From Candidatus Omnitrophica bacterium UBA6210 (GTDB lineage Bacteria > Omnitrophota > Gorgyraeia > Velamenicoccales > Velamenicoccaceae), in NCBI GenBank assembly GCA_002421805.1, contig DISM01000006.1:199182-263181 (forward strand): 64,000 nucleotides of DNA. The letters are read 5' to 3'. Position 1 is the stretch's first letter. Every line of letters starts with the position of its first letter. A model generated the notes under the pieces. It worked only from the letters and a program-made list of their open reading frames with translations. It had not been told where the DNA came from and searched no databases. This document shows positions 1 to 64,000 of the stretch, in pieces. Made by a program: the position numbers and the translations under genes.

Positions 1-67
1 ATACCTGAAGAAACACGACACCAAAAAGTATGAAGAGCTCCTCTCAAAGCTAGGATTGCGTAAATAA
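1..67 (+). CDS. rpsO: 30S ribosomal protein S15, C-terminal fragment (5' end outside window)
   Basis: Frame 2 reads YLKKHDTKKYEELLSKLGLRK*, which matches a typical S15 C-terminus. It sits directly upstream of pnp, the conserved rpsO-pnp pair. Confidence 0.75.
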   Translation, partial: YLKKHDTKKYEELLSKLGLRK

Positions 68-69
68 TC

Positions 70-2178
70 ATGACTATGAATCCAAAAATCGAAAAAGTGG
101 AAGCCCCTTTTGGGGACAAGAATTTGATTTTATCGACGGGAAAACTGGCCAAGCAGGCCGACGGGGCCGTGACCGTGCAGATGGGCGGCACCGTAGTGCT
201 TGTGACGGCCTGCGTGTCCAAGGACATCAGGGAAGGGATAGATTTCTTTCCTTTGACCGTCGAATACCAGGAAAAGACTTATGCCGCAGGCAGGATTCCC
301 GGAGGATTCTTCAAGCGCGAAGGCCGTCCGTCGGAGAGCGAGATCCTCATCTCGCGCCTCATCGACAGGCCGGTCCGCCCCTTATTTCCATGCGGGTTCA
401 GGAATGACGTCCAGGTGATCGCCCTGGTCCTTTCCAGCGACGCGGAGAATGATCCCGATGTCCTGGCTGTCATCGGTGCGTCCGCGGCCCTGGGGATCTC
501 ACCGATTCCTTTCGAAGGGCCGATCGGCGCCGTCCGTATCGGACGCGTAGATGGCAAGCTTGTCGTCAATCCGACGTATGCCCAACGCGAGGCGAGCGAC
601 ATGGACCTGGTCGTTGTGGGCAACCGCAAAAAAGTCATTATGATCGAAGGGGAGGCCAAGGGTTTGGAAGAAGCGGCGGTTTATGAGGCCCTGAAATTCG
701 GCCACGAGCAGTTGCAGGCTTCCATTAATGCGCAGGAGGAGTTGACTAAGGCGTGCGGTCGGGAAAAGATGAGCTATGAAGACCGCGCCGTCAGCCCGGA
801 GATCGTCAAGAGCATCAAAGCCGCTTATCTGAATCGCGTGAAAGAGAATTGCAAGATCGCCCAGAAAGAAGCGCGCATGGAAGCGGTCCAGATGCTTTAT
901 AAGGACGTGACGGAACGTTTCTGTGTTGAAAAAGAGGGAGAAGACCAGGTTTGCGAGAAGGATGTCAAAGCGGCCCTGGATGAAATAGAAAGTGAAGAGA
1001 TCCGCAAGCTTGCGTTGGAAGAGAACCGCCGCGTAGACGGCCGCAAATTCGACGAGGTCCGCGCCATCAGCTGTGAGGTCGGCGCTTTGCCGCGGACGCA
1101 CGGTTCGGGATTGTTTACCCGCGGACAGACGCAGAGTTTGGCGGTGACCACCCTGGGGACGCGGGCGGATGAACAGCTTATTGAAGCCTTAGAGGGCAAG
1201 AGCTATAAAAAGTTCATGCTCCATTATAATTTTCCTCCGTTTTCTGTCGGTGAGGTCAAGCCCGTCAGGGGAGCCGGGCGGCGCGAGATCGGTCACGGGG
1301 CGCTGGCGGAAAAATCCTTAAAGGCGGTCATGCCGACGCCGGAAGAATTCCCTTACACTGTGCGTGTCGTTTCCGAGATCCTGGAATCCAACGGTTCTTC
1401 GAGCATGGCGACGGTCTGTGCATCGAGTTTGTCTTTGATGGACGCAGGCGTGCCGATCAAGGAACCGGTCGCCGGGATCGCCATGGGCCTGGTGCACGAG
1501 GGCTCCAAGCATGTGCTCCTGACGGATATTGCGGGTTTAGAGGACCATCATGGGGACATGGATTTCAAGATCGCCGGCACTCGCAAGGGGATCACGGCGA
1601 TCCAGCTGGACCTGAAGATCAGCGGTATCGATTTCGACATTATCCGCGAGGTGCTTGAGCGTTCCAAAACAGCCCGCCATTTTATCCTCGATAAGATGAC
1701 GGCCGTCCTGGAGGCGCCGCGCAAGGAGCTTTCGGAATATGCGCCGCGGATCATCCATCTGAAGATCCATCAGGAGCGGATCGGCGATCTGATCGGCCCC
1801 GGCGGCAAGAATATCCGCAAGATCATCGAGCTGACGGGCGTCGCCATCGATGTCGAGGACGACGGTTCGGTTCTCGTGGCATCGACGGACAGCGAGGCGT
1901 CCCAGAGGGCCGTCGATATGATCAAAGGCCTTACCGAAGACGCCGAGATCGGCAAGATCTACAAAGGCAAGGTCAAGCGCATCATGAATTTCGGCGCATT
2001 TGTCGAGATCCTTCCCAACAAGGAAGGGCTTTGCCATGTCTCGGAACTTGATGATAAATACGTCAAGAACGTCGAAGACGTCGTCAAGCTGGGAGACGAG
2101 TTCCCGGTGAAAGTCATCAGTATTGACGAGCTTGGCCGCATCAACTTGAGCAAAAAGCAGGCCAAGTCTGAAAAATAA
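70..2178 (+). CDS. pnp: polyribonucleotide nucleotidyltransferase (PNPase)
   Basis: 702 aa with two RNase PH-like halves. KH (IGPGGKNIRKI) and S1 (GKVKRIMNFGAFVEI) domains are at the C-terminus. Confidence 0.97.
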   Translation: MTMNPKIEKVEAPFGDKNLILSTGKLAKQADGAVTVQMGGTVVLVTACVSKDIREGIDFFPLTVEYQEKTYAAGRIPGGFFKREGRPSESEILISRLIDRPVRPLFPCGFRNDVQVIALVLSSDAENDPDVLAVIGASAALGISPIPFEGPIGAVRIGRVDGKLVVNPTYAQREASDMDLVVVGNRKKVIMIEGEAKGLEEAAVYEALKFGHEQLQASINAQEELTKACGREKMSYEDRAVSPEIVKSIKAAYLNRVKENCKIAQKEARMEAVQMLYKDVTERFCVEKEGEDQVCEKDVKAALDEIESEEIRKLALEENRRVDGRKFDEVRAISCEVGALPRTHGSGLFTRGQTQSLAVTTLGTRADEQLIEALEGKSYKKFMLHYNFPPFSVGEVKPVRGAGRREIGHGALAEKSLKAVMPTPEEFPYTVRVVSEILESNGSSSMATVCASSLSLMDAGVPIKEPVAGIAMGLVHEGSKHVLLTDIAGLEDHHGDMDFKIAGTRKGITAIQLDLKISGIDFDIIREVLERSKTARHFILDKMTAVLEAPRKELSEYAPRIIHLKIHQERIGDLIGPGGKNIRKIIELTGVAIDVEDDGSVLVASTDSEASQRAVDMIKGLTEDAEIGKIYKGKVKRIMNFGAFVEILPNKEGLCHVSELDDKYVKNVEDVVKLGDEFPVKVISIDELGRINLSKKQAKSEK

Positions 2179-2316
2179 ACCCTAAACCCTGAACGCTAAA
2201 CAAACTCAAAACTTTGCGTTTTGGATTTGTTTTCCGCCGAAGGCAGATCAGCCCTGGCCCTGGCCAGAGGCCGGGCCGAGGCTGAAAAGTTTCGAGTTTA
2301 GGGTTTCGTGTTTAGG
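2178..2316. repeat. inverted heptamer-phased arrays (AAC-type x4 versus GTTT-type x4) forming a long imperfect hairpin in the pnp-ftsK spacer
   Basis: AAC occurs at 2178, 2185, 2192 and 2199. GTTT occurs at 2289, 2296, 2303 and 2310. The arms contain CCCTAAAC and GTTTAGGG. An inner hairpin is aaacaaactcaaaac/gttttggatttgttt. Confidence 0.7.
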
Positions 2317-2324
2317 GATATGCG

Positions 2325-4556
2325 ATGAAAAGGGAACACGTTTTAGAGATAACCGGCATATTCATCTTTGCCCTGACGGTTCTCGTCCTCCTGAGTTTTG
2401 TTTCTTATCATCCGACGGACCTGTCCTTTTACACCTCTAACCCGAATATACCTCCGCAGAATCTGATCAATATCTTCGGAGCGTATCTTTCGGGTTTCTT
2501 TTTTTTCATCTTCGGTTGGGCCTCATATCTTTTTCCCGTTTTTCTTTTCCTGTGGGGTTTAAAGTTCGTCCGTGCCGAAGAGATCCGCACCAATGTCGTC
2601 AAGCTCCTGGGGATTCTGATTTTGGCTGTTTCTTTGGCCTCGTTCTTGGCGCTTTTCTTCGTGGATCAGGCGACGGCTCGTTTCGGCCGCGGCGGCATCG
2701 TGGGTCTGGTCTTTTCCGATTTCCTTATGCATTATTTCGGGCGCACCGGCGCGTATGTCATCCTCCTCATGCTGGGGCTGCTCTCCCTGCCTTTGATCGG
2801 CGAGGTCCTCGTGATCCCGTTCTTTGCTTCTTTCTTTGACCGGCTTTTGGAGCGTTTCAGCATCTGGAAAGAGGCCCGGGTCGCGTTGGGCGACAAGAAG
2901 GAGAGATCGAAGACAGCTGCGCGCCTCTCGCGGGGCGTCTTGAAGGAAAAATCCATGCCTCAGGAAAAACCGGGTATCAAGGATTTCACGGAAGGCCGCG
3001 GCGCCCCCGCCGAGAAGAAGGAAATCGATGCCGCGCCGCTTAACATTAAGATCGCCAAGCCGAAAACGGAGGCTTTGAAGGATAAAGAACCCGTCCGCGA
3101 AGTTTCCGATGAGGATTACGTCCTGCCGTCGATAGATCTCTTGGAGTCGCCTCCGCCCATTTCGATGCGCCAGATGAAGGAAGACTTGGCGGAAAACGCC
3201 AAGATCCTTGAAGACACCCTGGGCGATTTCGGTCTGAGCGTGCGTGTGGCCGATATCGAACGCGGGCCCGTGATCACGCGCTATGAGCTGGAGCCTGCTC
3301 CCGGCGTCAAGATCCAGAGGATCGTTAATCTTTCCGACGACATTGCGATGACGATGAAGGCGCCGTCCGTGCGTATCGAGGCGCCTATCCCCGGCAAAAA
3401 CCGCGTGGGCGTCGAGGTCCCCAATACGCAGACGAGCATGGTTTTTTTAAAAGAGGTTTTGACGAGCGAGGAATTTCGCCACGCCGATTCGAAGCTGACC
3501 CTGGCCATCGGCAAGGATACGGCGGGCAAGCCGATCGTGACGGACTTGGGCACCATGCCGCATTTGTTGATCGCAGGGACCACGGGTTCCGGCAAGACGG
3601 TCTGCGTCAACGGCATTATCATGTCCATCCTTTTTAACGCGACGCCTTCGGATGTAAAGTTCCTGATGGTGGACCCCAAGATGGTGGAATTGGCCCCCTA
3701 CAACGGCCTGCCGCATATGTTGTGCCCCGTCGTGACGGATCCCAAAAAAGTGGCGACGGCCCTGACATGGGTCACCTCCGAGATGGACGAACGCTACCAA
3801 CTTTTGGCCAAAGAAGGCGTGCGCAACATTGAGGCCTATAACCAGCGCAAGCAAAAGCTTCCTTACATCATTGTGTTCATCGATGAGCTGGCGGATTTGA
3901 TGATGGTGGTCCGCGACCAGGTGGAAAGCGCCATCGCCAGGCTCGCCCAGTTGTCCAGGGCTGTCGGCATCCATCTGGTCCTGGCGACACAGAGGCCTTC
4001 CGTGGATGTCATCACGGGCGTGATCAAGGCGAATTTCCCGGCGCGTATTTCTTTCAAAGTCGCCTCCAAAGTGGATTCCCGCACGGTTCTGGATATGAAC
4101 GGCGCGGACAAGCTTTTGGGCCGCGGCGATCTTCTGTTCCTCGAGCCGGGTCAGGCCAAACCGATCCGTGCGCAAAGCTCTTATGTGAAGGATGCGGAGA
4201 TCGAAAAGGTCCTTGAGTTTATCAAGAAACAGGCCCAGCCTGTTTATGACGAGACGATCCTGAAGATCCAGGACCAGGCGCAGCTCGGCGGCGCATTGGA
4301 GAAAGATGAGCTTTATGACACGGCGGCGAAGCTGGTGATCGAGACCGGGCAGGCATCTGTTTCTATTATCCAGAGGCGCCTGCGTTTGGGCTATACGCGC
4401 GCCGCACGCCTGATCGATATGATGGAACAGGAGGGGTTGGTTGGGCCTTATGTGGGTTCCAAGCCCAGGGATATCCTTGTGGACAGGGAGCAATGGCTTA
4501 AAGACCGGATGGCCAAAGAGAGGTCAAATGAGGCCGAGACTTATGGAGCGCAGTGA
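2325..4556 (+). CDS. ftsK: DNA translocase FtsK
   Basis: 743 aa. N-terminal TM helices, Walker A IAGTTGSGKTV, and a C-terminal gamma winged-helix (IIQRRLRLGYTRAARLID). Confidence 0.95.
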   Translation: MKREHVLEITGIFIFALTVLVLLSFVSYHPTDLSFYTSNPNIPPQNLINIFGAYLSGFFFFIFGWASYLFPVFLFLWGLKFVRAEEIRTNVVKLLGILILAVSLASFLALFFVDQATARFGRGGIVGLVFSDFLMHYFGRTGAYVILLMLGLLSLPLIGEVLVIPFFASFFDRLLERFSIWKEARVALGDKKERSKTAARLSRGVLKEKSMPQEKPGIKDFTEGRGAPAEKKEIDAAPLNIKIAKPKTEALKDKEPVREVSDEDYVLPSIDLLESPPPISMRQMKEDLAENAKILEDTLGDFGLSVRVADIERGPVITRYELEPAPGVKIQRIVNLSDDIAMTMKAPSVRIEAPIPGKNRVGVEVPNTQTSMVFLKEVLTSEEFRHADSKLTLAIGKDTAGKPIVTDLGTMPHLLIAGTTGSGKTVCVNGIIMSILFNATPSDVKFLMVDPKMVELAPYNGLPHMLCPVVTDPKKVATALTWVTSEMDERYQLLAKEGVRNIEAYNQRKQKLPYIIVFIDELADLMMVVRDQVESAIARLAQLSRAVGIHLVLATQRPSVDVITGVIKANFPARISFKVASKVDSRTVLDMNGADKLLGRGDLLFLEPGQAKPIRAQSSYVKDAEIEKVLEFIKKQAQPVYDETILKIQDQAQLGGALEKDELYDTAAKLVIETGQASVSIIQRRLRLGYTRAARLIDMMEQEGLVGPYVGSKPRDILVDREQWLKDRMAKERSNEAETYGAQ

Positions 4557-4580
4557 ACATAAGTCTGTCGGCCGAATTTG

Positions 4581-4748
4581 ACCCAGCACCAATTTTACTG
4601 ATACGTTTTTTTGTGAAGATGGCTTCGGTGGGAAGAGAAGCCTCGATGGTTAAGGTCAGGATGTTCCAGCAAAATTAGTGCTGGGTTTCATTCGCGCAAA
4701 TCATTTACGCCGTAGCGAATGAAATGGAGCGCTCCGTAAATGATGCGC
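4581..4748 (+). other. highly structured spacer or leader upstream of rodZ (candidate cis-regulatory or small RNA, class unknown)
   Basis: 4581-4596 pairs with 4671-4686 at 15 of 16 positions. There is a 9-bp stem 4687-4695/4715-4723. Its loop (4694-4709) pairs with 4735-4748 in a pseudoknot-like arrangement. Confidence 0.35.
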
Positions 4749-4767
4749 TCATGAAAGGTGGATCCGG

Positions 4768-5625
4768 ATGCCGGACAGCAAGTTCATAAAATCCGCCGGA
4801 GCGATGCTCAGGGAAACGCGCGAATCAAAAGGGATCTCCTTAGAGGAAGCGAGCCGGGCGACGCATATTCATGTCAATGTGCTCAAGAAGATCGAAGCGG
4901 ACGATTTTTCTTCCATAGGCACGGTTTATGCCAAGGGATTCCTGAAGATCTACGCGGAGTTTCTCGGCTTGGACAAGAGCGATATCGTCGAGCGTTTTGC
5001 CGGCGCCGTTCCTGCGTCCCAGCGGACCAGGGCCGTCCAGAAGGTGATCATCCCCGGGACAACGTCGCCGTCTGCGGAAAAAAATCTTTTTTCTTCGGCT
5101 CTTGAGAGCGTCGTTTCTGTCATTAAAAAAATAGATATGAAGATCATTGTGATCGTTGTGCTGTGCGTTGTCGTTTTCTGGGGCTTCAGGGCACTTTGGC
5201 GCGTCGTGGCCCGCAGGGATGCCAGGAAACCGGCGGCACAAGTCAGGCTTTCAGAAAAGCCGCGCACCGTTACGGAAAAAAAGAGCGTCGTTGAGCCTAA
5301 AAAGAAGGCGGCCTCAGCCGCCCCGGAAAAGACAGTGGTAAGCGCACCGGTCCCTGTCGTTGCTGAAAAAGTCGTTCTTGTCGTTCGCGCCCGAGCCAAG
5401 ACCTGGCTCCAGGTGAAGGTGGACGGCAGGGTTGTTTTCCAGAGTGTCCTGGCGCGCGGCGCGGCCGAGAGCTGGACTGCGGCCAAGAAGATCGAGATGG
5501 TGATCGGAAACGCGGGCGCTGTCGAACTGGAATTGAACGGCAGGATCTTGGAGAGGATCGGCCGGCCGGGACAGACGCTTAAGCATGTCGTTGTCACACG
5601 GGACGGGCTCACCGTCAACAAATAA
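4768..5625 (+). CDS. rodZ: RodZ-like cytoskeleton protein (N-terminal HTH, TM, C-terminal DUF4115-like domain)
   Basis: HTH region LRETRESKGISLEEASRATHIHVNVLKKIE, a single TM, a K/P/A-rich linker, and a C-terminal beta domain (WLQVKVDGRVVF). Confidence 0.8.
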   Translation: MPDSKFIKSAGAMLRETRESKGISLEEASRATHIHVNVLKKIEADDFSSIGTVYAKGFLKIYAEFLGLDKSDIVERFAGAVPASQRTRAVQKVIIPGTTSPSAEKNLFSSALESVVSVIKKIDMKIIVIVVLCVVVFWGFRALWRVVARRDARKPAAQVRLSEKPRTVTEKKSVVEPKKKAASAAPEKTVVSAPVPVVAEKVVLVVRARAKTWLQVKVDGRVVFQSVLARGAAESWTAAKKIEMVIGNAGAVELELNGRILERIGRPGQTLKHVVVTRDGLTVNK

Positions 5626-5676
5626 TCCTTCCTCGTCCGGCCAGCCATGCCCTCCCATGGTTGAAGAATATCCAAT

Positions 5677-6978
5677 ATGATGAACGATCCTTTGGGGGAT
5701 TTTGATTTCAGGGGCAAGAAGACGGCCATCGTGAGCCTGGGCTGCGCCCGTAATACCGTTGATTCGCAGGTATTTCTGCGGGAGGCCAGGCGGCGTGGCG
5801 CCGTCATTTGTCCCCCCGAAGACGCTCGCGTGGTCATGATTAATACTTGCGGTTTCACCCGTGAGGCCAAGGAAGAATCGCTGGGCGTCATTGCGGAGTG
5901 GCTCGACCATAAAAAGAAAAGGAAGGTCGAGAATGTCCTTGTTTTGGGGTGTCTGGCCCAGCGTTATCGGAAAGACATCCGCGAGGGCTACAAGGATATT
6001 GATGTCGTCGGCGGGCTTGTGCAGGAAGCGGACGGGCGGGACCTCGGTGGTTCGCCTGTTCTTTTGACGCCTCGCCATTACGCGTATCTGAAAATATCCG
6101 AAGGGTGCGACAACCGTTGCGCCTATTGCGCGATCCCTTTGATCAAAGGGCGTTCCAAGAGCCGTTCTGAGGCCGAGATCATCGCCGAGGCTGTCCGGCT
6201 GGAGCGTTGCGGTGTCCGGGAGCTGAATATCGTCGGCCAGGATATCACCCTTTATGGTTGTGACGGCCGCACGTTGCGGCCAGGCCTGCCGCTGGTCGGA
6301 TTGGTGGAAAAGATCCTGCGCGCGACCTCCATTCCCTGGATCAGGCTGATGTATCTCCATCCGCAAAGGGTCGGGGAGGATGTGATGGACCTTTTGGGCC
6401 GGCAGAAACGTCTGTGTCCTTACGTCGATCTGCCGCTGCAGCATATCAATGACCGCATCCTCAAGCATATGGGGCGGCCGACGACGCGGCGGGATATTGT
6501 CCGGTTGATCTCGGGGTTACGGAAAAAGGTTGCGTCTCTTGCGCTTCGCACGACGTTCATCGTGGGTTTTCCGGGCGAGACGAAAAAGGAATTTCGGGAG
6601 CTTCTGGAATTTGTCCGGGAGACGCGTTTCGACAAGCTCGGTGCATTTATGTTCTCCCGGGAAGAAGGCACCCGGGCCTACGCTTGCCGCGGGCAGGTGC
6701 CGCAGAAAGAAAAACAGAGACGCTATCACGATCTGATGGAGATGCAGAAAGGCATCTCCTTATCGCTGCTTGAAAAAAAGATCGGCATGACGACGCAGGT
6801 CCTGGTGGAAGAAACTACGCGCGACCGCCGGATGTATCTGGCGCGCACGCCCTGGGACGCGCCGGAGGTCGATGGCTTGATGTATTTGACGTCTTCGAGA
6901 AAGCTCGAGCCGGGCCAGATCGTCGAATGCCGCATCACCGACGCCTTTGAATATGACCTGGCGGGGGAGACCTTATGA
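5677..6978 (+). CDS. rimO: ribosomal protein S12 methylthiotransferase RimO
   Basis: N-terminal LGCARNTVDS motif, radical-SAM CDNRCAYCAIP cluster, and a C-terminal TRAM-like domain. Confidence 0.9.
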   Translation: MMNDPLGDFDFRGKKTAIVSLGCARNTVDSQVFLREARRRGAVICPPEDARVVMINTCGFTREAKEESLGVIAEWLDHKKKRKVENVLVLGCLAQRYRKDIREGYKDIDVVGGLVQEADGRDLGGSPVLLTPRHYAYLKISEGCDNRCAYCAIPLIKGRSKSRSEAEIIAEAVRLERCGVRELNIVGQDITLYGCDGRTLRPGLPLVGLVEKILRATSIPWIRLMYLHPQRVGEDVMDLLGRQKRLCPYVDLPLQHINDRILKHMGRPTTRRDIVRLISGLRKKVASLALRTTFIVGFPGETKKEFRELLEFVRETRFDKLGAFMFSREEGTRAYACRGQVPQKEKQRRYHDLMEMQKGISLSLLEKKIGMTTQVLVEETTRDRRMYLARTPWDAPEVDGLMYLTSSRKLEPGQIVECRITDAFEYDLAGETL

Positions 6979-7553
6979 ACTTGCCCAATTATTTGACCTT
7001 ATCTCGCATCGTTTTGACCTTTGTGATCATGGCGCTTCTCTTCACGAAAAATTTTGCCATGACCTGTGCGGCTTTCCTTGTGTTTTTGGCGGCCTGCGTG
7101 ACGGACCTTCTGGACGGGTGGGTGGCCCGCAAAAAAGGCCTTATTTCCGATTTCGGCAAGATCATGGACCCTCTTGCGGACAAGGTTCTGGTGGTCGGGT
7201 TGTTTTTGACTTTTGTGCAGCTGCAGCTGGTAGGGGCCTGGGTGGTTGTCGTTATCATTGTGCGCGAATTCCTGATTACCGGGATGAGGATTTTTGCACT
7301 TCGTCACGGCGTGGTTCTGGCCGCGGAGAACGCCGGCAAGCATAAGACTGTTTCCCAGATGGCGGCGATCACCTGTATCCTCATTTTTCTTATTCTCAAG
7401 GAGTCGGGGCCATATTTTTCTTTCTGGAACGAAACACTTGAATCCTATTTCCGCACGGGTATTCATGTCATGATCGGCTTGGCCGTGTTTTTCACGGTTT
7501 ATTCCGGCATGGTCTATCTCTGGCGGAACCGCCATCTGATCAGGACGCTATGA
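6975..7553 (+). CDS. pgsA: CDP-diacylglycerol--glycerol-3-phosphate 3-phosphatidyltransferase
   Basis: CDP-alcohol phosphatidyltransferase motif DLLDGWVARK...GKIMDPLADK. ATGA overlap with rimO. Confidence 0.9.
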   Translation: MNLPNYLTLSRIVLTFVIMALLFTKNFAMTCAAFLVFLAACVTDLLDGWVARKKGLISDFGKIMDPLADKVLVVGLFLTFVQLQLVGAWVVVVIIVREFLITGMRIFALRHGVVLAAENAGKHKTVSQMAAITCILIFLILKESGPYFSFWNETLESYFRTGIHVMIGLAVFFTVYSGMVYLWRNRHLIRTL

Positions 7554-8005
7554 AGAGGCATCTGATCAAGCTGCTGTCCACTTTTTTCTATCTCGGTGAA
7601 ATGCCGTTGGCACCGGGCACATGGGGAAGTCTGGGCGGGACGCTCTTGTATCTGGCCCTGGGTCTTGAAACGACGATCGGGCATGTGTGCGTTTTTGCGG
7701 CTGTGACGATCGTCGGGTTCCTTGTCGCCGGCCGCGCGGAGGCCATTTTTGGGACAAAAGACCCCAAGCCCGTCGTTATCGATGAGGTCGCTGGGATTTT
7801 TTTGGTTTTTTTCGGCCTGAATCTGACATGGCCCGTGGTTGTGCTTGGATTTGTCTTATACCGTCTCTTTGATATTTTGAAACCGCCTCCGGCCAGACGG
7901 CTTGAAAAGCTTCCGGGCAGCGCGGGCATCATGCTCGATGACCTTCTGTGCGGGTGCTACGCACAGGTGGCTTTGCGCTTGTTCGGGATGTTGACAGGAT
8001 TTTAA
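7550..8005 (+). CDS. pgpA: phosphatidylglycerophosphatase A
   Basis: PgpA-like sequence (GTWGSLGG...DEVAG...DILKPPP). ATGA overlap with pgsA. Confidence 0.85.
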   Translation: MKRHLIKLLSTFFYLGEMPLAPGTWGSLGGTLLYLALGLETTIGHVCVFAAVTIVGFLVAGRAEAIFGTKDPKPVVIDEVAGIFLVFFGLNLTWPVVVLGFVLYRLFDILKPPPARRLEKLPGSAGIMLDDLLCGCYAQVALRLFGMLTGF

Positions 8006-8216
8006 GGCCGTGCAGGCAAGTAAAAATGACTTGCTCTGAAAATTCCTTTTGGTTACAATGTTATTACTTTATATGAGTTAGATGATACTCTAAAGGCCTC
8101 TGTCGTGCCCGGACGGAGGAGGTGTAGGTCTTCTTTTATTGTTAAACAGGTCAGGTTTTTCCGGGGCGGACATAGCCCGAATGGGCTAACCCGAAGATGT
8201 TACAGAGAAAGGGCAT

Positions 8217-9365
8217 ATGGCTTTTGACCAAGATAGGGGTGGTATAGAGCGCAGGCAGGAAGTCCGTCAGGAAACGCTGGATATGGTCTATAATTTTATC
8301 CGGCGTGGCATCAAAGAACGGGCGACGGATATCCATTGGGAGCCTATCGTGGACTCCGGAGAGGAAGAGATCGTCGTCCGCTTCAGGGTCGACGGTATTT
8401 TAAAAGACATTGAGCGTATCAATCATGAAAAGACAAGACTTGGCTCTCTGATTAATGCCATCAAGATTATGGCGACGATGGACCCGACCAAGAGGCGGCG
8501 CGAGCAAGACGGCAGGTTCACATTTTTATTTGAGAACGTGGAATACGACGTCAGGGTCGCGACCATGCCGACCATCCTGGGTGAAAAGATCGTCATGCGG
8601 CTGATGGACCGCAATAAATACTGCATGAACCTGGATGACCTGGGGATGTCGCAGGATATCCAGCACTGTCTTGACGATATGATTTACAAGCCCGAAGGAT
8701 TCGTTGTGATCAGCGGGCCCACGGGTTCCGGCAAGACGACGAGCTTGTATTCGATCCTGAAACATATTTATACGCGTGAGAAGAATATTTGCACGATCGA
8801 AGATCCCGTGGAAGTGAAGTTTATGGGGATCAATCAGATCCAGGTAGACCATGAGTTCGGCATGACTTTTGTTTCGGGATTGCGCGCCATCATGCGCCAG
8901 GACCCGAATATCATCGCGGTCGGCGAGATCCGGGATGTCGAGACCGTGCGCACCGCCCTTCAGGCGGCGCTGGCGGGTTCGATGATCTTCTCGACGCTGC
9001 ATGCCCGCGACGCCGTCAATACGATCGTGCGGCTCCTGGACATGGGCGTTGAGCCTTTCTTCTTGGCAACGGCCCTGACGGGTGTCGTGACGCAGCGCCT
9101 GGTGAGACTCGTGTGCAAGATCTGCAAGGGAAAAGGCTGTATGCAGTGTGCCAATACCGGCTACAAGAGGCGCACCGGGATCTTTGAGGTGCTGCGCATC
9201 AACGAGCCTTTGCGCCAGCTGATCCTTCAAAAGGCTTCGGCAAATGAATTGCGGACAGCCGCCTTGGAGCAGGGGATGATGCCTTTCTCCAAGTCCATCG
9301 AGCCTCTCATCGCTCAGGGGGCGACGACCAAAGAAGAAGTAGACCGCGTCCTCGCGCTGGAGTAG
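8217..9365 (+). CDS. GspE/PilB-family secretion/pilus ATPase core lacking the N1 (MshEN/T2SSE_N) domain
   Basis: Starts at the ATDIHWEP...RFRVDG segment. Has Walker A GPTGSGKTT, VGEIRD, TLHARDA, RLLDMGVEPFF and a CKICKGKGCMQC Cys cluster. Confidence 0.85.
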   Translation: MAFDQDRGGIERRQEVRQETLDMVYNFIRRGIKERATDIHWEPIVDSGEEEIVVRFRVDGILKDIERINHEKTRLGSLINAIKIMATMDPTKRRREQDGRFTFLFENVEYDVRVATMPTILGEKIVMRLMDRNKYCMNLDDLGMSQDIQHCLDDMIYKPEGFVVISGPTGSGKTTSLYSILKHIYTREKNICTIEDPVEVKFMGINQIQVDHEFGMTFVSGLRAIMRQDPNIIAVGEIRDVETVRTALQAALAGSMIFSTLHARDAVNTIVRLLDMGVEPFFLATALTGVVTQRLVRLVCKICKGKGCMQCANTGYKRRTGIFEVLRINEPLRQLILQKASANELRTAALEQGMMPFSKSIEPLIAQGATTKEEVDRVLALE

Positions 9366-9371
9366 TTTCTC

Positions 9372-9959
9372 ATGTCAAAGATCCCGAGAAAATTAGGCGA
9401 TCTCCTTGTTGAAAACGGTTTATTGACCGAAAGCCAGCTTCTGGAAGCCCTCGAGACCCAGAGGCGCGAGAAAAAGCTTCTGGGCGAGATCATCGTCGAT
9501 CTTGGTTTTACGACAAAAGAGAAGCTTGACAGCACGCTGGCCCGCCAGTATGGGTCCCGCCTGGGCGAGTTTTTGATCGGCCGGAGGTTGATCAGTTTCG
9601 ACCAGCTTCAGTCGGCCATGGATGAGCAGAGGAATTCGATGAAATCCCTGGGGGAGATCCTGATCGATAAGGGCTATATTGCCGAGGCGGACCTGATGGA
9701 AGGACTTTCTCTGCAGCATAATCTGCCGTATGTGCGCCTGGCGGAGCAGGATATCAATCCCGAGGCTGTGTCGTGCGTCCCGATGGACGCTTTGAAAAAA
9801 TATTGCGTGTTCCCGATCCGGGTGGAGGATAATATGCTCGTCGTGGCCACGGCCAACCCGGAAGATTTTATCGCAGAGTCTGACCTGAAATTCCTCTCCG
9901 GCATGTATATCAAGTTTGTGCTGTCTTCAAAGTCCGAGATCCTTTCCTTCCTTGAATAA
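9372..9959 (+). CDS. stand-alone T2SSE_N/MshEN-type domain protein with a duplicated 24-aa motif pair
   Basis: First pair: RKLGDLLVENGLLTESQLLEALETQ-RREKK-LLGEIIVDLGFTTKEKLDSTLARQ. Second pair: RLGEFLIGRRLISFDQLQSAMDEQ-RNSMK-SLGEILIDKGYIAEADLMEGLSLQ. These are followed by an LPYVRL... subdomain. The gene starts 6 nt after the ATPase stop. Confidence 0.8.
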   Translation: MSKIPRKLGDLLVENGLLTESQLLEALETQRREKKLLGEIIVDLGFTTKEKLDSTLARQYGSRLGEFLIGRRLISFDQLQSAMDEQRNSMKSLGEILIDKGYIAEADLMEGLSLQHNLPYVRLAEQDINPEAVSCVPMDALKKYCVFPIRVEDNMLVVATANPEDFIAESDLKFLSGMYIKFVLSSKSEILSFLE

Positions 9960-10041
9960 GCTTTTTGTCGGCGGAAGTATCTAGCGACAAACCCTCTCAA
10001 GCGAACGAATCAATTCCCAAGATACAAAATAGTGTTTGTGC

Positions 10042-10626
10042 TTAGGTTTTCAGTCTGACTTGTTCCACGACTGAATAGGCAGGGCCTTTGGGGCTTAGAA
10101 TACTCTCAAACAGGGTGATATTGTCCAGGATAAAGGCCGGATGTTCCATGACTGTCTGGAATTTCTGGGTAGCCTGGATCAGACCCAGGCGGTTGCGGGA
10201 GGAACGGAGTCTGGCCAGGGTGATATGGGCTTTAAAGGGTCTGTTTTCTTGCGCGAATCCGGCGGATGAAAGAGAGTCTTCCAGTTCCTGAGTGATGCGT
10301 TGCAGATGTTTTTCTTTGTCGGCAAGCGATACCCATAAGACCCGCGGCGCTGCAAGAGAAGGAAAACCTCCGAATGCCTCCAGGGATGTGGGCAGGGCGC
10401 GTGCGCGATCTGCGGCGGCCGTCATGGCCTTGCGGATCTCCGGGATTGCCTCTTGTGGGGTTGAGCCAAGGAATTTTAAGGTCAGGTGGATATTTTTAGG
10501 CTCTACCCATTTGGCATCTGCGCCTGTTCGTCGAAGCGTCTCGACGGCTGCGCCGAGGTATTCTCTGATGTCCTGCGGTAGTTCGACAGCGACAAAGAGG
10601 CGTTTGGTATTATTTAACTGAGGCAT
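10042..10626 (-). CDS. thpR: RNA 2',3'-cyclic phosphodiesterase / 2'-5' RNA ligase family (ThpR/LigT)
   Basis: Two HxT motifs (HLTLKFLG and HITLARL) in a roughly 190-aa protein. Confidence 0.85.
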   Translation of the reverse strand: MPQLNNTKRLFVAVELPQDIREYLGAAVETLRRTGADAKWVEPKNIHLTLKFLGSTPQEAIPEIRKAMTAAADRARALPTSLEAFGGFPSLAAPRVLWVSLADKEKHLQRITQELEDSLSSAGFAQENRPFKAHITLARLRSSRNRLGLIQATQKFQTVMEHPAFILDNITLFESILSPKGPAYSVVEQVRLKT

Positions 10627-11093
10627 TCTTTCAGAAGTTCGAGCGCGGCGTTTTTGGCAAGTTTTTTGATCTTAAGACGGTTGCCGTTGAACTGGTATTT
10701 TTTGAAATATGTGCGGTGGCCCAGGCTGACAGAGATGAAAACCGTACCGACGGGTTTTGCCGTTGATCCTCCCGAGGGGCCGGCGATGCCCGTAACGGCA
10801 AGGCCGATGTGGGCGCCGAAGAGATGGCGGACGTTCTGGGCCATGGCCATGGCCGTCTGACGCGAAACAGCGCCGAATTTTCTGATCGTCTCGCGATCGA
10901 TCCCCAGGACCCCGATCTTGGCTTCGTTGGCATAGGCTACGATACCGGCGAGGAAGTAATCGGAACTGCCCGGGATGTCCGTGAGCCTGGAAGCGATCAG
11001 GCCTCCTGTGCAGGATTCGGCCACGGCGAGGGTCAGATGTTTGTGTCGCAGGATTCCGGCAACAGTCTTTTCGATCATGGCAGTATTATACAC
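10614..11093 (-). CDS. pncC: CinA C-terminal domain protein (nicotinamide-nucleotide amidohydrolase PncC type)
   Basis: LAVAESCTGGLIA...GIAGPSGG signature of the CinA_C domain. 159 aa. Confidence 0.8.
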   Translation of the reverse strand: MYNTAMIEKTVAGILRHKHLTLAVAESCTGGLIASRLTDIPGSSDYFLAGIVAYANEAKIGVLGIDRETIRKFGAVSRQTAMAMAQNVRHLFGAHIGLAVTGIAGPSGGSTAKPVGTVFISVSLGHRTYFKKYQFNGNRLKIKKLAKNAALELLKECLS

Positions 11094-11106
11094 CGAAACG
11101 AACTGC

Positions 11107-11134
11107 TTGACAATTTGGCATAAGATGATATATT
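11107..11134 (+). promoter_or_regulatory. sigma70-type promoter of the riboflavin operon
   Basis: TTGACA (11107-11112), 16-nt spacer, TATATT (11129-11134). It lies just upstream of riboswitch stem P1. Confidence 0.55.
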
Positions 11135-11142
11135 TATAAAAC

Positions 11143-11294
11143 GATCTTCGGGATAGCCCGCTATAGAGACACCGGCGGGCACGGGTGAAAGTCCCGGCTG
11201 GCAGTGAAAGCCTGCGAGCCTGCCGCTAAAACTGCGGTGAGGCAGACCAAGCGAGATTCTTGGGCCAATAGTAAAGCCTAGACGAGAGAAGATC
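11143..11294 (+). promoter_or_regulatory. FMN riboswitch (RFN element)
   Basis: P1 is gatcttc (11143-11149) paired with gaagatc (11288-11294). Core blocks are GGGUGAAAGUCCC, GGCAGUGAAAGCCUGCGAGCC and AGUAAAGCCUAGACGAGAGAAG. It lies upstream of ribBA. Confidence 0.8.
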
Positions 11295-11326
11295 AGGACA
11301 ACCGGCTGTATGGTATTGTCATCTAT

Positions 11327-11357
11327 CCCGAAGTCTGTTTTTGGCTTCGGGTTTTTT
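11327..11357 (+). terminator. intrinsic terminator (riboswitch expression platform)
   Basis: Hairpin cccgaag-tctgtttttgg-cttcggg followed by TTTTTT. It lies 15 nt upstream of the ribBA ATG. Confidence 0.7.
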
Positions 11358-11372
11358 ATTGGAGAGGGACAG

Positions 11373-12596
11373 ATGGGTTTGAATTCTATTGAAGAGATTT
11401 TAAGGGACCTCAAAGAAGGAAAGATGGTCATTGTGGTCGATGACGAAGACCGCGAGAACGAGGGCGATTTGGTCATGGCCGCGGAGTTTACGAAGCCAGC
11501 GCACATTAATTTCATGACCAAGCACGGCCGCGGGTTGGTGTGCGTGACCATGGAAGAAGAGCGGCTGAATGAGCTTGAGATTTTTCCGATGGTCTTCGCG
11601 AAGGGGGCGGCGCCCCAGCGTGATCCTTACGCGACGGCATGGATGGTTTCCGTTGACGCAAGGGAAGGCGTGACCACAGGCATTTCCGCGCATGACCGTG
11701 CCCATACGATCGCCAGGCTTATTGCATCTGAAGCCAGGCCTTCGGATTTTATCAGGCCGGGGCATCTTTTTCCTTTGCGCGCGCGCGCAGGCGGTGTCCT
11801 GGTCCGCGCCGGCCACACGGAGGCTTCTGTCGACCTGACCAAGCTGGCGGGGTTGTATCCGGCCGGCGTCATCTGCGAGATCATGAATGAGGACGGCACC
11901 ATGGCGCGGCTGCCGGACCTCATGGCATTTTCAAAGAAACACAGCCTGAAGATCTGTTCGATCGAGAATTTGATCGAATACCGGCGCAAGAAAGAAGTCC
12001 TCATCAAGAAGATTGCCGCGACGAAGCTCCCGACGTCTTACGGCCTGTTCCAAATGATCCTTTATGAATCCCTGTTGGACCGGACGCATCACTTGGCCCT
12101 GTGTATGGGGCTGGAGGGCGGCCTGAAACCGGATGATGCGGCGGTCCTCGTGCGGGTGCACTCGGAATGCTTGACCGGCGACGTTTTCGGCTCTTTACGC
12201 TGCGACTGCGGGGCGCAGCTCAAAAAAGCGATGCAGCTCGTTTCGGCGGAGAAGAGGGGTATTATCCTGTATATGAAACAGGAAGGCCGCGGCATTGGCC
12301 TGGCCAATAAATTAAAAGCCTATGCGCTTCAGGACAGCGGGTTGGATACGGTGGAAGCCAACGAGGCCCTCGGGTTTGCGCCCGATCTGCGCGATTACGG
12401 GATCGGAGCCCAGATCCTTTCGGACTTGGGTGCCAGAAAAATCCGGCTGTTGACGAATAATCCACGCAAGATCGTCGGCCTGGAGGGATACGGCCTTCAT
12501 ATTGTCGAGCGGATGCCGATCCATACGGAGCGGTCCGAAGCGAATAAAAAATATCTCGAGACAAAAAAGGAAAAACTGGGGCACTGGTTAGATTAA
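11373..12596 (+). CDS. ribBA: bifunctional 3,4-dihydroxy-2-butanone-4-phosphate synthase / GTP cyclohydrolase II
   Basis: DHBPS half ([14 protein letters not shown]) and GCH-II half ([20 protein letters not shown]). The start is moved to the Met at 11373, after the terminator and the GGAGAGGG RBS. The ORF-track start at 11310 spans the terminator. Confidence 0.95.
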
Positions 12597-12697
12597 TCCA
12601 CAAAGGATAGGCCTCCGCAATACCGTATAGCGGAGGGCCTGATCTCGTCTCCGGCGAGGAGTAAGGTTGGAGCAAGACTAAAGAAAGAGAGGTAAAT

Positions 12698-13162
12698 ATG
12701 TACAAAGTGAATGAAGGGGGTTTGGTGGTCAAAGCCAAGAAGTTCAGCATCGTGGTTTCTCGTTTCAATGATTTTGTGACGAAGGCGCTTCTGGAGGGGT
12801 GTTGTGATACCCTCAAAAGGCATGGCGCCAAAGAAACGGATGTCGAGATCACCTGGGTGCCGGGCGCTTTTGAGATCCCGACAGTCGCCATGCACGTGGC
12901 CAAATCAAAGAAGTTCGATGCCGTTGTCTGCCTGGGGACGGTCATCCGCGGGGATACGCCGCACTTCGATTTTATCGCTTCCGAGGCCGCCAAAGGTATC
13001 GCATCGGTCTCCATGCAGACGGGAGTCCCCGTCATCTTCGGTGTCATCACCGCCGATACGATGGAGCAGGCGATCGAGCGCGCCGGCACCAAGGGGGGCA
13101 ACAAGGGCAAGGACGCGGCATTAAATGCTATTGAAATGGTGAATCTGCTGGATATAATATAG
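12698..13162 (+). CDS. ribH: 6,7-dimethyl-8-ribityllumazine synthase
   Basis: 154 aa with a typical RibH sequence (VSRFN...VPGAFEIP...GTVIRG.TPHFD). Confidence 0.95.
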
Positions 13163-13202
13163 ACATCACTTTGGCGGATTTTTTCGAGGAGTTATTCTTC
13201 CG

Positions 13203-13631
13203 ATGCGCAAGCGCACAAAAGCCAGGGAGTTGGTGCTGCAACTCTTGTACCAGGCCGACGTCAGCGGTGTGACCGTTACCGATCTGGCGGATGATTTTTT
13301 TACTATGAATGCAGCAGACGAGGACCCTTCTGTCAAGACGTTCGCCGCGTCCCTGAGCCGCGATATCAGCTCTCATTTGGCCGAACTGGACGGCAAGATC
13401 TCGGAATGCGCCACCAACTGGCAGATCGAGCGCATGGCGACCGTCGACAGGAATGTCCTGCGGCTGGCGACTTTTGAGCTGCTCTTCAGGCCCGATATCC
13501 CTCCCAAAGTGGCCATCAATGAAGCGGTCGATCTTGCCAAGAAGTTCGGAGACCTGGAATCCGGAAAATTCGTCAACGGCATCCTGGACAAGATCAACAA
13601 GACCAAAGGGGCCGCTGCGCCCGAAAAATAA
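13203..13631 (+). CDS. nusB: transcription antitermination factor NusB
   Basis: 142 aa, RKARELVLQLLYQ...DRNVLRLATFELLF. The ribH-nusB pair is conserved. Confidence 0.9.
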   Translation: MRKRTKARELVLQLLYQADVSGVTVTDLADDFFTMNAADEDPSVKTFAASLSRDISSHLAELDGKISECATNWQIERMATVDRNVLRLATFELLFRPDIPPKVAINEAVDLAKKFGDLESGKFVNGILDKINKTKGAAAPEK

Positions 13632-13687
13632 AAGCGTCAATCCCCGTCCGGTTCTTTGAGGCTGGGCCTTCCTCAAACCATGGTTTC

Positions 13688-14515
13688 ATGATGAGATTTG
13701 CCGATCTTCACATCCACACCCATTTTTCAGACGGTACGTATTCTCCCGAGCGGCTTGTCGAAGAAGCCATTGGGGCGGATCTCTCCTGTATTGCCATTAC
13801 CGACCATGATAATATATCAGGCATCGCGCCGGCGATCCGGGCAGCCGGGGACCGGCTGGAAGTCCTTTCCGGCATCGAGATGACGGCGGAACGTGACGGT
13901 GTTGAGATCCATATCTTGGGTTATCTGATCGACGATACGCACAAGCCGTTTTTGGCGATGCTCAAAAAGATGCAGGAGGTGCGGGTCCGCCGCATCCATG
14001 AGATGTGCCGTAAACTTGAACGTTTGCATATGCCCGTGGATCCCCAGGAGATCTTTGATCTGGCGGAGCCGGGGAGTGTGGGGCGCCTGCATGTGGCCCG
14101 TGTGCTCGTCAATAAAGGGTATGTGGCGACGACGGGCGAGGCTTTTGTGAGATTCATCGGCGACAAAGGGCCGGCTTATGTGGCGAAGTTCAAGATGACG
14201 CCCAAAGAGGCCATTCAATGGATCAGGCGCGTGGGGGGCATTCCGGTCTTGGCCCATCCGTATCTTTTGCCGTCCGGCATTGTTATCGAAGATTTTGTCA
14301 AAGACGGGATCATGGGGATCGAGGCTTACTATTCGGAGCATACCGAATCACAGAAGAACGATTTCGAGAAGATGGCGGACAAGTTCGGCCTTCTGGTGAC
14401 CGGAGGGTCGGATTGCCACGGGGAGGCCAAGAATGAAGCCAAGATCGGCCGTGTGCATCTTCCGTATGTTTACGTGGAAAGACTAAAAGAGGCCCGATGC
14501 AGACTCAAGTCCTGA
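13688..14515 (+). CDS. PHP-domain phosphoesterase (TrpH/YciV-like)
   Basis: N-terminal ADLHIHTHFSDG...ITDHD metal-binding motifs and a C-terminal GGSDCHG. Its last 19 nt overlap the ribD start. Confidence 0.8.
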   Translation: MMRFADLHIHTHFSDGTYSPERLVEEAIGADLSCIAITDHDNISGIAPAIRAAGDRLEVLSGIEMTAERDGVEIHILGYLIDDTHKPFLAMLKKMQEVRVRRIHEMCRKLERLHMPVDPQEIFDLAEPGSVGRLHVARVLVNKGYVATTGEAFVRFIGDKGPAYVAKFKMTPKEAIQWIRRVGGIPVLAHPYLLPSGIVIEDFVKDGIMGIEAYYSEHTESQKNDFEKMADKFGLLVTGGSDCHGEAKNEAKIGRVHLPYVYVERLKEARCRLKS

Positions 14516-15585
14516 ACGCTTATATGCGCCGGGCGCTGGAGCTTGCGGCCCGCGCCAGAGGAAAGACATTTCCGAATCCTCTTGTGGGCGCCGTGGTTGT
14601 TAAAAACGGCCATGTCATCGGCGAGGGGTTCCATCATAAGGCCGGAGCCCCGCATGCCGAGGTCCTGGCACTCAAAGAAGCTGCGGGGAGGGCGCGTGGC
14701 GCCGCGTTATTCTGTACCTTTGAGCCCTGTTTTCATTTCGGCCGGACAGCCCCTTGCGTCGACGCGGTTATTTCTTCGGGTATCCGGGAGGTTTATATCG
14801 GCTCGAAGGATCCTAATCCGTTGACCTGCGGTAAAAGCATCCGTCTATTGCGCCGGCGGGGCATTCACGTGACCGTCGGGGTCCTTGAAAAAGAGGTCGT
14901 TCGCCTGAACGAACCTTTTTTCTGCGCCATGCGTCGCCAGCGGCCGCTCGTGACCCTGAAAGTCGCGGCATCTCTTGACGGCAAGATCGCCACTCGAAAC
15001 GGCCTTTCGAAATGGATCACCTCTTCAGCGGCGCGCCGCCATGCGCACAACATGAGAAAATATTACGATGCCATTATGGTCGGCATCGGCACGGTTTTAA
15101 AAGATGACCCAGGACTTGAGGTCGGCGGAAGCCACCGTCTCGCCAAGGTTATCGCAGATTCTTCTTTAAGACTGTCGTTGTCTGCCCGGCTGCTTAAGAC
15201 GCGCCAGCCTGTGGTCGTTGCGACAGTCGCGCACAACAAGGCCAAAGAGAAAATGCTTGCGGCGCGCGGCGTCATCATCCTCCATATAAAAAGAAGCAGC
15301 GGAGGCATCGATCTGGCTGATCTTTTGAGGCAGTTGCATGCGATGGGGGTCCGCAATCTTCTTGTTGAAGGCGGAGCGGTTTTGACAGGCGCCTTCCTGG
15401 ATGCGCGGCTCGCGGATAAGATCGTGTTCTACATGGCGCCTTTGATCATCGGCGGCCGTCAGGCTTTGGGGGCCCTGGGAGGCCGCGGGGTGGATACGCC
15501 GCAGAAGGCCGTGGGCCTTAAGAGGATGACCATGGAACGGATCGGCAGGGATTTTTTAATCGAAGGTGAATTGGTCTATTCTTGA
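14497..15585 (+). CDS. ribD: bifunctional diaminohydroxyphosphoribosylaminopyrimidine deaminase / 5-amino-6-(5-phosphoribosylamino)uracil reductase
   Basis: Deaminase motifs HAEV...PCxxxGRTAPC, followed by a reductase half (LLVEGG). Confidence 0.93.
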   Translation: MQTQVLNAYMRRALELAARARGKTFPNPLVGAVVVKNGHVIGEGFHHKAGAPHAEVLALKEAAGRARGAALFCTFEPCFHFGRTAPCVDAVISSGIREVYIGSKDPNPLTCGKSIRLLRRRGIHVTVGVLEKEVVRLNEPFFCAMRRQRPLVTLKVAASLDGKIATRNGLSKWITSSAARRHAHNMRKYYDAIMVGIGTVLKDDPGLEVGGSHRLAKVIADSSLRLSLSARLLKTRQPVVVATVAHNKAKEKMLAARGVIILHIKRSSGGIDLADLLRQLHAMGVRNLLVEGGAVLTGAFLDARLADKIVFYMAPLIIGGRQALGALGGRGVDTPQKAVGLKRMTMERIGRDFLIEGELVYS

Positions 15586-15594
15586 AGGGTTTCT

Positions 15595-16188
15595 ATGTTT
15601 ACAGGGATCATAGAAGAGATCGGGACCATAGCTTCCGTCCAGAAGAAAGGCGGATGCATCCGCCTGGCTGTCGAGGCCGCGCGGGTCTCCGAGGGCACTA
15701 AAATGGGGGACAGCGTGAGCGTTGACGGTGTCTGCCTGACTGTCGTCGAGGCAGGGCCTGGCAGGCTTGTTTTTGATGTTGTGCCGCAGACCATCGGCCT
15801 TTCGACGCTGAAAGCCGCCAGGCGCGGGGCACGCGTGAATTGCGAACGCGCCATGAAAGCCCAGGACAGGATCGGAGGTCACATTGTCAGCGGCCACGTG
15901 GATGGCGTCGGTGTGATCAGGTCTAGAAGGATGACGGCGGGGCAGAAGACCCTCTGGATTGCGGTTTCTCCTTCGTTGTTGAAATATATCTTCCTGAGGG
16001 GTTCTGTTGCCGTTGATGGCGTCAGCCTGACCGTCTCCGGCAGGAGGGGAGGGTGTTTTTCCGTCTCTCTTATCCCGCATACGGCTGTGGCGACGACCCT
16101 GGGCGGCAAGACATCGGGCTCTCAGGTTAACATCGAGGTCGATATGATAGCCAGGATGAGCCTTGATAGCGCCCAAAAAGGGTCTTAG
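15595..16188 (+). CDS. ribE: riboflavin synthase alpha chain
   Basis: MFTGIIEEIG N-terminus and a duplicated lumazine-binding repeat (SVDGVCLTV and AVDGVSLTV). Confidence 0.93.
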   Translation: MFTGIIEEIGTIASVQKKGGCIRLAVEAARVSEGTKMGDSVSVDGVCLTVVEAGPGRLVFDVVPQTIGLSTLKAARRGARVNCERAMKAQDRIGGHIVSGHVDGVGVIRSRRMTAGQKTLWIAVSPSLLKYIFLRGSVAVDGVSLTVSGRRGGCFSVSLIPHTAVATTLGGKTSGSQVNIEVDMIARMSLDSAQKGS

Positions 16189-16207
16189 GATATGCGTCTT
16201 TCCGCCA

Positions 16208-16236
16208 TTGTCAGCGACCAGCCTTTGTGTTAAAAT
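16208..16236 (+). promoter_or_regulatory. sigma70-type promoter upstream of tRNA-Pro
   Basis: TTGTCA (16208-16213), 17-nt spacer, TAAAAT (16231-16236), with a TG at -15/-14 (extended -10). Confidence 0.5.
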
Positions 16237-16313
16237 ATTTTGATTTCTTACGCAGAAAGGCATTTTGTCCTTCGGGCTCAATGCCGATTTGCAGATTTTA
16301 GAGTGACAGCAAT

Positions 16314-16391
16314 CGGGGAGTAGCGCAGCTTGGCTAGCGCGTTTGGTTCGGGACCAAAAGGTCGTGGGTTCAAATCCCACCTCCCCGACCA
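16314..16391 (+). tRNA. tRNA-Pro (anticodon CGG), CCA encoded
   Basis: Hand-folded cloverleaf. Acceptor CGGGGAG/CTCCCCG, D stem GCGC/GCGC, anticodon stem TTTGG/CCAAA with loop TTCGGGA, T arm GTGGG-TTCAAAT-CCCAC, then discriminator A and CCA. Confidence 0.9.
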
Positions 16392-16419
16392 ATTTTTCCG
16401 ACAAGAAAAAATTGGTCGG
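16385..16419 (+). terminator. 13-bp hairpin that uses the tRNA 3' end (possible terminator or processing structure)
   Basis: ccgaccaattttt (16385-16397) pairs with aaaaattggtcgg (16407-16419). No T-tract follows the stem. Confidence 0.35.
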
Positions 16420-16485
16420 AGTACTTGAGCGAACGTAAAACGGCCCGACAAGGGCCGCAGTGAGCGAAAGTGCGCGACCACCTTA

Positions 16486-16770
16486 ATGTTCTCCGACATG
16501 ACAAAGCGGCTGCATATCATATTCCGCGGCCAGGTCCAGGGGGTTGGTTTTCGCTATACAGCCAGGTCCCTGGCACAGCCATCGCACATCACCGGCTGGG
16601 TCAAGAATTTAAGCTCCGGTGATGTAGAGATCGTCGCCGAAGCGGACGAAGAGCTGCTGAGGGAATTCCAGAGTCACGTTGAGGATCATCTTTCCGGCTA
16701 TATATCCGATAAGACAATTGATTGGCAGTCTGCCACGGGCGAGTTCAAGACCTTTGAGATCAGATTTTAA
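16486..16770 (+). CDS. acyP: acylphosphatase
   Basis: 94 aa with the signature GQVQGVGFRYT...GWVKN. Confidence 0.85.
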   Translation: MFSDMTKRLHIIFRGQVQGVGFRYTARSLAQPSHITGWVKNLSSGDVEIVAEADEELLREFQSHVEDHLSGYISDKTIDWQSATGEFKTFEIRF

Positions 16771-16773
16771 GAT

Positions 16774-20021
<3,248 letters not shown>

Positions 20022-20025
<4 letters not shown>

Positions 20026-20606
20026 AAATTTTCTCTGTCGTTGTCGGAGAACTGAAGACGAATTGTTACATTGTTGCCAGCAGTCAGCGCCGCGCCTTTG
20101 TGATCGATCCCGGTGATGATGCCGAAAAGATCAGGCGTTGCCTTGATGATAACGGTCTTGAGGCCCGTTTCATCGTTAACACTCACGGCCATATCGACCA
20201 CATCAAGGCGGACACCGTCCTGGGGCTGCCTGTCTATATTTATGAAGAAGACCGGGATATGGTGTCGGATCCGGCAAAAAATATGATGACGGTTTTTTAC
20301 GGCACATTCGAGCCTGTTGTGCCGGCGCGCCTCTTGCGCGATGGGGACGGCGTGACTTTGGATGAATTGACATTCAGCGTGATACACACGCCGGGGCACA
20401 CGCGGGGGTCTATGTGTCTTTTCGGGCATGGTGTCCTGTTTTCCGGGGATACGCTTTTTCGTAACGGCATCGGAAGGACGGATTACCCCGGGGCGAGCGC
20501 TCACAAGATCGAGGAATCCCTTAAACGCCTGGCCGGGCTTGCGGCCGAGACGATCGTTTATCCAGGCCATGGCCCGCAGACGACCATCGGCCGCGAACTC
20601 GGGTGA
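20022..20606 (+). CDS. MBL-fold metallo-hydrolase (glyoxalase II-like)
   Basis: HGHIDH motif, and HTPGHT further downstream. Confidence 0.85.
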
Positions 20607-21493
20607 ATATGGACAAGCATGTTGAGCTCTTTTTGGATTACCTGAGCGTCGAGCGAGGGTTATCGAAGAACACGATCCTGGCCTACCGCAGCGACCTCAA
20701 GGATTACACTGGTTTTCTGGAAGCTGTCGCAAAAAAAAGCGTCTCCGCTTCTTCCCGGGAGGATATCCGCGATTTCATGCTTCACCAGAAAGATAAGGGC
20801 CTTTCGGTGAATTCAATCTCGCGCGCCCTGGCCGCCCTGCGGATGTTCTATCGTTTCCTGGCGCGGGAGAAGTTGATCAAGAGCGATGTTTCCAGCTATA
20901 TCGATTCTCCGAAGCTCTGGAAGAAGATCCCCGACGTCCTGAATCTGGACGAGGTCGAACGCCTCATCGAAGCCCCGGACCTGAACTCGCCGCAAGGGAT
21001 TAGGGACCGGGCCATTCTGGAGGTGATGTATGCGACGGGGATGAGGGTTTCGGAGGTGGCCGGCCTTCGCGTGGCGGACCTCAACGCGGATGTCGGCTTC
21101 GTGCGCTGCCTGGGCAAGGGCAAAAAAGAGAGGATCGTCCCCCTGGGGACCAAGGCTGTGGCCGCTGTGGCGCGCTATCTGGAGAAGGTGAGGCCGCGGT
21201 TAGCGAAGAGCGGGGTCCAGGAACTTTTCCTCAACCGTTCCGGCAGGAAGATCTCCCGGGTGTCGCTCTGGAAACTGATCAAAGGGTATGCACGGAAAGC
21301 GCGCATCAAAAAGCCTATCCGGCCGCACATCCTCAGGCATTCATTCGCCACACACCTGTTGGAACGGGGGGCGGATCTGCGCTCCGTCCAGGAGATGCTG
21401 GGGCATGCGAATATTTCGACGACACAGATTTATACCCACATCAACAAGGACCGGCTGAGGTCGATCCACAAGATGTATCATCCGAGGGGATAG
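20603..21493 (+). CDS. xerD: site-specific tyrosine recombinase XerD (XerC/XerD family)
   Basis: N-terminal SAM-like domain (FLDYLSVERGLSKNTILAYRSDL). Catalytic R...HxLRH...Y residues (HILRHSFATHLL...TQIYTH). Confidence 0.85.
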   Translation: MNMDKHVELFLDYLSVERGLSKNTILAYRSDLKDYTGFLEAVAKKSVSASSREDIRDFMLHQKDKGLSVNSISRALAALRMFYRFLAREKLIKSDVSSYIDSPKLWKKIPDVLNLDEVERLIEAPDLNSPQGIRDRAILEVMYATGMRVSEVAGLRVADLNADVGFVRCLGKGKKERIVPLGTKAVAAVARYLEKVRPRLAKSGVQELFLNRSGRKISRVSLWKLIKGYARKARIKKPIRPHILRHSFATHLLERGADLRSVQEMLGHANISTTQIYTHINKDRLRSIHKMYHPRG

Positions 21494-21495
21494 GA

Positions 21496-21527
21496 TTAGT
21501 CTTAAGCTGTAAGTTTTAAGTTGTAGG
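21496..21527. repeat. heptamer-phased TAAG tract just after the xerD stop
   Basis: T[T/A]AG/TAGG at 21496, 21503, 21510, 21517 and 21524, in exact 7-nt phase. It shares the 10-mer agtcttaagc with 59241-59250. Confidence 0.6.
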
Positions 21528-21545
21528 TTAAAAAATGGGAAGAAC

Positions 21546-22823
21546 ATGTTGACCCAAAGGCTTAAAATGTTACCGGCTTCCATGGCCGAGTTCATTCGTC
21601 ACGCGGGGGTCCTGGCGGATGAGATGGGGTTTCAGGTCTATCTTGTCGGCGGTTTTGTCAGGGACCTTTTATTGGGTGTCGGTCATTTCGACATCGATCT
21701 TGTCGTCGAAGGGGACGGCATCCGTTTCGCCCAGGAGTGCGCCCGCCGGCTCTCTCTGAAGGTCGTGACGCACGGCCGTTTCGGGACGGCGACCCTGCAT
21801 GGCCCGGAGGGGTTCAAGGCGGACATCGCATCGGCAAGGAAAGAGGTCTATGAGAAACCTGCCGCCCTGCCGAGCGTTTCAAAAGGCGGGATCAAAGATG
21901 ACCTTTTTCGCCGCGATTTTACCATTAATGCCATGGCCATCGGTATCAATCGGCATTGTTACGGCGATGTCTTCGATTTTTACGGCGGCCGCAGGGACTT
22001 GGAGAAAAAAGTGATCCGCGCCCTGCATCCGTTGAGCTTTATCGATGATCCGACGAGGATCCTGCGGGCCGTGCGTTTTGAGAAGAGACTTTCATTTCGT
22101 CTGGAACCCCGGACGCTTCTGTGGATCCGCGAAGCCCTGGCTCGCCGCATGCTGTTTTCTGTCCAGAAGCACCGCCTGCGCGATGAGCTGGTCCTGATCT
22201 TCAAAGAGCGCCGGCCGGTGCCTGTCCTTAAACGGCTTTGGGAGCTTTGCGGATATTCTTTTATATCGCCCGGGTTGGTGTATCGCGACGGCTGGAACAC
22301 GGCGCACACAAAGATACAGGGGGCGGCGCGCTGGTTCGCTGCGCACGCGATCCATAAAAGATGCCTTGATACCTACGTGATGTTGATGTGTCTTTTCTTC
22401 GATGGGTTGGCGATGATGCGCCTCAAAGAGACGATGCTGGCGTTCGCTTTCCATAAGGGCGAGAGCCGCAGGATCCTGTCATACAGGAAGAATGCCCTTA
22501 TTTTGGAGCGCCGGCTGGCGAAGCAGGATTTAAGGCCGAGCGGGGTTTATCGTCTCCTGGAGCCGCTGGCCTATGAGGTTGTTGTTCTGGTCTATGCCTT
22601 GAGCACGAAGAAACGGGTCAAAGAACGGGTCCGGGATTATCTTCTTATCCATCACGGCACGCGGCTGCACGTGCGCGGGGAAGACTTGGCGCTCTTGGGG
22701 TCCAGGCCGGGGCCGCATTTCAAGAAGATCCTGACAGCCCTTCTTTATGCGAAGGTGGACGGCAAGCTTGAAGGTAAGGACGAGGAGCTCGCCTTGGCCA
22801 GGAAGATGATGGCGCGTTCATGA
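21546..22823 (+). CDS. CCA-adding enzyme / poly(A) polymerase-family tRNA nucleotidyltransferase
   Basis: Head-domain motif VYLVGGFVRDLLLG...DIDLVV and RRDFTINAMA. Confidence 0.8.
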   Translation: MLTQRLKMLPASMAEFIRHAGVLADEMGFQVYLVGGFVRDLLLGVGHFDIDLVVEGDGIRFAQECARRLSLKVVTHGRFGTATLHGPEGFKADIASARKEVYEKPAALPSVSKGGIKDDLFRRDFTINAMAIGINRHCYGDVFDFYGGRRDLEKKVIRALHPLSFIDDPTRILRAVRFEKRLSFRLEPRTLLWIREALARRMLFSVQKHRLRDELVLIFKERRPVPVLKRLWELCGYSFISPGLVYRDGWNTAHTKIQGAARWFAAHAIHKRCLDTYVMLMCLFFDGLAMMRLKETMLAFAFHKGESRRILSYRKNALILERRLAKQDLRPSGVYRLLEPLAYEVVVLVYALSTKKRVKERVRDYLLIHHGTRLHVRGEDLALLGSRPGPHFKKILTALLYAKVDGKLEGKDEELALARKMMARS

Positions 22824-22949
22824 TCGCCGGGCTCTTGGCCGTGTCTTTGAACATCCCGGCCCGCCGGACGCAGTCTTGGCGAATGTCGCGACCTGCTGCG
22901 AGCGGTCCCATGAATGTTTAATTTTCAACCATGAAACGGAGCTTTTGAT

Positions 22950-23366
22950 ATGAGCAGAAAAGACAAAGTGGCCGGGGAGATCAAGAAGGTCGTCAGCACG
23001 ACGATCCAGGAAAAGATACGCGATCCTCGCCTGGGATTCACCACGATCACGCGCGTCGAGATGACGCCCGACCTGAGGTTCGCGCGCATTTATTTCAGCG
23101 TCTATGGCAGTCCGGAGCAGTGGGAGGAGACCCTCAAAGGCCTTGAACATGCCAGCGGTTATATCCGCCACACCCTTGGGCAGGAATTGAACCTGAGGTT
23201 TGTGCCGGAGATCGCCTTCAAGGCCGATCACTCTTCGGAATACAGCATCATGATCGAGCAGCAGCTGCAGGAGATCAAACAACTGGAACAGGGGACCACC
23301 CAACCAAGGAAAAAAACCCGTGCCTCCAAAAAAACTCGTCGCAGAACTAAAGAAAAAAAATCATAA
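22950..23366 (+). CDS. rbfA: ribosome-binding factor A
   Basis: RbfA core (DPRLGFTTITRVEMTPDLRFARIYFSV) with a basic C-terminal tail. Confidence 0.9.
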   Translation: MSRKDKVAGEIKKVVSTTIQEKIRDPRLGFTTITRVEMTPDLRFARIYFSVYGSPEQWEETLKGLEHASGYIRHTLGQELNLRFVPEIAFKADHSSEYSIMIEQQLQEIKQLEQGTTQPRKKTRASKKTRRRTKEKKS

Positions 23367-24285
23367 GGTCTTTGTCGTCTCTGCCCATATCCACCTGGAG
23401 GGGGATGCCTTGGGGTCCGAACTTGCCGTCGCCAGCCTCTTGCGGCGGATGGGCAAGACGGTCTATTGTGTCAATGACGACCAGGTCCCAGCCGAATATC
23501 TTTTTTTGCCGGGCATCAAAACGATCAGGCGCGGGGCCGTTTTTCCCGCCTATGATGCGGCGGTCCTTGTGGATTGTTCCGATGCGTCGCGCATCGGAAA
23601 GCTCTCGAAGTCGCTCCGGCCGGACAAGCCGCTCATCAATATCGACCACCATATCAGTAACACCCGTTTCGGGACTTTGAACTGGGTGGAGCCGAAGGCG
23701 TCGTGCGCCTCGGAAATGGTCTACCAGCTTTTTGAGGCGCTGAGCATGCCTTTGAATAAGCAGGAGGCGGTACTGCTTTACACGGGCATCCTTGCCGATA
23801 CGGGGTCTTTCCGTTACGCATCCACATCTTCAGTCACCCACCGGGTGGCCGCCCACCTTTTGGAATTCGGAGTGAATGTTTACAATATTTACCAGCGCCT
23901 CTACGAGGATTTTTCTTATGAGACCGTCAAGGCCTTGGCCGGGGTCGTGCGCGGGATGCGCCGCGACAAGACCGGCAAGGTCGCCTGGGTCCAGGTGCCG
24001 GCCGCCCTCGGCAAAAAATATCCCGTGCTTTCAGAACAGACGGACGAAATCATCCGTTTCGCGCGGGCCGTCGCCGGCGTCGAGGTGGCCCTGCTTTTCA
24101 AGGAGATCAGGCGAGGCAGGGAGGTGCGCGTGAATTTTCGTTCACGGGGGCGTGTGGATGTCAATGCCCTGGCGCATGGTTTTGGCGGCGGCGGCCACAG
24201 GATGGCCAGCGGCTGCACGTTGAAAGGCACCCTCAAAGGCGTCATCGCCAAGGTTGTCGCCGCGACAGCCAGGCGGTGCTCATGA
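23320..24285 (+). CDS. nrnA: DHH/DHHA1 phosphoesterase (NrnA-type oligoribonuclease / pAp phosphatase)
   Basis: Motifs H...GDALGS, IDHH and GGGH. The start is uncertain because the ORF overlaps the rbfA tail. Confidence 0.8.
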   Translation: MPPKKLVAELKKKNHKVFVVSAHIHLEGDALGSELAVASLLRRMGKTVYCVNDDQVPAEYLFLPGIKTIRRGAVFPAYDAAVLVDCSDASRIGKLSKSLRPDKPLINIDHHISNTRFGTLNWVEPKASCASEMVYQLFEALSMPLNKQEAVLLYTGILADTGSFRYASTSSVTHRVAAHLLEFGVNVYNIYQRLYEDFSYETVKALAGVVRGMRRDKTGKVAWVQVPAALGKKYPVLSEQTDEIIRFARAVAGVEVALLFKEIRRGREVRVNFRSRGRVDVNALAHGFGGGGHRMASGCTLKGTLKGVIAKVVAATARRCS

Positions 24286-24977
24286 AGAACGGCATCCTCG
24301 TCGTGGACAAGCCGTCGGGTGTGACGTCGCATGATGTCGTCGATATGGTGCGCCACAAGCTCAACATCAAGCGTGTAGGCCACAGCGGGACCCTGGATCC
24401 CGTCGCGACGGGCGTCCTTGTGATCCTTGTCGGCAGCGCCACAAAACTTTTTTCAAAGTTCGTCCATTTCGACAAGGCTTATGAAGCGACGCTGCATCTG
24501 GGCGAGGTGACGTCGACGGGAGACGCCGAGGGGCGGCTCTTGTCCCAGAAAGACCCTTCGCATATCACCGAGGGCGAGGTCCGACGGGTGTTCGCATCAT
24601 TTATCGGCGAACGCCTGCAGGTGCCGCCCATGGTTTCCGCGATCAAGCACAAGGGCCGCAGGCTTTATGAGCTGGCGCGCAAAGGCATCGAGGTCGAGCG
24701 CAAGGCCAGGCCGATCCATATCTACGATCTCCAGATCGTCCGGATGGAGCTGCCGGATATCGATTTTTTCGTCAAGTGTTCCAAGGGGACCTATGTCAGG
24801 CGCCTGGGAGAGGAGATTGGCGAAGTCCTGGGCGTTGGGGGCGTGATTTCGCGGATCCGCCGTGTGGCCCTCGGCCCTTTTCACATTCAGGATGCGATCA
24901 CAACAGGGGAAATCCATGAGGACCGTTTACGGGATTGGCCCGCGCTCCAGACAGGCAGCAGCGCCTCTGCGCGATAA
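24276..24977 (+). CDS. truB: tRNA pseudouridine(55) synthase
   Basis: GILVVDKPSGVTSHDVV...GHSGTLDP catalytic Asp motif. Confidence 0.93.
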   Translation: MLMKNGILVVDKPSGVTSHDVVDMVRHKLNIKRVGHSGTLDPVATGVLVILVGSATKLFSKFVHFDKAYEATLHLGEVTSTGDAEGRLLSQKDPSHITEGEVRRVFASFIGERLQVPPMVSAIKHKGRRLYELARKGIEVERKARPIHIYDLQIVRMELPDIDFFVKCSKGTYVRRLGEEIGEVLGVGGVISRIRRVALGPFHIQDAITTGEIHEDRLRDWPALQTGSSASAR

Positions 24978-25884
24978 GGTTCTTACCGTCGGTGTCTTCG
25001 ATGGCGTCCATCGCGGGCACCAGTATATCCTGGGCCGGGTTGTTGCCGAGGCGCGCGCCCGGGGCCTGAAAAGTGCGGTCGTGACATTTTCATTTCATCC
25101 TTCCCACCTGGTGCGGCGCCACGAAAAAACACCCCACCTGATGTCCCTGCGGCATAAACTGCACTACCTGGCAGAGGCCGGCGTCGACATTTGCTATGTG
25201 CTGGATTTTAACAGGTCTCTGGCCGGTATGTCCCCCGAGGATTTTCTGGCAAGGGTCCTGATCGGTCGCATGGGAATGGTCTCGCTCTATGTGGGCGAGG
25301 ATTTTGTTTTCGGCAGGGGCGCTCGAGGCAGCGTCAATGATCTCAGGCGTTTTTGCCGAAGCATGGATTTTTCTCTTCATGTGATACGGCCGCGCAGGAT
25401 TTCCGGAGAAGTCGTCAGCAGCACCTCTATCCGTTCCCAAATCCGCCGGGGGGACCTTGCCGGGGCACAAAGGTTTCTCGGCCGCCCCGTCGCTTTGCTG
25501 GGGCGCGTGATCAGGGGGGAGGGCCGCGGCCGCCTCCTCGGTTTTCCGACGGCAAATATCCTGGCGGAACACGAAGTCCTCGTTCCCGACGGGATTTATG
25601 CCGCGTGGGCCTTGTGCGCCGGCCGCGCCCATCCTGCGGCCGTCTATCTGGGAACGAAGCCTACGTTTGATACGGGAGACAAGCGCCACATCGAAGCGTT
25701 TCTGATCGGGGCCCGGCGAAACGTTTACGGAAAAATGATGGAGGTCCGTTTCGTGCGCAGGGTCCGCTCTGACCGCAGGTTCCCTGATGCCCGCGGGCTC
25801 ATCAGCCAGATCAGAACAGATATTCAGAAAGTCAGAAGCATTCTTTCCTCGAGATCCCGACCTCGGATGTTCGCCTCGTTCTAA
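24916..25884 (+). CDS. ribF: bifunctional riboflavin kinase / FAD synthetase
   Basis: GVFDGVHRGH motif and the kinase half (GRLLGFPTAN). The start is set at the Met preceded by the AGGGGA RBS. Confidence 0.9.
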   Translation: MRTVYGIGPRSRQAAAPLRDKVLTVGVFDGVHRGHQYILGRVVAEARARGLKSAVVTFSFHPSHLVRRHEKTPHLMSLRHKLHYLAEAGVDICYVLDFNRSLAGMSPEDFLARVLIGRMGMVSLYVGEDFVFGRGARGSVNDLRRFCRSMDFSLHVIRPRRISGEVVSSTSIRSQIRRGDLAGAQRFLGRPVALLGRVIRGEGRGRLLGFPTANILAEHEVLVPDGIYAAWALCAGRAHPAAVYLGTKPTFDTGDKRHIEAFLIGARRNVYGKMMEVRFVRRVRSDRRFPDARGLISQIRTDIQKVRSILSSRSRPRMFASF

Positions 25885-26067
25885 AGACGTCTTTTTTCAA
25901 AACGACCCGTTTATCCACAACGGCATTCCCTTTATCCTGCAGCCAGAAGATCTGCGTGGTGCCGACACATACCGCCCCGGTTTTCAGACAAAATTCCGCC
26001 TTAGAGCGACTCCGCCCTCAACACCTTGCCGCATAATAACTTTGTAAAAAATTATATTGAATATTTC

Positions 26068-26096
26068 TTGACAAAGTGGGGGATTTTTTCTATACT
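26068..26096 (+). promoter_or_regulatory. sigma70-type promoter of the dcw cluster (Pmra-like)
   Basis: TTGACA (26068-26073), 17-nt spacer, TATACT (26091-26096). It lies 122 nt upstream of mraZ. Confidence 0.65.
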
Positions 26097-26106
26097 TTGG
26101 TTACAA

Positions 26107-26131
26107 GTGGAGGAGAGTGGAGGGAAGTGGT
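26107..26131 (+). promoter_or_regulatory. three 10-nt-phased GTGGN boxes (candidate MraZ operator)
   Basis: GTGGA at 26107, GTGGA at 26117 and GTGGT at 26127. A GTGGG also lies in the promoter spacer at 26076. Confidence 0.5.
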
Positions 26132-26217
26132 AAATATCCCTTGGCACTTCCTCCGTGCTGTTTTTGCGCATGCGCGTTCGCATGCGGCGTGTCTAGAGAA
26201 CCAACACAAGGTGCATT

Positions 26218-26658
26218 ATGTTTTACGGCGAATACGCTCATGGGATCGATAACAAGGGGCGGCTGATCCTTCCGTCGCGCATCCGCGAGGTGGCGAAGGC
26301 GCACTTCGTCGAGAAATTCTATCTGACACGCGGCCTCGATAAATGTCTGTTCATGTTTTCCGAAGAAGAGTGGCGTTCGGCCGAGACCAAGTTTAAGGCG
26401 TTGCCCTTTACGCGCCAGGATTCCAGAAAGTTCAACCGTCTGTACTTTTCCGGGGCGGTTGAGGTCGTTCCCGACAAGCAGGGAAGGATCCTCATCCCCG
26501 GTTATCTCAAAGATTTCGCCGGCATCAAGAAAGATGTTGTGATCATCGGTGTCTCCAGCCGCGTCGAGATCTGGGCGAAAGAATCGTGGCACGAGTTTTA
26601 TCAGGCGAACCTGGATTCTTTTGAAGAGACTGCGGAGAAGTTGATCGAGAACCAGTAG
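26218..26658 (+). CDS. mraZ: transcriptional regulator MraZ
   Basis: MFYGEY...DNKGRLILPSR, with a second DKQGRILIP repeat (duplicated SpoVT/AbrB-like fold). Confidence 0.95.
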   Translation: MFYGEYAHGIDNKGRLILPSRIREVAKAHFVEKFYLTRGLDKCLFMFSEEEWRSAETKFKALPFTRQDSRKFNRLYFSGAVEVVPDKQGRILIPGYLKDFAGIKKDVVIIGVSSRVEIWAKESWHEFYQANLDSFEETAEKLIENQ

Positions 26659-26675
26659 GATTATCACGAAAGGGC

Positions 26676-27044
26676 GTGACGATGAAGACGCAAACCATGG
26701 TTTCCCGTATGGAAGCAGCTGCCAACAGCGACAACAGGATCTTTTACCGTAATCCCCTGTTTAACGTCAAGACTCATGTCAAGAACGTCAATACCGGCGA
26801 GAGGCTTGAGGCGTTTGTCAAAGATGTCAGCGGTTCGGGGATGGGGCTTTCGACCTCCCGCGTTTTTCTTCCCGGGACGATCTTCGAGATCGCGCTTGAA
26901 ATCCCCGATGGTTTCGGTCCTTTGAAACTCCTGGGCCGCGTCGTCTGGTCCAGGGAGATGGATACCCTGGGCTGCAGGACGGGTGTCGTTGTGCTGAACC
27001 CAAGGTTTATGTCTGTATCGCGGATCCTTAAATTGTTTTTTTAA
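26676..27044 (+). CDS. PilZ-domain protein (single domain)
   Basis: RxxxR (RIFYR) and DxSxxG (DVSGSG) motifs about 25 aa apart, with a beta-rich remainder. The start could be 26676 (GTG) or 26682 (ATG). Confidence 0.75.
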   Translation: MTMKTQTMVSRMEAAANSDNRIFYRNPLFNVKTHVKNVNTGERLEAFVKDVSGSGMGLSTSRVFLPGTIFEIALEIPDGFGPLKLLGRVVWSREMDTLGCRTGVVVLNPRFMSVSRILKLFF

Positions 27045-27140
27045 TTCGTATCATGGAGAGACCTCATGATGTGGTCTCGTCGCAGCGGATGTGTCGGCGT
27101 GCTAGAGAGAGAAACTCGTCCAGAAGGAGGCAATGAAGCC

Positions 27141-28037
27141 ATGCAGGATTCGCTTCATAAGCCGGTGATGGAAGAAGAGGTCCTGAGGTTTATTCATCCT
27201 CAAGACGGCATGGTCATTGTGGATGCCACCCTCGGCCTGGGAGGACACGCCTCCGCCATCGCCGCGCACCTGGCGCCTGCCGGCCGGCTGATCATGATCG
27301 ATAAGGATGAGGAATCCATTGCTGCGGCCAAAGAACGTCTCCAAAAAAGTCACGCGCACTGCGATTTCGCTCACGACGACTTCCGTCATCTCGACCGGAT
27401 CCTGGACCGGCTCGGCATCGAAGGGGCTGATGCGTTTTTGTTCGATCTTGGTATTTCGTCTTTTCAGCTGGATAACCCCGTGAGGGGTTTCAGCATCAGG
27501 GCCGAAGGCCCTTTGGATATGCGCATGGACCGCAGCGGGTTCATCTCGGCGTATGACCTTTTGAACAATCTGACGGAAGAGGAGATCGCCTCCATCCTTT
27601 GGAAGTTCGGACAGGAGAGATTCTCCCGCAGGATCGCCCGCAGCATCGTCAGGGCCAGGCATAGCGGGCCCATCACATCGACAAAAGAACTGGCGGATGC
27701 CGTCCTGCGCGCCTTGCCGTATAAATCACGTTTTCAGCGTATTCATCCGGCCACACGCACCTTTCAGGCCCTGCGGATCGCCGTCAACAGGGAATTGGAT
27801 TCTTTGGATGAGGCCCTCAAGAAAGCGGCGCTTTACCTTAACAAGGGCGGCCGTATTTGCGTCATTGCGTTCCATTCCCTTGAGGACAGGATCGTCAAAG
27901 AGAATTTTCGCGAATTGAGCAGGACGGAGCGGTTCCGTCCGGTATTCAAAAAGATCATGCGCCCGACTCCGGAGGAGATCGGCCGCAATCCGCGCAGCCG
28001 CAGCGCAAAGATGAGAGTTATCGAAAGGGTCAAATGA
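27141..28037 (+). CDS. rsmH: 16S rRNA (cytosine1402-N4)-methyltransferase
   Basis: HKPVM..EV...DATLGLGGH motif. The start is set at the Met that follows the GAAGGAGG RBS. The ORF-track start is 27066. Confidence 0.93.
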   Translation: MQDSLHKPVMEEEVLRFIHPQDGMVIVDATLGLGGHASAIAAHLAPAGRLIMIDKDEESIAAAKERLQKSHAHCDFAHDDFRHLDRILDRLGIEGADAFLFDLGISSFQLDNPVRGFSIRAEGPLDMRMDRSGFISAYDLLNNLTEEEIASILWKFGQERFSRRIARSIVRARHSGPITSTKELADAVLRALPYKSRFQRIHPATRTFQALRIAVNRELDSLDEALKKAALYLNKGGRICVIAFHSLEDRIVKENFRELSRTERFRPVFKKIMRPTPEEIGRNPRSRSAKMRVIERVK

Positions 28038-28059
28038 AGCACGCCGTGGCCACGGCGGC

Positions 28060-28473
28060 ATGCTTCAACGGAGAGACATGAGAACATCACGCTGCATCCT
28101 TTATACCGCCGTCGTCACGGTCTTGAGCCTTTTTTATGTTTTTCAGCAGACGGAGATCGTCAAGCTGGGGTATAAGATCACGCGCGCCGAAAATGTCCTG
28201 GAGTCGATGCGGGACCGCCGGACATCCCTGGAATTCACGCTCACGAGCCTTGAGTCGCCCCTGAACCTGGACAAGAATCTCTTGATGAACACTAATAATC
28301 AATACGAGATGGCGCAGAGCTTTAAGTTGGTCAAAGTGACGCCCCCCAGGGCGGAGGGGATGCGGGTCGCCGCCGGGACAAAAGGGGGATTTGCGCCGTT
28401 GTCTTTCCTGAGGCGGCTGGCCAGGCAGAGCATATTCGCACCCAGCCAGGCCGAAGCCAAGACGGTTAAGTGA
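28060..28473 (+). CDS. ftsL: FtsL-like cell division protein
   Basis: Small bitopic protein with one TM (ILYTAVVTVLSLFYVF) and then a coiled-coil-like segment. It occupies the canonical position between rsmH and ftsI. Confidence 0.55.
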   Translation: MLQRRDMRTSRCILYTAVVTVLSLFYVFQQTEIVKLGYKITRAENVLESMRDRRTSLEFTLTSLESPLNLDKNLLMNTNNQYEMAQSFKLVKVTPPRAEGMRVAAGTKGGFAPLSFLRRLARQSIFAPSQAEAKTVK

Positions 28474-28533
28474 TCCCGGGTTTCTTTATTATCAAAATCA
28501 CCAAGCCTTTCAACCCATTACCATTGACAGTAA

Positions 28534-30219
28534 GTGTTTTTAAAAATCAAATCTCCGCGAATCGCGCTCGTCTTCGTCATATTCTTAGGGCTGCTTGTTT
28601 TCTTTTTCATCCAGCTGGTCTCTATCCATCTCTTCCGTTCCGCATTCCTGCTTAAACTCGCGGCCAAACAACAGACGTATTATCTTGAGCTTGAACCCAA
28701 GCGCGGCGATATCTTCGACCGCAATATGAGGCCGATGGCCGTCAACGTCGCCACGTTCTCTCTCTACGGCGTCCCTCCGCAGGTCAAAGACAAGCAACGC
28801 GCGGCCCGCGTGCTTCATGAGACCCTCGGGCTGGACGAAGGGTTCGTCATGGAGAGATTGAACCGGCCCAAGCAGTTCGTCTGGATCGCCCGCAAGCTTG
28901 GCTGGAGCGACATGGAGAAGGTGAGGGCGCTGGATATCGACGGGTTCCACTTTATCAAGGAGAGCAAGCGTTCCTATCCCCACGCGAGAATGGCCAGCCA
29001 GGTGATCGGTTTCGCGGGGCTCGACAACCAGGGGCTCGACGGCCTGGAGATGAAGTTCGACTCCTACCTTAAAGGGACACCCGGCTGGACGTTTGTTTTG
29101 CGCGACGCCCACCAGAGAGACCTGACGATCGCCGATACGCTACAGCCCCCTGTAGACGGCTATTCGCTGGTCTTGACCATCGATGAGATCGTCCAATATA
29201 TCGCAGAAAGGGAAGTGGACAAGATCTTTCAAAAGTACCGCGCCAAAGGGGCCATGGTTGTTGTGCTGGACGTCAAGACTGGAGAGATCCTGGCGCTCGT
29301 CAACAGGCCCGCCTACGATCTGAACGACCCGTCGTCTTATCCTACGGAGGCCCGGCGCGACAGGGTCGTCACCGATTATTTTGAGCCCGGGTCTGTTTTC
29401 AAGATCGTCACGGCCTCGGCAGCCCTGGATGAGGGGAAGTTTACGGAAGAGGACAAGATCTTTTGTGAAAACGGGGAATACCGCGTGGCCAATCATACCC
29501 TGCACGACGTACATCCTTACGGCAGCTTGACTTTTCGCGAAGTGATCTCCCAGTCCAGCAACATCGGCACGACAAAGATCGCCCAGAAGATCGGCCCGGC
29601 GGCGGTTTACAAGTATGCCAAGAATTTCGGCTTCGGGACCGGGACGCAGAGCGGCTTGCCGGGAGAAGTGGGAGGGGTCTTAAAGCCCGTCTCGGTCTGG
29701 TCGAAGACATCTATCGGAGCGGTCCCGATCGGCCAGGAAGTCTGTGTGACGGCCCTGCAACTGGCCGCCGCTGTCGCCGCCATAGCCAATGACGGCCGTT
29801 ATATGAAGCCGTATGTCGTCCAGGCTATCGTTGATAAACATGGCGAGATCATCAAGGAATACGGCCCCGAAGAGGTCCGGCAGGTCATTTCGCCCGAGAC
29901 GTCGAAAAGGATGCGTCAGATCCTGGCCACCGTCGTTGAGACGGGGACGGGGAAGATGGCGCAGTCAAAACTCTACCGGTTTGCGGGCAAGACGGGCACG
30001 GCCCAGAAGGTGGAGGCGAATGGGACATATTCCCATTCGAAGTTCGTGGCGTCTTTCATCGGTTTTGCGCCGGCGGACGACCCCGAGATCGCCATCGCCG
30101 TCATCGTGGACGAGCCCAGGCCTTATTATTACGGCGGCGTCGTCTCGGCGCCGGCTTTTAAGATGATCGCCGAAGACGTGCTAAAATACAGGCAGATGAA
30201 CGGGACGCCGGTGGATTAA
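28534..30219 (+). CDS. ftsI: penicillin-binding protein 3 / peptidoglycan D,D-transpeptidase FtsI
   Basis: N-terminal TM and PBP dimerisation domain. Transpeptidase motifs SVFK, SSN and KTGT. GTG start. Confidence 0.9.
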   Translation: MFLKIKSPRIALVFVIFLGLLVFFFIQLVSIHLFRSAFLLKLAAKQQTYYLELEPKRGDIFDRNMRPMAVNVATFSLYGVPPQVKDKQRAARVLHETLGLDEGFVMERLNRPKQFVWIARKLGWSDMEKVRALDIDGFHFIKESKRSYPHARMASQVIGFAGLDNQGLDGLEMKFDSYLKGTPGWTFVLRDAHQRDLTIADTLQPPVDGYSLVLTIDEIVQYIAEREVDKIFQKYRAKGAMVVVLDVKTGEILALVNRPAYDLNDPSSYPTEARRDRVVTDYFEPGSVFKIVTASAALDEGKFTEEDKIFCENGEYRVANHTLHDVHPYGSLTFREVISQSSNIGTTKIAQKIGPAAVYKYAKNFGFGTGTQSGLPGEVGGVLKPVSVWSKTSIGAVPIGQEVCVTALQLAAAVAAIANDGRYMKPYVVQAIVDKHGEIIKEYGPEEVRQVISPETSKRMRQILATVVETGTGKMAQSKLYRFAGKTGTAQKVEANGTYSHSKFVASFIGFAPADDPEIAIAVIVDEPRPYYYGGVVSAPAFKMIAEDVLKYRQMNGTPVD

Positions 30220-30258
30220 ACCTGAGGAGGGCCGGATAGTTTTTTCCGGCTAAGCCTG

Positions 30259-31716
30259 ATGCGTTATCAAGAGCTTTTCAAAAATGTGGCTATGAAGGCC
30301 GTTGTCGGCCGGCTTGACGATCTCGACATCGATGCCATCGTTTCGGATTCTCGCCGCGTCCGCAAGGGGTCGCTTTTTGTGGCCTTGCGCGGCCCTAACC
30401 AGGATGGACATGATTTTATCGATGAGGCTGTCCGACGTCAGGCGGTTGCCGTTGTCCTCCAGGACAGGTCCAGGATCCCCTCGCCGGCGCCGCAGGTGCC
30501 GTGCGTCCTGGTCGAAGATTCTTTGAATACCCTGGTCATTCTGGCTAAGAATTTCTTCGGAGACCCATGCCGGAACCTGAAACTGGTGGGTATCACGGGG
30601 ACGAACGGCAAGACGACAGTTTCTTATTTGATCAAGAGCATCCTGGAGGCTGCGGCCAGGCCGTGCGGCCTGATCGGCACGATCGGCTATCAGGTGCGCG
30701 ACAAGAATGTGCACCTGGGGAACACGACGCCGGGCCCCTTGGAACTGCAGAGGATCTTTCAGGAGATGAAAGAGGCGGGTGATGTCTATGCCGCCATGGA
30801 GGTGTCTTCCCACGCCCTTCATCAGGGCCGCGTGGCAGGACTTTCTTTTTGCGCCGGCGTCTTTACGAATCTGACACAGGACCATCTGGATTATCACAAG
30901 GACCTGGAGGATTATTTCCAGGCCAAGGGGAAACTTTTCAGCGAATCCCTGAGCGCTGACGGCTGGTCGCTGATCAATGCGGACGATACCTATGGCGCCA
31001 GGCTTGCGGCCGCTCGCCGGGGCCGCGTCATTCGTTACGGTTTTACTCAAGGCCTTGACGTGAGGGCGACGGATTACCGGTTAACGGCGCAAGGGACCAG
31101 ATTTTCCGTGTCGTGTTCCGCAGGCGCCTTGGACCTGGAGACAAAATTGATCGGGAAACACAATATTTATAATATCCTGGCCGCCATTTGTCTCGGCATC
31201 TCTCAGGGCGTCGGCCTTGAGGATATCCGTCGAGGAATCGAGGCGGTGACGCAGGTCCCGGGCCGTCTGGAGAGATTGACGAGCCCCCGGGGCTTCCATG
31301 TTTTTGTCGATTACGCCCACACGGACGATGCGTTGAAAAATGTTCTTGAATCTTTGCGTGCTATCGCCCATAATGGCAGAATTATCACCGTATTCGGTTG
31401 CGGAGGGGATCGCGACCGTACAAAACGGCCGAAAATGGGACGCGTGGCGAGCTCATTGTCCGACTTTTGCGTCGTCACCTCTGATAATCCTCGCAGTGAA
31501 GACCCCCAGGCTATTATCCGGGATATTTTGGAAGGAATGGAACGGGACAATTATCTGGTGGAGCCGGATCGCCTGGAGGCGATACGGCATGCCATAGGTA
31601 TGGCTAAGACCGGAGACCTGGTTTTGGTCGCGGGCAAAGGGCATGAGACTTACCAGATCACGGGTGATAAGGTCGTTCCATTCGACGATAGGGAAGCGGT
31701 CCGCAAGAATCTTTAG
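30259..31716 (+). CDS. murE: UDP-N-acetylmuramoyl-L-alanyl-D-glutamate--2,6-diaminopimelate ligase
   Basis: Mur ligase P-loop GITGTNGKTT, and a DNPR motif near the C-terminus. Confidence 0.93.
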   Translation: MRYQELFKNVAMKAVVGRLDDLDIDAIVSDSRRVRKGSLFVALRGPNQDGHDFIDEAVRRQAVAVVLQDRSRIPSPAPQVPCVLVEDSLNTLVILAKNFFGDPCRNLKLVGITGTNGKTTVSYLIKSILEAAARPCGLIGTIGYQVRDKNVHLGNTTPGPLELQRIFQEMKEAGDVYAAMEVSSHALHQGRVAGLSFCAGVFTNLTQDHLDYHKDLEDYFQAKGKLFSESLSADGWSLINADDTYGARLAAARRGRVIRYGFTQGLDVRATDYRLTAQGTRFSVSCSAGALDLETKLIGKHNIYNILAAICLGISQGVGLEDIRRGIEAVTQVPGRLERLTSPRGFHVFVDYAHTDDALKNVLESLRAIAHNGRIITVFGCGGDRDRTKRPKMGRVASSLSDFCVVTSDNPRSEDPQAIIRDILEGMERDNYLVEPDRLEAIRHAIGMAKTGDLVLVAGKGHETYQITGDKVVPFDDREAVRKNL

Positions 31717-31766
31717 GGGGAATGGCCGCGCCGGCGAAAGTCCGGTTCGGCATCACGGGGTTTTTG

Positions 31767-33137
31767 ATGTTCAGCTTGAAGGACATTTTGGAAGCGACGG
31801 GAGGGACGCTGCAGAGCGGAGCGCCGAAGACGCGTTTTGCGGGCATTTCCATCGACAGCCGTACGCTCAAGCCCAAAGAACTCTTCTTGGCGATCCGCGG
31901 ACAGAATTTTGACGGCCACGACTTCATTGCCCAGGCGCTCAAGCAGGGCGCCGCAGGCATTATTTACTCAGAGGCCGAGAAGGCCCCCAAGGTCAAAAAG
32001 GATGTCGCTAGCGTTTATGTTCCCAATACGGTGATGGCCCTCGGCGCCATCGCCCGTTACCACCGGGAGCGCTTTGATATTCCCGTTATCGCTATCACGG
32101 GTTCCAGCGGCAAGACCACGACCAAGGAAATGGCGGCCTGGGTCTTATCGGCCAAATACAAGGTCCACAAGAACCAGGGGACGCAGAACAACCTGATCGG
32201 TGTGCCCTTGACGCTTTTGAGCATCCAGTCCCAACACGACCTTTGCGTCATCGAACTGGGGACAAACCGCAAGGGCGAGATCCATCGCCTGACGCAGATC
32301 GCCCAGCCGAACCTCGGCATCATCACGAACATCGGCCCGGCCCACCTGGAGTTCCTCGAAAATGTCAAAGGCGTCTATAAGGAGAAGATCGAGCTGGTGC
32401 GTAATCTCGTCTCTCCGGGTATCGCCCTTCTGAATAAATCGGATATCGCGCTGGCGAGGCTCAGCCGTGTCAAGACAAGGCCTATCTTTTTTTACGGCAT
32501 CAACCGGGATTGCGAATTCAACGCCACGGAGATCAATTACAAGCCTGACGGGATCTCGTTCTCGTTCAACAACGCCCATGTCATGGAGATCAGGCATTGC
32601 GCCCTGCACAACGTCAGCAACGCCATGGCCGCGATCGCCTGCGGGCTTTTCTTCGGTTTGGATATCGGCACGATCCGGGAGCGCATCAGGAATTTCGATT
32701 CGCCGGAGATGCGGCTCAAGGAGATCCGCCTCAATCGCTGCGTCGTGATCGATGATTCTTACAATTCCAACCCCCAGTCGCTCAAGCAGGCCATCGACCT
32801 GTTGTGCCGTCATGGCCAGGGCGGCCGCAAGATCCTGATCATGGGGGACATGATGGAGCTTGGGAATAAATCCCAGGAGTTTCATGCCTATTTCGGGAAT
32901 TACATTTCCAAGAAACCGATCGATCTTTTGGTGACCATGGGGTCTTTTTCCAAATGGACCTCGGAAAGCGCCCGCAAGAGCGGCATGCGGACCGAGGCGA
33001 TCGTCCATTGCGATGATTGCTCGAAGGTCCTGGAGTTCCTGGGAGCCAATGTCAAGGAAGGCGACATCCTCCTGATCAAGGGGTCGCGCGCCATGAAGAT
33101 GGAGAGGATCGTTTCTTTCATGAAGGAGCGAGATTAA
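31767..33137 (+). CDS. murF: UDP-N-acetylmuramoyl-tripeptide--D-alanyl-D-alanine ligase
   Basis: ITGSSGKTTTKEM P-loop. The start is set at MFSLKDILEATGG. An alternative upstream ATG is at 31722. Confidence 0.9.
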   Translation: MFSLKDILEATGGTLQSGAPKTRFAGISIDSRTLKPKELFLAIRGQNFDGHDFIAQALKQGAAGIIYSEAEKAPKVKKDVASVYVPNTVMALGAIARYHRERFDIPVIAITGSSGKTTTKEMAAWVLSAKYKVHKNQGTQNNLIGVPLTLLSIQSQHDLCVIELGTNRKGEIHRLTQIAQPNLGIITNIGPAHLEFLENVKGVYKEKIELVRNLVSPGIALLNKSDIALARLSRVKTRPIFFYGINRDCEFNATEINYKPDGISFSFNNAHVMEIRHCALHNVSNAMAAIACGLFFGLDIGTIRERIRNFDSPEMRLKEIRLNRCVVIDDSYNSNPQSLKQAIDLLCRHGQGGRKILIMGDMMELGNKSQEFHAYFGNYISKKPIDLLVTMGSFSKWTSESARKSGMRTEAIVHCDDCSKVLEFLGANVKEGDILLIKGSRAMKMERIVSFMKERD

Positions 33138-34229
33138 ATGCTTTATTACCTGCTTTATCCCCTGAAGGATCTTTTCCCTGCGTTGAACGTGTTTAAATAT
33201 ATCACGTTCCGGGCGAGCATGGCGGCGCTGACGACATTTTTCTTCTGTCTGATCTTCGGCGACCGCATCATCCGCAAGCTCGCCGAACTCCATGTCTGCG
33301 AACACGTTCGCCAGAAACAGGAGGTCCACGCTCTCTATGACTTGCATCATCACAAACAGGGGACCCCGACGATGGGGGGGATCCTGATGGTCTTGTCGAC
33401 GATCGTGGCTACCATTTTGTGGGGCGACCTTAGGAATAACTATGTGCTTTTAAGTTTATTGGCCCTACTTTGGCTTGGTTTTGTCGGTTTTGCCGACGAC
33501 TACATCAAGCTCAAATACAAGCGCTCCAAGGGGCTGAGCGCCAGGGCCAAGCTCATCGGACAATTCCTCCTGGGGGCCATCGTCGGCGTGGTCATCTATC
33601 TCAATCCTGATCTTTCGACGAGTGTCGACGTCCCTTTTCTGAAGAACGTGTCTTTGGAGTTGGGCGTATTTTATATTGTCTTTGTTATCCTTGTGATCAC
33701 GGGAACGTCCAATGCGGTCAATCTCACGGACGGGCTTGACGGCCTGGCGACAGGGTGTGTCCTGATGGTTATCATTTCTTACGGCATCCTGACATATCTG
33801 ACGGGGCATCTGCGTTTCAGCCAGTATCTGTTTATTCCCTATATTGAAGGCGTCGGCGAGCTGACGGTGCTTTGCGCCGCCATCATGGGCGCCTGCATGG
33901 GTTTTCTGTGGTTCAATTGCTACCCGGCATCTGTTTTCATGGGGGATGTCGGTTCGCTGGCCCTGGGCGGTTTCATCGGCCTGATCGCGATCCTTATCAA
34001 AAAAGAGCTTCTCCTGGTGATCGTCGGAGGCGTTTTTGTGATTGAGGCGCTCTCGGTCATCCTGCAGGTCGGGTCGTTCAAGCTGCGGAAGAAGCGCATT
34101 TTCAAAATGGCGCCGTTGCACCATCATTTTCAGATGATGGGATGGTCCGAGTCCAAGGTGATCGTGCGGTTCTGGATCGTCTCGGCCATCCTGGCGCTTT
34201 TTACCCTCACGACCCTCAAGATCAGATGA
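33138..34229 (+). CDS. mraY: phospho-N-acetylmuramoyl-pentapeptide transferase
   Basis: Polytopic protein with the motifs GTPTMGG, NAVNLTDGLDGLA and APLHHHF. Confidence 0.96.
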   Translation: MLYYLLYPLKDLFPALNVFKYITFRASMAALTTFFFCLIFGDRIIRKLAELHVCEHVRQKQEVHALYDLHHHKQGTPTMGGILMVLSTIVATILWGDLRNNYVLLSLLALLWLGFVGFADDYIKLKYKRSKGLSARAKLIGQFLLGAIVGVVIYLNPDLSTSVDVPFLKNVSLELGVFYIVFVILVITGTSNAVNLTDGLDGLATGCVLMVIISYGILTYLTGHLRFSQYLFIPYIEGVGELTVLCAAIMGACMGFLWFNCYPASVFMGDVGSLALGGFIGLIAILIKKELLLVIVGGVFVIEALSVILQVGSFKLRKKRIFKMAPLHHHFQMMGWSESKVIVRFWIVSAILALFTLTTLKIR

Positions 34230-35482
34230 TATCTTATCGGGACAAAAAGGTGACCGTTGTCGGCCTGGCCCGCAGCGGGCTGGCGGCCGCCAGGCTGTTG
34301 AAAAAGCTGGAAGCGGATGTTACGGTGACGGAGGCCAAGCGGTCCGGACAGCTCGAGCGTCTGGCCCGGGACCTTGGGCAGGAAGGTATTACCGTTGAGC
34401 TGGGGGGACACAACCGGGCGACTGTTTTGGGCCGGGATCTATTGGTTTTGAGTCCCGGGGTGAGGCAGGACGCCCTGCCTGTTGTCTGGGCCGCCGAGGA
34501 ACATATCGAGGTCATCAGCGAATTGGAGCTGGCTGCAAGCGTCTGTCCGGCGACCATCGTCGCCATTACGGGGACCAACGGCAAAACGACGACGACCACG
34601 CTCGTGGGGGAGATCCTGAAGGCATCGGGACGCAAGGCCTTTGTCCTCGGGAATATCGGTACGCCTTTTTGCGCCCACGTCCTGGAGATGAAAAAAGACG
34701 ATGCGGTTTCTCTGGAGGTGAGTTCTTTCCAGCTTGAGACCATACATGCATTCCATCCTCATGTGGCTGTTATCCTTAATTTGACCCTGGATCATCTGGA
34801 CCGGTACCGCGATGTCGCCGAATATCTGGAAGCCAAGAAGCGTATTTATATGAATCAGGGCCGCGGGGATTGGCTCGTTCTGAATGAGACCGATGAGGCG
34901 CTGAAAGCCCTCGCGGATGGATCGCCTGCGCGCGTGTTGTTTTTCGGCAAAAATCCCCAGGATGCCGATTTTAACCAGAACGAGCAGGCGGCGCTGGCTG
35001 TGGCTGCGGCGCTGGGGTTGGACCGCCGGGTCTGCCTGGAGGTTTTTAAGAATTTCAAGGGGGTCGAACACCGTATGGAATTTGTCAGGGTCCTCGACGG
35101 CGCGGAATATCTCAATGATTCCAAAGCGACGAATATCGACTCGACCATCTGGGCATTGCGCAATGTCAAGAAGCCTGTTGTCCTGATCGCCGGGGGGCGC
35201 GACAAGGGGAGCGATTTTAAGTCCATCGCAGACCTGGTGCGCCAAAAGGTGAAATTTGTCGTCCTTGTGGGGGAGGCCAGCGACCGGATCGCGTCCGCCT
35301 GGCGCTCCATCGTGCCCTTGGAACAGGTGGCGACTTTCGCGCAGGCGGTCCAGAGCGCGCGGCAGCATGCACGCGCAGGCGATTGCGTCCTGTTTTCGCC
35401 GATGTGCAAGAGCTTTGACATGTTCACCGACTATGAACATCGCGGCCGTACATTTAAAGAGATCGTTGGCCGGTTGAAATAA
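34226..35482 (+). CDS. murD: UDP-N-acetylmuramoylalanine--D-glutamate ligase
   Basis: KKVTVVGLARSG Rossmann segment and GTNGKTTTT P-loop. ATGA overlap with mraY. The ORF-track start at 34142 is an in-frame read-back. Confidence 0.93.
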   Translation: MISYRDKKVTVVGLARSGLAAARLLKKLEADVTVTEAKRSGQLERLARDLGQEGITVELGGHNRATVLGRDLLVLSPGVRQDALPVVWAAEEHIEVISELELAASVCPATIVAITGTNGKTTTTTLVGEILKASGRKAFVLGNIGTPFCAHVLEMKKDDAVSLEVSSFQLETIHAFHPHVAVILNLTLDHLDRYRDVAEYLEAKKRIYMNQGRGDWLVLNETDEALKALADGSPARVLFFGKNPQDADFNQNEQAALAVAAALGLDRRVCLEVFKNFKGVEHRMEFVRVLDGAEYLNDSKATNIDSTIWALRNVKKPVVLIAGGRDKGSDFKSIADLVRQKVKFVVLVGEASDRIASAWRSIVPLEQVATFAQAVQSARQHARAGDCVLFSPMCKSFDMFTDYEHRGRTFKEIVGRLK

Positions 35483-35547
35483 ATAAGAGGTTGAGAGTGT
35501 CCGTCGTCGCCTGTTTCGGGTAAACGCATGCGTGAGCTTAAGGATTT

Positions 35548-35584
35548 TAACTCATCAACCCGTTAACTCGCTAACCCGCTAACA
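35548..35584. repeat. octamer-phased YAAC tract upstream of ftsW
   Basis: TAAC/CAAC at 35548, 35556, 35564, 35572 and 35580, in exact 8-nt phase (cgttaact/cgctaacc/cgctaaca). Confidence 0.55.
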
Positions 35585-35590
35585 CAGAAA

Positions 35591-36685
35591 ATGAGAAGCG
35601 CACGCATTTCCGTATTTGTCACGATGCTTGTTCTGATCTGTATCGGCATCGTCATGATCTACAGCGCCAGCTCGATTGCCACCTGGCAGGCGAGCGGCGA
35701 GAGTTACGGTCTTCTCAAGAAACAGTGCCTCTATCTTTTTATCGGCTGCATCGCCATGGTCGGCGCGATGGCCGTGGATTACCATCTCCTGCGTCGTTTC
35801 GCCAAGCTTTTGCTTGCTATTTCCGTCATTCCCCTTGTTCTCGTTTTGCTGCCGGGCATCTCCCGTGAAGTCGGCGGCGCCAAGCGTTGGCTGCATATCG
35901 CCGGATTCAATTACCAGCCGACGGAATTCGTGAAGGTCGCGTTCATCGTTTATCTTGCCGATTATCTGAATCGAAAAGCGGGTTATCTTAAAGAGTTCTG
36001 GAGGGGGTTTGTGCCGCCCATGTGCGTCCTGGGCGCCATCACACTGTTGGTCCTTTTGCAGCCGGACCTGGGGACGGCGGTCTCTATGGTCGTTCTGACA
36101 TTTACGATGTTGTTCGTATCCGGCATCAGTTTGTCCCATATGCTGATCAGCGTTGTTGCGGCTTTGCCGGTTTTGTATTTGCTGGTGTTCCGCGTACCGT
36201 ACCGCAGGGCGAGAATCCTGGCATTTTTGAATCCTTGGCTCGATCCTCAGGGGACGGGTTTCCAGATCATCCAGTCCCAGATCGCCCTCGGGTCCGGAGG
36301 TCTTTTCGGCCTGGGCCTGGGGCAGGGCCGCCAGAAGCTGTTTTATCTTCCCGCCGCGCACACGGATTTTATTTTTTCGATCATCGCCGAAGAACTTGGC
36401 CTGGTCGGCGCCTGCGCCGTTATCCTTCTTTTTATTTTCCTTATCTGGCAGATGGGCAGGATCATCCGGCAGGTCAATGATCCTTTTGGTAAACTGATTT
36501 GTGTCGGCGTCATGACGATGGTCGCTTTTTCGGCGGTCGTCAACATAGGTGTTTCTATCGGCGCCCTTCCTACCAAGGGTCTGCCCTTGCCGTTTATCAG
36601 CTATGGAGGCTCCTCGCTTGTTTTTTACATGGTCGCCGTAGGCCTTCTGCTCAATGTGTCCAAATCCGAGGAGGTTGCTCTGTGA
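35591..36685 (+). CDS. ftsW: SEDS-family peptidoglycan glycosyltransferase FtsW
   Basis: Roughly 10-TM SEDS protein (QPSEF-like QPTEFVK, LQPDLGT, PLPFISYGGSS) in the dcw position between murD and murG. Confidence 0.9.
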   Translation: MRSARISVFVTMLVLICIGIVMIYSASSIATWQASGESYGLLKKQCLYLFIGCIAMVGAMAVDYHLLRRFAKLLLAISVIPLVLVLLPGISREVGGAKRWLHIAGFNYQPTEFVKVAFIVYLADYLNRKAGYLKEFWRGFVPPMCVLGAITLLVLLQPDLGTAVSMVVLTFTMLFVSGISLSHMLISVVAALPVLYLLVFRVPYRRARILAFLNPWLDPQGTGFQIIQSQIALGSGGLFGLGLGQGRQKLFYLPAAHTDFIFSIIAEELGLVGACAVILLFIFLIWQMGRIIRQVNDPFGKLICVGVMTMVAFSAVVNIGVSIGALPTKGLPLPFISYGGSSLVFYMVAVGLLLNVSKSEEVAL

Positions 36686-37752
36686 GTCCGAGGGGCGCTG
36701 CAAAGATCATGGTCATTGCGGGCGGTTCCGGCGGGCACATTCTGCCGGCTGTCGCTTTTTGCGAGACCCTGGCAGAGGCGGACCGTCCGGGTCCAGCCGT
36801 TGTCTTTGTGACGTCGCGCAGCAAAGGGCTCGAGGAGCTTGTTGCGCCGACCGTCAAGACGTATGTCCTTTCAAGCCGCCGCAGTGTGGGAGGGATGTGC
36901 AGGCTGTTTTTCCAGGCGGCAGGGGTTTTGATGAAAGAACGGCCCGGCATCGTTGTGGGGTTCGGCGGTTATCTCACCGTGCCTTTTGCGGCTATGGGCA
37001 GGCTCCTGGGGGCGAAGGTCGTGATCCATGAACAGAATGTGCTCCCCGGGAGGGCCAACAGGATCCTGGGCGCCCTCATGGCCCACAGGATCATTATTTC
37101 TTTCGAGCGCAGCAGGGCCTACTTCGGGAAGAATAACAGGAAGGTGTTTCTGGCGCGTTATCCTTTGCGCCGCGCGCTCCAGCCCGTTGCGCGGCATGAG
37201 GCGCTCGCCCATCTGGGTTTGCGCGAGGGGTTCTTTACGGTTTTGGTCATTGGAGGCAGTCAGGGCGCCCACCGTCTGAATCAGGCATTTACGGACGCCG
37301 TGCGTCTCAACAAGGACAGGGGGCGTTGGCAGATCATCCATTGCAGCGGCGCCGCCGACCTGGATTCTGTGCGGCGTGCTTATGAGGGGCTCGGCGTGAA
37401 AAGCAAAGTGTTTGCTTTCCTCGCCCAGATGCACTATGCTTATTCTGTGGCGGATCTGGTCGTGGCGCGCTCAGGCGCCGGCTGCGTTCATGAGATGATG
37501 CGCTTCGGTCTTCCTTCTGTTCTCGTGCCGTATCCGCACGCGGGCCAGCACCAGCTGGAGAACGCCAGGGTCCTGGCCGAGAAAGGCGCGGCCCTGCTCT
37601 TGGAAGAGAAGCGCCTGACGCCGGCATTATTGAGCGGCCTGCTCGATCTTTTTGCCGAGGATGCGTTCAGGCGCAAGACGATGGCGGCGATTGCGCGCTC
37701 CCTGGATGAGGCTTCGGAGAATATGTCTGTGGCGGAGGCGGTCCTGGCATGA
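36682..37752 (+). CDS. murG: undecaprenyldiphospho-muramoylpentapeptide beta-N-acetylglucosaminyltransferase
   Basis: IAGGSGGHILPA motif. The GTG start follows a GAGGAGG RBS and overlaps the ftsW stop. The next in-frame ATG is at 36709. Confidence 0.9.
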   Translation: MSPRGAAKIMVIAGGSGGHILPAVAFCETLAEADRPGPAVVFVTSRSKGLEELVAPTVKTYVLSSRRSVGGMCRLFFQAAGVLMKERPGIVVGFGGYLTVPFAAMGRLLGAKVVIHEQNVLPGRANRILGALMAHRIIISFERSRAYFGKNNRKVFLARYPLRRALQPVARHEALAHLGLREGFFTVLVIGGSQGAHRLNQAFTDAVRLNKDRGRWQIIHCSGAADLDSVRRAYEGLGVKSKVFAFLAQMHYAYSVADLVVARSGAGCVHEMMRFGLPSVLVPYPHAGQHQLENARVLAEKGAALLLEEKRLTPALLSGLLDLFAEDAFRRKTMAAIARSLDEASENMSVAEAVLA

Positions 37753-38552
37753 AAAAAACATGGATGGCGTTATGGATGTGTTTTTTGTTCGTCGTCCCTG
37801 CGGCGCACGCCTATGATTTTCTTGAAGAGAAGAGCACGCACTTCATCATTTATTATGACAAGGGCGTCTCGAAGGATTTCGTCCGCACGGTCATCGATTA
37901 CTCCGAGCGTTATTATAATGAGCTGACGCAGAGGCTGGGGCTGGTCCGGTTCGATTACTGGACCTGGGACGAGCGGGCCAAAATTTACCTTTATCCCGAC
38001 CAGGAAGCGTATATGAAAGAAATGGGGCAGCCGAGCTGGTCGGGCGGCGCCGCGGCCTACGAAAAAAAGTCGATCTGGACGTTTCCGCGCGAAGCGGGGT
38101 TTTTCGATTCTCTCCTGCCGCACGAGATCGGCCACATCATCCTGCGCGAGGCGATCGGTTCCCGAAAGGTCCCCTTGTGGTTCGAAGAAGGGATTGCTTC
38201 GTATCTGGAGCAGGCCAAGAGATACGGCGCCGAAAAGATCGTTCTGAATGCGATGCGCGACCGGACGTTCATCCCCCTCAAGGACCTTTCGTCCATCGAC
38301 GGCTCAAGCCTTCGCGCGGCAGGGGAGGCCAATATATTTTATGCCGAGTCCGTCAGCCTCGTCAGCTACCTTGTCGATAAGTTCGGTGTGGAGCGGTTCA
38401 GCTATCTCTTGCGCAAGATCAAAGACGGGATGGCGTTCGATGACGCTCTGGCATACGCCTTTTACGATATCCGCAGCGAAAGCGACCTTGGGAAGTATTG
38501 GGAAGAGTCTTTGAGGAAAAAGCTTAAAGGGGCCCCGCAGACCATCTTATGA
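37749..38552 (+). CDS. secreted HExxH metallopeptidase-like protein (Peptidase_MA-like)
   Basis: Signal peptide (MKKTWMALWMCFLFVVPAAHA), then HEIGH followed about 20 aa later by WFEEGIASYLE (a gluzincin-type third ligand). ATGA overlaps with both murG and murC. Confidence 0.7.
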   Translation: MKKTWMALWMCFLFVVPAAHAYDFLEEKSTHFIIYYDKGVSKDFVRTVIDYSERYYNELTQRLGLVRFDYWTWDERAKIYLYPDQEAYMKEMGQPSWSGGAAAYEKKSIWTFPREAGFFDSLLPHEIGHIILREAIGSRKVPLWFEEGIASYLEQAKRYGAEKIVLNAMRDRTFIPLKDLSSIDGSSLRAAGEANIFYAESVSLVSYLVDKFGVERFSYLLRKIKDGMAFDDALAYAFYDIRSESDLGKYWEESLRKKLKGAPQTIL

Positions 38553-39910
38553 CACCACGGCATATCCACTTCATCGGCATCGGGGGCATCGGCGTCAGCG
38601 GGATCGCGCAACTGGCCCTTAGGCACGGACATCAGGTTTCCGGCTCGGACCTTAAATCCTCCGCGATCACCCAGAAACTCTCCCAGGCGGGCGCAAAGAT
38701 TTCCATAGGCCATGATGCGTCGCATGTCGTCGGATCCGACCTCGTTGTTTATTCCTCCGCTATCCGCCAGGAAAACCCTGAAATGCAGGAGGCCCGCCGC
38801 CTCGGCATCCCTATCAAGAAGCGCGCCGAGTTTTTGAGCGACCTGATGGCCGACAAGACGGTCGTGACGGTGACAGGGGCCCATGGAAAGACGACGACCT
38901 CTTCTTTAGCCGCGAAACTGTTGGTGACGGCGGGCCTGAAGCCGACGGTGGCTGTGGGCGGCATCCTGCGCGAGGACGGCGACAACATGAAATTCGGCGA
39001 CAGCCCTTTTTTTGTGGCCGAGGCCGATGAGAGCGACGGGACCTTTTTGTGTTACACGCCTACGTATTCGATCATCACCAATATCGACAAAGAACATCTG
39101 GATCATTACGGGACATACGAGCATTTGATCGAGGCGTTCGAAATCTTCGTGGGCCAGACGAAACCCGAGGGGTGCGTGATCTACTTTCAGGAGGATCCCG
39201 TCCTGGACATGATCGTTTCCAAAAGCGGGGTCCGGGCCGTCACATACGGTTTTTCGCCGGAGGCCGATTTTTATCCGTTAAATATCTCTTTGGCGCATTG
39301 CCGGATCTCTTTTGACTGCGCTACCGGTTCCGAGGTCCTGGGGCCTGTCGTTTTGAATTTGGCGGGTAGGCATAACATCGCCAACGCCCTGGCCATCGTG
39401 GCACTGGGACGACGGCTGGGCCTGGATTTTAAGGTCATCCAAAAGGCCCTGGAAGAGTTCAAGGGCGTCGAACGCCGTTTTCAGATCAAATATGAGACTG
39501 CGGAACTTTCCGTCGTGGATGATTATGCCCATCATCCGACGGAGATCGCCGCGACGATCGAGGCCGCGAGGTTGTGCGCGCGCAAGCGCGTGATCGTCGT
39601 TTTCCAGCCGCATCGCTTCAGCCGCACCAAGCTCCTTTTGGACATGTTCCCGAAGAGCTTTGAAAAGAGCGATTATCTGGTGGTGACGGATATTTATGGC
39701 GCCGGCGAGGATCCGCTGGAAGGTGTTTCGGCTCAAGGGCTGGCCGACCGCGTCAGGAGCGCGACGCGCCTGTCTGTTGATTATGTGGGGAAAGATAAAC
39801 TCATCGAGCATCTTAAGGGGCGTGTCCAGAAGGACGATCTCGTGCTTTTTCTGGGGGCGGGCGATATCACCAGGTTGAGCGATGAATTTGCCAAAAGCCT
39901 TCAAAAATAA
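38549..39910 (+). CDS. murC: UDP-N-acetylmuramate--L-alanine ligase
   Basis: IHFIGIGGIGVSGIA and GAHGKTTT motifs. Confidence 0.95.
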   Translation: MTPRHIHFIGIGGIGVSGIAQLALRHGHQVSGSDLKSSAITQKLSQAGAKISIGHDASHVVGSDLVVYSSAIRQENPEMQEARRLGIPIKKRAEFLSDLMADKTVVTVTGAHGKTTTSSLAAKLLVTAGLKPTVAVGGILREDGDNMKFGDSPFFVAEADESDGTFLCYTPTYSIITNIDKEHLDHYGTYEHLIEAFEIFVGQTKPEGCVIYFQEDPVLDMIVSKSGVRAVTYGFSPEADFYPLNISLAHCRISFDCATGSEVLGPVVLNLAGRHNIANALAIVALGRRLGLDFKVIQKALEEFKGVERRFQIKYETAELSVVDDYAHHPTEIAATIEAARLCARKRVIVVFQPHRFSRTKLLLDMFPKSFEKSDYLVVTDIYGAGEDPLEGVSAQGLADRVRSATRLSVDYVGKDKLIEHLKGRVQKDDLVLFLGAGDITRLSDEFAKSLQK

Positions 39911-40787
39911 GGTCAAGAAGGGCGAGTTCCTGCGGCGTCATACGACGTTCGGTATCGGCGGGGAGGCCCTGGGGTGGTATGAACCCCTCGACAGCCGGGA
40001 GCTCTCGGGTTTTTTAAAGCGCTTGCCGAAAGGTACGGATGTCTTTGCCATCGGCGCCGGCAGTAACCTGCTTGTCAGGGACGGCCGCATCAGCAAGATT
40101 TTCATACGTTTTTCTAAGCCCTTTTTCCGCAAGATTGATATTTCCGGCGTGCGTGTGAGGGCGGGGGCGGGAGTTTCCTTGGGGGCATTGGCCAGGGCGC
40201 TGGTTGATCAAGGGCTGACGGGGCATGAATTTTTGTCGGGCATCCCGGGAACTCTCGGAGGGGCGGTGGCGATGAACGCGGGCGCCAGGACTGTGTTCGA
40301 CGATTCCGGAACATATCGCGAGATCAAGGATATCGTGGAGGACGTGGAGGTCATGGACCGCCGCGGCCGGGTGAGGATACTTGGGAAAGACAAAATAAAG
40401 TTTTCTTACCGGCATTCTTCGCTGGGGCCGTTGTTCATCCTGGCGGCGTCTTTGAAACTTCGGCGCGGCTCCGTAGCCCAGGGCCGGAAAATGATCGCGC
40501 GGATCCAAAGGGAGAGACGGACGCGCCAGGAGTTGTCTTATCCAAGCGCCGGGAGCTTTTTCAGGAACCCCCGAGGAGGCGATTCCGCCGGACGCCTGAT
40601 CGATCTCTGCGGGCTCAAGGGCGCCCGCGTCGGATGCGCCTGCGTCAGTTCCAAGCACGCGAATTTTATCCTGAATAAGGGCGGGGCGACATGCGACGAT
40701 GTCATGAAGCTCATGGAAATTATCCGTAAAACCGTGTATAATCGTTACAAAATTCGTTTACATCCCGAGGTGAAGATTGTCGGTTAA
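39882..40787 (+). CDS. murB: UDP-N-acetylenolpyruvoylglucosamine reductase
   Basis: FAD-binding domain (GAGSNLLV) and a C-terminal SAGSFFRNP motif. Confidence 0.9.
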   Translation: MNLPKAFKNKVKKGEFLRRHTTFGIGGEALGWYEPLDSRELSGFLKRLPKGTDVFAIGAGSNLLVRDGRISKIFIRFSKPFFRKIDISGVRVRAGAGVSLGALARALVDQGLTGHEFLSGIPGTLGGAVAMNAGARTVFDDSGTYREIKDIVEDVEVMDRRGRVRILGKDKIKFSYRHSSLGPLFILAASLKLRRGSVAQGRKMIARIQRERRTRQELSYPSAGSFFRNPRGGDSAGRLIDLCGLKGARVGCACVSSKHANFILNKGGATCDDVMKLMEIIRKTVYNRYKIRLHPEVKIVG

Positions 40788-41730
40788 TGCAGGACGTATC
40801 GGAGTCATGATGGGGGGGTGTTCTTCCGAGAGGGAGATATCCCTGAAGTCCGGCCGTGCCGTTGTCGGCGCGCTGCAGGAAGGCGGGTTTGACGTCATCG
40901 CTTTGGATGTGACGAGCGAGACGCAGGAGGAGGTCCGCAGGCTGATCCGCGAGAACATGGTGGATGTTGTTTTTGTCGCCATGCACGGCGGGTTCGGCGA
41001 GGACGGCCGTCTCCAGGATATCCTTGAAAAGATCCCCGTCCGTTATACCGGACCCGGCACGCGGGCCAGCCGCATGGCGATGGACAAGATTGTTTCCCGC
41101 CGCTGCTTCGCTCAGGCGGGTTTGCATGTGCCCCGTTCTGTTGTCGCAAAGAAAGGCCGGAGATATCCATTCATGACGAGGTGGCTCCGGGCCCCATTTG
41201 TGGTCAAGCCTTCGGCTCAGGGTTCAAGTATCGGCATCAGCTTTGTTGCCGACCGCAGGGACCTGCCTCGCGCGATCACCGAAGCGCACCGTTACGGCGA
41301 GGACGTCCTTGTCGAAGAATTTATCCGCGGCCGCGAACTGACGGTGGCCATCGTGAATGACCGGCCCCTTCCGGTTGTGGAGATCAGACCCAAAAGAGGT
41401 TTTTTTGATTTTGAGGCCAAGTATCACAAGGGGTTGACGGATTATATTGTCCCGGCCCCTCTGGATTCAAGCTTGGCTGCGCGCATCCAGGCTGATGCGC
41501 TTAAGGCGTATCGGGTCCTCGGATGCCGGCACCTTTCCCGCGTGGATGTGATCCTGAAAGACGAGAAGACCCCTTATATCCTTGAGGTCAATACGATTCC
41601 CGGCATGACGGAAACGAGCCTTTTGCCTAAGGCGGCGGCGGCCGCGGGAATGAACTTTGTCCAATTGTGCCGTTCTCTTGTCGAGATGGCCTGTGCGCAA
41701 GCGTTTGAACCGGCAACAGTGTCCTGTTGA
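40777..41730 (+). CDS. ddl: D-alanine--D-alanine ligase
   Basis: GG.S.EREISLKSG N-terminus, ATP-grasp fold, and a C-terminal LEVNTIPGMT motif. Probable TTG start. Confidence 0.93.
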   Translation: MSVNAGRIGVMMGGCSSEREISLKSGRAVVGALQEGGFDVIALDVTSETQEEVRRLIRENMVDVVFVAMHGGFGEDGRLQDILEKIPVRYTGPGTRASRMAMDKIVSRRCFAQAGLHVPRSVVAKKGRRYPFMTRWLRAPFVVKPSAQGSSIGISFVADRRDLPRAITEAHRYGEDVLVEEFIRGRELTVAIVNDRPLPVVEIRPKRGFFDFEAKYHKGLTDYIVPAPLDSSLAARIQADALKAYRVLGCRHLSRVDVILKDEKTPYILEVNTIPGMTETSLLPKAAAAAGMNFVQLCRSLVEMACAQAFEPATVSC

Positions 41731-41737
41731 TCGACCT

Positions 41738-42538
41738 ATGGCGAAGAAAAAAAAGAACAACAGCAACGGCTGGTCGTTTTTCCTTCTGGTGGTCCTGCCT
41801 TTGGCGGCGATCGTCCTTTCCAGCTGGGCGATCGTCAAGGGTATCCAGAATTACGTCACCACATCCCATTATTTCAAGATCCGTGAATTGCGCGCCGAAG
41901 GGATCAGTGATCAACGGTACCTGGAGATGATCAAGAACGATGTCGTCGGCGTCAATATTTTTCGCTTGGATGCGGTCGATCTGGCGGCCAGGACACGCAG
42001 GCGTTTTCCCAACTTTTATTCCGTGAGCGTCCGCCGCATCCTGCCGTCACAGCTTCTGATCGTCGCCAAGGAGCGCCTGCCTGTTGTCTGGATCAAGAGG
42101 GACGTCTATTATCTGATGGATGCCAACGGTGTTGTCGTCGGAACAGCGGGTTTGGATGAGACACCGACCCTGCCGCTTTTGGCCGGCATGGAGGGCAAGC
42201 TGACCAGGCTTAAAACGGGCGCGTCTTATTCTTCGGCGGCCCTGCACAGGGCCCTGGTTTTAGCCAAGATCCTGAAAGCGCGCGCCGGAGATATCCGCGA
42301 GGCCGTCCCCGGTATGCCCATGTCCGTGATACGGCTGGATGCGACAGACCCGGATGAATTGTCTTTTTATCTCGGCCCGGATATCGAGGTGAAGGCCGGC
42401 GACAGGAACTTTGACAGCCGCATTTCGCTGTTGCCGGCGATCTTGAGGACGATCTCAAGCGATATGGGGCGTATCAAATATATCGACCTGCGTCCCAAGG
42501 AACCTGTGGTAGCCACGAAGGACACCCCCAAACGATAG
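41738..42538 (+). CDS. ftsQ: cell division protein FtsQ
   Basis: Basic N-terminus, one TM, then a POTRA-like region. It occupies the canonical position between ddl and ftsA. Confidence 0.75.
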   Translation: MAKKKKNNSNGWSFFLLVVLPLAAIVLSSWAIVKGIQNYVTTSHYFKIRELRAEGISDQRYLEMIKNDVVGVNIFRLDAVDLAARTRRRFPNFYSVSVRRILPSQLLIVAKERLPVVWIKRDVYYLMDANGVVVGTAGLDETPTLPLLAGMEGKLTRLKTGASYSSAALHRALVLAKILKARAGDIREAVPGMPMSVIRLDATDPDELSFYLGPDIEVKAGDRNFDSRISLLPAILRTISSDMGRIKYIDLRPKEPVVATKDTPKR

Positions 42539-42545
42539 GCATCTC

Positions 42546-43805
42546 ATGACACTTTTGAAGAAAGACAAAAAGAAGACGGAACGTAACGTATTTTATGCCC
42601 TCGACATCGGCTCGCAGAAGATGACGCTCGGCAGCGCGTGTGTCGCCGGCGACCACGAACACCTGGAAGACGTTGTCCTGGAGAGCATGCCGGTCCGGGG
42701 GATCTTTAAGGGGGTCGTCAATGACCTGGCGCTTCTTTCGGACAGCATCCGTCAGGTCGCAAAGCGCATGGAAACCCGCCGGGGACACAAGATCTCGCGC
42801 CTGGCTGTCAGTATCAATGGGAATTATATCCAGGCGAGGCACAGCATAGCGGCTGTCGCCTTGGCGGAGCGGGGCACGCGCACCATCACCAAACGGGACG
42901 TGGATCGCCTCAACCAGCAGACGCGCACGCTGGGGCTCGAACTCGATGAACACCTTTTGCACGAGTATCCTCAAGGGTATTCCGTCGACCGGCATAACAT
43001 GACGCTCAATCCCCTCGGGCTTCACGGCCGCAAGCTTCAGGAAGATTTATTGCTGGTCTGCTCGCCGGCATCTTACGTGGAGAATATTGTCCGTGCCGTC
43101 GAACATGCCGGCTGCGACGTTACGTCGGTCGCTTATTCCGGGATCGCGGCCGCGCAGGCCGTTCTTTCTGCGGACGAGAGGGACAAAGGGGCGGTTCTCG
43201 TGGACGTAGGAGAGACGCTGACGGGCGTGGTGATCACCCAGGAAGGGGTCGTGCGGCATCTGTGCATTCTGTCATTCGGCGGCAAGAACATTACGGAGAT
43301 CGTCGCGAATTTCTGCCGCGTTCCTCTGGCGTCTGCGGACGAGATCAAAAGGACATCTCTGGAGTTGACGGCAGAAGGCGAGGAATCCGAAGAGGTCATG
43401 ATCAAGTCCGATGATGCATACCATTCCGTCAAAAAGGCGGATCTGGCCGGCGCCATTTCGCCTGAGATCGATAAATTCCTCGAACTCCTCAAGAAAGCGA
43501 TCTTTGACAGCGGCATCGAGAATGTTTCTTCTTTCGGCGTTGTCGTGGTGGGTGGCTTGAGCCTTTTGGAGGGGTTGCTGGAAAGAATGGAACGGACACT
43601 GGGGCTTTCGGTAAGACTGGGCCTTCCCAGGGAGGCGGGCCAGCTTGCTCTTTCTCATGCGCCTTTACATGCTTCAGCCATAGGGTTGCTGGAGATGCAA
43701 CTTCAGGATTACTGCAATTCCCGTTTTTTCCTCCAGGCCCGGCAAAAGGGGCCCTGGCGCAAGCTTTCCGATTATCTCGCCGACCTCTACCACGATTATT
43801 TTTAA
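42546..43805 (+). CDS. ftsA: cell division protein FtsA
   Basis: Actin-fold ATPase (ALDIGSQK...VDVGETLTGV...VVVGGLS). Confidence 0.92.
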   Translation: MTLLKKDKKKTERNVFYALDIGSQKMTLGSACVAGDHEHLEDVVLESMPVRGIFKGVVNDLALLSDSIRQVAKRMETRRGHKISRLAVSINGNYIQARHSIAAVALAERGTRTITKRDVDRLNQQTRTLGLELDEHLLHEYPQGYSVDRHNMTLNPLGLHGRKLQEDLLLVCSPASYVENIVRAVEHAGCDVTSVAYSGIAAAQAVLSADERDKGAVLVDVGETLTGVVITQEGVVRHLCILSFGGKNITEIVANFCRVPLASADEIKRTSLELTAEGEESEEVMIKSDDAYHSVKKADLAGAISPEIDKFLELLKKAIFDSGIENVSSFGVVVVGGLSLLEGLLERMERTLGLSVRLGLPREAGQLALSHAPLHASAIGLLEMQLQDYCNSRFFLQARQKGPWRKLSDYLADLYHDYF

Positions 43806-43819
43806 TGAGGGCATGACTT
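43799..43819. repeat. 21-nt exact repeat, copy 1 (the inverted copy is at 49331-49351)
   Basis: tttttaatgagggcatgactt overlaps the ftsA stop. Its reverse complement occurs exactly at 49331-49351, after the ileS stop. Confidence 0.85.
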
Positions 43820-44038
43820 AGCGAGCCGATGGCCGTAGGCGGCGAAGCTGAGTCATAAGCCCGATTAATCCGCCGATGCACTGGTGGCGGATGGATCAGG
43901 GCATGGTGTTCAGGAAGTTGCCGCAAAGCGCCTGGCGCCGCAAGTCCTCTGCAGTGTCCTCATTGACACTCCGCCGGATTTGTGTTACTTTACCCCGTTG
44001 GATGTAAAGGTTGTCGAGCGTGAGAATTTTTGAAGACG

Positions 44039-44749
44039 ATGGTCCGCGAGAACGTGCTTGAGGTTCGGGGAATGATGGCTCGGGCTGCGCAGCGCGCAGC
44101 AACGGATCCTTCTGAAATCGCCCTTGTTGCGGTGACCAAGAATGTGGCCGCAGAAAAGATGTGCCAGGCCATCGATGCCGGCATCACACATATCGGCGAA
44201 AGCAGGATCCAGGAAGCCTTGCCGAAATACGAACAGGTCCGGGCATACGCTTGTGCGAAAGGCATCGCCTTGAGCTGGCATATGATCGGCCATTTGCAGA
44301 CCAATAAGGTTCGGGAAGCCGTTCGTCTCTTTGATCTTATTCATTCCGTGGACAGCGTCCGCCTGGCCCGGCGGATCGATAAAGAGGCCGCCGCTATCGG
44401 CAAGGTCCAGGATGTTCTCGTCGAGGTCAAGACATCTCCCGAGGCCGCGAAGTATGGATTTATGCCGGATGACGTTGCCGGCGCTTTAAAAGAAATGGCG
44501 TCGTTGGACCATCTGTCCATCAAGGGGTTGATGACCGTGGCGCCGGCCGCGCATGACCCCCGGGAGGCGCGTCCTTATTTCAGGACACTGAAGGAATTGT
44601 TGATCAGGATTAACGAATTACGAGTTACGCATGACGAGTTACGAGTATTATCCATGGGCATGACGGATGATTTTGAAGTTGCCGTGGAGGAGGGGGCGAC
44701 CGCCGTGCGCATCGGCCGCGGGATCTTTGGCGACAGGAAAGAAGCATGA
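44039..44749 (+). CDS. yggS: PLP-binding homeostasis protein YggS/YlmE family
   Basis: LVAVTK (PLP Lys), HMIGHLQTNK and LSMGMTDDFEVAVEEGAT..RIG motifs. Confidence 0.88.
   Translation: MVRENVLEVRGMMARAAQRAATDPSEIALVAVTKNVAAEKMCQAIDAGITHIGESRIQEALPKYEQVRAYACAKGIALSWHMIGHLQTNKVREAVRLFDLIHSVDSVRLARRIDKEAAAIGKVQDVLVEVKTSPEAAKYGFMPDDVAGALKEMASLDHLSIKGLMTVAPAAHDPREARPYFRTLKELLIRINELRVTHDELRVLSMGMTDDFEVAVEEGATAVRIGRGIFGDRKEA
44618..44645. repeat. heptamer-phased TTACGAG tract inside the yggS coding sequence
   Basis: TTACG/TGACG at 44618, 44625, 44632 and 44639, encoding ELRVTHDELRV. The 13-mer aattacgagttac is the reverse complement of 46466-46478. Confidence 0.6.
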
Positions 44750-45573
44750 GCAATAATCCGATCATAGGGATCATCGGCTGCGGGAACATGGGTTCGGCCC
44801 TGACGGAAAATCTTGTGAAGTCATGGAGGGCCGATTCCATCTTCGTTTTTGATAAGGAACCCCAGAAACAGAGCGCCCTCGTGAGGCATTTTGGTGTCCG
44901 TGGCGTTCCAGCGCTTGATGAGTTGGCAGATTCCAGCGACGTGATCATCATCGCGGTCAAACCGCAGGATATCGATGCGGTCCTTGGGGTCTTAAAGGGC
45001 CGCAGGGACAAGCTGGTCATTTCTATCGCCGCCGGCATGACGCTTCAATACGTGTCATCACGAATAGGCGCCCGGGTGCCTGCGGTGCGCGTCATGCCTA
45101 ATCTGAATGCCGTTGTCGGCGCCAGCATGACGGCGATTTCCTGCAGCAGCGCCGTGACGGAACCTCAGAAGGAAACGGCCGCCAGGGTCTTTGAGTCTGT
45201 CGGCAGCGTTGTTTTCATCAGGGAAGAGCTGATGAATGCCTTTACAGCGGTTGCGGGCAGCGGCCCAGCGTTCATTGCCTATCTGATGGATGATATGCCG
45301 CCGGAGACGGTCAGAAAAATTTTTGTGGAGGAATCCCTGGCGTTTGGCTTTGATCCGGCCGCCGCGGAATTCATCGTGGACAAGACGATCGCAGGCACGC
45401 AAAAGATATTAAAGAATTTTGACCGGGATATCTTTATCAAGAGGGTCTGTTCCAAGGGGGGGACGACGGAGGCGGGCATGGAGGCATTTCAATCCCGGCA
45501 CAAGACCCCTGAAGGGCTCTCGGAGGCGATCCGCGCGGCCTGCCGCCGGGCGGGTGAATTGGCAATCATATAG
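44746..45573 (+). CDS. proC: pyrroline-5-carboxylate reductase
   Basis: IGIIGCGNMG Rossmann segment and a C-terminal SKGGTTEAG motif. Confidence 0.92.
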   Translation: MSNNPIIGIIGCGNMGSALTENLVKSWRADSIFVFDKEPQKQSALVRHFGVRGVPALDELADSSDVIIIAVKPQDIDAVLGVLKGRRDKLVISIAAGMTLQYVSSRIGARVPAVRVMPNLNAVVGASMTAISCSSAVTEPQKETAARVFESVGSVVFIREELMNAFTAVAGSGPAFIAYLMDDMPPETVRKIFVEESLAFGFDPAAAEFIVDKTIAGTQKILKNFDRDIFIKRVCSKGGTTEAGMEAFQSRHKTPEGLSEAIRAACRRAGELAII

Positions 45574-45595
45574 ACGGGCTTAAACAGGGGGAGAT

Positions 45596-46459
45596 ATGCC
45601 CAAAATCGGCATCATTGGCGGCAGTGGCATATATAAAATCGAGGGCATGAAGGCGATGAAGGAGGTCCGGGTCAAGACGCCTTTCGGCGATCCGTCCGAC
45701 TGTTACAGGACGGGGCAACTGGGCGGCGCGGATGTCGTTTTTTTGCCGAGGCACGGCTCCTCGCATACGATCAATCCGTCGGAGATCAACTACAGGGCCA
45801 ACGTTTTCGGCATGAAGAAGCTGGGTGTCGAAAAACTGATCTCGGTTTCCGCCTGCGGTTCTCTGAAGAAAGACCTCAAGCCTCTGGATTTCGTCCTTCC
45901 CGATCAGTTCGTGGACAGGACCACTGGCGGCCGCCTCATGACGTTCTTCAGCGGCGGCATCGTCGCCCACGTGGGTTTCGGACAGCCCGTCTGTTCAGAA
46001 CTTCTGGATTTGATCTATGGGGCCGCGCAGGCGTTAAAGCTCAATGTCCACAAGGGCGGGGCATACCTTAATATGGAAGGCCCGGCGTTCTCAACGAAGG
46101 CAGAGTCCAATCTTTACCGTACCTGGGGCATGGACATTATCGGCATGACAAATATGGCCGAGGCACGGCTGGCGCGGGAGGCTGAGATGTGTTATGCCAC
46201 GATCGCGGCCGTTACGGATTATGACTGTTGGTATGAATCGGAAGAGTCGGTGACCGTGGACATGATCGTTGAGAACCTTAGGAAGAACGCCGAGAACTCC
46301 AAGAAACTCGTTATGGAAGTTGTGGGCAGACTGGGATCTGCTCCGTCTTCCTGCGCATGTTCCGAATCTTTAAAATACGCGATCGTCACGGACAGTAAGG
46401 CGATCTCCGCAAAAGTTAAGAAAGACCTGAAACCCATCCTAGGGAAGTATGTGGGTTAG
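45596..46459 (+). CDS. mtnP: S-methyl-5'-thioadenosine phosphorylase
   Basis: IGIIGGSG...FLPRHG..H...PSE.NYRAN... PNP/MTAP family signature. Confidence 0.9.
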   Translation: MPKIGIIGGSGIYKIEGMKAMKEVRVKTPFGDPSDCYRTGQLGGADVVFLPRHGSSHTINPSEINYRANVFGMKKLGVEKLISVSACGSLKKDLKPLDFVLPDQFVDRTTGGRLMTFFSGGIVAHVGFGQPVCSELLDLIYGAAQALKLNVHKGGAYLNMEGPAFSTKAESNLYRTWGMDIIGMTNMAEARLAREAEMCYATIAAVTDYDCWYESEESVTVDMIVENLRKNAENSKKLVMEVVGRLGSAPSSCACSESLKYAIVTDSKAISAKVKKDLKPILGKYVG

Positions 46460-46464
46460 GAACT

Positions 46465-46506
46465 AGTAACTCGTAATTTGTAATTAGTAATTCGTAACCC
46501 GTAACT
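46465..46506. repeat. six heptamer repeats NGTAAYY filling the mtnP-ileS spacer
   Basis: GTAA at 46466, 46473, 46480, 46487, 46494 and 46501, in exact 7-nt phase. Confidence 0.8.
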
Positions 46507-46509
46507 ATT

Positions 46510-49299
46510 ATGGACTATAAAGCGACCCTGAATTTACCCCAGACCGATTTTTCCATGAAGGCCAACCTGAGCGCGAGGGAGCCTGAGACCCTTGCCCGGT
46601 GGGAGGAAATGGGATTGTATGGGAAACTGCGCCAGGCGCGGCAAGGCCGTGACCTGTTTATCCTTCACGACGGCCCGCCTTACGCCAACGGCCATATCCA
46701 TATCGGCCATGCGTTGAACAAGATCCTCAAAGATATGATCGTGAGGTATAAGACGCTGCGCGGCTATGATGCGCCGTATATCCCCGGATGGGATTGCCAC
46801 GGCCTGCCTGTGGAGCATCAGCTTTTCAAAGACCTTAAGAAAAACAAGGACCAGATTGACCGGGTGGCTTTCCGCATGATGGCTTACGATTACGCCATGA
46901 AATACGTCGCCATCCAAAAAGAAGAATTCAAGAGGCTGGGGATCATCGGCGACTGGGAACATCCTTATCTGACGCTGGACAGAAAATATGAAGAGATGAT
47001 CCTGAGGTCTTTCGGACGCCTCGTCGAGGAGGGTTATATTTACCGCGGCCTGAAACCCGTGCACTGGTGTTTTCGCTGCGAAACGGCCCTGGCCGAGGCC
47101 GAGGTGGAATATGAAGACCACGAGTCAGATTCCGTCTATGTGAAATTTACGCTTAAAGATGAAGAGCACGCACGCCGCCTGAATATCCCCTTTGACGCCA
47201 AAAACCCGCCGTCCATCTGCATCTGGACGACGACGCCCTGGACGCTCATTGCCAATGTGGCCGTCGCCGTGCATCCCGACCTGGATTATATCCTCGTCGA
47301 TTTCGGCTCCGGCGAGCAGATGATCGTGGCGCGCGATCTCTTTGAGAGCTCGTTGAAAGAAAAGTTTTCTTCGGCGGGAGAGCCGCGCATCCTGAAACGC
47401 TTCCGGGGCAAAGAGCTCGAAGGCCTTGTGTATCGGCACCCCTTCGGGTTGAGAGAGGGCCGCGTTGTCCTGGCGGATTATGTCTCCAGGGAAGATGGCA
47501 CGGGATGCGTGCATACCGCGCCAGGCCACGGCCAGGAAGATTTTATGACGGGCCAAAAGTATCAACTGGATGTGGTCATGCCTGTTGACGAGAGGGGGCG
47601 TTTCCTGCCGGATGTGGCGGATTTCGCAGGCCAGCGTGTTTTTGACGCTAATGCCGGGATCATTCAGAAACTTTCCGAGCTTGGGCACCTGAAGCTGGCG
47701 TCCAAGATCGCCCATAGCTATCCTCATTGCTGGCGGTGCAAGCAGCCGGTCATTTTCCGGGCGACACAGCAGTGGTTCCTTAAGATCGACCATAAGGGTT
47801 TGAGGCAGAATTTGCTTGGGGCGATCCGCGATCAGGTCGCCTGGGTGCCTGCGTCGGGACGTGAACGCATCTCGGCCATGGTCGAGAACAGGCCCGACTG
47901 GTGCTTGTCGCGTCAGCGTTACTGGGGCGTGCCTATTCCGGCCGTCGTCTGCCGCGCCTGTCATCGCCATATCCTTGATGTGCGTCTGATCGAAAAACTT
48001 GTTGTCCGTGTCGCGGCGGAGGGGACGGATGCTTGGTTCAAGAGCGATATCACAGAGTTTTTGCCGCAGGACCTGCGCTGTACCTGCGGCTCTTCGGCTT
48101 TCGATAAATCGACGGACATCCTTGATGTGTGGTTTGATTCCGGCGTCAGCCACCAGGCGGTCCTCAAAGATGTGCCTGGCCTTAAACTGCCGGCAGATTT
48201 ATATCTGGAAGGGTCTGACCAGCATCGCGGCTGGTTCCAGGCGTCTTTGATCCCGTCGGAGGCCATCGACCATCGGCCGCCCTTCAAGGCCGTCTTGACC
48301 CATGGGTTTGTCGTCGATGCGCAAGGCCGTAAGATGTCCAAATCCCTGGGCAACGTGATCTCTCCGCAGGAGATCATCAAGGATTTCGGCGCCGATATCC
48401 TGAGGCTCTGGGTCCTTTCAAGCGATTATAACGAGGATGTGCGCATTTCCAAGGAGATCCTGAATTTTACCGCCGACGCGTATCGCAAGATCCGCAATAC
48501 CGCGCGCTTCATCCTGGGGAATTTGAACGATTTCGATCCGGATGCGGACCGCCTGCCTTGTCAGGAGCTTACCGACATCGACCGTTGGGCGCTTTGGCGC
48601 CTGTCTCAGCTGACCGCCGATGTCACTCAAGATTACGACAATTACAGGTTTTATCATGTGTTTCAGAAGCTATTCGCTTTTTGCAACGAAGAGATGTCGT
48701 CGGTATATCTTGATATTCTCAAAGACAGGCTTTATACGGCGGGTAAGCGTTCGAAAGAGCGGCGCTCCGCGCAGACAGTTATTTATGATATCCTCGATTC
48801 TTTGAACAGGATGCTGGCGCCGGTATTGCCGTTTACGGCCGAAGAGATCTACCGCTCTATGCGCCATCGCAAGGGCGAGGCTGTGGAGAGCGTGCACTTG
48901 TCTTTTTGGCCGGTCCTCAATGACAAAGGCAAGGACACCGGAAGCCATGAGGATATCGACAAGATCCTTGAGATACGCCCGGATGTCCTTAAATCCATGG
49001 AAGAAGAGAGGGCAAAAGGCAAGATCGGAAGTTCTCTGGAGGCTAAGATCGTTCTGACGCTTAAGGATAAACAGGCGTCCGAAGTCTTTTTCCGTTTTGC
49101 GCAACAATTGCGTTATTTTTTTATTGTTTCATGCGTTGAGTTGAAGGTTGATGCGGCCCTGGGCGTTCCTTTCTCCATCAGCGTTGTGCATGCCGAAGGG
49201 AAAAAGTGCAGCCGCTGTTGGAATTATGCCCAGGACATCGACGCTGACCCGTCATATCCGGGTATTTGCGGCCGTTGCGTGCAGGCGATCCGGTCCTGA
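46510..49299 (+). CDS. ileS: isoleucine--tRNA ligase
   Basis: 929 aa with HIGH (PYANGHIHIGH) and KMSKS motifs and a C-terminal Zn cluster (CSRCW...CGRC). Confidence 0.97.
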   Translation: MDYKATLNLPQTDFSMKANLSAREPETLARWEEMGLYGKLRQARQGRDLFILHDGPPYANGHIHIGHALNKILKDMIVRYKTLRGYDAPYIPGWDCHGLPVEHQLFKDLKKNKDQIDRVAFRMMAYDYAMKYVAIQKEEFKRLGIIGDWEHPYLTLDRKYEEMILRSFGRLVEEGYIYRGLKPVHWCFRCETALAEAEVEYEDHESDSVYVKFTLKDEEHARRLNIPFDAKNPPSICIWTTTPWTLIANVAVAVHPDLDYILVDFGSGEQMIVARDLFESSLKEKFSSAGEPRILKRFRGKELEGLVYRHPFGLREGRVVLADYVSREDGTGCVHTAPGHGQEDFMTGQKYQLDVVMPVDERGRFLPDVADFAGQRVFDANAGIIQKLSELGHLKLASKIAHSYPHCWRCKQPVIFRATQQWFLKIDHKGLRQNLLGAIRDQVAWVPASGRERISAMVENRPDWCLSRQRYWGVPIPAVVCRACHRHILDVRLIEKLVVRVAAEGTDAWFKSDITEFLPQDLRCTCGSSAFDKSTDILDVWFDSGVSHQAVLKDVPGLKLPADLYLEGSDQHRGWFQASLIPSEAIDHRPPFKAVLTHGFVVDAQGRKMSKSLGNVISPQEIIKDFGADILRLWVLSSDYNEDVRISKEILNFTADAYRKIRNTARFILGNLNDFDPDADRLPCQELTDIDRWALWRLSQLTADVTQDYDNYRFYHVFQKLFAFCNEEMSSVYLDILKDRLYTAGKRSKERRSAQTVIYDILDSLNRMLAPVLPFTAEEIYRSMRHRKGEAVESVHLSFWPVLNDKGKDTGSHEDIDKILEIRPDVLKSMEEERAKGKIGSSLEAKIVLTLKDKQASEVFFRFAQQLRYFFIVSCVELKVDAALGVPFSISVVHAEGKKCSRCWNYAQDIDADPSYPGICGRCVQAIRS

Positions 49300-49355
49300 G
49301 GCATAATGGGGCGCAGGTTTGTATCTCGTAAAGTCATGCCCTCATTAAAAAAAGG

Positions 49356-49384
49356 TTGCCATTTGATTTCATTCCATATATAAT
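49356..49384 (+). promoter_or_regulatory. sigma70-type promoter upstream of the dksA-like gene
   Basis: TTGCCA (49356-49361), 17-nt spacer, TATAAT (49379-49384). Confidence 0.65.
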
Positions 49385-49467
49385 TGAACAGTTTTCAAAG
49401 GGAGTCACAACGCAAAGCCTGCTTGCCGGTGAAACGGGGAGCCAAGGAAATACAAAGGAGAAGCATA

Positions 49468-49854
49468 GTGAAACAGGCTAAAATGAACAAAAAGACCTCT
49501 GAGCACTATAAGAAACTCCTCCTGGAAAAACGCGAAGATATCTTGGGCGACATCACGCATATTTCCGAAGAAACGCTTAAGAAATCCCAGAAGGACGCCT
49601 CTGGCGATATTTCCGGTTATACCTTCCATATGGCCGACGTGGCTACGGACAATTATGACCGCGAATTCTCCCTTGATCTGGCTTCCAAGGAACGCGGCGT
49701 CCTCATGGAGATCAACTACGCCCTTCAGAAGCTTCAGGAAGGGCGGTTTGGTTTGTGCGAATCCTGCAAAAAACCCATCTCCAAGGTTCGGCTCAGGGCC
49801 GTGCCTTACACGACGCTGTGTCTGAAATGCCAGCAGGCTAAGGAAAAAAAGTAG
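49468..49854 (+). CDS. DksA/TraR-family C4 zinc-finger protein
   Basis: Coiled-coil region followed by CESCKKPI...CLKCQ. The GTG start at 49468 lies 7 nt after the AAAGGAG RBS. The next ATG is at 49483, and the ORF-track start is 49384. Confidence 0.8.
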   Translation: MKQAKMNKKTSEHYKKLLLEKREDILGDITHISEETLKKSQKDASGDISGYTFHMADVATDNYDREFSLDLASKERGVLMEINYALQKLQEGRFGLCESCKKPISKVRLRAVPYTTLCLKCQQAKEKK

Positions 49855-49892
49855 CTGTCGTTTCAAGATAGGCGGACCTTATTTTTCGCCGG

Positions 49893-50363
49893 ATGCCTAT
49901 TCTCCACGTGATCCTGATTGCCGTCGGTGCCATCGCGCTGGACCGGCTCACCAAGTCGGCCGCCGAGGCATATCTGTATGCGATCGACACCCATCCGGTC
50001 ATTCCCCACGTTTTTCATCTGACCCTCGTGCATAATACGGGCGCCGCCTTCGGGTTTTTGCGCGGCGGCGCTTTTTTTCTTATTCTGACGACCCTTGTTT
50101 GCATTGTTATGATGATGGCCTTGCTTAAAAGCAGGCGCCTGTTGAATAAATTCTTCGGCTTTGCCGAGATCGATGGATGGCTGTGTTGTTCTTTCGGCCT
50201 GATCCTGGGCGGGGCTGTCGGCAATCTGATCGACAGGTTCTGTTATTCCTATGTGATCGATTTTCTGGATTTTCGCGTCTGGCCGGTTTTCAATGTCGCG
50301 GATTCCGCCATCACCGTCGGCGGGATCATTTTGTTTGTGAAGATATTGATTTCAAAAAAGTAA
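49893..50363 (+). CDS. lspA: lipoprotein signal peptidase (signal peptidase II)
   Basis: Four-TM protein with the motifs NTGAAFG and FNVADS. Confidence 0.92.
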   Translation: MPILHVILIAVGAIALDRLTKSAAEAYLYAIDTHPVIPHVFHLTLVHNTGAAFGFLRGGAFFLILTTLVCIVMMMALLKSRRLLNKFFGFAEIDGWLCCSFGLILGGAVGNLIDRFCYSYVIDFLDFRVWPVFNVADSAITVGGIILFVKILISKK

Positions 50364-50543
50364 GCCAGCTCAATGGATGTTGGCCCCTCGTCCCGGGCAC
50401 TTGAAAATTTTTGCCACGACTCGGCCAGCGGAGCTGGCCTGTCTGAAAAAATTTTCTGCGAGGCAAAACTTTGTTTTGCCGAAGCGTGGGGTTAATTTTG
50501 CAAGGAAAGACACCCTGGTATAGGCAAAATCAAGGAGTTTCAC

Positions 50544-51290
50544 ATGGCGCCGGTCCTTTATAGCTGCAGCTTGTTTACGATCTATACCTATGGCGTTTTT
50601 GTCGCTTTTGCGTTTCTTTTGGCTACCTGGTTGATCACGAGACAGGCGGTGCGTTTGGGATTCGACCCCGAGGCCATCGGTAATTTTTTGATCTTCGTTT
50701 TGGTGTGCGGGATCCTGAGCGCGCGCATTTTTTACGTCGTGCTCAATTGGAGCGAATTCGCGTCGGATCCCCTGGAGATCCTCAGACTGTATCACGGCGG
50801 CCTGGTGTGGTACGGCGGTTTGATAGGGGCGTCGTTCTGCGGCGTGTTGTTTTTGAAGAAAAAGCGGCTTTCCATTTCCGCCGTCGTCGATCTCTGCGCG
50901 CCGTATCTGGCCCTGGCGCAGGCCATCGGCCGCATCGGTTGTTTTTTTAACGGCTGTTGTTACGGCAGGCCTTCGGCGCACGGCATTTTTTTTCCCGTAC
51001 ACGGCCGCACTCTTTTTCCCTCCCAACTCGTCGATGCCCTGAGCCTTCTTGTTGTTTTTGCGGTTTTGCGTCTTATCCGGGGGCAAAAGCCGGGGCAGTT
51101 GTTCGGGCTCTATCTGTCATTGGCGGGTCTTCAGCGTTTTTTTATGGAATTCCTGCGCGGGGATGAGCGGCCTTTCTATGGCGTTCTCAGCATCTATCAG
51201 TGGATAAGCCTTGGTCTTATGGTCGCTGGCATTCTTATCTATGTGCTGGCATTCGTCAGACGCAGGGGTTCTTCGACAATAAAGGCGTGA
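50544..51290 (+). CDS. lgt: prolipoprotein diacylglyceryl transferase
   Basis: Polytopic protein with the motifs HGGLVWYGGL and GRIGCFFNGCCYG. Confidence 0.92.
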   Translation: MAPVLYSCSLFTIYTYGVFVAFAFLLATWLITRQAVRLGFDPEAIGNFLIFVLVCGILSARIFYVVLNWSEFASDPLEILRLYHGGLVWYGGLIGASFCGVLFLKKKRLSISAVVDLCAPYLALAQAIGRIGCFFNGCCYGRPSAHGIFFPVHGRTLFPSQLVDALSLLVVFAVLRLIRGQKPGQLFGLYLSLAGLQRFFMEFLRGDERPFYGVLSIYQWISLGLMVAGILIYVLAFVRRRGSSTIKA

Positions 51291-51315
51291 CAGGTCCAGA
51301 CAGGGAGAGGGGCGC

Positions 51316-52221
51316 ATGACCCTGAAACAGACGGCGATTTCAGAAGAGGCCGTGAATACACGGCTCGATATCTTTTTGGCGAAGTCCGAGCCTGATTTTT
51401 CCAGGACTTTTATCAAGGATTGGATCCTTCAGGGGAAAGTTTTTGTCAACGGCCAGGCCGCCAAGCCCCATTATCGGCTCAAGGTGAAGGATGAGCTCTC
51501 CTGGGAGGCGCCGCAGGCCCCGCAGACACAGATCAAGGCCGAGGATATCCCCTTGGATATTCTCTATGAAGACCGCGATGTCATTGTGATCGATAAACCC
51601 GCGGGCATGGTCGTGCATCCTGGGGCCGGCCAGGAGACCCATACGCTGGTTCATGCGCTCCTGCATCACTGCGGTGAGCTTTCAAGCGTCAGCAAGGAAC
51701 GGCCCGGGATCGTGCATCGCCTTGATAAAGAGACGTCCGGCGTCATGGTTGCGGCAAAGAATAATCAGGCGCACCTGAATCTGGCCAAGCAGTTCAAGAA
51801 ACATTCGATCCACCGGCGCTATATCGCCCTTGTGGAGGGCAGTGTTCCTTTTGATGAAGGCATCGTCGACGTGCCCCTCAAGCGGCATGTTGTCGACCGC
51901 AAGAAGATGTCCGTCAGCTTTTGCGATGAGGCCAAGGACGCCCGCACCTTCTATCACGTTCTGGGTCGTTTTAAGGATTATACGGCCGTCGAGCTTCTTC
52001 CGGAAACAGGCCGGACGCACCAGTTGCGCGTGCATATGTCTTACCTGGGTCATCCGATCCTTGGCGACGCGGTTTACGGCCGCAAGAAGAATTTCTCCCG
52101 TCTCGCCCTGCATGCCAAAGACCTTGGTTTCGAGCATCCGGCGACAAAAGAACGCGTCGAGTTCTCGTCGCCCCTGCCTGCGGAAATGAAAAAGGCCATG
52201 CCCGGCCTGAAGATCGACTAG
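51316..52221 (+). CDS. rluD: 23S rRNA pseudouridine synthase, RluD/RluA family
   Basis: N-terminal S4 domain, catalytic HRLDKETSG motif, and HQLRVH. Confidence 0.9.
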   Translation: MTLKQTAISEEAVNTRLDIFLAKSEPDFSRTFIKDWILQGKVFVNGQAAKPHYRLKVKDELSWEAPQAPQTQIKAEDIPLDILYEDRDVIVIDKPAGMVVHPGAGQETHTLVHALLHHCGELSSVSKERPGIVHRLDKETSGVMVAAKNNQAHLNLAKQFKKHSIHRRYIALVEGSVPFDEGIVDVPLKRHVVDRKKMSVSFCDEAKDARTFYHVLGRFKDYTAVELLPETGRTHQLRVHMSYLGHPILGDAVYGRKKNFSRLALHAKDLGFEHPATKERVEFSSPLPAEMKKAMPGLKID

Positions 52222-52273
52222 CGCTTCCTGCGGCGGCAGGATCCGCCGCCATGATCCGTCCCGATATTATTTT

Positions 52274-52322
52274 TTCTGTTCTCTGTACTCTGTTTTTTGT
52301 GCTTTGGTCTCTGGTCTCTTCT
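52274..52322. repeat. seven pyrimidine-rich heptamers (CTCTGKT type) in the rluD-aroA spacer
   Basis: YTG at 52276, 52283, 52290, 52297, 52304 and 52311, in exact 7-nt phase. Confidence 0.75.
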
Positions 52323-52348
52323 AGTTATGGACTCCCCGTCCCTTTTCG

Positions 52349-52357
52349 TGTTATAAT
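52349..52357 (+). promoter_or_regulatory. extended -10 promoter element (TGtTATAAT) upstream of aroA
   Basis: TG at 52349-52350 and TATAAT at 52352-52357. The aroA ATG lies only 9 nt downstream. Confidence 0.45.
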
Positions 52358-52366
52358 TTTAACTCA

Positions 52367-53671
52367 ATGAAAACCATGACGATCAAACCTTGCAGGGCTG
52401 TCTGCGGGGCGATAGAGTTGCCCGGAGACAAGTCCATTTCCCACCGCGCCGCGATCCTGTCGTCTTTAAGCAGGGGCAGGACGGAGATCCGCGGATTCCT
52501 CTTCTCCGATGATTGCCTTGTGACTTTGAAGGCCCTCAAAGGCATGGGGGTTGGCGTCAAGACATTCAGGCGCGAACATCGCGTGATCATTGATTCCTGC
52601 GGCGCGTTGCGGCCGCCGAGAAGCCCTCTGGATATGAATGAATCGGGGACGAGCGCGCGCATCCTCATGGGTCTTTTGGCTGGCCAGGGATTTGCGTCGC
52701 GCCTGACAGGAGCGCCTTCACTTTTGAAACGGCCGATGGCGCGCGTCATTAAGCCTTTAACTTTGATGGGGGCGAGGATCCATGCGCGTCTCAAGGGAGG
52801 GCAGGCCTATTTGCCTGCTTTGATCCAGCCGTCGAAGCTTTGCGGGATATGCTGGAAACAGGAAGTTGCCAGCGCGCAGGTCAAATCGTCACTGCTTCTG
52901 GCTGGTCTTTTTGCTCAAGGGGAGACGTGCGTCCGCGAGGCGGTTGCGACGCGCGACCATACTGAGCGGATGTTGAAGCTCTTCGGGGCGGATGTCCATA
53001 TTGGCGCAAGCGGCATCATGTTGAAACAGGGACGGCTCGTGTCTCCGGGCACGGTGATCGTGCCCGGCGATATCTCGAGCGCCGCATTCTTTGTCGTGGC
53101 TGCGCTGGTCCTGAAGGGGTCGCGTCTTGTCATAAAAAATGTGGGTATGAATCCAACCCGCACAGGCGCTATCCGGGTCTTGCAGAGAATGGGAGGATAT
53201 ATCCGTCAAACTTGCGAGAGAAAAAGTTATGAGCCGATATCCGACCTGGATGTCCGTTTCAGCGAGCTTCACGGCATCAGGATCAGGGCCAGAGAGATCC
53301 CGAGCCTGATTGACGAATTGCCCATTCTCATGGTCGCTGGTTCCTTGGCAAAAGGCCGCACAGTCATCGAAGGGGCAGGGGAGCTGCGCGTTAAGGAGAC
53401 GGACCGCATCCGATCGATGAGGTGGAATCTTAGGAAGGCTGGCGTTAAGGTAGAAACGAAAGTTACTGCAGGCAGAGAAGATATCATCATTATAGGCTCG
53501 AGCAGCCTCAGGGGCGGGCATTTCAGGAGTTATGGAGACCATCGGACGGCCATGAGCATGTATGTGGCGGCTCTGGCAGCCTCCGGGCCTTCCTTTTTGG
53601 ACGATCCCGGGTGCGTCTGCAAGTCTTTCCCTGAATATTTCAGCGAGTTTAAACATCTGATTGCCAGATAA
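52367..53671 (+). CDS. aroA: 3-phosphoshikimate 1-carboxyvinyltransferase (EPSP synthase)
   Basis: LPGDKSISHRA and NESGTSARIL motifs. 434 aa. Confidence 0.95.
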   Translation: MKTMTIKPCRAVCGAIELPGDKSISHRAAILSSLSRGRTEIRGFLFSDDCLVTLKALKGMGVGVKTFRREHRVIIDSCGALRPPRSPLDMNESGTSARILMGLLAGQGFASRLTGAPSLLKRPMARVIKPLTLMGARIHARLKGGQAYLPALIQPSKLCGICWKQEVASAQVKSSLLLAGLFAQGETCVREAVATRDHTERMLKLFGADVHIGASGIMLKQGRLVSPGTVIVPGDISSAAFFVVAALVLKGSRLVIKNVGMNPTRTGAIRVLQRMGGYIRQTCERKSYEPISDLDVRFSELHGIRIRAREIPSLIDELPILMVAGSLAKGRTVIEGAGELRVKETDRIRSMRWNLRKAGVKVETKVTAGREDIIIIGSSSLRGGHFRSYGDHRTAMSMYVAALAASGPSFLDDPGCVCKSFPEYFSEFKHLIAR

Positions 53672-53739
53672 GCAGTTTGAGCCCTGCTGAAAAGGATTCT
53701 GGCCAGGATTTCTGCGGGATCATTCAGGGGAAATATTTA

Positions 53740-53768
53740 TTGACAGCCCCTGCCGCCTCTGCTAATAT
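53740..53768 (+). promoter_or_regulatory. sigma70-type promoter upstream of mreB
   Basis: TTGACA (53740-53745), 17-nt spacer, TAATAT (53763-53768). Confidence 0.6.
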
Positions 53769-53804
53769 TTAAAAAATCAACCCAATCCACCAACCCTATT
53801 ACAC

Positions 53805-54887
53805 ATGACACAATTATCCAAATTACCCAAAAGAACGTTGAATTACATATCTGGTTTGTTTTCCAATGATATGGGCATTGATTTGGGGACGGCCACGACC
53901 CTCGTGTACGTAAAGAATGAGGGTATCGTTCTGTGTGAGCCGTCGGTTGTGGCCCTGAAGAAGGGGGCTACCGTTAATCGTGTCCTGGCTGTTGGTGATG
54001 AGGCAAAGAAGATGCTGGGCCGCACGCCCGGGAATATCCTGGCGATCAGGCCTATGAAGGACGGCGTCATTGCAGATTTCGATATTACGGAGGCGATGCT
54101 GCGCTATTTCATCAAAAAGATCCATCGCCGCCGCGTGCTGGTTTCGCCGCGCATGGTGATCGCCATTCCTTCCGGCATCACTGAAGTCGAACGCCGGGCG
54201 GTCAAAGATTCGGCCATGCGTGCCGGCGCCAGGGAAGTCCATCTCGTTGAAGAACCTTTGGCTGCGGCCATCGGAGTGGGTTTGCCGATCCATGAACCCG
54301 CAGGTAATATGATCGTCGATATCGGCGGCGGCACGACCGAGGTGGCGGTGATCTCGTTATCGGGTATCGTCTTTTCAAAGTCTATCAGGATCGCCGGAGA
54401 TGAGCTGGATGTGGCGGTCGTGGAATATCTCAAAAAGAATTACAACCTTATGATCGGCGAGCGTACGGCCGAGGATATCAAGATCAAAATTGGATCGGCG
54501 TATCCTCTGGAAGAAGAGCTGAGCCTTGAGGTTCGTGGCCGCGATCTTGTTGCAGGGTTGCCGAAGATGGTGACGATCACGTCCGAAGAGGTGAGGGATG
54601 CGATCGCCGAGCCCGTAAGGGCGATCGTCGATTCGGCAAAGATCGCGCTCGAGAGGACGCCGCCTGAGCTCGCCGCCGACCTGATCGATCGCGGTATTGT
54701 TTTGGCCGGAGGCGGGTCTCAACTGCGCGGCCTTGACCGCTTGATCGCCGAAGAAACGGGCCTGCCCGTCCATATCGCCGATGATCCTGTGACAGCCGTG
54801 GCCCAGGGGACAGGTAAGATCCTTGAGCTTGAAAGCCGCTACTTGCGCGACGTGACTGTCGTGACCAAGACGGAAAGCGCCATTTAA
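53805..54887 (+). CDS. mreB: rod shape-determining protein MreB
   Basis: [17 protein letters not shown]...[11 protein letters not shown] actin-fold motifs. Confidence 0.96.
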
Positions 54888-55157
54888 TCGAGCCGCAGCA
54901 TGCGGCGAAGATAGACCCTTCCTTATTTGGAAGAGGAAGGCCTGCCCTTATTGGGCTACCCCGCGAGTATCGGAAAAATTTCCTGCCCGGCATCCCTGGG
55001 CGAGAAATTTTTTCGATATCTTACGATGCGGGGACATGCAGGAAAGAGCCCCATGTCTGCACGTAGTTAAAGTCAGTGCATACATGGGGAGATTCATTGC
55101 CGTCCCTGAAGCGGGCGATAGCCGTTCGACCTCTCCCGCTGTAACTTTGACACGGAT

Positions 55158-55955
55158 GTGTTTCTCGCCAATAGAAAGTTCATAGGCTATTTCTTCATCG
55201 TTGTCCTCCTATCCCTTCTTGTTTTTCTTTCATTTCGCCATTCGCCTTATGTGATGCGCCGGGTTTTTGCGGACGCGGCCAAATTTCCTCTGATGGCTCT
55301 AGATGCCGCAGGCCAGGAGGGGAGGGCCTTGTTATTCTTCCACAAAAGCTATTGGGACAATAAAAAGCTCATTCGCGAGAACGGAGAGTTGAAGAGCGGG
55401 TTATTGGAGGTCGAGGAGCTTCAAAAAGAGAATGCGCGCCTGCGCGCCTTGCTTGATTTACGCCAGAAGCTTGATTACGAAACGATCCCCGCATCCGTCA
55501 TCGGCCGCGATTTCGGTGTTTTTCGGTCTTACCTTGTTCTTGACCAGGGCCGCGCAGCGGGGATCAAGACATACTCGCCGGTCATGACGTCCGCCGGCCT
55601 GGTGGGAAAGGTCCTTGAGACCGGTCAATTCTCCTGCAAGGTCATCCTGTTGAACGATCCGGACCTGGCTGTGCCCGCAAAAGATGCGCGTAGCGGCGAG
55701 CAAGGGCTGGTTTCCGGCAGCCTGGACGGCAGGTGCAAGCTGCGGTTCCTGGATGTGAACAGCGATGTGACCGAGGGGGACCTGATCGTGACGAGCGGCT
55801 TGAACATGACATATCCGGCCGGGATCCCGATCGGCCGCGTCAAAATGGTCGGCACGGAGTCCAGCGGCCTGAGTAAATTCGCGGTCATCGACCCCGTCCT
55901 GAATCTCTCCTGCCTGGACGAAGTGCTCATCGTTACCTCTTTCAAGCATGATTAA
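55158..55955 (+). CDS. mreC: rod shape-determining protein MreC
   Basis: N-terminal TM, coiled coil (LQKENARLRALLDL), and beta domains (SPVMTSAGLVGKV...GDLIVTSGL...YPAGIPIG). GTG start with no clear RBS. Confidence 0.85.
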   Translation: MFLANRKFIGYFFIVVLLSLLVFLSFRHSPYVMRRVFADAAKFPLMALDAAGQEGRALLFFHKSYWDNKKLIRENGELKSGLLEVEELQKENARLRALLDLRQKLDYETIPASVIGRDFGVFRSYLVLDQGRAAGIKTYSPVMTSAGLVGKVLETGQFSCKVILLNDPDLAVPAKDARSGEQGLVSGSLDGRCKLRFLDVNSDVTEGDLIVTSGLNMTYPAGIPIGRVKMVGTESSGLSKFAVIDPVLNLSCLDEVLIVTSFKHD

Positions 55956-56433
55956 ATATCTTGTCGTTCCCGTTTTGGTCCTCCTGGAATTTGCGTGGCA
56001 CCGGCTCCTGGGCATTCCCTGGCTTTTGTTTGACCCTTTGCTGGCCGCCGCCATGGTCTATACTTTTTTACATCATCTGGACGCGCGGGGTTGCGTGGGT
56101 TACGCGTTGTGGTGCGGTTTTTGGAGGGATGCCTTCGGGATGGATGTTTTCGGTATTTATATGATGTCTTATGTCCTGACGGTCTTTGGCGTGGCCTTCA
56201 TGGTCCGCGTGCTCTATCGCCATAACTGGATGTTTGTTTTTCCGGTGGTTTTCGCGGGCCAGATATTGAACAATCACCTGGTTTTTTTCTTGCGTCCTTT
56301 CCTGGGCGGCGGCCCTATGGTGTCATACGCCCGTTTCTTTGGCCGGACGTTCCTGCAGGCGTTCGGCACGACACTTCTCGGCTATCCATTCTTTTTCTTG
56401 TTTAAAAAATGCGAACCCGAATTTACGGAATAG
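55948..56433 (+). CDS. mreD: rod shape-determining protein MreD
   Basis: Small polytopic membrane protein between mreC and mrdA, overlapping both. Confidence 0.75.
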   Translation: MIKYLVVPVLVLLEFAWHRLLGIPWLLFDPLLAAAMVYTFLHHLDARGCVGYALWCGFWRDAFGMDVFGIYMMSYVLTVFGVAFMVRVLYRHNWMFVFPVVFAGQILNNHLVFFLRPFLGGGPMVSYARFFGRTFLQAFGTTLLGYPFFFLFKKCEPEFTE

Positions 56434-58124
56434 CGCTTCTGGCCTGTTTTTTTCTTTTGCTTTGCGGCCTTTTGGTCGTCCAACTGGTCGGCGGCGGCCG
56501 CTATTATGAATTGAGCCTGAGGAATACGATCCGTCTTATTCCGGAAGAGCCCTACAGGGGCCGGATCCTGGACCGCAACCAGCAGGTGATCGTGGATAAT
56601 GTGCTGTCGTTCGACGCCGTCATCATGCCCCAGGAATTGAAAGACAAGAACGACGTTTTCGCCCGCCTGGCGCCGTTATTGTCTTTGGCGCCTTCGGATA
56701 TCGCCGAACGCTACGCCAAGGGCTATCTCAATCCGTTCACGCCCGTAGTCATCGCCGAGGGGATTTTAAAATCAACGGCCATCATGCTGGAAGAGAAAAA
56801 GCTGGACCTTCAGGGCATCGCGGTCGAGCTCAACAGCCGCCGGTCTTATCCCTTCGGGACGACGGCGGCCCATGTGCTGGGTTATTTGGGAGAGATCGAC
56901 AAGAGCCGTATCACACGGCTCAAGGAATACGGTTATGATATCAAGGACAACGTCGGATACAGCGGTGTTGAAGAGCGGCTGGATATTTATATGCGGGGCC
57001 AGAAAGGCGGCCGACAGATCGAAGTGGATAACAGGGGCCGCCAGGTCAGGCTCCTGGGGTATAAACCGCCCGTTGCCGGCGAAGATGTAACGCTGACGAT
57101 CGATCTGGAGTTGCAGCAGATCGCGGATAATCTTTTGCAGGGCAGGAAGGGCGCCGTGATCGTCATGGACGTCCGGACGGGAGAAGTCCTGGTGCTCAGC
57201 AGCGCTCCCGCCTTCGATCCGAATGTGTTCGTGGACCGCCGCGACCGCCGCGCCATGAATTATTACCTGACCAGCGATGACGCGCCGCTGTTCAACCGCG
57301 TGACGAGCGGCCAGTTCCCGCCGGGGTCCATTTTCAAGGTCGTCACGGCGTCCGCCGCGCTTGAGGCCGGCAAGGGCGTTTCGCTTGTCACGACATATGT
57401 CTGCAACGGCCAGATGAAGATCGGCAACCGTTTTTTCAAGTGCTGGTCGACGCATGGCGCGCAGGACTTTAATGCCGCCATGGCCCATTCCTGCGACGTT
57501 TATTTTTATCAGCTGGGTTTGACGGCCGGCCCGGATCTCCTGTCGCATATGGCGCAGGAGTTCGGTCTTTCCCAGCCGACCGGGATAGATCTGACCCATG
57601 AGGCGCCGGGTTTTATCCCTAGCCGCCTTTGGAAGCGCCTGACGAAATTCGAGGGATGGTACGATGGCGATACGGCGAATTTTTCGATCGGTCAGGGATT
57701 TGTCCTTGTGACGCCGCTGCAGCTGACGCGCATGATGGCGGCCGTCGGCAACGGCGGATATCTGCCCGAACCTCATGTGACCAAGGCCATTGCGGGCAAA
57801 GATGTGCCGCCGTCCGCGCCGAGACCCGTCAAGATATCCAGGGAGCACCTGGATATGGTGCGCAAGGCGCTGCGCTATCCTGTTTCGCTTGAGAGCGGGA
57901 CGGCGCACGTCCTGGAGATCCCCGGCTTTGAGATATGCGCCAAGACAGGGACGGCCCAGGTGCACGGTCAAGAGTCGCACGGATGGGTGGCCGGATTTTT
58001 TCCATTGAGCGAACCCCGCTATGCCTTCTGCGTGCTCCTGGAGAATGTCGGCAGCAGCCATTATGCCTGTGCCCTGGCGCACGATCTGTTCGAAGAGGCC
58101 AAGAAAAGAGGAAAACTGTCATGA
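56409..58124 (+). CDS. mrdA: penicillin-binding protein 2 (elongasome transpeptidase)
   Basis: TM, PBP dimer domain, and the SIFK, SCD and KTGT motifs. Confidence 0.92.
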   Translation: MRTRIYGIALLACFFLLLCGLLVVQLVGGGRYYELSLRNTIRLIPEEPYRGRILDRNQQVIVDNVLSFDAVIMPQELKDKNDVFARLAPLLSLAPSDIAERYAKGYLNPFTPVVIAEGILKSTAIMLEEKKLDLQGIAVELNSRRSYPFGTTAAHVLGYLGEIDKSRITRLKEYGYDIKDNVGYSGVEERLDIYMRGQKGGRQIEVDNRGRQVRLLGYKPPVAGEDVTLTIDLELQQIADNLLQGRKGAVIVMDVRTGEVLVLSSAPAFDPNVFVDRRDRRAMNYYLTSDDAPLFNRVTSGQFPPGSIFKVVTASAALEAGKGVSLVTTYVCNGQMKIGNRFFKCWSTHGAQDFNAAMAHSCDVYFYQLGLTAGPDLLSHMAQEFGLSQPTGIDLTHEAPGFIPSRLWKRLTKFEGWYDGDTANFSIGQGFVLVTPLQLTRMMAAVGNGGYLPEPHVTKAIAGKDVPPSAPRPVKISREHLDMVRKALRYPVSLESGTAHVLEIPGFEICAKTGTAQVHGQESHGWVAGFFPLSEPRYAFCVLLENVGSSHYACALAHDLFEEAKKRGKLS

Positions 58125-59221
58125 TCACGGCCAGGCCGCAAAAGGTCATTGTTATTATCGTCTTTCTGATCCTCTTTTTCGGCCTTCTCTGTCTTTACTC
58201 GAGTTGCCATCAGAAGGGGGAGTTCGTCAGAAAAGATATTTTTGTCAAACAGCTTTTATGGGTAGGCGTGGGCTGGGGGGTTTTGCTTCTGGCTTCCCGC
58301 CATGACTACAGGTCGCTCAAGGGGTGGGGCGCGCCTTTATACGTCGTCAGCCTGGGTACGCTGGCCCACGTTCTTTTTACCGGCAGGGCGATCATGGGCG
58401 CCCAACGCTGGATATCTCTGGGAGAATTCTCTTTTCAGCCGTCGGAGTTGGGGAAGTTTGCGCTTATTCTGGTGCTGGCTGCCTATTTCAGCATCAAGAC
58501 GGGCCAGGACCTGCAGGCCCAGCCGCGGTCGCTGGGATGTTTCAGGAGCCTGCTCTTGCCGCTGGGCATTACGCTTTTGCCGACGGGGATGGTCCTTCTG
58601 CAGCCCGATCTGGGCACAGCGATCGTTTACCTTTTCATTTTTGCTTCGATTGCTTTTTTGGCCGAGGTCCGTCTGCGCTACCTGGTGAGCGCAGCCATTG
58701 CAGGCCTGGCATCTCTGCCGCTCTTTTGGCATGTACTAAAAGATTATCAAAGATCGCGTCTCTTGGTTTTTTTAAATCCGAACATCGACCCTCTGGGCGC
58801 CGGTTATACGATCATCCAGTCGAAGATCGCTATCGGGTCCGGCCGTTTCTTCGGAAAAGGCTGGATGAGCGGCACCCAAAGCCAACTTAATTTTCTGGCG
58901 GAACGGCATACGGATTTCATCTTTTCCGTGTGGGGGGAGGAGTGGGGATTTTTTGGCAGCGTGTTTCTCGTGGTTATGTATGCGATCCTTGTCGTCATGA
59001 TCCTGAGGGTCGCCGCGCTGTCGCGCGATATCTACGGCCGCCTCCTGGCGGCGGGTGTGGCCGCGCTCATCTTTTTTCACGCGTTCATCAATATTGCGAT
59101 GAATATCGGCATGTCTCCTGTCGTGGGCCTGCCCTTGACGTTCATGAGTTATGGCGGCTCGTCTTTGGTCATCAATATGGCGGCGATCGGGATCGTCTTG
59201 AACATCGCCAGGCAGAAATAG
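58121..59221 (+). CDS. rodA: SEDS-family peptidoglycan glycosyltransferase RodA
   Basis: SEDS motifs (QPSELGK, LQPDLGT, PLTFMSYGGSS). ATGA overlap with mrdA. The ORF-track start at 57935 is an in-frame read-back. Confidence 0.92.
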   Translation: MITARPQKVIVIIVFLILFFGLLCLYSSCHQKGEFVRKDIFVKQLLWVGVGWGVLLLASRHDYRSLKGWGAPLYVVSLGTLAHVLFTGRAIMGAQRWISLGEFSFQPSELGKFALILVLAAYFSIKTGQDLQAQPRSLGCFRSLLLPLGITLLPTGMVLLQPDLGTAIVYLFIFASIAFLAEVRLRYLVSAAIAGLASLPLFWHVLKDYQRSRLLVFLNPNIDPLGAGYTIIQSKIAIGSGRFFGKGWMSGTQSQLNFLAERHTDFIFSVWGEEWGFFGSVFLVVMYAILVVMILRVAALSRDIYGRLLAAGVAALIFFHAFINIAMNIGMSPVVGLPLTFMSYGGSSLVINMAAIGIVLNIARQK

Positions 59222-59223
59222 CC

Positions 59224-59251
59224 GTAAGCTATAAGCTTTAAGTCTTAAGCC
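59224..59251. repeat. heptamer-phased TAAG tract just after the rodA stop
   Basis: TAAG at 59225, 59232, 59239 and 59246, in exact 7-nt phase. It shares agtcttaagc with 21498-21507. Confidence 0.65.
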
Positions 59252-59327
59252 AGGGCAAAAACAAACACAACAAGAATTCGACTCCAAGTTTCAAGCGAAC
59301 ACGTAAACGAACGCCCCACGCAAGCCC

Positions 59328-61052
59328 ATGATTCAATCCGTAAAACTCGATAAAGAACTTTTGCTTTCGGTCATGAAGCCTGCTAGATACATCGGGGGAG
59401 AGACCGGCTGCGCCAACAAAGATTTTTCCGCGGTTGATGTCCGTGTCTGCCTGGCCTTTCCTGATATCTATGAGATCGGCATGAGCCATCTGGGTTTGAG
59501 GATCCTTTATGATATCGTCAATAAACAGCCGTGGTGCGCCGCCGACAGGGTGTTCAGTCCCTGGGTGGACATGGAGGAGAAGCTCAAGGTGCTTGGGATC
59601 CCGCTGTTCGGCCTGGAATCGCAGATGCCGGTCAAGGCGTTCGACATTTTAGGGTTCTCGCTCCAGTACGAATTGAGCTATGCGAATGTGCTGAATATCC
59701 TTGCTTTGAGCGGCATCCCTTTGGAGTCGCGCCAACGCGACGGAAGCTGGCCCCTGGTGATCGCCGGCGGGGTCTGTTGTCTTAATCCGGAACCCCTGGC
59801 GGATTTCGTCGATCTCTTCGTCATCGGCGAGGCCGAGGAAGTCCTCGTCGAGATACTCAAGATTTACCGCGCCGCCAAGAAGAGCCGGCTTGATAAGAGG
59901 CGGATGCTCGTGACATTGTCGCGTCTCAAGGGCGTTTACATCCCCGCCTTGTATCGTGGGGTCGCCAAAGACGGGGCACTGGAACCCTCATGCCGGGAGA
60001 GGGTGCCGAGGAGGATCGTTAAAAGATTTGTCCGGGACCTCGAGCGCGCCGTGGATTTTTCTTACTGGATCGTTCCTTCCATCGAGATCGTGCACGACCG
60101 TATCGGTATCGAGGTCATGCGGGGGTGCCCCCATGGCTGCCGGTTTTGCCAGGCCTACGCATCATTTTATCCTCTGCGTCTTTTGCGCAAGGAGAAAGTC
60201 CTTGCGATGGCCCGCCGGCTTTATCGTATGACCGGCTATGAAGAAATATCCCTTCTGTCTTTGTCGAGTTCGGACCACCCGCAGCTAAAAGAGATCGTCG
60301 AGGCGCTGGTCGCTGAATTCAGGGATAAAGGCGTGAGTATCTCGCTGCCGTCCCTGCGCGCCTCCAGCCTTGTCGGGGAACTTTCCCATGTCTTTGCAAC
60401 GATGCGCAAGACGACCCTGACATTCGCTCCCGAGGCCGGCAGCCAGAGGCTGAGGGACATCCTGGGAAAGAAGCTCAAACCCGAGGACATCTTCGATGCG
60501 GCCCGCCAGGCCTTCCGGGCGGGTTACAGGACGCTTAAGCTGTATTTCATGATCGGCCTTCCGACGGAAACGGAGGAGGACCTGCGCGACATCGTTTCTT
60601 TCTGTTTGGCCATGTCTTCTTTGAAAAAAGAAGTGGATGGGCATCCGGCACGGCTCAATGTGACCATATCGAATTTTGTGCCCAAGCCCCATACGCCGTT
60701 CGAGAGGGCCGCCATGTGCAGCGTCGGCGACCTGGCCGCAAAACAGGAGTTCTTAAAGAAGGCCCTGGGGCATAAGAGGGGATTGATCCAGCTGAAATTT
60801 TATGACCCACACATGAGCTGGCTCGAATCGGTCCTGGCGCAGGGAGGCCGGGAATGCGGCCGGGCCATCGCCGCTGCCCGGGCCTCCGGGGCCAGATTTG
60901 ACGCCTGGAGCGACCAATTCAATCCTGCCATCTGGAGAGAAGCCTTGTCCGTCCATCATGTCGATGCGGCTTTGTTGACGGCAGGCAAACAAGGATCTTT
61001 CGTCCTGCCGTGGGCCTTTATCGGGACCGGCGTTCCTGCCTCGCACACCTAA
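59328..61052 (+). CDS. radical SAM protein (large B12-binding-like N-domain type, function unknown)
   Basis: CPHGCRFC (CxxxCxxC) cluster at about aa 260, in a 574-aa protein. Confidence 0.85.
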   Translation: MIQSVKLDKELLLSVMKPARYIGGETGCANKDFSAVDVRVCLAFPDIYEIGMSHLGLRILYDIVNKQPWCAADRVFSPWVDMEEKLKVLGIPLFGLESQMPVKAFDILGFSLQYELSYANVLNILALSGIPLESRQRDGSWPLVIAGGVCCLNPEPLADFVDLFVIGEAEEVLVEILKIYRAAKKSRLDKRRMLVTLSRLKGVYIPALYRGVAKDGALEPSCRERVPRRIVKRFVRDLERAVDFSYWIVPSIEIVHDRIGIEVMRGCPHGCRFCQAYASFYPLRLLRKEKVLAMARRLYRMTGYEEISLLSLSSSDHPQLKEIVEALVAEFRDKGVSISLPSLRASSLVGELSHVFATMRKTTLTFAPEAGSQRLRDILGKKLKPEDIFDAARQAFRAGYRTLKLYFMIGLPTETEEDLRDIVSFCLAMSSLKKEVDGHPARLNVTISNFVPKPHTPFERAAMCSVGDLAAKQEFLKKALGHKRGLIQLKFYDPHMSWLESVLAQGGRECGRAIAAARASGARFDAWSDQFNPAIWREALSVHHVDAALLTAGKQGSFVLPWAFIGTGVPASHT

Positions 61053-61215
61053 AACACCCGCACGTCTTTTTTATTCCTCAAAGCCGGCCGTGGCCTATTT
61101 TTCGGCCTTTCGGTGAAGGAAAACGTTGACGCGCCGCGCTAATTATGTTACCTTATATTACATAAATATTTACAGCAAGAAGTTAAGACCTCATGGGTTA
61201 AAATGGAGAGAGGCC

Positions 61216-62589
61216 ATGGCCAATTTAACTAAGAAACTATCGATCGCATCCAGATCCCTCAGGCCGCAGCTCATCATTGCATTCTGCCTCATGTCCATCA
61301 TCCCCATCCTGGCGCTTTTGAATTTTGTTTTTCCCAGCCTTCTGCCGAAAAATTACCTGGCTATCATCATTTTTGCCATCGTTATCATGTCCCTTTTGGG
61401 GTTTATCGTCGTCAAGCGCATCGTCGACCCCATCATCGAGATCAATTCCGAGGTCAAGGTCATTGCCTCCGGCGAGCTCAGCCACCAGATCAACATCTCC
61501 CGCGAGGACGAGATCGGCGAACTGAGCCATTCCCTGAACCAGATGACACAACGTATCAAGAACAATATGGACGAGCTCAAGATCTACGGCGAACGCACCA
61601 AGGACATCAATCTCCAGATCAACCGCCAGGTGATCGCCCTGAACGGCCTTTTGCAGATCAGCAACTTGATCACAAAGAACGCCCATCTCAAGGATGTCTA
61701 CGAAGTTACAATCTCCAAGCTCGCCCAGATGGCGAATTCGTCTTTGGCGATCCTGATCTTCAAGAAGGATGAAGGGTTCGAGGTCTCGGCACAGTACGGC
61801 CTCGGGGAGGAGACGGTCAGCTGTCTGATGATGGCCTCTAATAGCGGTTTATTGTTCCATTTGTTGGCGGCTTCCAAGCCGTTCCTGAAGGTGGACGATA
61901 CGACCCAGGGCGGCATCAGCGAAGAATTCATGAAGCTTCTGGGCGCGCGCAACCTCCTGGTATATCCGATCCTGATGCAGGGAAAACCTCACGGGATCAT
62001 CGCGATCGGCAACATGCTCGATAAATTCAAGTATTCCAATGACGACGTCGAGTTGATGAGCATTTTTGCCAAGCAGCTGTCGATCGCCGTCGAGAATGAT
62101 TTCCTGACGCAGAAAGTCCGGGATCTGGAGGTCAAGGACGCCCTGACAGGGCTTTTCAACAAGCGCTATATCACGGTCAGGTTTGAGGAAGAGATCATGC
62201 GCGCCATCTCCCTGCAGGAGCCGTGTTCTTTTGTGGCCGTTGTGGTGAATAACATGCAGGAGTACCGCAAGGCTTACGGCGACGCGGCTGCGGACGATGT
62301 CCTGGTGAGGGTCGCGGCATTGCTGAAATCTTCCATCCGCGAGATCGACCGGGCGGCCCGCCTGGATGAAGGCGTGTTCGGCATCGTCCTGCCTCAGAAA
62401 AACAAACGCCAGGCCGAGCACGTGGCTGAACAGTTCAAAGACAAGCTCCGGGCGGCGTTCCAGGGCGCCGATATGAAGAAGAAGGTACAGTTCGGCTTCA
62501 GTATTGTTGAGAACCCTATCGACGGCGCCGACTCCCTCACGCTGTTGCGCAAGGCCATGGAATTATCGGGAGCAGGGATCACCCTGTAG
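61216..62589 (+). CDS. membrane-anchored HAMP-GAF-GGDEF protein with a degenerate active site
   Basis: Two TM helices with a roughly 7-aa outer loop, a HAMP domain (DEIGELSHSLNQM) and a GAF domain. The GGDEF fold begins DALTGLFNKRY but reads REID-RAARL-DEGVF at the RxxD-x5-GG[DE]EF position. The start follows a GGAGAGAGG RBS. Confidence 0.85.
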   Translation: MANLTKKLSIASRSLRPQLIIAFCLMSIIPILALLNFVFPSLLPKNYLAIIIFAIVIMSLLGFIVVKRIVDPIIEINSEVKVIASGELSHQINISREDEIGELSHSLNQMTQRIKNNMDELKIYGERTKDINLQINRQVIALNGLLQISNLITKNAHLKDVYEVTISKLAQMANSSLAILIFKKDEGFEVSAQYGLGEETVSCLMMASNSGLLFHLLAASKPFLKVDDTTQGGISEEFMKLLGARNLLVYPILMQGKPHGIIAIGNMLDKFKYSNDDVELMSIFAKQLSIAVENDFLTQKVRDLEVKDALTGLFNKRYITVRFEEEIMRAISLQEPCSFVAVVVNNMQEYRKAYGDAAADDVLVRVAALLKSSIREIDRAARLDEGVFGIVLPQKNKRQAEHVAEQFKDKLRAAFQGADMKKKVQFGFSIVENPIDGADSLTLLRKAMELSGAGITL

Positions 62590-62638
62590 CCTTTTGCCGG
62601 GTTTCCTTTTTTGAGGGACGGGGATAGAAGGGCAGGAA

Positions 62639-63091
62639 ATGACGTCATCTTTCAAGAGAGTCACAACGAAACAACTGGGTGAGCTCCTCATCGAGAGGAA
62701 GATCATCACCGCCGAGCAACTGCAGAAGGCGCTGGAATATCAACGCGTCAATGGCGGGCTGGTCGGCGAAATCCTTGTCCAGCTGGGTTTCTCCAGAGAG
62801 GAAGATATCGCCCAGGTGCTGACGGCGCAATACGGTTTTCCCTATCTGCCCCTGATCAATTACGATATTGATACGGAGGTCGCGCGCGTCATCCCCGAGC
62901 AGGTTGCACGTCAGTATTGTCTGATCCCGATCGATAAGATCGGCAATAACCTTACCGTCGCCATGTCGAACCCTCTCAACACGCAGGCCATCGAAGACGT
63001 GGAAATGATCACTCAGTGCGTGGTCCAGGCGTTCGTCAGCACCACGACTGACATTAAGAAGGCCATTGAAAGAAGCTACGCTAAGAAGTAA
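62639..63091 (+). CDS. stand-alone T2SSE_N/MshEN-type domain protein
   Basis: QLGELLIERKIITAEQLQKALEYQ-RVNGG-LVGEILVQLGFSREEDIAQVLTAQ, then FPYLPL... and ...LTVAMSNPLN. 150 aa. Confidence 0.8.
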   Translation: MTSSFKRVTTKQLGELLIERKIITAEQLQKALEYQRVNGGLVGEILVQLGFSREEDIAQVLTAQYGFPYLPLINYDIDTEVARVIPEQVARQYCLIPIDKIGNNLTVAMSNPLNTQAIEDVEMITQCVVQAFVSTTTDIKKAIERSYAKK

Positions 63092-63106
63092 GTTCCCGGT
63101 TGAAAG

Positions 63107-63241
63107 AAACCCTAAACCTTAAATCCTAAACTCTAAACAAAAATTAAATCCAAAACTCAAACACCAAGATTGTTGGGCCGGCGCCATTTTGAGTTTCAGG
63201 TTTTGAGTTTGTTTGGGGTTTAGAGTTTCGAGTTTAGGGTT
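63107..63241. repeat. long imperfect inverted repeat built from CTAAAC-type and GTTTAG-type heptamers, followed by a T-run
   Basis: aaaccctaaac (63107-63117) is the exact complement of gtttagggttt (63231-63241). aaactctaaac also has an exact partner. GTTT occurs at 63211, 63218, 63225, 63232 and 63239. ttttatttttt follows. Confidence 0.75.
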
Positions 63242-63265
63242 TTATTTTTTATCAGAGGAATGAAA

Positions 63266-64000
63266 ATGAGTTCGCTGCGAGAGCGCCTGCAGGACATCCT
63301 CATTAAAAACAAGCTGATATCCGAAGACGACCTCAAGCTGGCCCTGCAGGTCCAGAAAGAGCATGGCGGCAGCCTGAGCGATTGCCTGGTGAAGCTGAAC
63401 CTTATCGGCGAGAAAGACCTGCTTGTGGCGCTCAGCGAAGGCCTCGGGTTCCCGCCGATCTCTCTGGCGCGTTTCAAGATCGAACCCGAGATCCTCAAGC
63501 TTATCCCTAAGGACATGGCCAAGCATTACCAGATCGTCCCCGTCGCCAAAATGGGGCATACGCTGACCGTGGCCATGGCCGACCCCCTGAACATATTTGC
63601 TATTGATGACGTCAAGGCCTTGACAGGTTTTGAGATCAATCCCATCATTGCCGACCAGAAGGAGATCCTGCAGACCATCGAGAAATATTATGAGGAGCCG
63701 GCGACCCAGGTCTTGGATGAGATCATCAAGGACATCTCGGACATGGATATCGAGGTGGTCCGCGCCTCGCGTGAGGGCGGGCTCGATGCCCAGGAGCTCG
63801 TGCGCCTGACAAAAGAGGCGCCGGTCATCAAGATCACGAATCTGCTTTTGGAAAAGGGCATCGAGATGAATGCCAGCGATATCCTGATCGAGCCCTGGGA
63901 GCGCTCCATGCGCGTGCGCGTGCGCGTGGACGGGATGCTGCGTGAGATCGAGGGCCCGCCGCTGAAGTTCCATGCGCCGATCGTTTCGCGCATCAAGGTC
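63266..64000 (+). CDS. pilB: type IV pilus assembly ATPase PilB / GspE family, N-terminal 245 codons (3' end outside window)
   Basis: My own translation gives MSSLRERLQDILIKNKLISEDDLKLALQVQKEHGGSLSDCLVKL... (T2SSE_N), then ...APVIKITNLLLEKGIEMNASDILIEPWERSMRVRVRVDGML. There is no stop before the window end. The AGAGG RBS lies 7 nt upstream. Confidence 0.88.
   Translation, partial: MSSLRERLQDILIKNKLISEDDLKLALQVQKEHGGSLSDCLVKLNLIGEKDLLVALSEGLGFPPISLARFKIEPEILKLIPKDMAKHYQIVPVAKMGHTLTVAMADPLNIFAIDDVKALTGFEINPIIADQKEILQTIEKYYEEPATQVLDEIIKDISDMDIEVVRASREGGLDAQELVRLTKEAPVIKITNLLLEKGIEMNASDILIEPWERSMRVRVRVDGMLREIEGPPLKFHAPIVSRIKV

What the first reader, a model, noticed from the sequence alone, without database searches (positions are those of the whole stretch)
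8217..9959. PilB/GspE-type ATPase split into a core ORF and a downstream ORF carrying a duplicated MshEN-type N-domain, in permuted order
**Seen in the sequence.**
- The 382-aa ORF opens directly at the ATDIHWEP..RFRVDG segment.
- It carries Walker A (GPTGSGKTT, about aa 167), VGEIRD, TLHARDA, RLLDMGVEPFF and a compressed CxxC-x4-CxxC cluster. These features fit the PilB/GspE clade rather than PilT.
- It lacks the roughly 150-170-aa N1 domain.
- Six nt after its stop, a 195-aa ORF consists only of that missing domain type.
- This second ORF contains two consecutive copies of the paired 24-residue motif with 5-residue spacers (RKLGDLLVENGLLTESQLLEALETQ-RREKK-LLGEIIVDLGFTTKEKLDSTLARQ, then RLGEFLIGRRLISFDQLQSAMDEQ-RNSMK-SLGEILIDKGYIAEADLMEGLSLQ).

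**Established.** This tandem 24-aa motif arrangement is the c-di-GMP binding site of the MshE N-domain (MshEN).

**Inference.** The sensor domain may be expressed in trans, after the motor, and may bind twice the usual ligand load. The pair is orphan. It is flanked by pgpA and thpR, with no pilus or T2SS platform, pilin or secretin genes nearby.
Basis: partly seen in the sequence, partly recalled or inferred. Interest (0 to 1): 0.7.

Follow-up and report, generated by a model that had tools for sequence, protein, structure and literature searches.

The report
Pilus-type motor with separate c-di-GMP sensor
A Velamenicoccus-like Omnitrophota bacterium keeps a pilus/secretion-type ATPase that lacks its usual N-terminal sensor domain next to a small separate protein with two predicted cyclic-di-GMP sites, an old conserved gene pair and an unusual variant of a known signalling design, not an error or a fresh gene split.

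Summary
ORF1 (8217-9365, 382 aa) is a PilB/GspE-class ATPase without an N1 domain. ORF2 (9372-9959, 195 aa) is an extra 53-residue c-di-GMP motif pair followed by a complete MshEN domain.

It is not a misassembly or a recent split.
- The identical pair lies on at least 22 independent contigs.
- The window is about 86% identical in DNA and collinear with Ca. Velamenicoccus archaeovorus LiM.
- The pair persists down to about 48-50% protein identity across Omnitrophota.
- Every ORF2-family gene with readable upstream sequence follows an ORF1-family ATPase.
- The reading-frame relation varies between relatives, so these are two polypeptides.

ORF1 belongs to an N1-less clade (bootstrap 91) with a compact CxxC-x4-CxxC motif and an altered His box (TGH to AGS). 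Two lineages keep the ATPase but lack ORF2, and ORF2's domain is not specifically related to any one PilB N1. "Split and permuted" is therefore unproven as history.

The pair is only locally orphan. The window's 3' end carries a second stand-alone MshEN gene and a canonical full-length pilB.

Best reading (inferred): ORF2 is a two-site c-di-GMP sensor acting in trans on ORF1. This is a new variant of a known kind, of moderate interest.

The parts
8217..9365 (+). ORF1: 382-aa PilB/GspE-class ATPase (N2 + C-terminal ATPase domain) with no N1/MshEN domain
   Evidence: Pfam T2SSE covers aa 23-377, E 4e-106. NCBIfam scores: GspE 404, PilB 374, PilT 166 bits. PDB sequences: PilB 291 bits, PilT 105. 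It sits in an N1-less clade with bootstrap 91.
8715..8741 (+). Walker A, GPTGSGKTT (aa 167-175)
   Evidence: Read directly from the sequence. Conserved in the family alignment.
8796..8813 (+). Asp box, IEDPVE (aa 194-199)
   Evidence: The role of the Asp-box glutamate in magnesium coordination is taken from PMC5424180.
8910..8936 (+). Atypical Walker B plus catalytic glutamate, IIAVGEIRD (aa 232-240)
8973..9014 (+). Variant His box, AGSMIFSTLHARDA. The first Thr/His of the canonical TGH...LHT are replaced (A, S). The second His is kept.
   Evidence: In the alignment the whole ORF1 clade has AG(S/C/A/T), while every other PilB/GspE/PilT sequence compared has TGH, apart from one PilT-like outgroup with TGQ. 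The roles of T411, H413 and H420 in Geobacter PilB come from PMC5424180.
9114..9149 (+). Compact tetracysteine motif, CKIC-KGKG-CMQC (CxxC-x4-CxxC). It lacks the loop of about 30-49 residues seen in canonical PilB/GspE.
   Evidence: Canonical relatives show an insertion of about 26 aa at this point of the ORF1 profile.
9359..9362 (+). GGAG, 9 nt upstream of the ORF2 ATG and inside the end of ORF1. Probable ribosome-binding site allowing coupled translation (inference).
   Evidence: Read from the sequence.
9372..9959 (+). ORF2: 195-aa stand-alone protein, MshEN_N + MshEN_N + MshEN_C
   Evidence: NF053729 matches in two stretches, 112.8 bits; Pfam MshEN covers aa 116-194. AF2 pLDDT 87.8. Foldseek top hit 5HTL. 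The family keeps a constant 194-196 aa length from 95% to 49% identity.
9390..9548 (+). c-di-GMP motif pair 1 (aa 7-59): KLGDLLVENGLLTESQLLEALETQ, spacer RREKK, LLGEIIVDLGFTTKEKLDSTLARQ
   Evidence: L2, G3, L17, L21 and Q24 are near-invariant in 86 homologues. The K/L first residues match PilF GSPII-B.
9558..9716 (+). c-di-GMP motif pair 2 (aa 63-115): RLGEFLIGRRLISFDQLQSAMDEQ, spacer RNSMK, SLGEILIDKGYIAEADLMEGLSLQ. This window has R72 where the family mostly has Gly.
   Evidence: It aligns to motif positions of Geobacter PilB N1 and MshE.
9717..9953 (+). MshEN_C alpha/beta subdomain (aa 116-194)
   Evidence: Pfam PF05157, E 2.5e-17. The model shows strands 146-152, 155-160 and 179-184.
6975..8005 (+). 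Upstream context: pgsA (6975-7553) and pgpA (7550-8005). In deeper relatives pgpA abuts or overlaps the ATPase start; here a 211-nt spacer follows pgpA.
62639..63091 (+). Context: second stand-alone MshEN protein (150 aa, one motif pair) directly upstream of canonical pilB
   Evidence: NF053729 scores 62.1 bits. ORF listing. A 148-aa counterpart occupies the same position in L064.
63260..64000 (+). Context: start of a canonical full-length PilB (MshEN N1 + T2SSE). It runs off the window end; 247 aa are visible.
   Evidence: By synteny with L064/L065 it heads a pilB-pilB2-pilC-pilins-pilMNO-secretin cluster.

Best explanation
The locus is a conserved two-gene module of Omnitrophota.

**ORF1.** It is a hexameric PilB/GspE-class assembly ATPase that has no N1 domain. 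It carries a compact zinc-type tetracysteine motif and a modified His box.

**ORF2.** It is a soluble receptor with two predicted cyclic-di-GMP sites, built as an extra MshEN_N four-helix bundle plus a complete MshEN domain.

**Expression.** The two genes are co-transcribed. In most relatives they also form a unit with pgsA-pgpA. Given the 6-nt gap and internal GGAG, translation is probably coupled.

**Proposed mechanism (inferred).** ORF2 supplies in trans what N1 supplies in cis in MshE, PilB and PilF. It binds c-di-GMP, probably two molecules per chain. It then docks on the ATPase and/or on a membrane platform, so that filament or secretion activity follows c-di-GMP levels.

**What is shown and what is inferred.** Shown here: domain identities, predicted fold, conservation, strict gene linkage, and the fact that these are two separate polypeptides. 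Inferred: ligand binding, stoichiometry, physical interaction, and which machine is driven. Candidate machines are the type IVa pilus cluster that starts 53 kb downstream in this window, or the Tad system reported for this genus.
For: **Domain identities.** ORF1. ORF2.

**Purifying selection on both motif pairs.** L2, G3, L17, L21 and Q24 are near-invariant in 86 sequences spanning 49-95% identity. Pair 1 fits the extended consensus (R/K/L)LGxx..., and its K/L combination is that of the 6 nM PilF GSPII-B site. An isolated MshEN_N binds c-di-GMP on its own (PMC5013675).

**Linkage.**
- Every ORF2-family gene with upstream sequence follows an ORF1-family ATPase on the same strand.
- This holds in 13 of 13 species-representative genome loci and 17 of 17 metagenome loci.
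- It also holds in L013, L015, L016, L060 and L063.
- Gaps are 6-174 nt, mostly 35 nt or less.
- Below about 50% identity, hits switch abruptly to N1 domains fused to 566-580-aa PilBs.

**Two polypeptides.** The frame relation is 0, 1 or 2 in different relatives.

**Not an artefact.** At least 22 contigs from independent samples carry the identical pair.

**Precedents.** A second stand-alone MshEN gene sits directly upstream of canonical pilB, both here and in L064. Trans regulation of PilB through its N domain is known from the PilB(N)-PilZ complex, 7LKM/7LKO.
Against: - No binding or interaction data exist, and multimer modelling was not possible with these tools.
- Two ORF1 lineages lack ORF2 (L061; L032). 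The ATPase can therefore work without it.
- Motif 2b starts with S/T, which is outside the published consensus. In this window, motif 2a has R72 at the conserved Gly position. Site 2 may be weaker or inactive here.
- The His-box changes (T411/H413 equivalents lost) could mean altered or low ATPase activity.
- No platform, pilin or secretin gene is adjacent.
- The only GGDEF protein in the window is degenerate, DEGVF. c-di-GMP synthesis in this organism was not demonstrated.
Confidence: 0.55

Rival explanations
1. True gene fission with permutation. An ancestral MshEN-ATPase fusion was tandemly duplicated. The first copy lost its 5' N1 part and the second lost its 3' ATPase part, leaving ATPase then N1 as two genes. 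This concerns origin only and is compatible with trans function.
For: - The nearest relatives outside the clade are mostly full-length MshEN+T2SSE proteins.
- ORF2 residues 62-195 align end to end with PilB N1 domains, at up to 116 bits.
- The pair reaches the deepest sampled branch of the ORF1 family (L063).
Against: - The N1-less clade (bootstrap 91) includes P0217 and P0233. P0217's ATPase is not followed by an ORF2-like gene, and lineages L061 and L032 also lack ORF2.
- ORF2's MshEN is about equally distant (25-43% identity) from N1 domains of unrelated phyla, from this genome's own PilB N1, and from its stand-alone MshEN.
- ORF2's first motif pair is closest to the stand-alone 150-aa MshEN (46% identity), not to its own second pair (35%).
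- The one apparently fused 'ancestor-like' protein, P0216, is a chimera.
Confidence: 0.15
2. ORF2 is an independent c-di-GMP receptor whose client is something other than ORF1. Candidates are the canonical PilB/type IVa pilus machine, a Tad system, or an envelope or division factor. On this view the adjacency reflects only a frozen housekeeping operon.
For: - The whole neighbourhood (rpsO-pnp-ftsK-rodZ-rimO-pgsA-pgpA ... thpR-cinA-rib) is collinear across the same depth of divergence. Gene order is generally frozen here.
- ORF1 survives without ORF2 in two lineages.
- MshEN domains regulate many unrelated outputs (PMC5013675).
- The canonical PilB N1 in this window has substitutions at motif position G3 (Q and S) and at Q24 (G). 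It might therefore need an external sensor.
Against: - ORF2 is never seen apart from an ORF1-type ATPase in about 35 loci.
- Where ORF1 sits in a different context (L032), ORF2 is absent. It has not stayed behind in the old neighbourhood of any sampled genome.
- The canonical pilB already has its own adjacent stand-alone MshEN.
Confidence: 0.22
3. Artefact or decay. The pair is a frameshifted or nonsense-interrupted single gene, a misassembly, or a pseudogene remnant.
For: In this window the two ORFs happen to be in the same frame and are separated only by TAG TTT CTC.
Against: - The identical pair occurs on at least 22 independently assembled contigs.
- Both proteins keep constant length over 50% sequence divergence.
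- The frame relation differs even in the closest relatives: LiM has a 7-nt gap and L023 an 8-nt gap.
- The domain order ATPase then N1 is not that of any intact PilB.
- Functional motifs are conserved.
Confidence: 0.02
4. ORF1 is no longer a motor. With its altered His box and missing N1, it acts as a nucleotide-dependent regulator or scaffold, and ORF2 is its signalling input.
For: - T411/H413 equivalents are replaced clade-wide. These residues mediate inter-subunit contacts at the ATP site in Geobacter PilB (PMC5424180).
- No platform gene is adjacent.
Against: Walker A, the Asp box, the catalytic Glu, the gamma-phosphate-contacting second His, the arginine-containing N2 motifs and all four Cys are retained under strong conservation.
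Confidence: 0.1

Closest known systems
MshE / PilB / PilF-type assembly ATPases with N-terminal MshEN (GSPII) domains (V. cholerae MshE, PDB 5HTL; T. thermophilus PilF; Geobacter PilB)
   Same: - Same ATPase class.
- Same sensor fold and the same 24+5+24 motif.
- PilF shows that several GSPII domains, and even a three-motif GSPII-C, can feed one motor. Its K/L-type site binds at 6 nM.
   Different: - Here the sensor is a separate polypeptide encoded after the motor, not an N-terminal fusion.
- The motor has no N1 at all, a compact CxxC-x4-CxxC motif and a TGH to AGS His box.
FimX-PilZ-PilB of Xanthomonas/Pseudomonas: c-di-GMP control of PilB in trans (PDB 7LKM/7LKO; PMC5595344 listed)
   Same: A c-di-GMP signal reaches a PilB-type motor through separate proteins rather than through the motor's own domain. 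7LKM and 7LKO are among the top structural neighbours of ORF2.
   Different: There the receptor is a degenerate EAL protein plus a PilZ adaptor that binds the motor's own, non-binding N1. Here the detached protein is itself the MshEN-type domain and the motor lacks N1.
N1-less PilB-like ATPases such as ComGA
   Same: A PilB/GspE-like core of similar length without an MshEN domain. ORF1 scores 229.8 bits on NF041000.
   Different: - The score is below the ComGA cut-off of 300, so ORF1 is not a member.
- ComGA is encoded in a competence pilus operon, a point from general knowledge and not tested here. It has no adjacent MshEN protein.
Stand-alone and tandem MshEN_N proteins noted bioinformatically by Wang et al. 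2016 ((MshEN_N)2, fusions to REC, GT, CheA and others)
   Same: The modular use of the 53-residue site, including duplicated sites, is already described. P0089 and P0092-P0094 are such (MshEN_N)2 proteins. P0090 carries the same MshEN_N+MshEN module fused to DUF6982.
   Different: The ORF2 family is a distinct 194-196-aa architecture (MshEN_N + full MshEN) in fixed partnership with an ATPase gene. All named source records but one are labelled Omnitrophota. No paper found here describes it.

Membership tests
PilB/GspE-class type II/IV secretion ATPase (Pfam T2SSE PF00437) | Match to the T2SSE profile above the gathering score, over N2 + CTD | tested here: met
   355.1 bits against a cut-off of 24.9; profile positions 11-370 of 370.
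PilB/GspE-class type II/IV secretion ATPase | Walker A, Asp box, atypical Walker B with catalytic Glu | tested here: met
   GPTGSGKTT, IEDPVE and IIAVGEIRD are present and conserved in the family.
PilB/GspE-class type II/IV secretion ATPase | Complete His box (T-G-H ... L-H-T) | tested here: not met
   ORF1 has A-G-S ... L-H-A. Only the second His is kept, and the change is clade-wide. Residue roles come from PMC5424180.
PilB/GspE-class type II/IV secretion ATPase | Tetracysteine zinc motif, which separates PilB/GspE from PilT/PilU | tested here: met
   Four Cys are present as CxxC-x4-CxxC. Canonical relatives have 30-49 residues between the pairs. Zinc binding was not tested.
PilB equivalog (TIGR02538) / GspE equivalog (TIGR02533) | Score above NCBI's equivalog cut-off (full-length architecture including N1) | tested here: not met
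   PilB scores 373.8 against 675.65. GspE scores 404.2 against 630.25.
PilB/GspE functional system membership | Encoded with a platform protein (PilC/GspF), pilins and a secretin | tested here: not met
   None lies within about 10 kb on either side, nor elsewhere in the window up to 62.6 kb. A pilB cluster head begins at 62.6 kb and has its own PilB.
PilT/PilU retraction ATPases (TIGR01420) | Score above the subfamily cut-off; grouping with PilT | tested here: not met
   166.3 bits against 319.1. PDB PilT scores 105 bits against PilB 291. PilT sequences fall outside the PilB/GspE group, which has bootstrap 94.
ComGA (NF041000) | Score above the equivalog cut-off | tested here: not met
   229.8 bits against 300.
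MshEN domain (PF05157 + NF053729) | Two 24-residue motifs joined by a 5-residue spacer | tested here: met
   Met twice, at aa 7-59 and 63-115. NF053729 scores 112.8 bits in two stretches. Key positions are conserved. Deviations: first residue L (motif 1b) and S (motif 2b); R72 in place of Gly (motif 2a).
MshEN domain | Four-helix bundle plus alpha/beta MshEN_C fold | tested here: met
   AF2 pLDDT 87.8. Foldseek against 5HTL gives TM 0.83 normalised to the target and rmsd 2.2 A over 134 columns. Pfam covers aa 116-194.
MshEN domain | [quoted passage not shown] | not testable with these tools
   Needs ITC or DRaCALA. Only the motif fit to published consensus sequences is available.

The most novel reading that the evidence does not exclude
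Omnitrophota may run a two-component, c-di-GMP-gated motor. A detachable dual-site MshEN subunit (ORF2) would load two c-di-GMP molecules. It would then recruit or activate an N1-less PilB-type ATPase whose inter-subunit His-box contacts have been rewired. The module is co-expressed with phosphatidylglycerol synthesis genes (pgsA-pgpA). It may drive a machine other than the canonical type IVa pilus, for instance a Tad-like or secretion apparatus used in the epibiotic or predatory lifestyle. That idea is suggested by the basal clade member P0217, which sits in a secretin/RcpC/CpaE-CpaF cluster.
Probability: 0.25. Interest if true: 0.6.

Novelty: new variant of a known kind. Interest (0 to 1): 0.4.

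Why it matters
MshEN is one of the highest-affinity c-di-GMP receptor modules. It is normally studied as a cis-acting N-terminal domain of pilus and secretion motors. A conserved case where the module is a separate, duplicated subunit next to a motor with no N1 would be a natural 'split' system. It would allow dissection of how N1 communicates with the ATPase ring, including stoichiometry, recruitment versus allostery, and the roles of the His box and zinc loop.

Omnitrophota such as Velamenicoccus are ultra-small epibionts or predators whose pili and Tad systems are thought to be central to host attachment (PMC10066038). A dedicated c-di-GMP-gated motor would be a concrete handle on how they regulate that behaviour. 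The practical value is moderate: the parts are known, and the arrangement and its strict conservation are what is new.

Tried and rejected
- **Stop-codon read-through or frameshift fusion.** The ORFs are in frame here. They are out of frame in the closest relatives, and frames vary across the family. Rejected.
- **P0216 (532 aa) as a natural fused version of ORF1.** Its first 399 aa are 99% identical to the canonical Omnitrophota PilB P0368. Its last third is 73% identical to ORF1, with a 9-residue deletion at the junction. It is treated as a chimera and not used.
- **Riboswitch or known RNA in the 211-nt leader (8006-8216).** No Rfam hit at gathering score, and none at E up to 5.
- **Promoter and terminator scans.** Nothing above shuffle expectation around the pair. 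A conserved AT-rich stretch at 8021-8070 was seen but not pursued.
- **Origin of ORF2 from pairwise and profile scores.** No N1 domain stands out as the closest. Unresolved.
- **NJ tree.** The backbone among canonical PilB/GspE sequences is unresolved, with supports of 0-13. Whether the compact Cys motif arose once or several times cannot be said.
- **ORF1-ORF2 complex modelling.** Not attempted.
- **Kizina et al. 2022 (PMC9004380).** This paper has the LiM proteome but is not held. Expression of the pair could not be checked.
Full report
**1. What is in the sequence**

ORF1 spans 8217-9365 on the + strand and encodes 382 aa. It ends in TAG at 9363-9365, followed by six bases (TTTCTC). ORF2 spans 9372-9959 and encodes 195 aa.

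| Motif | Residues |
|---|---|
| ATDIHWEP | 36-43 |
| RFRVDG | 55-60 |
| Walker A GPTGSGKTT | 167-175 |
| IEDPVE | 194-199 |
| IIAVGEIRD | 232-240 |
| AGSMIFSTLHARDA | 253-266 |
| CKICKGKGCMQC | 300-311 |

A GGAG lies 9 nt before the ORF2 start codon, inside the end of ORF1.

**2. Identity of ORF1**

- Pfam T2SSE covers residues 23-377, profile positions 11-370 of 370, E 4e-106. No MshEN/N1 match is found.
- NCBIfam ranks GspE (404 bits) and PilB (374) far above PilT (166). All are below the equivalog cut-offs, which expect a full-length protein.
- Against PDB sequences, Geobacter PilB scores 291 bits, GspE 281, PilF 278 and PilT 105.
- In a neighbour-joining tree of 68 ATPase cores, all PilB/GspE-like sequences separate from the PilT outgroups with bootstrap 94.
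- The ORF1 family joins two other N1-less proteins, P0233 and P0217, in a clade with bootstrap 91. The core family has bootstrap 100.

So the refuting condition "clusters with PilT/PilU" is not met.

**3. Peculiarities of the ORF1 clade**

- Canonical relatives carry 30-49 residues between the two CxxC pairs. ORF1 has four. The ORF1 profile splits at exactly that point when aligned to canonical PilBs, where they have an insertion of about 26 aa.
- Similar compact motifs occur sporadically in other PilB-like proteins with a full N1, a half N1 (MshEN_C only) or no N1.
- The clade replaces the canonical His-box TGH...LHTND with AG(S/C/A/T)...LHA(R/K)D. Every other PilB, GspE and PilT compared keeps TGH, apart from one PilT-like outgroup with TGQ.
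- In Geobacter PilB, T411 and H413 form the inter-subunit contact at the ATP site, and H420 touches the gamma-phosphate (PMC5424180). ORF1 keeps only the H420 equivalent.
- Walker A, the Asp box, the catalytic Glu and the N2 arginine motifs are intact.

**4. Identity of ORF2**

- NCBIfam's 53-residue c-di-GMP motif model (NF053729) matches twice, 112.8 bits against a cut-off of 38. Pfam MshEN covers residues 116-194.
- Residues 60-192 align end to end with the N1 domains of Geobacter PilB (about 80 bits) and MshE. Residues 33-174 align with the three-motif GSPII-C of PilF.
- An AF2 model built from 45 homologues has pLDDT 87.8. It shows two four-helix bundles followed by an alpha/beta subdomain.
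- The best PDB neighbour is MshE-N bound to c-di-GMP (5HTL), with TM 0.83 normalised to the target and rmsd 2.2 A.

ORF2 is therefore MshEN_N + (MshEN_N + MshEN_C). That is one extra ligand-site module in front of one complete domain.

**5. Are the ligand sites likely functional?**

- In 86 family members spanning 49-95% identity, motif positions L2, G3, L17, L21 and Q24 are near-invariant in all four half-motifs.
- These are the positions that hold the guanines in MshE (PMC5013675).
- The first residues are K/R (1a), L (1b), K/R (2a) and S/T (2b).
- The K/L combination of pair 1 is that of PilF GSPII-B, which binds c-di-GMP at 6 nM. That work extended the consensus to (R/K/L)LG... (PMC11731258).
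- S/T at 2b lies outside the published consensus. This window's R72 replaces a mostly conserved Gly, so site 2 is less certain.
- An isolated MshEN_N binds c-di-GMP on its own, and (MshEN_N)2 architectures have been noted before.
- Binding itself was not testable here.

**6. Artefact, pseudogene or real?**

- The identical 382+195 pair with the 6-nt gap is on at least 22 independently assembled contigs from Logan, NCBI and JGI samples.
- The window is collinear with, and about 86% identical in DNA to, Ca. Velamenicoccus archaeovorus LiM. That organism is classified in Omnitrophota.
- ORF2 homologues keep 194-196 aa from 95% to 49% identity. ORF1 homologues keep 373-382 aa from 100% to 48%.
- The frame relation between the two ORFs is 0, 1 or 2 in different relatives, including the closest ones.

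The in-frame TAG here is therefore coincidence, and the products are separate polypeptides.

**7. Linkage**

- Among species-representative genomes, 13 of 14 Omnitrophota loci with an ORF1-type ATPase have ORF2 immediately downstream.
- Additional confirmations come from ORF2 at 50% identity (L013, L015), L016, L060 and the deepest branch L063.
- In a metagenome scan seeded with the ORF2 alignment, all 17 family hits with readable upstream sequence follow an ORF1-type ATPase.
- The next-best hits, at 43% identity or less, are all N1 domains fused to PilBs of 563 aa or more, mostly 566-584 aa.
- ORF2 is thus never seen without ORF1.
- The converse is not true. L061 keeps pgpA-ATPase-thpR with no ORF2. 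L032 has the ATPase in another context, with a PilZ protein and a PilT-like ATPase 2 kb downstream.
- These two lineages branch inside the two main subclades of the family. Two losses of ORF2 is the simplest history.

**8. Was it a "split in permuted order"?**

As a description of the layout, yes. As an event, it is unproven.

- The N1-less state is shared by the whole bootstrap-91 clade. That clade includes P0217, which sits in a secretin/SAF/RcpC/CpaE-CpaF (Tad-like) cluster without any ORF2-like gene.
- ORF2's complete MshEN is 25-43% identical to N1 domains of unrelated phyla, to this genome's own PilB N1 (35%) and to its stand-alone MshEN (33%).
- ORF2's first motif pair is closest to that stand-alone MshEN, at 46%.
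- The only apparently fused relative, P0216, is a chimera of a canonical Omnitrophota PilB and an ORF1-type gene.

**9. Is it orphan?**

Locally, yes. The neighbours are rpsO, pnp, ftsK, rodZ, rimO, pgsA and pgpA upstream. Downstream are thpR, cinA, rib genes, nusB and ligA, then the dcw cluster, ileS, lspA, lgt, murA, mreBCD, pbp2 and rodA.

In deeper relatives pgpA abuts or overlaps the ATPase start. The pair therefore belongs to a rimO-pgsA-pgpA transcription unit there. In this lineage a 211-nt spacer intervenes.

The 3' end of the window tells a different story. It holds:

- a radical-SAM gene;
- a HAMP/GAF protein with a degenerate GGDEF domain, DEGVF (61126-62589);
- a second stand-alone MshEN protein (62639-63091; NF053729 62 bits);
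- a canonical full-length PilB starting at 63260.

In other Omnitrophota the same rodA-radical SAM-GGDEF context continues as PilT, MshEN (148 aa), PilB, PilB2, PilC, pilins, PilM, PilO and a secretin. The genome therefore has a canonical pilus motor of its own, and ORF1/ORF2 is an additional paralogous pair. Stand-alone MshEN genes next to PilB-type genes are a recurring feature of this lineage.

**10. Most likely mechanism**

- **Shown:** a PilB/GspE-class ATPase core and a two-site MshEN protein are encoded as a strictly linked, long-conserved, closely spaced gene pair.
- **Inferred:** ORF2 binds c-di-GMP, probably two molecules. It acts in trans as the N1 domain acts in cis in MshE, PilB and PilF, tethering or activating the ATPase at a membrane platform. 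In GspE, N1 is the domain that binds GspL. That is general knowledge; 2BH1 appears only weakly. An N1-less motor would need such an adaptor.
- **Precedent:** trans control of PilB by c-di-GMP exists in the FimX-PilZ-PilB system (7LKM/7LKO).
- **Unknown:** which machine is served. Candidates are the T4aP cluster 53 kb away and the Tad complex reported for V. archaeovorus (PMC10066038).

**11. Comparison with known systems, and novelty**

Each part is known:

- T2SSE ATPases;
- N1-less PilB-like ATPases such as ComGA (ORF1 scores below that model's cut-off);
- MshEN domains, duplicated MshEN_N modules, and multi-GSPII PilF.

What is not described in the papers found is this family-level arrangement. 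It combines a detached dual-site MshEN protein in fixed partnership with an N1-less, His-box-variant, compact-Cys PilB-type ATPase. All named source records but one are labelled Omnitrophota. I rate it a new variant of a known kind, with moderate interest (0.4).

**12. Caveats**

- The tree is neighbour-joining on 356 columns, with an unresolved backbone.
- No coordinates or PAE were available for complex modelling.
- c-di-GMP synthesis capacity of the organism was not established.
- Expression data for the pair could not be accessed.

Noticed in passing
window 62639-63091 and 63260-64000: A second stand-alone MshEN protein (150 aa, one motif pair, NF053729 62 bits) lies directly upstream of a canonical full-length pilB that runs off the window end. 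That PilB's own N1 has Q and S at the conserved Gly3 positions and G at Q24 of motif II, so it may bind c-di-GMP poorly. The same MshEN-then-pilB order occurs in L064/L065.
   Followed up: partly
window 61126-62589: A HAMP/GAF/GGDEF-type protein next to the pilus cluster head has a degenerate active-site motif (RLDEGVF in place of RxGGDEF). The L064 counterpart is also degenerate (RLSGDTF). It is possibly a receptor or scaffold and not a cyclase.
   Followed up: partly
window 26682-27044: A 120-aa PilZ-domain protein with intact RxxxR and DxSxxG motifs is encoded between mraZ and rsmH at the head of the division/cell-wall (dcw) cluster. This places a c-di-GMP receptor type in an unusual position.
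   Followed up: partly
window 11167-11297 and 16314-16388: An FMN riboswitch (70.2 bits) lies upstream of ribBA, and there is a tRNA gene. Both are ordinary.
   Followed up: no
window 8006-8216; L021 9473-9958: The pgpA-ATPase spacer is 211 nt here and about 480 nt longer in Ca. V. archaeovorus LiM. It is absent in deeper relatives, where the genes abut or overlap. A stretch of about 50 nt (8021-8070) is 93-94% conserved in L020 and L023. There is no Rfam match.
   Followed up: partly
P0216 (JGI contig, 6775 bp): A public 532-aa 'PilB' is a chimera. Residues 1-399 are 99% identical to the canonical Omnitrophota PilB P0368. The last third is 73% identical to ORF1, with a 9-residue deletion at the GEIRD junction. 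It is probably an assembly or recombination artefact between the two paralogues.
   Followed up: yes
L062 8001-11310: The basal N1-less relative P0217 (368 aa, 46% identity) sits in a Tad-like cluster: a secretin with TonB_C, SAF and RcpC, then this ATPase, then a 727-aa CpaE/ParA-T2SSE fusion. Two ATPases in a Tad-type cluster is unusual.
   Followed up: no
L032 9965-14428: In an Omnitrophota lineage without ORF2, the ORF1-type ATPase is followed by a CT398-like coiled-coil/zinc-ribbon protein, RNase H, a PilZ protein and a PilT-like ATPase. This may be an alternative c-di-GMP input.
   Followed up: partly
P0219-P0232: About 1000-aa proteins with two complete PilB/GspE-type ATPase cores in one chain (four matched stretches) are among the best-scoring representatives for ORF1. 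Most have two tetracysteine motifs.
   Followed up: no
window 9585-9587 (ORF2 residue R72): This species has Arg at motif 2a position 10, where 60 of 86 family members have the turn-forming Gly. It may weaken the second site in this species specifically.
   Followed up: no
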